The notes beneath the pieces are model-generated. The model was not told where the DNA came from and searched no databases. It saw nothing but the letters and a program-made list of their open reading frames with translations. Made by a program: the position numbers and the translations under genes. A stretch of DNA of 39,568 nucleotides from an uncultured Candidatus Saccharibacteria bacterium (GTDB taxonomy: Bacteria > Patescibacteriota > WWE3 > 2-01-FULL-39-13 > JAACPI01): NCBI GenBank assembly GCA_964435455.1, contig CAYSYH010000004.1, forward strand, positions 1 through 39,568, given 5' to 3'. This document shows positions 1-39,568 of this stretch, piece by piece. Each line of letters begins with the position of its first letter. Positions within the stretch are counted from its first letter, which is position 1.

Positions 1-159
1 GGGGATAATGCTAAAATGGCTAAGATTTCTTGGGTTGATTATGAACCTGTTACTATAAAAAAAGAATCTGTTGTAAAGTCATCTAATCAAACAAAATTAC
101 AGAAATCTAAAAAATCTTCTTCTGTAAAGAAAAAGATTATAAAGAAACCTAAAAAATAA
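1..159 (+). CDS. rplQ: 50S ribosomal protein L17, C-terminal part (truncated by window start), with Lys/Ser-rich tail
   Basis: Frame 1 reads GDNAKMAKISWVD..., matching the L17 C-terminal GDxAxMAxI motif; TAA at 157-159; directly upstream of rplM. Not in the ORF track. Confidence 0.85.
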   Translation, partial: GDNAKMAKISWVDYEPVTIKKESVVKSSNQTKLQKSKKSSSVKKKIIKKPKK

Positions 160-161
160 TT

Positions 162-593
162 ATGAATACTAATACAAGCGTGCCAAAAAAATTTAAAGAA
201 AAAGATATATCTTGGTATATTATAGATGCTTCTAAAGGTTCTTTAGGTCGCATAGCTACTAAAGTTTCATTTTTGCTTTTAGGTAAAAATAGTACTGATT
301 TTGTATACAATCAAGTTCCTAGAACCAAGGTTATTGTTGTAAACGCTAAAAAAGTTAGATTAACAGGTAACAAGCTGCAGTCAAAAAAATATTATAGACA
401 TTCTGGTTATGCAGGTGGTTTAAAGGAACGAACAGTAAGCTATTATTTGAATAAATCTCCTAAATTTATAATTGAAACCGCTGTAAAAGGTATGTTGCCT
501 AAAAATAAATTAAGAGATAAAATCTTAAAAAATTTATATATTTATGAGGATACAAATCACCCTCATAAAGCTAATATTGTAAAAGTTAATTAA
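162..593 (+). CDS. rplM: 50S ribosomal protein L13
   Basis: WYIIDA..LGRIAT, YYRHSGYAGGLK, AVKGMLPKN and HPH motifs. Confidence 0.97.
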   Translation: MNTNTSVPKKFKEKDISWYIIDASKGSLGRIATKVSFLLLGKNSTDFVYNQVPRTKVIVVNAKKVRLTGNKLQSKKYYRHSGYAGGLKERTVSYYLNKSPKFIIETAVKGMLPKNKLRDKILKNLYIYEDTNHPHKANIVKVN

Positions 594-595
594 AT

Positions 596-1084
596 ATGGA
601 AAGTAAAAAAAACGTAAAAAAAGAATTAACTCCTAAAGAAAGGTTAAAAATAGTTTTAGATCTTCAGGAAAAGGCTTTAAACTCTAAACAAGAATTTATT
701 AGTTCTGTAGGTAGAAGAAAAAGGTCTATAGCTAGGTTATGGCTTTACGAAAAAAGAGGTGAATTTTTAATAAATGGTGTTCCTATTTCTAAAAAATATT
801 CTCAACCTTACCAAGTTGCTATATGGATAAAACCTTTCCATTTGGTTGGTATTTCTCACCCTACATCTAAATTTAGTGCTACTATAAAAGTACATGGAGG
901 AGGTACTACAGGTCAACTTGAAGCTATACAATTAGCTTTTGCTCGTGCCTTGGTTACTTTAAACCCAGAGTATCGTTCTGTTTTAAAATCTGCTGGTCTA
1001 CTTACAAGAGATCCTAGAGAAGTAGAAAGAAAGAAAACCTCTCAACCTAAGGCTCGTAAGAAAGAACAGTACTCCAAACGTTAA
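596..1084 (+). CDS. rpsI: 30S ribosomal protein S9
   Basis: GRRKRSIAR, VHGGGTTGQ, LLTRDPREVERKK and C-terminal QYSKR; follows rplM. Confidence 0.97.
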   Translation: MESKKNVKKELTPKERLKIVLDLQEKALNSKQEFISSVGRRKRSIARLWLYEKRGEFLINGVPISKKYSQPYQVAIWIKPFHLVGISHPTSKFSATIKVHGGGTTGQLEAIQLAFARALVTLNPEYRSVLKSAGLLTRDPREVERKKTSQPKARKKEQYSKR

Positions 1085-1146
1085 TCTTTTTATAAAAGAT
1101 ATATAAATTCTTTTATTTTTCTAGTATTTTATTTATTATATAAATA

Positions 1147-2184
1147 ATGCCAAAAGATTTTGTATCCTCTAACTTAAATCATACCCTATCCGATACTAAT
1201 AAATATGTACGTAGGTTTTTTAAACTATCTCTTAAGGATAGAGAACGTATATATAAAATAGTCAAGGAAAATGCTATAGATGATTTTTCTTTTTATTTAC
1301 TAACTGTACTAGGTACAATAATTATTACATTGGGTTTAATTATAAATAGTGGGGCGGTAGTTATTGGGGGAATGTTAATTACCCCAATAATATGGCCTAT
1401 ATTAGCTTTTTCACTCTCTGTTATAAAGGGTAGGGTATTTTCTGTTCAAAAATATTTTTTTGTAGTGTTAAAAACTACCATTATAGTTTTTATTGTTTCT
1501 TTATTAGTAGGTTTTATATCTCCTTTTGATACTTTTAAAGAGGAAGTATTGAGTAGAACTGAACCTACACTTATAGAGTTGTTAATCGGTTTTGCTGCTG
1601 GTTTTATAGGTGCGTATGCTGTATCCTCTAAAAAAATACTTTCTAGTATTGGAGGAGTTGCTGTAGCTGTTTCCTTAGTTCCTCCGCTTTGTGTAGCAGG
1701 TTTAACGTTGTCTTCTGGTGATTATTCCTCTGCAGTAGGGGCTTTTTTATTGTATGTATCCAATTTATTAGGTATCTCCACAGCATCTTTAGTTGTTTTT
1801 ATACTAGAGGGTTATTTTACAACAGCTTCTGTAAATATTAAAAATGCACGAAAAAATTATTTAACCTGGAGTTTTATTTTGTTAATACTTACAACAATAC
1901 CGTTGCTAATTCTTACAAAATCTCTCATATCTGAGCAAAAAACTAAAACCTTTATATTACAGACTACTAAAAATGTGTATCCAAATATTGTAATTACTAA
2001 TATATCTGTAAATGACGATATTACTATTGTAGTAGATTTAACTGCCCAATCTGCTGGAGATATAAATACTACAAACTTAGAAAATTTAGCCAGAATTTAT
2101 TCTAAAAAATTTAAAAAACCAGTAACTATAAATTTAGATATTATAGAACTTAAGAAGTATAAAACAACAACATATACCCCTTAA
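1147..2184 (+). CDS. DUF389/TIGR00341 family membrane protein
   Basis: GL..NSGAVVIGGMLITP, E.LSRTEP and GVAVAVSLVPPLCVAG motifs; multiple TM helices. Confidence 0.85.
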   Translation: MPKDFVSSNLNHTLSDTNKYVRRFFKLSLKDRERIYKIVKENAIDDFSFYLLTVLGTIIITLGLIINSGAVVIGGMLITPIIWPILAFSLSVIKGRVFSVQKYFFVVLKTTIIVFIVSLLVGFISPFDTFKEEVLSRTEPTLIELLIGFAAGFIGAYAVSSKKILSSIGGVAVAVSLVPPLCVAGLTLSSGDYSSAVGAFLLYVSNLLGISTASLVVFILEGYFTTASVNIKNARKNYLTWSFILLILTTIPLLILTKSLISEQKTKTFILQTTKNVYPNIVITNISVNDDITIVVDLTAQSAGDINTTNLENLARIYSKKFKKPVTINLDIIELKKYKTTTYTP

Positions 2185-2210
2185 TTAATTGTTATTTTTA
2201 TTAGTATTTT

Positions 2211-3107
2211 ATGTCATCTTATACTACTTTGCATCTAAAACTTCGTAAATATCACAAAAAGTCTATAAGGAAACTTTTAAAAAATCATAAAAATACTCTA
2301 AAATCTTTAAAAAAGAATTCTGTCACATTTATTGGTACTGCAGTTTTTGCAAGTAGTGCTTTAACAAATATTTCTAATAATATTGTTACTAAAAATGACT
2401 TAAAAAAACAGTCAATTATCAAAAAAGATTATTTTCTACATTATCCCAAATCATCTAAAATTAGTTTTTTATCTAACTATCCCAATAATTCAAAAAATGT
2501 TATTCCTTCTCAAGATAAAAATGTTTTAAGTTACAAAGAACAAGAGCAGGTAAAGGATTTTCTTTCACAATACTTTAATATACCTTTAGCTATAAAACTG
2601 GAGGGAAAAATTCTACCAAATGTATCTGGGTCCTCTATTTGGGGATACTTTGGTCAAGAGCAGCACTTATATAGATGGCCGGGAGATAGCTTATCCCAAC
2701 ATATTAATTATTTATATCATGGAATAGCTCCAAAATATGGAGCTTTTGGTTATTTCGATAATGCTAAACAGGAAAAATATTATATAGCCGTACCTCTTCA
2801 TTTATTACCTAATTGGAACACTAAATGGACTACCCTTAAACCTTGGTATCGCTACAGAAAAGTTTTTGTTTATAACCCTAAAAATAATAAGGCTGTAGTT
2901 GCTGTTATAGGTGATGTAGGTCCTGCTAAATGGACTGGTAAACATTTTGGGGCCAGCCCTGAAGTAATGCATTATCTAAATATGGTAGACGGTAGGCGTA
3001 AAAGTAAGGCTATAGTACTTTTTGTAAATGATAAAGATGATAAAATAAAGTTAGGACCTATAAAACATTTAGATTTAGATAACATTAAGTTTATAAGAAA
3101 TTTGTAA
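2211..3107 (+). CDS. Hypothetical exported protein with a putative C-terminal double-psi beta-barrel (RlpA/expansin-like) domain
   Basis: Basic N-terminus then a hydrophobic segment; KVFVYNPKNNKAVVAVIGDVGP...FGASPEVMHYL resembles the DPBB pattern V.V.N..NG+SVVV.I.DRGP...DLS..A. Confidence 0.55.
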   Translation: MSSYTTLHLKLRKYHKKSIRKLLKNHKNTLKSLKKNSVTFIGTAVFASSALTNISNNIVTKNDLKKQSIIKKDYFLHYPKSSKISFLSNYPNNSKNVIPSQDKNVLSYKEQEQVKDFLSQYFNIPLAIKLEGKILPNVSGSSIWGYFGQEQHLYRWPGDSLSQHINYLYHGIAPKYGAFGYFDNAKQEKYYIAVPLHLLPNWNTKWTTLKPWYRYRKVFVYNPKNNKAVVAVIGDVGPAKWTGKHFGASPEVMHYLNMVDGRRKSKAIVLFVNDKDDKIKLGPIKHLDLDNIKFIRNL

Positions 3108-3110
3108 ATA

Positions 3111-3449
3111 ATGAATCCTTTTTTTTTAACTTTAAAAATTGAGGTATCAAATTTTAAACTAGAATTAAAAAGCATAAATATCTCTCCAACAAAGGTTAAT
3201 TCATTAAAAAAAATAGCTCATGAAATACTTCTTACAGAATTGTTAGATTTTTGTCTTTCTGAATTAAATGATTCTAAAAAAAAGAAAGAGTTTTTATCTT
3301 TACTTATTGTAAAAAAAGAGCACAAAAATGCCTTAAATTTTTTAATAAACCATATTGAGAATTTTCATATAAAACTTAAAAAAGAAAGTCTTAGGATAGA
3401 TTTAGATTTGGCTCAAATTGTCAAAAATATAAAAAATAATTCAAATTAG
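3111..3449 (+). CDS. Hypothetical protein (helical, 112 aa)
   Basis: ORF starts 3 nt after the upstream stop; no recognisable motif. Confidence 0.6.
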   Translation: MNPFFLTLKIEVSNFKLELKSINISPTKVNSLKKIAHEILLTELLDFCLSELNDSKKKKEFLSLLIVKKEHKNALNFLINHIENFHIKLKKESLRIDLDLAQIVKNIKNNSN

Positions 3450-4621
3450 TTTTTTGTTTTATTTGTGATAGCCTGTTTATCTATTGCAGGAAGATAAAAA
3501 TAAACATCTCCTGTTTGTCTTTGTTCTGTAGTAAATTTTCCTGAAAATACATATATAGGTTGTAAATATTTAGTAAAATTTTTTGTAGTATAATAAGCTA
3601 AATCAATATTTCTTATATCAATAGTTTTTATATTTTTTATAGATTGATTGGGTGCAAAATAATCAGCTCCTGCTTTTTTAATGTATACTAAACTAGCCTC
3701 CTTGTTTTTAAGCTTGTCCCAAGCTTCTTTAGTGCTAATTATAGGATATGTTCCATATGTGTTTTCAATATCATAAAAATAATAATTTAAATCTGTTAAT
3801 ATAGTCCCTTTATTTGTTTTAGCTACAAAGCCATATATATTTGATATATTAGGATTTTTAGCTAATAAATCCTTATATACTGGGATGTTTTTATATGTTC
3901 CCTTTTTTTTATCTATTAATTTTGTTTTATATATATATGGCTTTTTTAAGACCACGCTTATATATTTAATTGTTTGTTTGTTAGGTAAAGGTGTTTCCTT
4001 AATAATTCCCTCCTCAATATAAGCTTTTTTAATTATATAGTTGGATTTGTTAAAGTCTTCTTTCCAAAATCCTATTTTTTTTAAAGTATTTGTTACTGTA
4101 TCTATAACTTCATTATTTGTAGGGGCCACCCCTGGCGTTAGTATTCTTTCTAAATAACCTTTATTTGTCTCTAAACTGAACGTTTCAAAAAACACGTCCG
4201 CTTCAAATTTTCTGTTTTGTGTTGGATCTATCCAAAGTCTTCTACTTTTTGATATTTTCTTAGAGGAAGAATTAAAACCTAAAGTATTAGCTATTTTCTT
4301 AAAATTTTCTTCTCTTATTACAGAAACTCTAGGTTCTATATTTTTGTATACTATTGCTTTTCTACCAAAGTCAGGCAATTTTGGTGTGTTTAATTCTTGC
4401 CTAAAAGTTACGTTGTCCAAATTAATTGCTAAAGTAGGTATCTCTAATTTTTCTATTTTTTGATACATAAAATTTGGAGGAGGTGGTGGGTTGGGGAATA
4501 CTTTGGTATACAAGTTTGCAAATATACTAATTATTAAATCACCTAGTAAGTATAATACTAGGAAAATTAAGAAAAAAGCTACACTTTTTTTTGTTAGTTC
4601 GGCAGATTCGTTTAATGTCAT
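3446..4621 (-). CDS. Hypothetical membrane-anchored protein (N-terminal TM, PPPPP linker, large extracytoplasmic domain)
   Basis: Long ORF. Start moved from 4729 to ATG 4621 (MTLNESA), which removes the overlap with gltX and lies 8 nt after TGtTAAAAT. Confidence 0.75.
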   Translation of the reverse strand: MTLNESAELTKKSVAFFLIFLVLYLLGDLIISIFANLYTKVFPNPPPPPNFMYQKIEKLEIPTLAINLDNVTFRQELNTPKLPDFGRKAIVYKNIEPRVSVIREENFKKIANTLGFNSSSKKISKSRRLWIDPTQNRKFEADVFFETFSLETNKGYLERILTPGVAPTNNEVIDTVTNTLKKIGFWKEDFNKSNYIIKKAYIEEGIIKETPLPNKQTIKYISVVLKKPYIYKTKLIDKKKGTYKNIPVYKDLLAKNPNISNIYGFVAKTNKGTILTDLNYYFYDIENTYGTYPIISTKEAWDKLKNKEASLVYIKKAGADYFAPNQSIKNIKTIDIRNIDLAYYTTKNFTKYLQPIYVFSGKFTTEQRQTGDVYFYLPAIDKQAITNKTKN

Positions 4622-4701
4622 TCTATACAATTTTAACATTACACTTGGATAGTTGAAACTTTTAAAATAGGTTGGTTTATGTGTGTTATAATTTTGTTGA
4701 T

Positions 4702-6141
4702 ATGAAAGTAAGAACAAGAATTGCTCCAAGCCCTACAGGCTACCCTCATTTAGGAACTGCTTATCAAGCTTTAATAAATAAAGCATATGCTAAAAAATAC
4801 AAAGGCTCTTTTGTAATTCGTATAGAAGATACGGATCGCACACGTTTTGTAGAAGATGCAGAAAAACGTTTATATAAAGCTTTAGATTGGTTGAATTTAA
4901 CCGAAGATGAAGGACCAAGAAAAGGTGGTGATTTTGGACCTTACCGGCAATCTGAACGCCTTTCCCTTTACAAAAAATATGCCTTAGATTTGGTTAAAAA
5001 AGGGCACGCTTATTATTGTTTTTGTACCAAGGAGAGGTTAGAAAAAGTCCGAAAAAACCAACAAAAAAATGGGTTACCCTCTATGTATGATGGCCATTGT
5101 AGAACTCTTTCTAAAAATGTTATACAAAAAAATCTAAAATTAGGTAAAAGCTATGTTATCCGCTTAAAGGTTCCAAAAAATAAGAAGATTGTAGTACACG
5201 ACTTAATTAGGGGAGAAATAGTTTTTGATTCTAATACTATAGATGACCAAGTTATACTTAAATCCGATGGATTTCCTACTTATCACTTAGCTGTTGTTGT
5301 AGATGATCATTTGATGAATATAACTCATGTTGTTAGAGATGCTGGCTGGATTCCTAGCTTTCCTAAACATAAACTTATTTATGATTATTTAGGTTGGGAG
5401 ATGCCTATTTTTTTACACACCCCTACTATTATTAATATGTCTGGAGGAAAGCTTTCTAAACGGGATTCCTCTTCTGATATAAATTGGTATAAAGAACAAG
5501 GTTTTTTGCCAGAAGCTATATTAAATTTTTTAGCTTTATTAGGATGGAGTCATCCTAAAGGAAAGGAAATATTTGATTTTAACGAATTTATCAAATATTT
5601 TGATTTAAAAGATATATCTCCTGTTACTCCAAAACTAGATTTAGTTAAGTTAGAGTGGATTAACGGTATTTATATTAGAAATTTAACATTAAACGAATTT
5701 TTAAAAAGAAGTTTAGATTATTTACCTAGCGAATATACTAGAAATTTAGACTATTTAAAAAAAATACTTCCATTAGTTCGTGATAGAGTAAAAAGGCTTT
5801 CTGAGCTTTCTTATCTTATATCTTATTTTTTTGAATATCCCAAAGGTACTAAACAAATTAGAGAATTAGCTCTTAAGGAAAGTAAAAAAAACTATAAACA
5901 AACTAAAGAAGTATTACATCACATTATTGATATTTTAGATTCAATTAAAGATTCTAACTGGACCTCTTCTTATATTGATACTTTGTTGCATAAATTAATG
6001 ATGCAATTAAATATTAAACCAAGACAATTTTTTATGCCTATAAGAATAATTGTAACAGGTAGGAGTTTTTCACCTCCTGTTGCTGATATGTTAGAAGTAC
6101 TAGGTAAACAAGAAACCTTAAAAAGATTAAAGAGATTTTAA
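4702..6141 (+). CDS. gltX: Glutamate--tRNA ligase
   Basis: VRTRIAPSPTG..HLGT (HIGH), RIEDTD, CFC...YDGHCR, DGFPTYH, KLSKR; start re-assigned to MKVRTR at 4702. Confidence 0.96.
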   Translation: MKVRTRIAPSPTGYPHLGTAYQALINKAYAKKYKGSFVIRIEDTDRTRFVEDAEKRLYKALDWLNLTEDEGPRKGGDFGPYRQSERLSLYKKYALDLVKKGHAYYCFCTKERLEKVRKNQQKNGLPSMYDGHCRTLSKNVIQKNLKLGKSYVIRLKVPKNKKIVVHDLIRGEIVFDSNTIDDQVILKSDGFPTYHLAVVVDDHLMNITHVVRDAGWIPSFPKHKLIYDYLGWEMPIFLHTPTIINMSGGKLSKRDSSSDINWYKEQGFLPEAILNFLALLGWSHPKGKEIFDFNEFIKYFDLKDISPVTPKLDLVKLEWINGIYIRNLTLNEFLKRSLDYLPSEYTRNLDYLKKILPLVRDRVKRLSELSYLISYFFEYPKGTKQIRELALKESKKNYKQTKEVLHHIIDILDSIKDSNWTSSYIDTLLHKLMMQLNIKPRQFFMPIRIIVTGRSFSPPVADMLEVLGKQETLKRLKRF

Positions 6142-7365
6142 GAGTTTTTTGGAACTTTTTTTATAACTCTCTACGTTAGGTTGACCAAATGGATTAATTT
6201 TTAGTATTTTTCCTAAAAAATATATTTCTATCATTTTAAACATCATTAATCTTCCTAAATCCTCTTCTAAAGACTCTCCTTTTAAAACTATTTGTGAATA
6301 ATAAATTTTATTTTTTTTATAATCTTTTAAAACCGATTCGTAAATAGCTTTTTTTATTTCTGTAATACTTTTGTTGTTTAATAAGTTTTTAACTTTTTTT
6401 CCTAGTGGGCTTTGTTTTATATAATATTTAGACTTTTCTTCTATTATTATAAACTCAAAAATTTTGTCTTTAGGACCACCTACAAAAAGCTGACCTAAAG
6501 AGTGTAAATCTGTTGTACCTATAGCATAGATTGGTGTAATGCCCTTACCGTTTTTGCCTAAACTTTCTGCTAATAGTTGTGAATACCATTTGCCAAAGTA
6601 CTTTAGTCTTTCATTAAATATGAATAAAACTTTAATATTTTTTTTTCTTTTTATAACATCTTGCTTTAAGTTATTGGTGTATTGTAGTACGGGTTCTCCT
6701 TTATTATCCAATATTTTTGTTAATTCTTTTTGGGCTCCTATTAAAAATCTTATTATGTTTATTCTAGCAGTTATTAAGGGAGCTAATCCTACCGCTGTAA
6801 AAATTGAAAATCTTCCACCTATTTTATCTGGTATATATATTGTAGGTAATTTGTTGGTTTTCCCAAACGAATCTAGCAAAGAGTATTTTTGGGTAATAAT
6901 ACATGTTCTTTTCTTTAAAAAGGGCCATTTTTGTATTAACCAACTATAGTTTGTTTGCGTTTCTAATGTTTCTCCCGATTTACTGATTAAAAAAACTGTA
7001 ATTTCATTATCATACACAAATTTATTATTTATTTTTTTTTCTAGTTTTAATAACGTGTTTTTAGATAAATTTTCTAAAAAAAACACTTCTGCTGTATTAT
7101 CCTTTTTTAAAGCGTTATATACGGTTTTTATACCTAAAGACGATCCTCCTATCCCTACTACTATAATTAATTTTGTTTTTGCAATTTTTAGTTTTTTTAA
7201 GGCAAATACTGTCGTTATCAAATTTTTTTTATCAAATGGAGTGTATACAAAAGATTCTTCTTTTTTATATTTCTTATCTTTTATTATTTTACTTAAAAGT
7301 TTAATTGTTTTATCTAGGTTTAGTGTAAAATTATTATGATGTTTATAACGGCTTTTAAATTGCAT
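6127..7365 (-). CDS. pgi: Glucose-6-phosphate isomerase
   Basis: VVGIGGSSLG, ISKSGETLET, IGGRFS, QLLAESLGK, DLHSLGQ, NPFGQPNVESYK. Confidence 0.93.
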   Translation of the reverse strand: MQFKSRYKHHNNFTLNLDKTIKLLSKIIKDKKYKKEESFVYTPFDKKNLITTVFALKKLKIAKTKLIIVVGIGGSSLGIKTVYNALKKDNTAEVFFLENLSKNTLLKLEKKINNKFVYDNEITVFLISKSGETLETQTNYSWLIQKWPFLKKRTCIITQKYSLLDSFGKTNKLPTIYIPDKIGGRFSIFTAVGLAPLITARINIIRFLIGAQKELTKILDNKGEPVLQYTNNLKQDVIKRKKNIKVLFIFNERLKYFGKWYSQLLAESLGKNGKGITPIYAIGTTDLHSLGQLFVGGPKDKIFEFIIIEEKSKYYIKQSPLGKKVKNLLNNKSITEIKKAIYESVLKDYKKNKIYYSQIVLKGESLEEDLGRLMMFKMIEIYFLGKILKINPFGQPNVESYKKSSKKLLKSL

Positions 7366-7436
7366 ATTGGGCAGTGGTTTATTTATTTTATTATAACAGT
7401 ATTTATGCTTTATAAAAATTTATTAATTTTTTAAAA

Positions 7437-7976
7437 ATGACTTTAGAAAAAAAAGATTATTTTATTGGAGTGTCATTACCTAAAAAAGAGAGTATTTTTA
7501 TTTCAAACTTGCGTAAATCTTTAGAAAATAAAAATGAGTTGGCTAGTCCACCCCATATTACTTTAGTACCGCCATTTAGGATAGATAATGATTTTGACCT
7601 TAAAAACTTTCTACTTAAAGAAAATCCCCATATAGAAACTTTTAAGATGACTTTTGACACAATTACTTTTTTTAAGCATCCCAAATATGTTACTTTGGTG
7701 TTGCTTTCTAAAGATAATAAAAAAATATCCTATCTACATGATTTTTTAGTTAGCCTTTTAAATAAAAGATTTACTGTTTTTAGTGTTAAAAATAAAAAAT
7801 ACATTCCCCATTTAACTTTAGCCAATAAAGTTTTATATGAAGATGCTGATAGAAAATTAAATTTTTTAAAAAATTTAAATTTGAAAATAAAACTCAAAAT
7901 TTCTTATTATACTGTATATTCAAAATCTAATTCAGCTTTTTGGATTACTGATTTTCAGGTTCCTTTTGTGTTATAA
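7437..7976 (+). CDS. 2H phosphoesterase (2'-5' RNA ligase/ThpR/YjcG-like)
   Basis: Two HxT motifs, PHITL and PHLTL. Confidence 0.85.
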   Translation: MTLEKKDYFIGVSLPKKESIFISNLRKSLENKNELASPPHITLVPPFRIDNDFDLKNFLLKENPHIETFKMTFDTITFFKHPKYVTLVLLSKDNKKISYLHDFLVSLLNKRFTVFSVKNKKYIPHLTLANKVLYEDADRKLNFLKNLNLKIKLKISYYTVYSKSNSAFWITDFQVPFVL

Positions 7977-8005
7977 TAAGTAACACTTTAAATTTATAAA
8001 AAACT

Positions 8006-8632
8006 ATGCCCTTGGTAAAAGATTTATCACTGCCTCCTTTACCTTATTCTTTAGATTCTTTAAGTCCCGTTATTTCTAAAAAAATTATGGATTTGCATTA
8101 TAATAAGCACCATGCCGGTTATTTAAATAAATTAAAAAGTGGTTTAGCTAAAACTAAATACGAAAACGAAACTTTAGAAAACCTTTTTAATAATTTAGAT
8201 TCCTTGCCTGTAGATATCGCAACTATAGTTAAAAATAATGGAGGAGGATTTTGGAACCATGCTTTTTTTTGGCAGGTATTAAGTCCTTCTTTTACTACTC
8301 CTTCTGGGAAAATGTTAGATATTCTAGAAAAATCTTTTAAATCTTTATCTAAGTTTAAAGAAGTTTTTCAACAAAAAGGGCTTTCTGTATTTGGTTCAGG
8401 ATGGGTTTGGTTAGTATTTAATTCTAAAAAATTAGAAATTATAACAACGCCTAATCAAATTAATCCATTAATGGCCTCTTCTTTACACCCTATATTTGGT
8501 GTTGATGTTTGGGAACATGCTTATTATTTAGACTATTATAATGATCGTGCAACGTATCTATCTTCTTTATGGAAAATAGTTAATTGGAATAAGATAGAAG
8601 AGTTTTTAAATGCCTATGGCGGTGATTTTTAG
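8006..8632 (+). CDS. sodA: Fe/Mn superoxide dismutase (Mn-type signature)
   Basis: LPPLPY, HYNKHH, NNGGGFWNH, FGSGWVWL, DVWEHAYY. Confidence 0.93.
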   Translation: MPLVKDLSLPPLPYSLDSLSPVISKKIMDLHYNKHHAGYLNKLKSGLAKTKYENETLENLFNNLDSLPVDIATIVKNNGGGFWNHAFFWQVLSPSFTTPSGKMLDILEKSFKSLSKFKEVFQQKGLSVFGSGWVWLVFNSKKLEIITTPNQINPLMASSLHPIFGVDVWEHAYYLDYYNDRATYLSSLWKIVNWNKIEEFLNAYGGDF

Positions 8633-9506
8633 AAAATATAAGGTATTTATTTTTTATAGTCTATCTGTATTATTATTATTATTTATTTTTTTATTTGTTT
8701 TTTATTTTTTTAGTAGATATTTTGATAATTCATCTATTACTCATATTGACCAAAAAAAAAGCTCTTTAATTGTTGCTAGTCCTGAGATTGTGTACCCTCA
8801 TAAAAAAGCTGTACTTGGTATATCGGATTATAATAAAAAAGTTACTATAGATTTAGAAGACTCCCTACAAAAAACAATTTCTAAATATTCAAAAAATGTT
8901 TCCTTCGGGGTTTATTTTATTGACTCTAACACCAGTATAAAAATAAATTCCAATAGGACCTTTAAGTTTCCTGCTATGATAAATTTAATAATTGCCTTAT
9001 CTACTTTAGAGAGAGTTAATAAAAAATCCTTAGATTTAAATGACACCATAAAAGGTATAAAAATTAGTAATCATTTAAAAAATTTATTTTTAGTTAAGCC
9101 TATATATAAAAATTCTAAGAATGATTTGTTGGAGTTCTTAGGTTTGCCTTACCTACAAAAAAAGGTTAATAACTATGGTTTAAATAATACAGATATTATT
9201 AAACAAACTACTACTGTGTCTGATTCTATTTTGTTATGGAAAAATATTTATACACGGTCTTACCTAGACGATAATTATACTGAATATTTATTAACTTTAA
9301 CTAACAGTCAAAAGGAGTTATCTTTGTTTAAAGATTATTCACATTATTTTACACTTGCTAATAAAATAGGATCTTCAAAAGAGAGCTCTTTATTTTTAAC
9401 TTCAGATCCTTTTGTTATGGCTGTTTTTACTGAAGGTTTATCTCCCATTCAATCTAAAATACTTTTTTCTAGGATTATCAATATAATAACTGTCAATGGG
9501 TTATAA
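8610..9506 (+). CDS. Membrane-anchored class A beta-lactamase-like (serine hydrolase fold) protein, probably catalytically degenerate
   Basis: N-terminal TM; GVYFID..INSN..F, TTT..D..LL and ANKIG motifs; the expected SxxK reads AMIN. Confidence 0.6.
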   Translation: MPMAVIFRKYKVFIFYSLSVLLLLFIFLFVFYFFSRYFDNSSITHIDQKKSSLIVASPEIVYPHKKAVLGISDYNKKVTIDLEDSLQKTISKYSKNVSFGVYFIDSNTSIKINSNRTFKFPAMINLIIALSTLERVNKKSLDLNDTIKGIKISNHLKNLFLVKPIYKNSKNDLLEFLGLPYLQKKVNNYGLNNTDIIKQTTTVSDSILLWKNIYTRSYLDDNYTEYLLTLTNSQKELSLFKDYSHYFTLANKIGSSKESSLFLTSDPFVMAVFTEGLSPIQSKILFSRIINIITVNGL

Positions 9507-9945
9507 AAAAATACGCCTTGAATTTATACTAGTTGCTTTACAATTTTCTTTTTTGTTTTTGCTCTTTTTGCACGCCATTTTTTCTTTTAAATACCGCTTA
9601 AATTTATTATCTTTTATTATTTTTTGTTTAGGTATTTTTTTAGGTATTTGGTCTTTGTTTACAATGAGTAAATATAGTACTTTTTCTATATTTCCCTCTC
9701 CTAAAAAATCTACAAAACTTTTAAAAAAAGGACCTTATGCTTATATTAGGCACCCCATGTATATTTCTATTTTAGTTTCTTTATTACCTTTTATTTTTGA
9801 CATTACATCTTTTTTGCTATATTTTATTCTTTTTATAATATTATCTTTGAAAATAAATTACGAAGAAAAAATACTTTCTACTAAAATAAAAGGGTATAGA
9901 GAATATAAAAAATCTACAAAAAGAATGATTCCCTGGATTTTTTAA
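9496..9945 (+). CDS. Isoprenylcysteine carboxyl methyltransferase/PEMT family membrane protein
   Basis: L...GPYAYIRHPMY and EEK.L...Y.EY.K.T.R.IPWIF. Confidence 0.88.
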   Translation: MGYKKIRLEFILVALQFSFLFLLFLHAIFSFKYRLNLLSFIIFCLGIFLGIWSLFTMSKYSTFSIFPSPKKSTKLLKKGPYAYIRHPMYISILVSLLPFIFDITSFLLYFILFIILSLKINYEEKILSTKIKGYREYKKSTKRMIPWIF

Positions 9946-9953
9946 AAAAAATG

Positions 9954-10000
9954 AAAATCCCCCTTAAGAATATTTATCCTTAAGGGGTAAGGGGTTTTTT
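9954..10000. terminator. Bidirectional intrinsic terminator
   Basis: CCCCTTAAG (9960-68) pairs with CTTAAGGGG (9979-87); a second TAAGGGG copy is followed by TTTTTT; A-run on the left; lies between convergent ORFs. Confidence 0.7.
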
Positions 10001-10004
10001 ATAA

Positions 10005-10082
10005 TTATTCTCCTTCTGTGTTCCCTTTTTTTCCGCCAAATAGCCCTCTAACGAAGGAGAGTACTTTTTGTAATAAGTTCAT
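10005..10082 (-). CDS. Small amphipathic peptide, 25 aa (MNLLQKVLSFVRGLFGGKKGNTEGE)
   Basis: Hand-translated, ATG at 10082 to TAA at 10005; TATAAT ends 6 nt before the ATG; terminator hairpin just downstream; locally GC-richer than its flanks. Confidence 0.6.
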   Translation of the reverse strand: MNLLQKVLSFVRGLFGGKKGNTEGE

Positions 10083-10144
10083 ATTAAAATTATACATAAA
10101 TAAAGATTAATAATCTATAATTTACTCTATGCTATAATTTATTT

Positions 10145-11527
10145 ATGCAAAAAGTTTCTTCTATATTTAAAACTTTTGATATTAGGGGACTATATAAAAA
10201 AGAAATAAATTCAAATGTAATAACTAAAATAGCATATTCCTATGTTACAGAATTTAAACCCTCAAAAGTGGTTTTAGGCTTTGATGCGCGCGAAGGTTCT
10301 ATACATCTTGCTTCTATATTTAAAAAAAATTTATTAGATTTAGGCGTAGATGTTGTGAATGTGGGAATGGTGTCAACCCCTCGCCTCTATTATTCTTCTT
10401 TCAAATGTAATATACCTTTTGGTGTAATGTTTACAGCTTCTCATGAACCCAAAGAATATGTTGGCTTAAAATTTACTATAAAGGGTCTTCCTCCTTCTAA
10501 GGACAAGTTATTAAGTTTAAAAAAAAGATTTTTATCTCTTGATAAATTTAACTTCTTTAGTACTAGTAGTAAAAGGGGTAAATATGAATTTTTAGATATA
10601 TCTAAAGATTATGTTAACGATGTTTTAAGCTTTGATAATTATTCCTTTAAACCTTTTAATATTGTTGTAGATTGTGGGAACAGTGTAAATTCTGATATTG
10701 TACATAAAATATTTAATTCTGGTTTAAGCTTAAACTCTACCTATATTCTTTATGATACAGTAGATTCTTCTTTTCCCTCCCATGGATTAAATCCAAAAGA
10801 GCTAAAAAATCAAAAGCCTTTAGCTAGAGCTATCAAAAAGTATAAAGCAGATTTAGGTATACTTTGGGATGGTGACGCTGACAGAGTTTATTTTTTAGAC
10901 TCTTTTGGTAATGCAATACCTCCACAATTTGTTGCGGCTATAGTAGGTTCTTATATGGTTTTAAATGATAAAAATAGAAAAAAAGTAGTTGTTGATATAA
11001 GAACTGGCTCGATAGTAAAAGATTTGGTAGAAAAAAGCGGGGGAGTTGTTAAAGTTGTTAAAGCTTGGCATACAGAACTAAAATATGCTATGCAAAAAGA
11101 CTCATCTATTATCTTTGGTAGCGAAACTTCTGGGCATTATGTGTTTAGAGATTTTTATAAAATAGATGATGGTTTACTTATGTCTTTAATGTTTTTACAA
11201 GCTGTCTCTCAAAACAGAAAAACTTTAAAAAATTTATTATCTTTTCTTTATAAAAGGTATTTTGTTCCCGAAGAGGCTAACTTTATAGTGCCTAATACTC
11301 AAAAATTACTTGATTTGGTATTAAATAAATATAAATCCTTAGGTTCAGTTATTTTGCTTGATGGAGTTTCTATAAAATCTTCAGATTGGTATTTTAATTT
11401 AAGGCCTTCAAAAACAGAACCTTTGTTACGTTTAAATTTTAGTGGTACTTCCACTTATAAAGTAAAAGAATTTTATGACGATTTATTAAATTTTATAACT
11501 TTTTGCGGAGGATCTCTGGTTAGCTAA
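10145..11527 (+). CDS. Phosphomannomutase/phosphoglucomutase (alpha-D-phosphohexomutase)
   Basis: IFKTFDIRG, TASHEP (canonical TASHNP), DGDADR, FGSETSGH, LRPSKTEP. Confidence 0.9.
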   Translation: MQKVSSIFKTFDIRGLYKKEINSNVITKIAYSYVTEFKPSKVVLGFDAREGSIHLASIFKKNLLDLGVDVVNVGMVSTPRLYYSSFKCNIPFGVMFTASHEPKEYVGLKFTIKGLPPSKDKLLSLKKRFLSLDKFNFFSTSSKRGKYEFLDISKDYVNDVLSFDNYSFKPFNIVVDCGNSVNSDIVHKIFNSGLSLNSTYILYDTVDSSFPSHGLNPKELKNQKPLARAIKKYKADLGILWDGDADRVYFLDSFGNAIPPQFVAAIVGSYMVLNDKNRKKVVVDIRTGSIVKDLVEKSGGVVKVVKAWHTELKYAMQKDSSIIFGSETSGHYVFRDFYKIDDGLLMSLMFLQAVSQNRKTLKNLLSFLYKRYFVPEEANFIVPNTQKLLDLVLNKYKSLGSVILLDGVSIKSSDWYFNLRPSKTEPLLRLNFSGTSTYKVKEFYDDLLNFITFCGGSLVS

Positions 11528-11539
11528 AAGTAAATAAAT

Positions 11540-12208
11540 ATGTTTCCCCTTTATGATATTGCACCAACCAAAAAAACTCCTTTGATTAATTATTTATTAA
11601 TAATTTTTACATCTTTGGTTTTTTTAGTTGAGTTAACAGTTTCTAATATAGATTCTTTTGTTTATAAATGGGCGTTGGTTCCTTCAAATATAAATTTCTC
11701 TAACCTTCGTACTTTATACCCTTTTATAACATCTATTTTTTTACATGGAAGCTTTTTCCATATTTTTTCTAACCTTTGGTTTTTACGAATATTTGGGGAT
11801 AATGTAGAAGATGATTTAGGACATATTCAATATTTTTTGTTTTATATATTTGGAGGTATTTTTGCAGCTCTAACGCAATATATTATAATTCCTCATTCAA
11901 CTATTCCTTTTTTAGGAGCCAGTGGAGCTATATCCGCTGTTTTGGGTTATTATTTTGTTAGATTTCCTTCTCATTATGTAAAAACCGTTGTTCCCTTATT
12001 TCCTCTATTTTTTACTGTAGATTTACCTGCATATATACTTTTATTTTACTGGTTTATTACTCAGTTTTTTAATGGTACTTCTTCTCTAATTCATTTTACA
12101 AATACTCAAAGTAGTGGGGGAATAGCTTGGTGGGCTCATATAGGCGGTTTTGCTTTTGGTTATTTATATGGGTTATTTAATAAAAAGTTAAAAGGCTCTT
12201 TTAACTAA
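11540..12208 (+). CDS. Rhomboid family intramembrane serine protease
   Basis: FLHGSFFHIFSNLWFL.IFGDNVED, GASGAI, AWWAHIGG. Confidence 0.93.
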   Translation: MFPLYDIAPTKKTPLINYLLIIFTSLVFLVELTVSNIDSFVYKWALVPSNINFSNLRTLYPFITSIFLHGSFFHIFSNLWFLRIFGDNVEDDLGHIQYFLFYIFGGIFAALTQYIIIPHSTIPFLGASGAISAVLGYYFVRFPSHYVKTVVPLFPLFFTVDLPAYILLFYWFITQFFNGTSSLIHFTNTQSSGGIAWWAHIGGFAFGYLYGLFNKKLKGSFN

Positions 12209-12255
12209 TGTAATTTTACAGTATACTTACTTTATACTAATTTAAATTAAATATA

Positions 12256-12960
12256 ATGGAAAATAGAAAACCAGCTAACAAAAAAAGAAATTCAACTTCT
12301 AAATCCTTAAATAAAAAGCCTTCTAAATCTAAAAATACTATAAGGGTAGAAAAAATGTCTTATTTAAGCAAATCAAAAGTTGTTTACCTAGTTTTTTCTT
12401 TATTTATTATTTTGTTAGTTACAGTTGCTTTTATAAGAAGAGATCTTTTTATTGTTGCTACTGTTGATGGTAAACCCATAACCAGATTAAATTTAATCAA
12501 AGAATTAGAAAATAGAGCAGGGGGGCAAGTTTTGGATGAACTTATACTAAAAAAGACTATTGAATCTGAGGCTTCTAAATCTGGTGTAACTGTTAGCGAA
12601 AAAGATATAGATGAGGAAATAAAAAAAATAGAGCAAGATGTTAAAAAACAAGGTGGTACTTTAGATCAAATGTTGTCTTTGCAAGGTATTACTAAAAAAG
12701 TTCTTAGAGAAAATTTAAGATTTAGACTTTTATTATTAAAAATTATGGGTGATAAAGTAAAAGTGACTGATGAAGAGGTTAATAATTATATTGAACAAAA
12801 TAAAGAGTCTTTACCCAAAGGTAAAAGTGATGATGAATTAAAATCTTACGTTAAAGATCTTTTACAACAACAAAAATATTCTAGTCAGATAAACTCGTTT
12901 TTAGAGGACCTTAAATCAAAGCATTCCATCAGTAATTATTATAATAGATCAAAAAAATAA
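12256..12960 (+). CDS. SurA/PrsA N-terminal-domain foldase-like protein, membrane-anchored, no parvulin domain
   Basis: TM helix then VATVDGKPIT, GVTVSEKDIDEEI, VTDEEV..Y..N. Confidence 0.75.
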   Translation: MENRKPANKKRNSTSKSLNKKPSKSKNTIRVEKMSYLSKSKVVYLVFSLFIILLVTVAFIRRDLFIVATVDGKPITRLNLIKELENRAGGQVLDELILKKTIESEASKSGVTVSEKDIDEEIKKIEQDVKKQGGTLDQMLSLQGITKKVLRENLRFRLLLLKIMGDKVKVTDEEVNNYIEQNKESLPKGKSDDELKSYVKDLLQQQKYSSQINSFLEDLKSKHSISNYYNRSKK

Positions 12961-12984
12961 AAAATATGAATCATACTTTTTTAT

Positions 12985-14022
12985 ATGGGTAGTATTTCTC
13001 CCCTAGTTTTTGTTTTTTTATTTATTTTAATTCTTCTATCGGGAATTTTTTCGGGTGCAGAAATAGCTTTTTTTTCCATTAGTAAAGCAAGTTTATATAC
13101 TCTGGTAAGAAAAAAACATAGAGGATCAAATAAACTTTTACAAATAAAAAATAATCCGGATAGACTACTTATAACAATACTTATTGGTAATAATATTGTT
13201 AACATAGCTTCTTCTTCTTTAGCTACATATATTGCAACTTCTGTTTTTGGAAGTTTGGGTATTGGTTTAGCTACAGGAATAATGACTTTATTAATATTGA
13301 CTTTTGGAGAGGTATTGCCTAAATCTTTGGCTAGTAGGTATTCACACTCTATTGCTTTATTACTTGCTCCCATTTTTTATTATTTGCAAATATTATTTTA
13401 TCCTTTTAGTTTTTTGTTTGAACTACTTTTAAAATTTCTAAATAGGCTTTTTTTAAAAAAGCCCGCTATTAAAGATTTATACTACAAAGAGGACATAAAA
13501 TCTTTAGCACATTTAGCTTATCAGGAGGGTTTTCTGGTAAAAAACGAGCATAAAATCTTAAAAAATCTTTTAAAATTTAATAAACATACAATAAAAGATA
13601 TTGTTGTTCCCTTAAAGCACGTACATTATTTTAATAGCGAAAAAACTTTGGAAGATTATAAAAATTATGTTAAAAAAAGTCCTTATTCTAGGATACCTGT
13701 ACTAAGTAATCATTTAAATATTGTAGGTATTTTGTATTTGCGTGATTTGATTTTTATACCTAAAAAAAATTGGGGGAAAATTAAAGTAAAAAAAGTATGT
13801 AAACCGGCTGTTTCTGTAGATTTGATGCATAATTTAAATTATATGTTGAATATTTTTAAAAAAACTAGGACACATATGGCTATTGTAATGAAAAATAAAA
13901 AAGTTTATGGTATAGTTACTTTAGAAGATGTATTAGAACGTTTAGTTGGTGATATACAGGATGAAACCGATTTGCCCTTGTATCATTCAAAACTTTTAAT
14001 TAAAGAAACAAGAAATCCTTAG
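12985..14022 (+). CDS. CNNM/CorC (DUF21 + CBS) Mg2+ efflux-type membrane protein
   Basis: FSGAEIAF, TILIGNNIVN, FGEVLPKS, YSRIPV, GIVTLEDVLE. Confidence 0.9.
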   Translation: MGSISPLVFVFLFILILLSGIFSGAEIAFFSISKASLYTLVRKKHRGSNKLLQIKNNPDRLLITILIGNNIVNIASSSLATYIATSVFGSLGIGLATGIMTLLILTFGEVLPKSLASRYSHSIALLLAPIFYYLQILFYPFSFLFELLLKFLNRLFLKKPAIKDLYYKEDIKSLAHLAYQEGFLVKNEHKILKNLLKFNKHTIKDIVVPLKHVHYFNSEKTLEDYKNYVKKSPYSRIPVLSNHLNIVGILYLRDLIFIPKKNWGKIKVKKVCKPAVSVDLMHNLNYMLNIFKKTRTHMAIVMKNKKVYGIVTLEDVLERLVGDIQDETDLPLYHSKLLIKETRNP

Positions 14023-14029
14023 GTAAAAT

Positions 14030-14269
14030 ATGAAAAAAAGTATTAAAAATTTAGAACTTTTAGCTAGGCGACGTACAGAGCTTGCTATAGAAAGAACTTA
14101 TTTATCATATCTTCGTACTGCTTCGGCTTCTGCTATTTTTGGATTTGGCATATTTAAACTATTTAAAGGACCTAGTTCTTTAATAGCCGCCTTTATTTTT
14201 GTATTTTTTTCTTTAGTTATTGTATTGATAGGGACTTATAAATTTTTACAAAGGAAAAAAGGCAAATAA
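14030..14269 (+). CDS. DUF202 (YidH-like) small membrane protein
   Basis: RTELAIERTYLSYLRT followed by two TM helices. Confidence 0.85.
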   Translation: MKKSIKNLELLARRRTELAIERTYLSYLRTASASAIFGFGIFKLFKGPSSLIAAFIFVFFSLVIVLIGTYKFLQRKKGK

Positions 14270-14317
14270 TTATTTTTATTATTTGTAATTTAATTTTTTA
14301 TTTTAAAAAAGGTTACT

Positions 14318-14860
14318 ATGGCTAAATTATTTTATACAGAGCAACGAGTTGGGGTTTTTGTAGATGTTCAAAATATGTATTATTCTTGTAAAAATTTGTA
14401 TAATGCTAATTTAAATTTTGGGAATGTATTAAAATATGCTGTTAAAAAACGTAACTTAATTAGGGCTTTTGCTTATGTAATTAAAGCCGATGTTGGAAAG
14501 GAACAGGATTTTTTTGATGCCTTAACTTTGCAAGGTTACGAAGTCCGTTCTAAAGATTTACAAATATTTGTAGGTGGACAAAAAAAGGGTGATTGGGATG
14601 TAGGTTTAACTATAGACGCAGTTACCGTTGCAAAAAAAATAGATGTTGCTGTTTTGGTTACGGGAGATGGTGACTTTGTTCCTTTAGTAAGATATTTGCA
14701 AAATAATCAGGGTTGTAGGGTAGAATTAATGTCTTTTAGAAAAACTACTAGCAATGCTTTAATTGATTCTGTAGATAGTTTTTTTGATTTGGGAGAACAT
14801 AAAAGAGAGTTTTTGGTAAAAGCTAAAAGAAAAAATAAATTTTCAAGTAAAAGATCCTAA
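14318..14860 (+). CDS. NYN domain (LabA/DUF88) PIN-like protein
   Basis: VFVDVQN, KGDWDVGL.ID, TGDGDF. Confidence 0.9.
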   Translation: MAKLFYTEQRVGVFVDVQNMYYSCKNLYNANLNFGNVLKYAVKKRNLIRAFAYVIKADVGKEQDFFDALTLQGYEVRSKDLQIFVGGQKKGDWDVGLTIDAVTVAKKIDVAVLVTGDGDFVPLVRYLQNNQGCRVELMSFRKTTSNALIDSVDSFFDLGEHKREFLVKAKRKNKFSSKRS

Positions 14861-16602
14861 TGGTTTTATTTAGATTAAAGCGTTTTTACCTTTTCTATAC
14901 CCTTTCTATTTTTTTGCTTTCTTTAAGTGTGTTTAATTTATATTTTTATAATAAAGTTTTACCAGGGGTTTATTTGGGTGACGATTCTGTAAGTTACTTA
15001 AATAAAGAACAATTCTTAAAGAAATATGCTTATCTAAAAAATGAAAATAATATAAAAGTTCTCTTAAATACTGGAGATTTTTTTGAATTACCTTTAACTC
15101 AAGTTGATTTTTCTTATGATCTAGACTCTACGTATCAGCAAATTTTTTTAGTAGGTCGAGATTCTTTTTTTTCGCCTTATATTCACTATGTAAACTTTAT
15201 TTTAGGTAATACTGTCCATAAATACTTTATTTACTCTTATAATGAGGACACCTTAAATGTACTTATTTCTTCTATTTCTGCAAAGTACTATCCCGAAGTA
15301 GGAAATGCTTATTTTTATATAGATAAACAAGGGTCTTTAAATATAAAAGATGCTTCTTTTGGGAAAGATTTAGATGCTTCTTATTTTAGAGAATCTTTAA
15401 TTAATGCTTTTAAAAATGGTTCCACAAAAATAGAGCTAACTTTAAAAGATTTTAAACCTAGTATTTATGCTTCTGATTTAGTTTCTTTAAAACCTAAATT
15501 AGAAAAAATTTTAAATATTCCTTTTAAAATTTCTTTTGAAAATAGTTTATATGAGTTACCCAACGATAGGTTTTTAAAACTTTTGGATTTTTCTAAAAAT
15601 GAATCAGGCGATTTACATATAGTTTTAAATAAAGAAGAATTACAGAATTTAACTGTAGAGCTCTCAAATAAATATAATGTTACACCAAGAGGTACTTTAT
15701 TAAAAATTAATGGGGATACTATAGATTTTAAGCCCCCTTTGCAAGGAATATCGGTATTACAAGATGAATTATATAATAATTTAAAATCCTCTATTTTAAA
15801 AGCTTTAGATGCAACTTCTTCAGAAATTATTGTTCAAGTTCCTTTTACTAGAATTAACCCCCCTAAAACGCAAAATGATTATGGTATTACAGAGCTAATA
15901 GCAGAGGGTGTGTCTTATTTTAAGGGATCTTCCTATAATAGGGTGCGTAATATAGTAACTGCTAGTTCAAAAATAAAAGGTACTTTAGTAGCTCCTGGGG
16001 AAGAATTTAGTTTTAATAAAGCGGTTGGACCAATAACTTTAGACGCTGGTTTTAATCAAGCTTATATTATCTCTAAAGGGAGAACAACTTTAGGTACTGG
16101 TGGGGGGGTATGCCAGGTTTCTACGACTGTTTTTAGGGCTGCCTTAAATGCAGGGTTGCCTATTGTAAAAAGAACATCACATGCTTATAGAGTAAGTTAT
16201 TATGAACAAAAAGCTCCTATTGGGCTAGATGCTACTATTTATCAACCTAGTGTTGATTTTGTTTTTAAAAATGATACTAAAAATTATATTTTGGTTTATA
16301 CTGAGCTTGATGAAAGGGAAAGCCGTCTTTCTGTAAAAATATATGGTACTAAAGATGGTCGAACTGTCACTATTACAAAACCTTCTTATAAAAATCCAAT
16401 ACCGCCACCTCCAGCAAGATATATAGATGATCCTACTCTACCTAAAGGAAGTTTAGTTCAATTAGAGTACCCTGCTTGGGGGGGATTAGTTACATATACA
16501 CGTATAGTTAAGGATAAAGATGGTAATGTTATGTATAAAGATGATTTCAAGAATTATTATACTCCTTGGCCTGCTGTGTATAAAAGGGGTATAAAGGAAT
16601 AA
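14860..16602 (+). CDS. VanW family protein with PG-binding repeats and a G5-like C-terminus
   Basis: NR..NI, PGEEFSFN, GGGVCQVSTTVF.A, DATI, F.NDT; N-terminal TM. Confidence 0.88.
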   Translation: MVLFRLKRFYLFYTLSIFLLSLSVFNLYFYNKVLPGVYLGDDSVSYLNKEQFLKKYAYLKNENNIKVLLNTGDFFELPLTQVDFSYDLDSTYQQIFLVGRDSFFSPYIHYVNFILGNTVHKYFIYSYNEDTLNVLISSISAKYYPEVGNAYFYIDKQGSLNIKDASFGKDLDASYFRESLINAFKNGSTKIELTLKDFKPSIYASDLVSLKPKLEKILNIPFKISFENSLYELPNDRFLKLLDFSKNESGDLHIVLNKEELQNLTVELSNKYNVTPRGTLLKINGDTIDFKPPLQGISVLQDELYNNLKSSILKALDATSSEIIVQVPFTRINPPKTQNDYGITELIAEGVSYFKGSSYNRVRNIVTASSKIKGTLVAPGEEFSFNKAVGPITLDAGFNQAYIISKGRTTLGTGGGVCQVSTTVFRAALNAGLPIVKRTSHAYRVSYYEQKAPIGLDATIYQPSVDFVFKNDTKNYILVYTELDERESRLSVKIYGTKDGRTVTITKPSYKNPIPPPPARYIDDPTLPKGSLVQLEYPAWGGLVTYTRIVKDKDGNVMYKDDFKNYYTPWPAVYKRGIKE

Positions 16603-16609
16603 TATAATA

Positions 16610-17017
16610 TTATTGATTTTTTATTTTAACTTTTACTATTGTTTCTTTTGTATTTTTGTTATTAGAATTTTCTATATAAAACCTCAATATTTTGTTTTGT
16701 TTTTTGTACGAATTTTGGTTTTGCATTTTCCACCCTGAAAGTTTTGCGTAATTATTATAAAATTTTTTAATTTGGTTAACACTTAATTTTGTTGTATATA
16801 CAACCTTAGGCTCTCCATTATTGGGTGAATCTTCTGAAACTTTTTTGGCCTCTATGGGTATGGGTATTTTTTCTTGGTTGTATATTCCACGGACTTTTTT
16901 TGAGTTTCCTTTTTTTATTAAAATTTGTGTTGATATTATTAAAGTAATTAGTGATATACTTAAAAAAATATATACCCATACATTTTTTACTTTAGTATTT
17001 TTTATTTTTTTACTCAT
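16610..17017 (-). CDS. Hypothetical single-TM protein
   Basis: N-terminal TM; FY......GW motif; TGtTATAAT 8 nt upstream. Confidence 0.65.
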   Translation of the reverse strand: MSKKIKNTKVKNVWVYIFLSISLITLIISTQILIKKGNSKKVRGIYNQEKIPIPIEAKKVSEDSPNNGEPKVVYTTKLSVNQIKKFYNNYAKLSGWKMQNQNSYKKQNKILRFYIENSNNKNTKETIVKVKIKNQ

Positions 17018-17026
17018 ACAAGTTTA

Positions 17027-18268
17027 TTATAACAATATTTTAGCCAACCATAGAAAAATAAAAAAACCTAATATATCTGTTGCAGTTGTAATAAAAATTG
17101 TGGCAGATGTTGCAGGATCCTTACCCATTTTTTTAAGTATTAAGGGTATGCTTGCTCCAAATATTCCTGCATTTACCATATTTATAACCATAGCTAAAAA
17201 AATTATAATTCCAAAAATAACGTTATAATTAAATATTAATGCTACTGCCGTTGCAATTGTTCCTACCAAAGCTCCGTTTAATAACCCAGCTGTTCCCTCG
17301 TTTTTTATAATTTCCCACGCATTGGTTTTATTAATTTCATTTAAGGCTAGCCCTCTTATTGTTACTGCCAAGGTTTGCGTTCCTGCATTACCTCCCATGC
17401 TTGTTACAACGGGCATATATGCTGCTAAATATATAAAGTTAGATATAGTGTCCTCAAAAAAACTTATTACTAAAGTTGCTAAAAATGCTGTAAAAAGATT
17501 AATTATTAACCACGGATATCTATTTTCTACCTTTTTATTTATTGGGTCAAAAATGTCTTCTTCTGGGTGTACCCCTGCAAATTTATATAAGGATTTTCCT
17601 GTTTGTTTAGTTAAAAATTCTAATATATCGTCTGAATTTAATATGCCCAATACTTGATTATTATTCCCAATTACAGCTATTTTTTTATGTTTATGTTTTT
17701 TAATTAACTTAAGCAAATCCTTTTTTTTTGCAGAATGTTTAATTAATGCGATTTTTTTAATATGCTTATTAACAATATCTCCTTTTTTTAGTATTGGCAA
17801 TAAATAAGCAGGTAATTCACCAAGCAGCTTGTTTTCTTTTGCAACTAATATTATGGGAAATTTGCCTGTTCTTTTTTCATGTTTTAAAGTTAGTTTATGT
17901 ATATCTTCTATTTTTGTATTTTTGTCTACTAAAATATAATTTAAATCCATTAAACCTCCTACTGTATTTGGATTAAATTTAGATAAAAATACAACATCCT
18001 CTTTAAGTTTTTTATTTAAGTTTTTTATTATTGTTTTTTGTTTTTTTTGAGGTAATTTTTGTATTAAGTCAGTAGCTGTATCTGGGTCCATATATTCTAA
18101 AATATCTATAAGCTTATCTGTTGAAATATTTTGCATGACTAATTTTTTATAATAATTAGATAAATCTAACAATAAGGTGGCTTGTTGTTTGGGGCTTAGG
18201 GAGTTAAAAAACAGCAATCTGTCTTTAACATTAACGAATTTGTTTATTAGCTTATTACTTTTTAACAT
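17027..18268 (-). CDS. mgtE: Magnesium transporter MgtE
   Basis: MDPD.ATD, CBS pair, R.PWL..NL, MGGNAGTQT, DPA.SA..FITT.TD. Confidence 0.93.
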   Translation of the reverse strand: MLKSNKLINKFVNVKDRLLFFNSLSPKQQATLLLDLSNYYKKLVMQNISTDKLIDILEYMDPDTATDLIQKLPQKKQKTIIKNLNKKLKEDVVFLSKFNPNTVGGLMDLNYILVDKNTKIEDIHKLTLKHEKRTGKFPIILVAKENKLLGELPAYLLPILKKGDIVNKHIKKIALIKHSAKKKDLLKLIKKHKHKKIAVIGNNNQVLGILNSDDILEFLTKQTGKSLYKFAGVHPEEDIFDPINKKVENRYPWLIINLFTAFLATLVISFFEDTISNFIYLAAYMPVVTSMGGNAGTQTLAVTIRGLALNEINKTNAWEIIKNEGTAGLLNGALVGTIATAVALIFNYNVIFGIIIFLAMVINMVNAGIFGASIPLILKKMGKDPATSATIFITTATDILGFFIFLWLAKILL

Positions 18269-18271
18269 AAA

Positions 18272-18310
18272 GGCAGTATTTAAATAATAAACTATTATTT
18301 AAATGTTGTC
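18272..18310. repeat. Long inverted repeat immediately upstream of the mgtE start codon
   Basis: ATTTAAATAATA-AAC-TATTATTTAAAT is a perfect 12-3-12 repeat, extendable to 18 bp with three G-T pairs. Confidence 0.7.
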
Positions 18311-18362
18311 ATTTAAGTTTATAGATATTAATTTTATTTTTTACTATAATTATGCTAATAAT

Positions 18363-18437
18363 GGCCCTATCGTCTAGTGGTTAGGACGCCAGGTTCTCAT
18401 CCTGGTAACCCGGGTTCGAATCCCGGTAGGGTCACCA
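18363..18437 (+). tRNA. tRNA-Glu (anticodon CTC)
   Basis: Acceptor GGCCCTA/TAGGGTC, D-arm GTC-TAGTGGTTAG-GAC, anticodon arm CCAGG-TTCTCAT-CCTGG, T-arm CCGGG-TTCGAAT-CCCGG, encoded CCA. Confidence 0.97.
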
Positions 18438-18440
18438 AAA

Positions 18441-18740
18441 GGGAATAGCTTAAGAATTGGTTAGTAATCAAGCATCTTTAACCTTGCTGTAATTGCCTTA
18501 ATGTAAATTTTAAACACTTCTAGATATATTTAAAACTTTCGAGAGGAAAATTTGCAGAAGTGATGGGTGAAAGTTATTATCAACATGTATGTGGTTAAGA
18601 CTAATACTCCTAGTAATGGCTGGGGAAAGAGAACCAAAATAAGTCTTAGTTAAAACCGGTTAAAAATAGTCTGTGTGAAAGATAAATCAGTACTCGCTTA
18701 CCTTTTTAGATTTTAAACAGAACAGATTAGAATTTTTTAT
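18441..18740 (+). ncRNA. Candidate structured RNA (divergent RNase P RNA-like; alternatively group I intron-like)
   Basis: Non-coding, purine-rich, GC above its flanks; several helices; ordered motifs GAGGAAA, GGAAAG, GTGAAA, AGATAAAT, ACAGAA; identity not established. Confidence 0.35.
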
Positions 18741-18822
18741 ATTTTTTACTCTAACTGTAAAAGGTTCTTTAATTATTTAAAACATAGTTTTTTATAATAT
18801 CAGTGTGTTAAAATTATGAGGT

Positions 18823-19314
18823 ATGTTTATTTTTAGACGTTATTTACCCCAAGTCGTTTATGGAGGTATTGATGGTATTGTTACTACATTTGCGGTTGTT
18901 AGTGGTTCTGCAGGGGCTTCTTTATCTTCTAAAGTAATATTAATATTAGGTTTTGCTAATCTTTTTGCGGATGGATTTTCTATGAGTATAGGGGCTTATA
19001 TGGCCGAAAAATCAGATATTAGAAAGGGTAATAATCCTCTACTTGTAGGATTAATCACTTTTATAAGCTTTTTTGTTATAGGGTTTATTCCTTTAACTGT
19101 TTATGTCTTAAAATTTTTTTTAAATTTTAATACAAAACATGATTTTTTAATTTCTTCTTTGGCTACAGCTTTTGGTTTTATCTTTATTGGGTTTGCCCGT
19201 AAAAAAGTGGAACATAACAACAAATATGTTATTTTACATACCCTCCTTTTAGGAATAATAGCTGCTGTAGTTGCCTATGTGGTAGGAGAGTTGCTTAATT
19301 CTTGGTTATCGTAA
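18823..19314 (+). CDS. VIT1/CCC1 family Fe/Mn transporter
   Basis: VYGGIDGIVTTFAVVSG and GFANLFADGFSM. Confidence 0.9.
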   Translation: MFIFRRYLPQVVYGGIDGIVTTFAVVSGSAGASLSSKVILILGFANLFADGFSMSIGAYMAEKSDIRKGNNPLLVGLITFISFFVIGFIPLTVYVLKFFLNFNTKHDFLISSLATAFGFIFIGFARKKVEHNNKYVILHTLLLGIIAAVVAYVVGELLNSWLS

Positions 19315-19390
19315 ATATATCTTGTTTGTTACTTGTTTGTACTTTTACAAAATACTATAATTATTATGTATTAATTTTCACTAATATGTT

Positions 19391-20728
19391 ATGTTTAATT
19401 CACAAAAATTTCTTAACTATGTCTTGCAAAAAAATCCTCATGAGCCTGAGTTTCACCAAGCAGTAAAAGAGTTTATACTAAAAATAGAAGGGTTTTTACA
19501 AAAAAATCCAGAATATACCGATTTTTCTCTTTTAGAAAGGTTAGTGGAACCTGAAAGAATAATTTCTTTTAAGGTTTCTTGGGAGGATGATAAAGGTAAC
19601 ATACGCGTAAATAAAGGTTATAGAGTGCAATTTAACAGTGCTTTGGGTCCTTACAAAGGTGGTTTAAGGTTCCACCCTAGTGTAAACTTAAGTATTTTAA
19701 AGTTTTTAGGTTTTGAACAAGTTTTTAAAAATGCATTAACTGGTTTACCTATGGGGGGAGGAAAGGGAGGTAGTGATTTTGATCCTAAAAATAAAAGTAT
19801 AAAAGAAATACAGCGTTTTACTAATGCCTTTATGTTAGAACTTTTTAGGCATATTGGTCCTAATACAGATGTTCCGGCAGGAGATATTGGTGTAGGTTCT
19901 CGTGAAATAGGGTTTCTTTTTGGTTCTTATAAAAAAATAAGGAATGAGTTTACAGGGGTTTTAACTGGCAAAGGTTTAAATTGGGGAGGTAGCTATATTA
20001 GACCCGAAGCAACAGGTTATGGTCTAATATATTTTTTACAACAAATGCTACAAGCGCACCATTTAGATTTACAAAATAAAACTATTTTAGTGTCTGGTTC
20101 TGGTAATGTAGCCCAGTATGCTGTAGAAAAAGCAATATCTTTTAATGCTAAAGTCCTAACTATGTCTGATTCTAATGGCTATATTTATGTTAAACGGGGT
20201 ATAAATACAGAGCTTTTAGAATATATTAAGTATTTGAAAAATACTTTAAGAGGTCGCTTAAAAGAAGTGCCTAATAAGTTTAAAGATGTAAAATATATTG
20301 CAAACAAAAAACCTTGGGGCGAATCTGCTGATATTGCTTTACCTTGTGCCACTCAAAATGAAATAGATTTAAGCGATGCAAAATTACTAGTTAAAGGAGG
20401 TATTTTAGCTTTAGCAGAAGGTGCTAATATGCCTACATCCATATCTGCTATTGATTATTTTCAAAAAAACAATGTTCTTTTTGCCCCTGGTAAGGCTTCT
20501 AATGCTGGCGGTGTGGCCGTATCTGGTTTAGAAATGTCTCAAAATTCTTTAAGGTTACAATGGAGTAAGGAAGAAGTAGAAGAAAAACTTAAGAATATAA
20601 TGAGTTCTATACATAAAATTGCTTATGAATATGGCAAAAGCGGTAAAAAAGTAGATTATGTAAAAGGAGCAAATATAGCAGGATTTATAAAAGTTGCTAA
20701 CGCCATGTTGCAGCAAGGTTTTTTTTAA
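19391..20728 (+). CDS. gdhA: NADP-specific glutamate dehydrogenase
   Basis: GPYKGGLRFH, LPMGGGKGGSDF, DVPAGDIGVG, RPEATGYG, SGSGNVA, EGANMP. Confidence 0.96.
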   Translation: MFNSQKFLNYVLQKNPHEPEFHQAVKEFILKIEGFLQKNPEYTDFSLLERLVEPERIISFKVSWEDDKGNIRVNKGYRVQFNSALGPYKGGLRFHPSVNLSILKFLGFEQVFKNALTGLPMGGGKGGSDFDPKNKSIKEIQRFTNAFMLELFRHIGPNTDVPAGDIGVGSREIGFLFGSYKKIRNEFTGVLTGKGLNWGGSYIRPEATGYGLIYFLQQMLQAHHLDLQNKTILVSGSGNVAQYAVEKAISFNAKVLTMSDSNGYIYVKRGINTELLEYIKYLKNTLRGRLKEVPNKFKDVKYIANKKPWGESADIALPCATQNEIDLSDAKLLVKGGILALAEGANMPTSISAIDYFQKNNVLFAPGKASNAGGVAVSGLEMSQNSLRLQWSKEEVEEKLKNIMSSIHKIAYEYGKSGKKVDYVKGANIAGFIKVANAMLQQGFF

Positions 20729-20730
20729 TA

Positions 20731-20764
20731 TTGACATTATATTAGCAGATGCTAATATATAAAT
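20731..20764 (+). promoter_or_regulatory. Sigma70 promoter overlapped by a 10-2-10 ArsR-type operator
   Basis: TTGACA(20731)-16 nt-TAATAT-6 nt-ATG; palindrome TATATTAGCA-GA-TGCTAATATA at 20738-20759. Confidence 0.75.
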
Positions 20765-21025
20765 ATGGAAAATAAAGTTATTTTAGCTTTAAGCAGTTCT
20801 ACTAGATTAAATTTAATAAGTTGTTTAAAAGACGGTCCCAAAACAGTTAGTGAGTTATTGAGTAATTGCAGTGTTACACAATCTGCGGTGTCCCAACATT
20901 TAAAAGTATTAAAAGATGCAGGTTTTTTGCAATCAAAAAAAATAGGTAAACAAGTTTATTATTCAATAAAAAATCCTGAAGTTATAAAACTGTATAAAAT
21001 TATTAATAAATTAATTAAAAATTAA
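20765..21025 (+). CDS. ArsR/SmtB family transcriptional regulator
   Basis: ALSS.TRL.LI, TVSEL, TQSAVSQHLKVLKDAG, GKQVYYSI. Confidence 0.92.
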   Translation: MENKVILALSSSTRLNLISCLKDGPKTVSELLSNCSVTQSAVSQHLKVLKDAGFLQSKKIGKQVYYSIKNPEVIKLYKIINKLIKN

Positions 21026-21027
21026 CT

Positions 21028-21648
21028 ATGAACATATCATATGCAAGAAAAAGTAAATTTAACCTAACTAAAACTTTAGATAGGCTAAAGAAAACTCTAA
21101 AAAAAGAGAAATTTATAATATTAGATATAGTCGATTTAAAAAATGTTACTTTAATATATTATAAAAAGGATGATTGGCTTAACAAGTTATCTGCTAAAGA
21201 TCCTCTTTTAATTTCTTTTATGCCTAATCCTTTTGTATTGTATTCTAAAAATACAAATATTTATTTAGGTATCGGTAAAGGTACTGTCCTTTCCGCTTTG
21301 AATAATTCCCCTGAAGTTCAACAACTAGCCGTAAATATTGAGCAAATTTTAAATACGGTTATAGATGAAGTTACTCAGGCTGGCCCTTTAAAACCCTCTA
21401 AAGTTATTTTGTACTCAACTATGACTTGCCCTTATTGTAGTATGGAAAAATCTTGGCTAGAACAAAAAAAGATAGATTTTGATATTGTTTATGTAGATTT
21501 AAATAGAGAGGCCGGACAAGAGTTAGTAAAAAAGACTGGTCAAATGGGTGTCCCCGTAACAGAAATACAATACGAAGATATGGATTCGGAATATGTTATT
21601 GGTTTTAATAAGCCTATTTTAGCTAAATTATTGGGGGTTTCTCAATAA
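21028..21648 (+). CDS. DUF302-like domain fused to a C-terminal glutaredoxin (CPYC)
   Basis: C-terminal VILYST.TCPYC...TGQMGVPV...VIGFN; the N-terminal half (L...LK...F.IL, ISFMPNPFVLY) resembles DUF302. Confidence 0.75.
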   Translation: MNISYARKSKFNLTKTLDRLKKTLKKEKFIILDIVDLKNVTLIYYKKDDWLNKLSAKDPLLISFMPNPFVLYSKNTNIYLGIGKGTVLSALNNSPEVQQLAVNIEQILNTVIDEVTQAGPLKPSKVILYSTMTCPYCSMEKSWLEQKKIDFDIVYVDLNREAGQELVKKTGQMGVPVTEIQYEDMDSEYVIGFNKPILAKLLGVSQ

Positions 21649-21885
21649 TTATTATAATTTCAGAGTATTCTTTATAATCACCTAATAAATAAATAGCACT
21701 TTTGTTACCTACTTGTTTTTTGTTGTAATACAGTCGTTTATTGGTCTTTTATTATAAGTTTTGCTTTTTAATAACTTTTGGTATAATCTTTTATGTTGGA
21801 TATATAAAAACCTTTATTTTTTTTAATAAGTTTGATTTAATATAAGTCCTTTATTATATAAATTTATTTATGATTAACGACATTT

Positions 21886-22359
21886 ATGGTAAAAGATCAA
21901 GTTATTTTGACCCCGGAGGGGTTGAGAAAATTAAAAAAAGAATATGAAACTTTGGTTAAGGTTGAAAGACCTAAAGTTATTGAAGAAATACAGACTACCC
22001 GTGCTATGGGAGACCTCAGTGAAAATGGTGGATACCAAGCAGCTAAAGAAAAGCAGCGTTTTATTGACCGAAGAATACGCGAATTAGAGCAATTATTAAA
22101 AACAGCAAAAGCTACTACAAAAGCTTTATCTAAAAACAAAGTATCTGTAGGTTCTACAGTTGTTTTGCAAAATACCTCTAACAATGTTCAACTAACTTAT
22201 ACCCTAGTTGGTCCTTCTGAGGCAGATCCTTCTAAAGGTAAAATATCTTATGAATCTCCCCTTGGTAAAAGAATTTTAGGAAAGAAACCAGGTGATTTAA
22301 TAGTGGTAAAAACTCCAGCAGGAGAAATTACCTATAAGATAAAAGAACTTAAAAATTAA
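21886..22359 (+). CDS. greA: Transcription elongation factor GreA
   Basis: LT.EG..KL, GDLSENGGY, EADP..GKISYESPLG. Confidence 0.93.
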   Translation: MVKDQVILTPEGLRKLKKEYETLVKVERPKVIEEIQTTRAMGDLSENGGYQAAKEKQRFIDRRIRELEQLLKTAKATTKALSKNKVSVGSTVVLQNTSNNVQLTYTLVGPSEADPSKGKISYESPLGKRILGKKPGDLIVVKTPAGEITYKIKELKN

Positions 22360-22361
22360 AA

Positions 22362-22841
22362 ATGCTTATGGCAGATAGTAACGTTTTTTTAACCTCTCTT
22401 AGGTTAAAAGAACTAAAAAATGAGTTAAAATACTTAAAATCTATAAAAGAACCTGAGCTAGCTCAACAAATTAAAGAAGCTCGCGAATTGGGTAATTTAG
22501 ATGATAACTCAGAGTTTGATAGATCTTTAGAAGAATTAGCTCTTGTTACTAAAAGGATTAACGAATTAGAGAATATATTATCTCGCGCTGTAATTATAAA
22601 ATCTTCAAAAAAAGGAGAAAAAACAGTTTCTTTAGGTAGCAAAGTTATAGTGGAAGTAGATGGAAGAAAAGACTCTTTTACAATATTAGGTGAGGAAGAA
22701 GCAGACCCTACCAAAGGATTTATATCTAATAAATCCCCTGTTGGTAAAGCCCTTTTGGGAGCAAAATTAGGCCAAGAAGTTTACGTAGAAACAGGTTTTT
22801 TATCTGTAGTTTATAAAATTCTAGATGTTATAAATGAATAA
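22362..22841 (+). CDS. Second GreA/GreB family paralogue with an altered acidic tip
   Basis: AR.LGNLDDNSEF, EADP..G.IS..SPVG.ALLG; start may be 22368. Confidence 0.88.
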   Translation: MLMADSNVFLTSLRLKELKNELKYLKSIKEPELAQQIKEARELGNLDDNSEFDRSLEELALVTKRINELENILSRAVIIKSSKKGEKTVSLGSKVIVEVDGRKDSFTILGEEEADPTKGFISNKSPVGKALLGAKLGQEVYVETGFLSVVYKILDVINE

Positions 22842-24171
22842 TAAATCTCTTGTAATTAATGACATACAAAGGTACAAACAATATATACCTTTTAGTATAA
22901 AGCCCCAATTGCCTATATATGAAGAATTAACTTATAAAATAAGTGAAGTCCAAGAAAAATTAGAAAAAAATTTTTATAGGGTTACAGATATTAATAAATT
23001 AAAAAATGCAGTAAAAGAGGGAAAAATAAAAATAGGTAAATATTCTGTTGTTGAAGAAAAAGATAACCGTTTTTATTTGGTAAAATATAGCGACCTTTTT
23101 GCAAAAGATTTTTTACAAATAAAAAAATTATTACAAAAGTTAGCAGATTTAGAAAAAAATCCTAAATTTAAAGATTATATAAAATCTTTGATTTTAGCTT
23201 ATACAAATAATAATTTTATAGAGCCATATCGTGAATGGGTAACCCTACCCTCTGATATTAAATATGATTTTATATTTTTCCCTACAGAACCATATTTAGA
23301 TAAAGAATTTGAAACAATGCTTTCTTTTGAGTCATATTTAAAAATAACCTCACCCCAAAAAATATTTGATTCTAATAAAGATTATCAAAACTATTTACGA
23401 GGAATAGTAAAAAGTTTCCCCGTTTTTTCCCAAGTACACGAAATGTTGGATATTTCCAAACTCACATTCAGGGTTGATTTATCGTTATTAAGAGGCGGAG
23501 CTACTGTAAAATTTAATTTTATCGGACAGAATTTACCTAATGAACGAAATTTTGTTAAAAACTGGGGAGCTAAAATAAATTTGTATCAAACTGTTATAGA
23601 AGATAAAGTGCTAAAAGGACATTATCCTTTATCTAAGAAGTTAATGCATGATACAACATTAACCCCACAAGATTATATTGATGGGATGATAAAAGTGGTC
23701 TTATCTCACGAGATTGTGGAATCTCTAATGAAGTTTGAAGGTGATGAAGAGAGACTAAAAAATAAATACTTAGCTATTAGAGAATTGAATTCGGATGTAA
23801 ACGGAATTAAAAGTTATATCTATTATCTTTTAAAAACTTCCTTATCCGAAAAAGATTTAAAAAATATAGTCTATTTTCACGTTTTAGATTTAGTGCAATC
23901 TTTTAAAAAATATTATAAAAATAAATACAAAACTCAACATTGGTATGGTTATGTTTACACATTTAACTGTCTTTTACAAAAGGGAGCTATTGAAATAGCC
24001 AAAGATAATAAACTAGTAATTTATCCAAAAAAAGTTTTAGATTGTATCTTTAAAGTTTCTGAACAAACTTTAAATCTCCTTTTAGAAGGTAATGAATTGC
24101 AAGCTAAAGCTTTTCTTGAGCCTTTTATACAAGAAAAACCTTTAAAAACCCTTTTAGGCTTAAAAGATTAA
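22834..24171 (+). CDS. Peptidase M49 (dipeptidyl peptidase III)-like protein with a degenerate zinc motif
   Basis: P.E.Y.D, GQNLPNE, G.K; SHEIVE where HExxH is expected; RELNSD where EExKAD is expected. Confidence 0.65.
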   Translation: MNNKSLVINDIQRYKQYIPFSIKPQLPIYEELTYKISEVQEKLEKNFYRVTDINKLKNAVKEGKIKIGKYSVVEEKDNRFYLVKYSDLFAKDFLQIKKLLQKLADLEKNPKFKDYIKSLILAYTNNNFIEPYREWVTLPSDIKYDFIFFPTEPYLDKEFETMLSFESYLKITSPQKIFDSNKDYQNYLRGIVKSFPVFSQVHEMLDISKLTFRVDLSLLRGGATVKFNFIGQNLPNERNFVKNWGAKINLYQTVIEDKVLKGHYPLSKKLMHDTTLTPQDYIDGMIKVVLSHEIVESLMKFEGDEERLKNKYLAIRELNSDVNGIKSYIYYLLKTSLSEKDLKNIVYFHVLDLVQSFKKYYKNKYKTQHWYGYVYTFNCLLQKGAIEIAKDNKLVIYPKKVLDCIFKVSEQTLNLLLEGNELQAKAFLEPFIQEKPLKTLLGLKD

Positions 24172-24204
24172 TTTAATGGACAAATACTCTTATAAAAAGG
24201 TATA

Positions 24205-25731
24205 ATGTCTATTGCTATGAAAGATTCTACACAAAAGCCCTTAGAACAATTAAGACAAATACGCTTAGAAAAGTTAAAAAAGCTTAAAGAAATAGGTATA
24301 AATCCTTACCCCTCTCAATCTAAAAGAACTTGTACTTTAGGTTACATTTTAGAGAATTTTAAAAAAATAGAAGGAAAAGAAGTTTATGTTACAGGCCGTT
24401 TAATGTCTTGGAGAGAACACGGTAAATTATTATTTACCGATTTACAAGATGCATCTGGTAAAGTCCAGCTTTATATTCGTCAAGATATCTTAAAAAAATT
24501 TAGCAAAAGGTCTCAAAATTTAGGTTTTTCAGAACTTAATTTACTTGATATTGGGGATTTCGTACAAGCTTTTGGAGAAATTACAAAAACAAAAAGAGGT
24601 GAAATATCTGTTTTAGTTAAAGAAATAAAAATTTTATCTAAATCACTAAGACCTATACCTGCAAAAGAAGGGTTAAAGGATAGAGAACTCCGTATGCGCA
24701 GACGTTATTTAGATTTAATTGTTAATAGGGAGGTTTTTGAACGTTTTAAACGAAGAGCGCTATTTTGGCAGGCTCATAGAGAATTTTTTAATCAAAAAGA
24801 GTTTTTAGAAATTAATATACCTGTTTTAGAGCCTGTTCCCGGGGGTGCTGATGCCAAACCATTTATAACTCATATGGACTCTATAGATGAGGATTTTTAT
24901 CTTAGAATTTCTCAAGAATTATATTTAAAAAGATTAATTGGTGGGGGTTATGAAAAAGTTTATGAAATAGGACCTAGATTTAGAAACGAAGGTTTATCAG
25001 ATGAGCATTTACCAGAACATATGGCTATGGAATTTTACTGGGCGTTTGCAGATTGGAAGGAAGGTATGCAAATGGTACAAGACCTCTATAGTTATGTTTT
25101 AAAAAGAGTTTACGGTAACAAAACATTATTTAATATAAGAGGTTTTGAAGTTGATTTTAAAAAAGGATGGAAAATAATTGATTTTTCCAAGTTAATGAAA
25201 AAACATTACAATATAGATATTAAAAATGTAAATTTAAAGACTGTGGAAAGATTATTAAAAGAAAATGATATAAAAATAGATTTTGATTTAAATGTAGCTA
25301 GAGGTATTGATAATCTTTGGAAAAATTTACGAAAGTCTATAGCAGGACCTGCTTTTTTAATTAATCATCCAAAATTTTTATCTCCTTTGGCTAAATCTAA
25401 CCCTAAAAAACCTGAAATTGTTGAAAGGTTCCAACCTATTATAGCAGGTAGTGAGTTGGGCAATGGTTGGTCTGAATTAAATGATCCTTTAGACCAGTAT
25501 GAACGTTTTATGGAACAGCAAAGACTTAGGGAAAAGGGAGATGAGGAAGCCCAAATGTTAGATATTGATTTTGTGGAAATGTTAGAGTATGGTATGCCTC
25601 CTACATTTGGTTATGGCCATAGTGAGCGCGTTTTTTGGTTTTTAGAGGATGTTCCTGCTAGAGAAGGTGTTCCTTTTCCACAGCTAAAACACGAATTAGA
25701 CGAAACTACTAAAAAAATTTACAATTTATAA
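24205..25731 (+). CDS. lysS: Lysine--tRNA ligase (class II)
   Basis: OB-fold, RRRYLDL, GGADAKPF.TH, LRISQELYLKRL, FRNEG, SELNDP, YGMPPT. Confidence 0.96.
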   Translation: MSIAMKDSTQKPLEQLRQIRLEKLKKLKEIGINPYPSQSKRTCTLGYILENFKKIEGKEVYVTGRLMSWREHGKLLFTDLQDASGKVQLYIRQDILKKFSKRSQNLGFSELNLLDIGDFVQAFGEITKTKRGEISVLVKEIKILSKSLRPIPAKEGLKDRELRMRRRYLDLIVNREVFERFKRRALFWQAHREFFNQKEFLEINIPVLEPVPGGADAKPFITHMDSIDEDFYLRISQELYLKRLIGGGYEKVYEIGPRFRNEGLSDEHLPEHMAMEFYWAFADWKEGMQMVQDLYSYVLKRVYGNKTLFNIRGFEVDFKKGWKIIDFSKLMKKHYNIDIKNVNLKTVERLLKENDIKIDFDLNVARGIDNLWKNLRKSIAGPAFLINHPKFLSPLAKSNPKKPEIVERFQPIIAGSELGNGWSELNDPLDQYERFMEQQRLREKGDEEAQMLDIDFVEMLEYGMPPTFGYGHSERVFWFLEDVPAREGVPFPQLKHELDETTKKIYNL

Positions 25732-25745
25732 TATTTCTAAAAAGC

Positions 25746-26300
25746 ATGCCATTACCTTCTAAAAAACAAGCCTTAAGTCTTCTAAAAGAACATGTTAAAG
25801 ATTCTTATCAGCAGTTACACAGTCTTATGGTTGCCACCGCTTTAGAACAAATAGCTAAAAAAAGAAATGAAGATGCTATTTTATGGTATGTTACAGGGCT
25901 TTTGCATGATTTAGATTATTATGAATATCCTAAAGAGCACCCTAAAAAATCTTTAGAATGGTTTGTAAAATGGGGGTACCCTCAAGATTTAATTAGGGCT
26001 ATTGAGGCACATGCTTATTCTAGAATAAACGCACCCAAGCCTGATACCCTGTTGGCTAAATATTTATATGCAACTGACGAATTAAGCGGTTTGATGTATG
26101 CTTATAGTTTGATGAGACCTACAGGGTTTAAGGGTATGACCCCAACAAGTGTAGTAAAAAAGCTTAAAGATAAAAGATTTGCAGCTAAAATAGACCGTAA
26201 TGAAGTAAATGAAGCTTTGGATTTAATAGACGAAGAAAGGAATGATTTTATTAAAATACTAATAGATGTTTTTTCTAACATGCCCGAGTTGGAAAAATAA
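25746..26300 (+). CDS. HD domain (HDIG-like) phosphohydrolase
   Basis: HS..V, GLLHDLDY, H...AH, DELSG, KKLKDK.FA. Confidence 0.88.
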   Translation: MPLPSKKQALSLLKEHVKDSYQQLHSLMVATALEQIAKKRNEDAILWYVTGLLHDLDYYEYPKEHPKKSLEWFVKWGYPQDLIRAIEAHAYSRINAPKPDTLLAKYLYATDELSGLMYAYSLMRPTGFKGMTPTSVVKKLKDKRFAAKIDRNEVNEALDLIDEERNDFIKILIDVFSNMPELEK

Positions 26301-26337
26301 ATTTTTTAAATATTTCTGCATAATTGCTATACGCTTA

Positions 26338-26366
26338 TTTACACTTGCGTTTTTTTTTTGTAAAAT
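26338..26366 (+). promoter_or_regulatory. Sigma70 promoter of the serS leader
   Basis: TTTACA-17 nt-TAAAAT, ending 15 nt before the T-box Stem I. Confidence 0.6.
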
Positions 26367-26381
26367 AAAGCTGATCTTAAA

Positions 26382-26531
26382 AGCGTTGAAGAGGGGTAGC
26401 GCCCTTGGAGCTGTTAGGGAAAGGTTCTTTTTAGAATTTTAACCTAATCGTTTTGCAAACGTAAAATGCTTACACAAGAGGCCTTGACAAGGCAAGGGGA
26501 GTGGTACCGCGGCTCTTTTAGTCGTCTCCCT
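26382..26531 (+). promoter_or_regulatory. T-box riboswitch with ultrashort Stem I and Ser (AGC) specifier
   Basis: T-box helix GGGGAG-TGGTACC-GCGGC...GTCGT-CTCCCT; K-turn Stem I with loop GTAGCG; Stem II, IIA/B and III all identifiable; upstream of serS. Confidence 0.9.
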
Positions 26532-26560
26532 AATTATATTACTCAAATTTAAATTAGTAT

Positions 26561-27925
26561 ATGCTAGATATAAATTATATAAGAAGAAACCCTAAACAGG
26601 TTTTAGATGCAATAAAAAACAGAGGTGTACAGGATAAAGTAAACTTTAAAGATTTTTTAACTTTAGATTCGAAATGGTTAGATTTAATAAAGAAAGTAAA
26701 TAACCTTCGTACTAAAAGGAATAATCTTACAAAGAAAATTTCAAAAAATCCAACAAGTTCCAAAGATTTATTAAAAGAAGCTTCTATTTTAAAAAAAGAA
26801 CTTCAAAAATACGAAAAAGAACTAAAAGAAGTAGAAAAAGAAAGAAATAATCTTTTATATTGGATACCTAATATACCTTTGAATGATGTTCCATTAGGAG
26901 GATCTGATAAAGATAATATAGAGTTTAAAGCTTGGATTCCTAAAAAAGGTTATCTTACTAAAGAACAATTAAGTAACTATAACGGTAGTAGTGCTTTTAT
27001 GCCTAAGAAGGCTAGTCACTCTAAAGAATCTTTTAAACCCCTTCCTCATTGGGAACTGGGTAGAAACTTAGATATTATTGATATAGAGGCTGGTGCCAAA
27101 GTTTCTGGTAATAGGTTTTATTACTTAAAAAATGAAGGAGTTTTACTTATATATGGAATTTTTGATTTACTTTTTAAACACTTGGTCACAAAAGAAAATT
27201 TTATACCTATGATTGTTCCTTTGCTAGTCCGTGAAAAGGCTTTATTTGGTACCAGTCATTTTCCTGAGGAGGTAGATCAAGTTTATAAAATAGATTCTTA
27301 TAATGTAGAAGATAAAAATAATCTATATCTTGTAGGCTCCTCAGAACCTTCTTTATTTGCTTATCATATGGATAAAATTTATAAAAAACAAGATTTACCT
27401 ATAAAAATGGTAGCTATTACACCTTGTTTTAGGTCCGAGGCAGGGTCTTGGGGTAAAGATGTACGTGGTATAAAGCGTACACATCAGTTTGATAAGTTAG
27501 AAATGGATGTAATATTAGAAGGTTCTTTAAATGAAGCTCGTAAAGTCCAAGAATATTTATTATCTATAAATGAGTGGCTTTTGCAACTTTTGGAGATACC
27601 TTATCATATTATAAATATGTGTACAGCTGATTTGGGGTACTTTGCAGCTGCAAAAAAATATGATGTAGAAGTTTGGTTACCTTCTTCGCAAGAATATATG
27701 GAAGTTTGTTCTGATAGTATTACAACCGACTATCAATCTAGACGATTAAACATAAGATATAAAGACTCCCAAGATTTAAAATATGCATTTACTGTAAATG
27801 ATACTGGAGCTACTCACAGATTGTTAATTGCTGTTTTAGATCATTATCAGCAAAAAGATGGTTCTTTGTTAGTCCCCAAAGCTTTAAGGCCATATGTAGG
27901 TAAAGATATTATAGTTCCTAAATAA
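26561..27925 (+). CDS. serS: Serine--tRNA ligase
   Basis: MLDI..IR.N, IPNIP..DVP.G, HWELG, CFRSEAG, R.HQFDKLE, KKYDVEVW, YQSRRLNIRY. Confidence 0.96.
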   Translation: MLDINYIRRNPKQVLDAIKNRGVQDKVNFKDFLTLDSKWLDLIKKVNNLRTKRNNLTKKISKNPTSSKDLLKEASILKKELQKYEKELKEVEKERNNLLYWIPNIPLNDVPLGGSDKDNIEFKAWIPKKGYLTKEQLSNYNGSSAFMPKKASHSKESFKPLPHWELGRNLDIIDIEAGAKVSGNRFYYLKNEGVLLIYGIFDLLFKHLVTKENFIPMIVPLLVREKALFGTSHFPEEVDQVYKIDSYNVEDKNNLYLVGSSEPSLFAYHMDKIYKKQDLPIKMVAITPCFRSEAGSWGKDVRGIKRTHQFDKLEMDVILEGSLNEARKVQEYLLSINEWLLQLLEIPYHIINMCTADLGYFAAAKKYDVEVWLPSSQEYMEVCSDSITTDYQSRRLNIRYKDSQDLKYAFTVNDTGATHRLLIAVLDHYQQKDGSLLVPKALRPYVGKDIIVPK

Positions 27926-28581
27926 TGACTTTTATTGTTAATAAAAGGAATGTTCTTTACTCTGTTAAGTCTCCCATATCCGGTTTTATTGAAGTAATTA
28001 GAGGTATTCATGGCTTAGAATTACATATAAATGGAGCTGTGCAAACAGTAAAAATGTTAAAAAACAAAAGGATAAATTACTGGGAAATTGCTACAAATTT
28101 GGTTAATGTGTCTCCTGATTCCAGAATTTTGTTGCTAGGTTTAGGTGGGGGGGAGATAATAAGGAATCTTTTAAATAAACATCCTATTTTAAATATTACT
28201 GTGATAGAGTTAGATCCTATAATAGTAGAAATTTATAATAAGTTTTTTAAAGAAGAAAAACATAACCCAACAATAATTTTAGCTGATGCTTATGATTACA
28301 TGCTTAAGAATAATATAAAATATGATTTGATTTATACTGATATTTATTTTAAAAACTGTTTCCCAAAAAAATTTTTAAATGAGCCATTTTTAACTAAAGT
28401 ATCTAAGTCTTTGTCCTTACAGGGATTTTACATATATAACTATGTGGTGGGGGATTTTTTAGCCTCTACTAAGTTGCTTACTATAGAAAATATTTTTAAA
28501 CATTATTTTAGAAGAGTTTATTATAAAAGAATTAGCCCAAATATGTTAAATTACTTATTTTTTGGTTCTAATAAGTTATAA
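27925..28581 (+). CDS. Spermidine synthase-like SAM-dependent methyltransferase
   Basis: ILLLGLGGG, IELDP, DAYDY, YDLIYTD. Confidence 0.8.
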   Translation: MTFIVNKRNVLYSVKSPISGFIEVIRGIHGLELHINGAVQTVKMLKNKRINYWEIATNLVNVSPDSRILLLGLGGGEIIRNLLNKHPILNITVIELDPIIVEIYNKFFKEEKHNPTIILADAYDYMLKNNIKYDLIYTDIYFKNCFPKKFLNEPFLTKVSKSLSLQGFYIYNYVVGDFLASTKLLTIENIFKHYFRRVYYKRISPNMLNYLFFGSNKL

Positions 28582-28610
28582 TATTAAAAGTATAAACTTT
28601 TTAGTTTTAT

Positions 28611-29075
28611 ATGTTTCCTTTTTATTATCTTTTTGTTTTTTTTATTGCAGAAATCCTTATAGCCTTGCTATTTTTAATTTTTTTATTTATTTCAATTAAA
28701 TATTTTTATAAAAAAGATCTGTTAAGTTTAGGAATTTTAGGATCTGTGTTTGCATTTTTGGTTTCTGAGTTAATTAAATCTTTTGTACCTACGTCTCGTC
28801 CTGAATTTCCATTATTAGGATATAGGGAGGGATCTAGTTTTCCTTCTACACATGCCTCTGTTTCTTTTGCTTTAGCCACAGCTGTTTTTTATGTAGACCG
28901 AAAGTTAGGGTATATATTTTATATAGGTGCTATTTTGGTGTCTTTAGGTAGGGTTTTAGGGGGAGTACATAGTTTAATTGATGTAATAGCTGGTATGCTT
29001 ATAGGTATCTTATGTACTTTTATTATCCATAAATATTCGGTACATTTAATTTTGGGGAGAAAAAAGAATGTTTAA
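28611..29075 (+). CDS. PAP2 family phosphatase
   Basis: K......RP, SFPSTHA, GRV.GGVH...DV. Confidence 0.9.
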   Translation: MFPFYYLFVFFIAEILIALLFLIFLFISIKYFYKKDLLSLGILGSVFAFLVSELIKSFVPTSRPEFPLLGYREGSSFPSTHASVSFALATAVFYVDRKLGYIFYIGAILVSLGRVLGGVHSLIDVIAGMLIGILCTFIIHKYSVHLILGRKKNV

Positions 29076-29877
29076 TTATATATTGCTTGGTTTAATACAA
29101 GGTGTTGCAGAGTTTCTTCCAATAAGTTCAAGTGCCCATTTATTTTTACTTCATAAATTTTTATCTGTTCCTCAAGATATTAGTCTAGATATTTTATTAC
29201 ATTTAGCTACAGTTTTAGTAATAATATTTTTTTACAATAAGGAAATAATTAAGCTTTTTTATTCTTTTTATAAGGATTTTAAAAAAAATTTTTTTCATTT
29301 AAGTAGGTATTCTTATGATTCTAAATATGCTTTTTATCTTTTTGTCTCTACTATACCTGCTGGTATTTTAGGGTATATTTCAAAAGATATTTTAAAAAAA
29401 TACCGTTCTGTCCCCACTATAGTTTTTATGTTATTAACAGTCTCTTTATATATGTTATATATTCAAATTTATAAATTTTCCTCCAATGGTAACTTTAACA
29501 AAACTACTAAAATTAATTTTAATAAAGCATTATTGATAGGTATTTCTCAAATGTTTGCACTTATTCCCGGATCTTCTCGTAGTGGATTAACAATTGGTAC
29601 TGCAAAATTGTTGAATGTAACTAATAATAAATCCATAGAGTTTTCTTTTTTAAGTGCGGTTCCTTTAATTTTTGGTGCTTTTTTAGTTAGTTTAAAAGAT
29701 GTTCAAAATTTTGATTACTTTTTAAATGTTCCAATTCTAGTTTCTTTTTTTACAGCTTTTTTTGTAGGTCTTATTACTATTAAAGCTTTTTTATCTTTTT
29801 TTAATAAATATGGGTTTAAGTATTTTATTTTATACAGAATATTGTTGGCGGGTATACTTTTATTTCTTTTATTCTAA
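29068..29877 (+). CDS. uppP: Undecaprenyl-diphosphate phosphatase
   Basis: GLIQGVAEFLPISSSAH, PGSSRSG.TI, F..YR. Confidence 0.95.
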   Translation: MFNYILLGLIQGVAEFLPISSSAHLFLLHKFLSVPQDISLDILLHLATVLVIIFFYNKEIIKLFYSFYKDFKKNFFHLSRYSYDSKYAFYLFVSTIPAGILGYISKDILKKYRSVPTIVFMLLTVSLYMLYIQIYKFSSNGNFNKTTKINFNKALLIGISQMFALIPGSSRSGLTIGTAKLLNVTNNKSIEFSFLSAVPLIFGAFLVSLKDVQNFDYFLNVPILVSFFTAFFVGLITIKAFLSFFNKYGFKYFILYRILLAGILLFLLF

Positions 29878-29918
29878 AATTAGCTTTTACTTGACCTTTG
29901 GTATATTATAATATCGTT

Positions 29919-32528
29919 ATGTTATCTTTAGTAAAAAAAGTTTTTGATACAAATGAAAGAAGATTAAATAAATTAAGGCCTATTTTACATCAAGTAAATA
30001 GGCAAAGAGATTTAGTAAAGAAGTTATCTGATGCACAAATAAAAGCTAAAACAAAAGAATTCAAAAAAGAGCTGAGGGCTATTGGAGTTGAAAAACAAAA
30101 GGAATATTTAGATAGTATACTCCCCCAAGCTTTTGCATTGGTTCGCGAGGTAGCTAAAAGAACTATGAATATAGAACATTATGATGTTCAAGTTCTTGCT
30201 GGTATAGCTTTGCATAAGGGAAATATAGCTGAACAAAAAACAGGTGAAGGTAAAACCTTAACGGCAACTCTTCCCCTTTATTTAAATAGCTTAACAGGAA
30301 AAGGAGTTCATTTAGTCACACCTAATGACTATTTGTCTAGACATGGCGCAGGCTGGTATGGTCCCATATATGACTTTTTAGGTGTGAGTGTAGGTGTGAT
30401 TGTAGAAAATGCTAGTTATGTTTATGACCCTGCTTTTACAAATGATTCCTTTGATGATGAGTACTCTAAGCATTTAAGACCTGTTTCAAGAAAAGAGGCT
30501 TACAAATGTGATATTACGTATGGAACTAACAACGAATTTGGTTTTGATTATTTACGAGATAATATGCAAAATTCTTTTGAAGATATGGTACAAACAAACC
30601 CCTTAGGGCAATATAATTCCCATTATTTTGCTATTGTAGATGAAGTAGATTCTATACTAATTGATGAGGCTAGAACACCTCTAATTATTTCTCAACCATC
30701 TGATGTAAAACAAAGTGACTATGCTTTATATGCTAATATAGCAAAAAAATTACAAAAAAATACTGATTTTGAAGTGGATGAAAAAGATAAAACAGCTTCT
30801 CTTACTGAAATAGGGCTTAGAAAAGTGGAAAAGATGTTAGGAATAGAGAATTTGTATGAAACCGATTTTGATATTGTTAGGCAAGTAGAAAACGCAGTAA
30901 AAGCTCGCGCACTTTATCAAAAAGATAAAGATTATGTAGTACAAAATAACCAAGTAAAAATTGTAGATGAATTTACAGGTAGAATTTTACAACGTAATAG
31001 ATATAGTGGGGGTTTGCATCAAGCTATAGAAGCAAAAGAAGGCGTTCCTGTTCAACCCGAATCCAAAACAGTAGCTACTACATCCTACCAAAATTATTTT
31101 AGATTATATAAAAAGTTAGCCGGTATGACGGGTACCGCTAAAACAGAAGAAGAAGAATTTTACAAGATTTATGGCCTGGAAGTTGTGGTAATTCCTACAA
31201 ATAAACCGGTTATAAGAAAAGATCATCCCGATGTTATATATAGAACAGAATCTGCTAAATTTAGGGCTGTAGCAAAAGATATAAAAGAGCGTTATCAAAA
31301 AGGCCAGCCTGTATTGATTGGAACTACAAGCGTTGAAAAATCGGAGTTTTTAAGTAACCTATTAAAACGTTTAAAGGTGCCCCATAAAATATTAAATGCC
31401 AAACATCACGAAGTAGAGGCCCTTATTATATCTCAAGCGGGTAAAGTAGGAGCTGTTACTGTAGCTACAAATATGGCAGGTAGAGGAGTAGATATTAAAC
31501 TTGGAGGAGATCCTGTAGATAAAAGGGAAGAGTCTAAAGTTAAAAAACTAGGAGGTCTATATGTAATAGGTACCGAAAGACATGAATCTAGAAGGATTGA
31601 TAATCAATTGCGGGGGAGGAGCGGGAGGCAAGGTGACCCTGGAGAATCTCGTTTTTATGTTTCTTTACAAGATGATTTATTAAGGATTTTTGGAGGTGCT
31701 CAAGTAGAACGTTTAATGACAAGGTTTGGTTTAGACGAAAACGTACCTCTTTCTTCTAAAGTAGTAAGCCGTTCTATTGAGAATGCTCAAAAAAAAGTAG
31801 AGGGTGTGAATTTTGATTATAGAAGAAGTATCGTACGTTTTGATGATGTTTTAAATGTTCAAAGAGAGCATATTTACAGATTACGTAGAATAATTATGCA
31901 AGTCCCAGAATTTGAAAATGTTCACCCTTTTATTGAAGAATCTATAAGATTTACTTTAGATTCTTTTAACAATTGGTACTTATCACAAATATTATCTTCA
32001 AAAGCTAAAAAGAAATATAAAGAATATTTTAAAAAATATAAAAAAGATTGGCTTGTATTTGTAAAGGTAGACACTTTAAATATTATTAATACTTTATGGA
32101 TGGACCATATTGATATAATGTCGGATTTAAGACAAGGTGTTGGATTACGTTCGCATGGCCAGTTAGATCCTTTGGTAGAGTATAAAAGAGAGGGAAGATT
32201 ATTATTTGATAAATTATTGGCAACTATTTGGGGTACTATGGATAAGCGAATTGCAAACATAGAAATAAAAGAAGTATTATCCTCGCAAGGTGAACTAGAA
32301 GATAATTCAAAATCATCCATAGAAAATTTAGTTTATAATGATACTACAAGCCAAGAATATGGAGTGGCTAACGAAATTAACTTAAATTTAAATGATTCTT
32401 CTAATTTATCTGTAAGTAATAATTCAAAACCCTTTGTAATACCAAAAGATCAAAAAATTGGACGAAACGATCCGTGCCCTTGTGGTAGTGGGAAAAAGTA
32501 TAAACATTGTCATGGAAAGTTTGCGTAG
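29919..32528 (+). CDS. secA: Preprotein translocase subunit SecA
   Basis: EQKTGEGKT, VDEVDSILIDEARTP, TNMAGRG.DI, RSGRQGDPG, SEC-C motif GRNDPCPCGSGKKYKHCH; start re-assigned to ATG 29919. Confidence 0.97.
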   Translation: MLSLVKKVFDTNERRLNKLRPILHQVNRQRDLVKKLSDAQIKAKTKEFKKELRAIGVEKQKEYLDSILPQAFALVREVAKRTMNIEHYDVQVLAGIALHKGNIAEQKTGEGKTLTATLPLYLNSLTGKGVHLVTPNDYLSRHGAGWYGPIYDFLGVSVGVIVENASYVYDPAFTNDSFDDEYSKHLRPVSRKEAYKCDITYGTNNEFGFDYLRDNMQNSFEDMVQTNPLGQYNSHYFAIVDEVDSILIDEARTPLIISQPSDVKQSDYALYANIAKKLQKNTDFEVDEKDKTASLTEIGLRKVEKMLGIENLYETDFDIVRQVENAVKARALYQKDKDYVVQNNQVKIVDEFTGRILQRNRYSGGLHQAIEAKEGVPVQPESKTVATTSYQNYFRLYKKLAGMTGTAKTEEEEFYKIYGLEVVVIPTNKPVIRKDHPDVIYRTESAKFRAVAKDIKERYQKGQPVLIGTTSVEKSEFLSNLLKRLKVPHKILNAKHHEVEALIISQAGKVGAVTVATNMAGRGVDIKLGGDPVDKREESKVKKLGGLYVIGTERHESRRIDNQLRGRSGRQGDPGESRFYVSLQDDLLRIFGGAQVERLMTRFGLDENVPLSSKVVSRSIENAQKKVEGVNFDYRRSIVRFDDVLNVQREHIYRLRRIIMQVPEFENVHPFIEESIRFTLDSFNNWYLSQILSSKAKKKYKEYFKKYKKDWLVFVKVDTLNIINTLWMDHIDIMSDLRQGVGLRSHGQLDPLVEYKREGRLLFDKLLATIWGTMDKRIANIEIKEVLSSQGELEDNSKSSIENLVYNDTTSQEYGVANEINLNLNDSSNLSVSNNSKPFVIPKDQKIGRNDPCPCGSGKKYKHCHGKFA

Positions 32529-33321
32529 TATACTAACAAACCCTTATCTAAAAAAAAGTTTTAGGTGGATTCTTAAAGATAAATACCATCTTTCCGATTT
32601 ACAAATAAATGATGTTTTAATGGATAAAGTATCTTTAACCTATTCTCAAAAAGAGGATTTACATCGGTTACTTAAAGGTGAACCTATTAATTACATAATA
32701 GGTTGGATAGATTTTTTAAATTGTAAGATAGATTTATCTTTTAAGCCTTTAATCCCTCGTCCCGAAACAGAGTATTGGGTTAGTAAAATTATTTTTAAGT
32801 ATAAGAAATTTAAACCCAATTCTTCTTTGAATATTTTAGATTTAGGTTGTGGGAGTGGTTGTATAGGTATATCTATTTTAAAAAACATTGATAATACTTT
32901 TGTGGATTTTGTAGATATAGAAAGTATTTTTTTGCAGCAAACAAAGAAGAATTTAAATTTGAATAATATAAAATCTTCTAGATATACTTTAATTTTAAGT
33001 GATCTTTTTTATAAATTAAAAGATAAACAGTACGATTTAATTTTGTCTAATCCTCCTTATATTCCATTTGGTTTAAAAAACAAAGATTTAAAATGGGAAC
33101 CCTCTATAGCCCTTTATAGTGGTAAATACGGATTGGGTACCATAAATAAAATTATAAAATATTCAAAAGTTCACTTAAGAAAAAACGGCAAGGTATTTAT
33201 AGAGTTTAATGGTACTTTAAAACAACAAGGAGAAGTTAAAAAGAATCTGAAAAAACTCAATTACCACTATAATTTTTATAAAGACCAATATAACTCTTTG
33301 CGATATTTTTCATTTGGTTAA
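32512..33321 (+). CDS. prmC: Peptide chain release factor N5-glutamine methyltransferase (HemK)
   Basis: GEPI.YI.G, LIPRPETE, LDLGCGSG, SNPPYI; start re-assigned to ATG 32512. Confidence 0.9.
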   Translation: MESLRSILTNPYLKKSFRWILKDKYHLSDLQINDVLMDKVSLTYSQKEDLHRLLKGEPINYIIGWIDFLNCKIDLSFKPLIPRPETEYWVSKIIFKYKKFKPNSSLNILDLGCGSGCIGISILKNIDNTFVDFVDIESIFLQQTKKNLNLNNIKSSRYTLILSDLFYKLKDKQYDLILSNPPYIPFGLKNKDLKWEPSIALYSGKYGLGTINKIIKYSKVHLRKNGKVFIEFNGTLKQQGEVKKNLKKLNYHYNFYKDQYNSLRYFSFG

Positions 33322-33322
33322 A

Positions 33323-33967
33323 TTATCTTTTAGGTATGTTTACGCCTTCTGGTAATTTTAATCCAGAATCTTTAAGTGATTTTATTAACTCACATTGGTC
33401 TACAAAGTTTATATCATCAGGTACTTTTGTGTTTACTTTATCTTTGGTTAATTTACAACTTACCTTTTCACCTTCTTTTTCAAATTCTTTCTGTTTTTGG
33501 GCTTGCTCATATAATTTTTTTGGATCTACTCCTAAATTCTCTCCCCAAGGAGCTGCAAAATTAGAATTATCTTCTTTCTCTCCATCGTCACCTATTATAC
33601 ATCCTAAATCCATTTTATATCCTTTGTTTTTTCCTTCAGACCAAAAATAAATAACGGAACCTTTTCTAACTAAATATGATTTTTTTCCGTTTTCTGTGTT
33701 TTCTATTCTCATGTTTTCTCCATCTGTCATTATAGTACCAAATCCTCCTGATTCTTGTTTGCTTGTGCACATAAATGTTTTTCCACCAAATGCCTTTTTT
33801 TCCAGTTTTGCTACCTTTTTAAGTTTTTGGTTTACTTGTTGGCTTGTTGTTTCTTCTTTTTTTGAAGTTGATGTTTTACTTAATTTATTTATACACCCCC
33901 CTAAAACTAATGAGGCTGCTGTAATACCTAAGATTACAAAAGTTTTGGATTTAAGTAAAAAAGTCAT
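33323..33967 (-). CDS. Hypothetical lipoprotein
   Basis: Signal peptide with lipobox LVLGG|C; four further Cys; ATG 33967 preferred over 34009. Confidence 0.75.
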   Translation of the reverse strand: MTFLLKSKTFVILGITAASLVLGGCINKLSKTSTSKKEETTSQQVNQKLKKVAKLEKKAFGGKTFMCTSKQESGGFGTIMTDGENMRIENTENGKKSYLVRKGSVIYFWSEGKNKGYKMDLGCIIGDDGEKEDNSNFAAPWGENLGVDPKKLYEQAQKQKEFEKEGEKVSCKLTKDKVNTKVPDDINFVDQCELIKSLKDSGLKLPEGVNIPKR

Positions 33968-34114
33968 GTTATAAAGATTATAAATTTTTACTGTTTTTTC
34001 ATTATACATATCATTATTATTTTTAACAATACCATAATTGTATTTTGCACATTAAGTAAAATTTTAACAGTAATTTAGAATTACATTTTAATTTACTTAG
34101 TTTATAATATATTT

Positions 34115-34594
34115 ATGATTATATTAGGTATTGATCCGGGTACTACTACTTTAGGGTTTGCTCTTTTGCAAAGGATATCTCGCAATAATTTAAAGGTTAT
34201 TGATTTTGGAGTGATTAAAACTCCTCCCAAAACAAATCAACATTTAAAGCTAGCTGAGATTTCTAAAGATTTATCTAGTCTTTTAAATAAATATAAACCA
34301 AATATAATGTCAATTGAAAAGATTTTTTATAATACTAATCCCAAAACTGTTATAAGTGTTAGTCAGGCTAGGGGTGTATGTTTAATGTATGCTGGCTTAC
34401 ATAATTTGATTGTAAAGGAATATACTCCTTTGCAGGTTAAGAACTCTTTAGTAGGTTATGGTAGAGCTGATAAAAGACAAGTACAATATATGGTGAAAAA
34501 TATATTAAAATTAAATAGCTTACCTAAGCCAGATGATGCTGCAGATGCTTTGGCTATTGCAATTTGCGCTGGTTTAGAAAGTTATAAAATATGA
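34115..34594 (+). CDS. ruvC: Holliday junction resolvase RuvC
   Basis: ILGIDPG, IE..F, QARGV, EYTP.QVK, DDAADALA. Confidence 0.96.
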   Translation: MIILGIDPGTTTLGFALLQRISRNNLKVIDFGVIKTPPKTNQHLKLAEISKDLSSLLNKYKPNIMSIEKIFYNTNPKTVISVSQARGVCLMYAGLHNLIVKEYTPLQVKNSLVGYGRADKRQVQYMVKNILKLNSLPKPDDAADALAIAICAGLESYKI

Positions 34595-35169
34595 TTTATT
34601 CACTAGAAGGTAAAATTATTTTAAAAAAAGACACTTTTGTTGTTGTAGATGTTAATGGTGTTGGCTATAAAGTATATCTTATAAACAGAGATTTAGATAA
34701 GTTAGTTTTAAATAAAAATTATTTTTTATTCACTCATTTTGTAATTAACGATAATCAAACATCTTTATTTGGTTTTTTGCAAGAAGAATCTTTACATTTC
34801 TTTTTGTTATTAACTAACGTGTCTGGAGTAGGCCCGCGTACAGCTTTTACTATTTTAGATTATTCTGATTTACAACAAATAATCTTTGCAATAAGTAATG
34901 CTGAAGCCTCTTTTTTTAAAAAGGTAAAGGGTGTTGGCCCTAAATTAGCCTTAAAAATAATTGTAGAAATGCAAGATAAAGTAGGTAAAATTAAGGAATT
35001 AAATTTAAAACCATTAAGCCCAAAAGATGAAGAAATAATTCAAGCTTTATGCGATTTAGGTTTTAATCAAGGTTTGGCAAGGCAAGCTGTAGAAAGTTTA
35101 GACTCTTCTTTAACTGAAGAAGAAAAATTAAAACAGGCTATAAAATTTATATCTAAGCATGCTAAATAA
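34591..35169 (+). CDS. ruvA: Holliday junction branch migration protein RuvA
   Basis: VDVNGVGY, LFGF, VSGVGP, VKGVGPK, AL..LGF. Confidence 0.95.
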   Translation: MIYSLEGKIILKKDTFVVVDVNGVGYKVYLINRDLDKLVLNKNYFLFTHFVINDNQTSLFGFLQEESLHFFLLLTNVSGVGPRTAFTILDYSDLQQIIFAISNAEASFFKKVKGVGPKLALKIIVEMQDKVGKIKELNLKPLSPKDEEIIQALCDLGFNQGLARQAVESLDSSLTEEEKLKQAIKFISKHAK

Positions 35170-36148
35170 TACTTTTATATCTAAAGATAACCAAGAATTA
35201 AGGGAATTAGATGAAACATTAAGACCTCGTTCTTTTAAAGAATTTGCTGGACAAGAAGAAACAAAAAAAATAAAAATATTTGTGGAAGCTGCAAAAAAAA
35301 GGGGAGATATATTAGAGCATTTTTTGTTTTATGGTCCTCCCGGATTAGGTAAAACTACATTAGCACATATTCTTGCTAATGAAATGGGAAGAACCCTAAA
35401 AACTATTACAGGTCCTTCTATTAGTAAGGTTAGTGATTTAACTGCTGTTTTAACTAATTTGTCTGAAGGAGATTTTTTGTTTATTGACGAGATTCATCGC
35501 CTACCCAGAGCTGTAGAAGAGGTTTTATACTCTGCAATGGAGGACTTTGCTTTAGATATTGTTTTGGGTAAGGGACCAAGCGCTCGTACTGCAAGAATTG
35601 ATTTGCAGCCATTTACTTTGGTAGGGGCTACTACTCGTGTAGGTCTTTTGACAAAACCTTTACGGGATAGATTTGGATCTATTCACAAATTAAAATTTTA
35701 TACTAACGAAGACCTTTCTACTATTATAAGGCGTAGTGCTAGTATATTAGGTGTAAAATTAGGTGGTAATGCTGATTTAGAAATAGCAAAAAGAAGTAGA
35801 GGTACCCCAAGAATAGCAAATAGACTTTTAAAAAGAATTAGAGATATTTCGCAGATGAATAAAGAATCTGTCATAACTAAAAAATCAGTTGATAGGGCTT
35901 GCAGAATATTAAATATAGATTTTGAAGGTTTAGATAATGAAGACAGGCAGTTTTTAAAAATAATTAAAGATGATTTTGATGGAGGCCCTGTAGGCCTTTC
36001 AACATTGTGCGCATCTCTTTCCGAAGATAGATTAACTATAGAAGAAGTCATAGAGCCTCTATTAATAAAAAAAGGTTTTATAAAAAGGACACCATCAGGA
36101 AGAGTTATTACTAAAAAGGGAATAAGACATATAGAAAGATTTACTTAA
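35159..36148 (+). CDS. ruvB: Holliday junction branch migration helicase RuvB
   Basis: LRP..F..F.GQ, GPPGLGKTT, FIDEIHR, GATTR, RGTPRIANRLL, RTP.GR. Confidence 0.97.
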   Translation: MLNNTFISKDNQELRELDETLRPRSFKEFAGQEETKKIKIFVEAAKKRGDILEHFLFYGPPGLGKTTLAHILANEMGRTLKTITGPSISKVSDLTAVLTNLSEGDFLFIDEIHRLPRAVEEVLYSAMEDFALDIVLGKGPSARTARIDLQPFTLVGATTRVGLLTKPLRDRFGSIHKLKFYTNEDLSTIIRRSASILGVKLGGNADLEIAKRSRGTPRIANRLLKRIRDISQMNKESVITKKSVDRACRILNIDFEGLDNEDRQFLKIIKDDFDGGPVGLSTLCASLSEDRLTIEEVIEPLLIKKGFIKRTPSGRVITKKGIRHIERFT

Positions 36149-37481
36149 TATCTAAATATTTTTTTATAACAACGCTTTTTATATTTTTGGTATTTCCTGT
36201 AAAGACTCCTACAATAGGATCTTTTTGTATATCTTTTCTTATCTTTTCTATATATTTGTTGACTTGGGTTTTATTTAGTTTTTCTTGGGCTTTTATTATA
36301 TCTTTAGGTGTAATTATAAATTTATTGTAGTAATAATTTCTTACTAATGAGTATAATATTTTTTTATGTTCACCTGTACTTAGCATTACTTTATTTTTTA
36401 AATGATTTTTCCAATATTCCAATGTTTTTTTAGAAATATTTGCCTTTAGTAATTTCTCCGTCTCTTTTTTGAATATATTTAATACATTATTTACATTTTT
36501 AGGAGGTACCTCTAATGTTATTGTTGCAATACTAAAATAATGTTGTTTCCATATATCAAACCAATATCCATATACCAAACCACTTTTTTCTCTTAAAGAT
36601 CTCCATAAATACGAACTTTCTGCTGTGACATATATACTACTAATTACATTTTCTATAGTTAAGTTTTTAAGAGCTACTTCTTTATTTTTGGGTTTATGTG
36701 TATTTTTAAATAATTTTGATATAGAAAATACGGTGTTATTAGATAATTTACTAGGTTTTATCACTACTCTTTTTGGGATAGCATATTTATATTTTTTAAA
36801 TTTTGTTTTGATTTCATAATCTTTGCCTTTATTTAAATATATATTTTCAGAAAAATCCTCTATAAGCCTTATTACTTCCTTTTCTTTTATGTTTCCAGAG
36901 ATACCAAAAATCATATTTTGGTTATTTAATAATTTATAATGTTCTTTTAAGTCTGCAATATTAATGTTATTTAAATCTTTCTTTGTGCCTAGTATGCTAT
37001 TAACATAAGGGGTGTTTTTTTTAAAATAATCTTTAAGTTCGTATTGTGCAAGAATACTAAAAATATTATTATTTCTCTTACTTATTTCGTCTTTTATTAT
37101 GCTTCTTTCTGTTTCTACTTCTTTATAATCAAATTTAATCTGGGTAAAATCTTCTTTTAATGTTTCAAAAACATATTTAATCTGGTTATATGGGGCATCT
37201 AGGTAATAAGTTATTAAATCGTAGCTTGTTGACGCATTTTTATAAATTCCCTTAATTTCTGTTTCTTTTAATCTTCTTTCTTTTGTTTTTGTTTTTGTGG
37301 ATAAACCTAAAAAACAATGTTCTAAAAAATGGGCTAATCCTGGCTTTTTACCAAACATAGCTCCAGCTCTTATTATAATATATACACTTGTATATAATGT
37401 ATTAGTATCCTTAAATATTAAATATCTTAGTCCTCTTTTTGTCTTTCCTTTTATGTGTTTAAAATCCAATGTTTTTGTCAT
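36141..37481 (-). CDS. Peptidase M16 (pitrilysin) family zinc protease
   Basis: GLAHFLEH (HxxEH), NASTS, ER..I..E, LRE..GLVY. Confidence 0.88.
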   Translation of the reverse strand: MTKTLDFKHIKGKTKRGLRYLIFKDTNTLYTSVYIIIRAGAMFGKKPGLAHFLEHCFLGLSTKTKTKERRLKETEIKGIYKNASTSYDLITYYLDAPYNQIKYVFETLKEDFTQIKFDYKEVETERSIIKDEISKRNNNIFSILAQYELKDYFKKNTPYVNSILGTKKDLNNINIADLKEHYKLLNNQNMIFGISGNIKEKEVIRLIEDFSENIYLNKGKDYEIKTKFKKYKYAIPKRVVIKPSKLSNNTVFSISKLFKNTHKPKNKEVALKNLTIENVISSIYVTAESSYLWRSLREKSGLVYGYWFDIWKQHYFSIATITLEVPPKNVNNVLNIFKKETEKLLKANISKKTLEYWKNHLKNKVMLSTGEHKKILYSLVRNYYYNKFIITPKDIIKAQEKLNKTQVNKYIEKIRKDIQKDPIVGVFTGNTKNIKSVVIKKYLDIK

Positions 37482-37514
37482 ACAATATACTTAATACTTA
37501 ATTTATACTTGCCT

Positions 37515-38690
37515 ATGTTAATAAAACTGTATGACTTTTTAATTGCTCTTCTTATCTTATCAGGCTTAGCTGTTATTGTATATATATTTATAAATAAAGA
37601 TGTATTATTTAGTAAAAAAGAGATTACAAAAAAAAACAATGTCTTTGTTGAAAATTTATATCCTGTACAATTAAAAGTATCCCCATTTTGGCTAAAATAT
37701 TCTACACCTGTTCGTAATAAAAAATTCTTTTCTTTTAACAATAAAAAAGACCATCTTATATACGCGGCAGATTTAAATGATCCCTCACAAATGATTTTGG
37801 TAGGCGATTATGTAATAGTTACAGAACCTAAATCAGGAAACATTGTAGTTTTATTAGACAATAATAAAGATAACTCCGCAGACGAAAAATTTATTTTTGA
37901 AAGTGGACTAAGATACCCATATGGATTGGCTTATTATAAAAATGATTTATATGTGGCTGCAGAAGGTTCTATTTTAGTTTATAAAAACTTTTTAAAACAA
38001 CTTAAAAATTCTACTGCAAAATCAGATATATTGGTTTCGGAATTACCTACAGGAAGCCTTGGAAAATTAAGGCCTTTATTAGTAGGCCCTAATGAAAAAA
38101 TATATGTAGCTGTTGGTTCTAGTTGTAATTCTTGTATAGAAGAGGATAAACGAAGGGCTTCTGTTGTAACTTATAATTTGGATGGTTCTAACGAGGAGAT
38201 ATTTGCATTTGGCTTTAGAAATCCCACTGATCTAGAGTATCGTTTGGGGTTTATTTATCTTTTAGAAGAAAGTATGCGTTCTTCAAAGATTCCTATACCT
38301 CACGAACTAAATAAGCTAAAAAAGAATTCTTTTTATGGTTGGCCAGCTTTGTATGGTAATAATGTTCCTATACCCGAAACTCCTTTTGAGGCCTTTAAAC
38401 TTAAAAATGCGGTTCCTCCTTTGTTAACATTTGAACCAAACTTTATACCTTCGGGATTAGGATATGTTAATAATAGTAAATATTCTGGTTTTCTTATTTC
38501 TTTAAACTCCTTAAAAGAATCAAAAATACTCTATTACGATTTAAACGAGACTACCAAAGATCTTTTTGTTTGGAAAGACTCAGTTAATAAAGATACCTTT
38601 GTCCCACGTATCCAAGATATAATACCTTATAAAAAAGGTATCCTTGTTGCAGATTCAAAAAATGGCCTTATTTATTATCTTGCTTTTTAG
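37515..38690 (+). CDS. Membrane-anchored PQQ-dependent sugar/sorbosone dehydrogenase-like beta-propeller
   Basis: GL..PYGLA, GP...IYVAVGSSCNSC.E.D.RRA, FA.G.RNP, YGWP; start re-assigned to ATG 37515. Confidence 0.8.
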   Translation: MLIKLYDFLIALLILSGLAVIVYIFINKDVLFSKKEITKKNNVFVENLYPVQLKVSPFWLKYSTPVRNKKFFSFNNKKDHLIYAADLNDPSQMILVGDYVIVTEPKSGNIVVLLDNNKDNSADEKFIFESGLRYPYGLAYYKNDLYVAAEGSILVYKNFLKQLKNSTAKSDILVSELPTGSLGKLRPLLVGPNEKIYVAVGSSCNSCIEEDKRRASVVTYNLDGSNEEIFAFGFRNPTDLEYRLGFIYLLEESMRSSKIPIPHELNKLKKNSFYGWPALYGNNVPIPETPFEAFKLKNAVPPLLTFEPNFIPSGLGYVNNSKYSGFLISLNSLKESKILYYDLNETTKDLFVWKDSVNKDTFVPRIQDIIPYKKGILVADSKNGLIYYLAF

Positions 38691-38985
38691 ATTCGGAGGA
38701 TTGTATTATTTTTTTTATTTCTTTAAGCTGTTTTTCTATATTGTTTAGTAATGTTTTTACAGAAAATTCGTTTAAATCTATTTGCTCCTCTGTAAAATAT
38801 GCTAAAGGCTTTTTTGTTATTTTAGATAATAATTTTAGAGTTTTTAATGGAGGTATAGCTCTGCCAGATTCATAGCTCGATATTGCTTTATCTGATAGGT
38901 TTAGAGCCTCCCCCAATTCTTTTTGCGACATTTTAGATTCTTTTCTAGCTTTTTTTATTCTAAAAGCAATAGACTTTTTATCCAT
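38668..38985 (-). CDS. XRE family HTH transcriptional regulator
   Basis: RIK.AR....MSQ.EL...L.LS...IS.YE.G...P; promoter TTGTAT-17-TAAAAT-6 nt-ATG on the minus strand. Confidence 0.9.
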   Translation of the reverse strand: MDKKSIAFRIKKARKESKMSQKELGEALNLSDKAISSYESGRAIPPLKTLKLLSKITKKPLAYFTEEQIDLNEFSVKTLLNNIEKQLKEIKKIIQSSESKKQDNK

Positions 38986-39057
38986 GGCTAGATTTTAGTT
39001 TAAATTTTTATAAAATACAAGATTTAATAATGTTATATATCATTTATTAATTTTACT

Positions 39058-39091
39058 TTGACAAATAATACATATTGATTAAAATCAATAT
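39058..39091 (+). promoter_or_regulatory. Sigma70 promoter overlapped by a 9-2-9 ArsR-type operator
   Basis: TTGACA(39058)-16 nt-TAAAAT-6 nt-ATG; palindrome ATATTGATT-AA-AATCAATAT at 39072-39091. Confidence 0.75.
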
Positions 39092-39352
39092 ATGCGGAAA
39101 ATTTGTAAAAGTTGTATTTTAGCTTTAGGAAATAAACAAAGATTAAAAATTTATTACTTATTGGAAGAGTATTCTAACGGGCTAGATGTTGGATCTATTT
39201 GCAAAAATTTAAATATTAAACAACCTACAGTTTCTCATCATTTAAGTGTGTTAAAATCTGTAGGTTTGTTAAACTCTTTTAAAAGCGGAAAGTTTGTTTT
39301 TTACAAAATTTCTTCCGTTTGTCCGCATACAAAGAGTAAATGTGTTTTGTAA
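39092..39352 (+). CDS. Cys-rich ArsR/SmtB family regulator
   Basis: ALG...RL.I, QPTVSHHL.VL..VGL, GK.V.Y; CKSC at the N-terminus and CPHTKSKC at the C-terminus. Confidence 0.9.
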   Translation: MRKICKSCILALGNKQRLKIYYLLEEYSNGLDVGSICKNLNIKQPTVSHHLSVLKSVGLLNSFKSGKFVFYKISSVCPHTKSKCVL

Positions 39353-39367
39353 TAATTTAAAAACTTT

Positions 39368-39568
39368 ATGTTAAATATAAAAAATCTAAAAGTAAAAAGA
39401 GAGAAAAATTTAATTTTAAATGGATTAAATTTGCAAATTAATCCTAATACTGTGCATGTAATTATGGGTCCAAATGGATCTGGTAAAAGTACCTTAGCCA
39501 ATACTTTAATGGGGGATCCTAATTTAAAAATTGTGGGAGGATCTATAATTTTAGATTCACATGATATT
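39368..39568 (+). CDS. sufC: Fe-S cluster assembly ATPase SufC (truncated by window end)
   Basis: Hand-translated MLNIKNLKV...ILNGLNL.I....VHVIMGPNGSGKSTLANTLMG.P...I.GGSI, the typical SufC N-terminus; not in the ORF track. Confidence 0.85.
   Translation, partial: MLNIKNLKVKREKNLILNGLNLQINPNTVHVIMGPNGSGKSTLANTLMGDPNLKIVGGSIILDSHDI

Follow-up and report, generated by a model that had tools for sequence, protein, structure and literature searches.

The serS locus and its leader

The window analysed here is a stretch of 39,568 nucleotides (contig CAYSYH010000004.1 of assembly GCA_964435455.1; the features of the serS locus given below all lie on its + strand), and it encodes a 454-aa seryl-tRNA synthetase at 26561..27925, assigned to serS by the Pfam domains Seryl_tRNA_N and tRNA-synt_2b and by NCBIfam TIGR00414 (394 bits vs. 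a cut-off of 301.65). A preliminary description, drawn from the sequence, had taken the source for an apparent CPR genome; the genome size of 0.74 Mb and the closest relatives of its SerRS, which are found in Candidatus Dojkabacteria or Patescibacteria group records, agree with that placement. Upstream of serS lies a T-box leader of 156 nt (26377..26532), composed of a decoding module plus a discriminator and supported by RF00230 and by our own model R1, and then an A+U-rich spacer (26533..26560) in which sequence reading and scans returned neither a Shine-Dalgarno site nor a terminator. With 45.5% G+C, the leader stands out as an island against both the genome (28.8%) and the spacer before the start codon (10.7%). 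A promoter-like site (TTTACA, 17 nt, TAAAAT; 26338..26366; 10 of 12 matches in a consensus scan) ends 10 nt before the leader, which is weak evidence since the surrounding DNA is only 24% G+C; by eye, a -10-like hexamer lies at most 20 nt upstream of all eight serS leaders inspected.

A search of a 401-nt stretch with RF00230 bore out the T-box call, matching 26377-26532 at model positions 1-219 (62 bits, E = 2.9e-13), and a search of the whole genome (744,564 bases) returned the same leader at E = 1.3e-13. Rfam run at its gathering cut-off (93 bits) gives no T-box in the leader region, the sole report being a tRNA; the score stays below the cut-off because 3 nt stand for 71 Stem I positions of the model. 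R1 scores the leader at 149.9 bits. The folding energy of 26370-26570 is unremarkable relative to shuffled sequences (z = -1.32), and fold stability was therefore left out as evidence.

Architecture, covariation and specifier

Reading the sequence placed every element of the leader exactly where the preliminary description had put it. Stem I (26382..26412) totals 31 nt and consists of a K-turn, a 5-bp helix and a 6-nt loop, an assignment based on the sequence and on pairing across relatives. The 5′ side of the K-turn is formed by AGC (26382-84), GUU (26385-87) and GA (26388-89) and the 3′ side by GA (26408-09) and GCU (26410-12), which gives an AGC/GCU stem, a GUU bulge and tandem G.A/A.G pairs. 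Above it, GAGGG (26391-95) pairs with CCCUU (26402-06), and the helix is closed by the loop GUAGCG (26396-26401), in which the serine specifier AGC (26398..26400) has U before it and G after it. The reduction of Stem I to these parts is also what the Rfam alignment displays, where 3 nt replace 71 positions; the model positions of the distal Stem I platform, the interdigitated T-loops that receive the tRNA elbow, are deleted in that alignment.

Stem II (26414..26447) has an outer helix of UUAGG (26414-18) with CCUAA (26443-47) and an inner helix of 26422-28 with 26433-39, and carries the purine run GGGAAAGG in its 5′ side; where an S-turn usually has its AGUA strand, this leader has UUAA, aligned at low posterior probability, and that half of the motif is not recognisable. 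The next unit (26449..26469) comprises the Stem IIA hairpin, CGUUU (26449-53) with AAACG (26457-61), the F-box-like CGUAA (26460-64) and the linker UGC (26467-69), which pairs with GCA of the Stem IIA loop to form the IIB pseudoknot. The Rfam alignment then places a conserved AAGAG (RAG) together with Stem III, GCCUU-GAC-AAGGC (26476..26493; arms 26481-85 and 26489-93). The T-box, or discriminator, helix (26496..26531; RF00230 alignment and covariation) has the bulge UGGUACC (26502-26508) between an outer helix, 26496-26501 with 26526-31, and an inner helix, 26509-13 with 26521-25; the T-box sequence itself, AGUGGUACCGCG, occupies 26500-26511.

We compared seven serS leaders, found in seven of the 14 genomes of the same order that were open to evaluation. 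Their mean column identity is only 55%, and UAGC, the K-turn G.A pairs (G12, A13, G32, A33) and UGG-ACCGCG are invariant in all seven; the F-box-like CGUAA and RAG are invariant or nearly so, and the A and G of AAG never vary. Across these leaders the 34 proposed pairs are paired in 92.7% of cells, vs. 39-47% when the partners are slid, and 20 of the 34 are altered on both sides. None of 500 shuffles matched the observed paired fraction, the number of double-changed pairs or the covariation score. In the Stem I helix every cell is paired (100%), although three of the five pairs differ on both sides. The two Stem II helices that had been proposed are both present and covary: in the five leaders possessing Stem II the outer helix is 96% and the inner 93% paired, with compensatory changes in both. 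The unit described as resembling a IIA/B pseudoknot fares likewise, Stem IIA being 100% paired and all five IIB pairs being altered on both sides (72% of cells paired), so that IIB occurs as GCA/UGC, UAUGC/GCAUA, GAUC/GAUC and GGUAAC/GUUAUC. The Stem III hairpin is found in 7/7 leaders, compared without column-by-column alignment. For the T-box helix, conserved and covarying pairs support the assignment around the UGGUACC bulge (the outer helix is 92.9% paired and three of its pairs differ on both sides; the inner helix is 97% paired). UAGC and the T-box persist in the leaders of G001 and G009, the latter 113 nt long, from which Stem II and IIA/B have disappeared.

The triplet in the loop shows the behaviour of a specifier. 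It is AGC, within the invariant UAGC, in all seven orthologues, and a Ser codon is found in the loop of 9/9 serS leaders, the two additional ones being distant: G059, from another family, has the loop CUUCCA (UCC-A), and L163, in a record titled Candidatus Gribaldobacteria, has the loop GAUUUCAU, read as UCA, with UUC-A as the alternative reading. Judged from these loops, specifier switching in distant serS leaders appears to remain within Ser codons. The expected purine after the specifier is present here, where G follows AGC, and is not general: the next base among the seven orthologues is G, U or A, with U in two of them.

The same relationship extends to other synthetase genes of related genomes, whose names were checked against NCBIfam. 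Among the 30 short Stem I loops that could be parsed automatically, out of 75 leaders listed, 24 carry the codon of the downstream synthetase followed by a purine; 10,000 permutations of the labels averaged 5.5 such matches and never exceeded 13. The parser relies on a GA...GA K-turn frame, and the leaders that it mis-parsed or missed (valS and ileS of the source genome G000, valS of G001, aspS of G003 and G005, and trpS) were read by eye and kept outside the permutation. Sister leaders (valS on contig C2 and ileS on contig C27 of the source genome; aspS, thrS, glyS and alaS of relatives) have the specifier in the same apical-loop position followed by A or G, with GUC-A for valS, AUC-A for ileS, ACC-A for thrS, GGC-A for glyS, GCU-A for alaS and GAC-A or AAC-A for aspS. 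They have the discriminator in common with the serS leader, and differ from it in their Stem II, which is of the GGAAGAA...GUAGAACC form.

The tRNA with a long variable arm that had been predicted as the ligand is encoded in the genome. The tRNA-Ser(GCU) gene on contig C55 has a long variable arm, G73-CCA and an anticodon complementary to AGC, and tRNA-Ser(GCU) with G73-CCA is encoded in G006, G008 and G012 as well as in the source. Opposite G73-CCA, the bulge UGGU gives a U.G wobble at G73; relatives have UGGC. Taken with the observed architecture of the leader, its conservation and covariation and the tracking of the synthetase by the loop codon, this matching tRNA leads us to consider 26377-26532 very probably an ultrashort-Stem-I T-box riboswitch that forms the 5′ leader of serS mRNA and reads tRNA-Ser(GCU).

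Output of the serS leader

The leader would bind tRNA, sense its charge and control serS in a direction set by that charge. The anticodon of tRNA-Ser(GCU) would pair with AGC in the 6-nt apical loop of the K-turn-based mini Stem I, and Stem II and the IIA/B pseudoknot would back this anticodon contact, replacing the absent elbow-binding platform as in actinobacterial ileS. In uncharged tRNA the free 3′ end (G73-C-C-A) would pair with the UGGU of the T-box bulge. Charged tRNA would be unable to do so, and the leader could thus report serine charging, with production of SerRS rising as charging falls.

The usual output elements were not found. No terminator-like hairpin overlaps the T-box 3′ strand in any of the seven AGC-type serS leaders, and a scan of 110 nt in each showed no G+C stem with a U-run behind it, under criteria that are conservative (no bulges allowed, U-run required) and that missed weak aspS and glyS cases. 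There is no Shine-Dalgarno site between 26532 and 26561; in the source genome such sites precede 8% of 619 crude starts, which equals background. The minimum-energy fold contains the T-box helix, for which no competitor helix was found, and with the T-box 5′ strand blocked only -8.5 kcal/mol is left. Since terminator, Shine-Dalgarno site and competitor helix are all lacking, we favour post-transcriptional control of serS, acting on mRNA stability or on how accessible the A+U-rich start region is, as the most likely output, a preference that we hold at slightly short of even confidence.

A sequestrator was rejected as a general explanation: when the duplex energy of the T-box 3′ flank with the start region was compared with 500 dinucleotide shuffles, five of seven leaders did no better than the shuffles. 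The flank/start-region complementarity in the other two, G008 and G014, reached z = -1.4 and -1.6; these two leaders, from one genus, have a 10-bp match, CAUAUAAGUU/AACUUAUAUG, that covers AUG. An alternative hairpin, AAGGGGAGU/GGCUCUUUU, that would bury the bulge in G000 was likewise rejected, as it is not kept in relatives. Separately, when the T-box 5′ strand is blocked, UUUAGUCGU is able to pair with AUGCUAGA as part of the -8.5 kcal/mol fold, a pairing that depends on the conserved CGU against AUG.

Second to post-transcriptional control, and in our judgement unlikely, comes a transcriptional output of the same aptamer, in which Rho or an unrecognised terminator would stop the transcript unless tRNA stabilised the T-box helix. 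Every other output seen in the group is termination, including the valS and ileS terminators of the source genome (-28 to -39 kcal/mol) and the serS leader of G059, which also has a terminator-like hairpin overlapping the T-box 3′ strand; rho is present in G000 (563.8 bits vs. a cut-off of 509.45), and the T-box 3′ strand is C-rich and G-poor. Against such an output stand the seven AGC-type leaders that lack a G+C stem with a U-run, a T-box helix that has no competitor, and the shortness of the spacer in G009 and G000, whose 23-29 nt offer scant space for Rho to load.

We regard it as improbable that the element is a decaying or non-switching remnant, that is, a former T-box now serving as a structured 5′ UTR that is constitutively ON or simply tolerated. 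In its favour, the RNA folds by default into the T-box helix, which is unopposed, neither terminator nor sequestrator was found, and in seven related genomes the T-box before serS is absent, the element being therefore dispensable. However, a fixed 4-nt loop word and a 7-nt bulge are unexpected in a relic: specifier, K-turn, bulge, CGUAA and RAG are kept where mean identity has dropped to 55%, the helices compensate, and G001 and G009 dropped Stem II and IIA/B but keep UAGC and the T-box.

That another frame or tRNA is read, for instance GCN (Ala) with a shift of one base downstream or GUA (Val) with a shift of two upstream, the match to serS being coincidental, is highly improbable. The +1 triplets of the seven leaders (GCG, GCU, GCA) are Ala codons throughout, and the NN-codon-R frame of L163 gives UUC-A (Phe) rather than UCA. 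Yet AGC is invariant while G, U or A follows it, the pattern of a codon with a next base under loose constraint; GUA varies, to UUA in G001 and CUA in G009; serS lies downstream in 9/9 cases, the UCC-A of G059 would become CCA (Pro) at +1, and one frame rule fits 24 of 30 leaders in eight amino-acid classes.

Relation to known T-boxes and occurrence in the phylum

The serS leader combines a short Stem I with an apical AGC, a design so far described for actinobacterial ileS. Ultrashort Stem I elements are known from ileS of Mycobacterium tuberculosis and Nocardia farcinica (Sherwood, Grundy & Henkin 2015, as related in the Zhang 2020 review, PMC7583486, and in the TBDB text PMC7778990), and the NN-codon-R layout said to be shared with them recurs in a Corynebacterium ileS leader (L200) that we aligned. 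RF00230 cuts Stem I out of both, from 76 positions to 6 nt in ileS and from 71 to 3 in serS. The two leaders have in common a K-turn frame (..UGA / GGAGC..) with a helix of 4-5 bp and a 6-nt NN-codon-purine loop (CUAUCA in ileS, GUAGCG in serS). In both, Stem II bears a run of purines, CGU(C/A)A comes after a IIA/B pseudoknot, and a RAG, Stem III and a UGGUACCGCG bulge are present. They differ in ligand (Ser/AGC with a long-variable-arm tRNA vs. Ile/AUC), in phylum (Patescibacteria-like vs. Actinobacteria), in the Stem II internal loop (GGGAAA(A)...(A)UUAACC in serS vs. GGAAGAA...AGUAGAACC in ileS) and in the Shine-Dalgarno sequestrator, which is missing in the serS leader, whereas Corynebacterium ileS has GAAGGAG before its start.

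With class I leaders of Firmicutes (Bacillus subtilis tyrS, glyQS and serS) our leader shares the T-box and its bulge, Stem III, the F-box-like element, a basal K-turn in Stem I, a specifier cognate to the synthetase under control and a bias towards C-ending codons. Unlike them, it has no long Stem I, specifier side bulge, AG bulge or distal interdigitated T-loop platform, it lacks a terminator, and it scores below the RF00230 gathering cut-off. Most sister leaders do carry a strong intrinsic terminator overlapping the T-box 3′ strand, which the AGC-type serS leaders lack, so the sisters join a short Stem I to classic terminators. The prevailing view, as put in PMC7583486 and PMC7778990, pairs a long Stem I and elbow platform with transcriptional control and a short Stem I with translational control of actinobacterial ileS. 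Transcriptional T-boxes are held in the field to need the elbow-binding platform in general.

In the 151 genomes sampled from the phylum, a T-box lies above the Rfam cut-off in five and is found at E <= 1e-6 in 45, and standard annotation therefore overlooks most T-box regulation in the phylum. Our literature search, whose reach ended short of subscription journals and TBDB supplements, found no paper on T-box riboswitches in Patescibacteria, CPR, Parcubacteria or Saccharibacteria. According to PMC7778990, the class II (translational_ILE) model of TBDB derives from ileS leaders and was applied to Actinobacteria and to those class I hits whose Stem I is truncated; TBDB may already list truncated-Stem-I hits with other specificities.

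We tentatively suggest, at a confidence well under even, that Patescibacteria hold a large, essentially unannotated radiation of ultrashort-Stem-I T-boxes, of which the serS leader would be one visible member, with specifiers for eight or more classes of amino acid (Ser, Val, Ile, Thr, Gly, Ala, Trp, and Asp or Asn), many with terminators, some stripped, and with a third mode of coupling. If so, its terminator-bearing members would be co-transcriptional switches without an elbow-binding Stem I platform, some members would be cut to about 110 nt with Stem II and the pseudoknot gone, and the AGC-type serS leaders, having neither terminator nor sequestrator, would imply a third, undescribed coupling of tRNA binding to expression.

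T-boxes are a model for RNA-RNA recognition by riboswitches. The serS leader brings to them the short form with a Ser specifier, a tRNA of the long-variable-arm class, a different phylum and a genome without Shine-Dalgarno use. Should this reading of the leader and its sisters be borne out, several tRNA identities would have natural minimal scaffolds, 110-160 nt in size, the necessity of the elbow contact in co-transcriptional sensing would be probed, and an unknown output mechanism would be hinted at. For several genes under T-box control that belong to no known family, the specifier could also indicate an amino acid.

The serS leader, its T-box identity and its relatives

Reading of positions 26100-26900 bore out every element and coordinate in the preliminary description. 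On the forward strand, the 5-bp helix GAGGG/CCCUU and the 6-nt Stem I loop GUAGCG (AGC at 26398-26400) lie inside a K-turn frame (AGC-GUU-GA ... GA-GCU, 26382-26412). Next in order are Stem II (26414-26447); a IIA hairpin that carries CGUAA and has UGC downstream (26449-26469); Stem III, preceded by AAGAG (26476-26493); and a helix in two parts that flank the bulge UGGUACC (26502-26508). The serS gene starts at 26561 on the same strand (Pfam; NCBIfam serS, 394 bits), and the upstream neighbors of the leader encode a class II Lys/Asp/Asn-type synthetase and an HD-domain protein (Pfam). The leader is a G+C island (45.5% vs. 28.8% for the genome); folding energy alone did not single out the region (z = -1.32).

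At the Rfam gathering cut-off, no T-box match was reported in the window, the only match being a tRNA-Glu(CUC) at 18363-18437. The Infernal search with RF00230 (the Rfam T-box family) proposed in the preliminary description gave a match only in E-value mode, at 26377-26532 over the full model (62 bits, E = 2.9e-13). In this alignment, 3 nt stand in for 71 Stem I positions, which is the ultrashort Stem I of that description in the model's own terms. This is the best of three RF00230 matches with E < 1e-8 in the 744,564-base genome (G000); a fourth match listed (E = 0.66) is noise.

We searched 61 related small genomes (0.4-1.1 Mb) with RF00230 at E <= 0.001, and 34 of them had matches, only two above the Rfam cut-off and many merely 108-200 nt long. 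Crossing match positions with serS positions placed a T-box directly upstream of serS in G000 and its order mates G001, G006, G008, G009, G012, and G014. We used these seven leaders to build a covariance model (R1), which recovered an eighth in G059, from a different family, and no T-box before serS in G002, G004, G005, G007, G010, G011, and G013 with filters off; G003, whose contig ends within serS, was left out of the count. A search with R1 of 80 serS loci taken from named public records added a single leader, L163, whose record bears the title Candidatus Gribaldobacteria. Across the phylum, evenly sampled at 151 genomes, T-box matches at E <= 1e-6 occurred in 45, and only five of the 151 exceeded the Rfam cut-off. 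The nearest SerRS relatives come from records titled Candidatus Dojkabacteria, Levyibacteriota, WWE3, and Patescibacteria group, which fits the earlier impression of a CPR genome.

The SerRS of G000 (26561-27925) matches proteins from other families of the class over its full length (47-52% identity), and within its own family and order (G001, G008, and others) the match is confined to residues ~155-454 (41-46%); the leader is common to G000 and these order mates despite the partial match. From these alignments, the coding region may have been replaced behind a retained leader, or its N-terminal arm may be fast evolving.

Specifier, covariation and proposed tRNA ligand

AGC is fixed in all seven leaders, and the base after it varies (G, U, or A). 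The G059 serS loop is CUUCCA (UCC-A), and that of L163, GAUUUCAU, contains UCA, with UUC-A as an alternative frame. In these genomes, leaders of other synthetases (gene names from NCBIfam) show their respective cognate codons in this loop position: GUC-A (valS), AUC-A (ileS), ACC-A (thrS), GGC-A or GGA-A (glyS), GCU-A or GCC-A (alaS), UGG-G (trpS, read by eye), and GAC-A or AAC-A (nondiscriminating aspS). Under a gene-blind parser, with a cognate codon then a purine expected at the loop 3′ end, 24 of 30 leaders satisfied the rule (label shuffling: mean 5.5, maximum 13 in 10,000 trials), or 18 when Asp codons alone were accepted for aspS. The six misses comprise three misparses (tyrS, one thrS, and the G000 ileS) and three right codons followed by U (two serS and one glyS). 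The Stem I loop triplet is thus, by sequence comparison, the predicted specifier, and the earlier assignment of a Ser (AGC) specifier matching the downstream serS holds.

Among aspS genes annotated by NCBIfam as aspartate--tRNA(Asn) ligase, six loci (L081, L018, L089, L103, L094, and L112) have an Asn codon in a CAAACA loop, and three from different genomes (L080, L091, and L111) an Asp codon in CGACA or CCGACA. Depending on the lineage, the same nondiscriminating AspRS would thus be tuned either to tRNA-Asn or to tRNA-Asp.

Mean column identity among the seven serS leaders is only 55%, with the loop UAGC, the K-turn G.A pairs, the A and G of the AAG before Stem III, and UGG-ACCGCG invariant. 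Over 34 proposed pairs, 92.7% of cells are standard pairs, vs. 39-47% with partners slid by 1-3 columns, and 20 pairs changed on both sides. None of 500 shuffles reached the observed paired fraction, both-sides-changed count, or covariation score, in a test where the structure was derived from the same sequences and seven relatives are few. Compensation is clearest in the IIB pseudoknot: GCA/UGC (G000), UAUGC/GCAUA (G008), GAUC/GAUC (G012), and GGUAAC/GUUAUC (G006). The alignment indicates that the leader structure is conserved through compensatory change; the covariation and specifier switching that the preliminary description had proposed to look for were both found.

The proposed ligand, a tRNA-Ser(GCU) with a long variable arm, is encoded once in G000 (89 nt, G73-CCA), alongside CGA, UGA, and GGA isoacceptors. 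Because the GCU tRNAs of G006, G008, and G012 also end in G73-CCA, the predicted pairing with the bulge is Watson-Crick for UGGC, in five leaders, and wobble for UGGU, in G000 and G006.

Output of the serS leader and of its sister T-boxes

A terminator scan found a hairpin overlapping the T-box 3′ strand, with a U-run after it, in the majority of leaders of the class, including ultrashort Stem I ones (ileS, valS, thrS, several aspS, and the G059 serS), and none in the seven AGC-type serS leaders. In the other two T-boxes of G000, the specifier likewise lies in a short apical hairpin: in the valS leader (L002:1501-1735, contig C2:43551-43785; CUUGG-AGUUAAUGUCA-CCAAG, GUC-A) and in the ileS leader (L003:1455-1698, contig C27, minus strand; GUGG-CUAUCAA-CCAC, AUC-A). 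At the 3′ end of each lies a strong intrinsic terminator (14-18 bp plus U-run; -28 to -39 kcal/mol), which takes the place of the T-box helix in the minimum-energy fold. The serS leader folds at minimum energy into its T-box helix, and with the 5′ strand of that helix blocked, no more than -8.5 kcal/mol of structure is left. On these folds, the valS and ileS leaders would act at the level of transcription with no Stem I platform to bind the tRNA elbow; PMC7583486 and PMC7778990 state that transcriptional T-boxes generally need a long Stem I. The ileS leaders of G000, G008, and G012 have a second small hairpin within Stem I, closed by AGCGU/ACGCU.

For serS, we rank post-transcriptional control first. 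Shine-Dalgarno words (GGAG, GAGG, or AGGA at -20 to -4) precede 52 of 619 crude gene starts in G000 (8%), which is background, so a classical Shine-Dalgarno sequestrator is not expected; TAAA and other A+U words are enriched instead. A motif search did not find the 16S rRNA 3′ end in the assembly, and complementarity between T-box flank and start region was not above shuffles in five of the seven leaders. Termination through Rho or another route ranks second, factor-dependent termination being possible since rho is present in G000. A nonswitching remnant deserves little weight because the words predicted to contact the ligand are fixed across genera.

In G008 (L013, L089, and L110) and G014 (L025), the word (U)GAAUUCCAC(A) lies 10-60 nt upstream of serS, aspS, and ileS starts; it belongs in places to a GGUGGAAUU...AAUUCCAC hairpin and is common to several genes of their genus.

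Actinobacterial ileS leaders and reduced T-box forms

Short Stem I's with an apical specifier are described for translational ileS leaders of Actinobacteria in PMC7778990 and PMC7583486; according to the former, class II in TBDB is modeled on isoleucyl leaders, and the model is applied to Actinobacteria and truncated class I matches. The T-box in a Corynebacterium genome (locus L194) lies upstream of ileS, and RF00230 replaces 76 of its Stem I positions by 6 nt (41.2 bits). Its Stem I (CCGG-CUAUCA-CCGG) sits on a K-turn; Stem II, a IIA/B pseudoknot, Stem III, and UGGUACCGCG come after it. Because truncation and element order are alike, the two leaders are judged to have the same architecture, in line with the resemblance first proposed. 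They differ in tRNA class, in phylum, in the 3′ side of the Stem II internal loop (UUAA in serS, AGUAGAA in ileS), and in the platform, GAAGGAG preceding the start in Corynebacterium whereas nothing comparable occurs in the window. The recognition logic is known, and what appears new is the ligand class, the lineage, the altered Stem II loop, and the lack of a recognizable expression platform. In the literature searched, nothing paired T-boxes with this phylum's names or metagenomes; an earlier listing, e.g., in supplements, is possible.

Some T-boxes are reduced to an ultrashort Stem I joined by a short linker to Stem III and the T-box helix, and lack both Stem II and the IIA/B pseudoknot: L028 (G005 glyS, 108 nt), L105 (G060 glyS, 110 nt), L023 (G050, 110 nt), and, upstream of serS, L030:1501-1613 (G009, 113 nt) and L064:334-459 (G001, 126 nt). 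According to a review (PMC7583486), a truncated Stem I hardly binds tRNA when Stem II is absent.

In related genomes, T-box leaders in L008, L009, L007, L073, L075, L017, L019, L083:680-1552, L084, L092, and L076 precede conserved proteins of 180-470 aa, which, in our own crude ORF calls, had no Pfam or NCBIfam family. One cluster of ~290-aa proteins among them sits behind UGG (Trp) loops (AGAAUGGG, UGG-G; L083, L084, L092, and L076), and the specifier could indicate the amino acid that such family-less genes handle.
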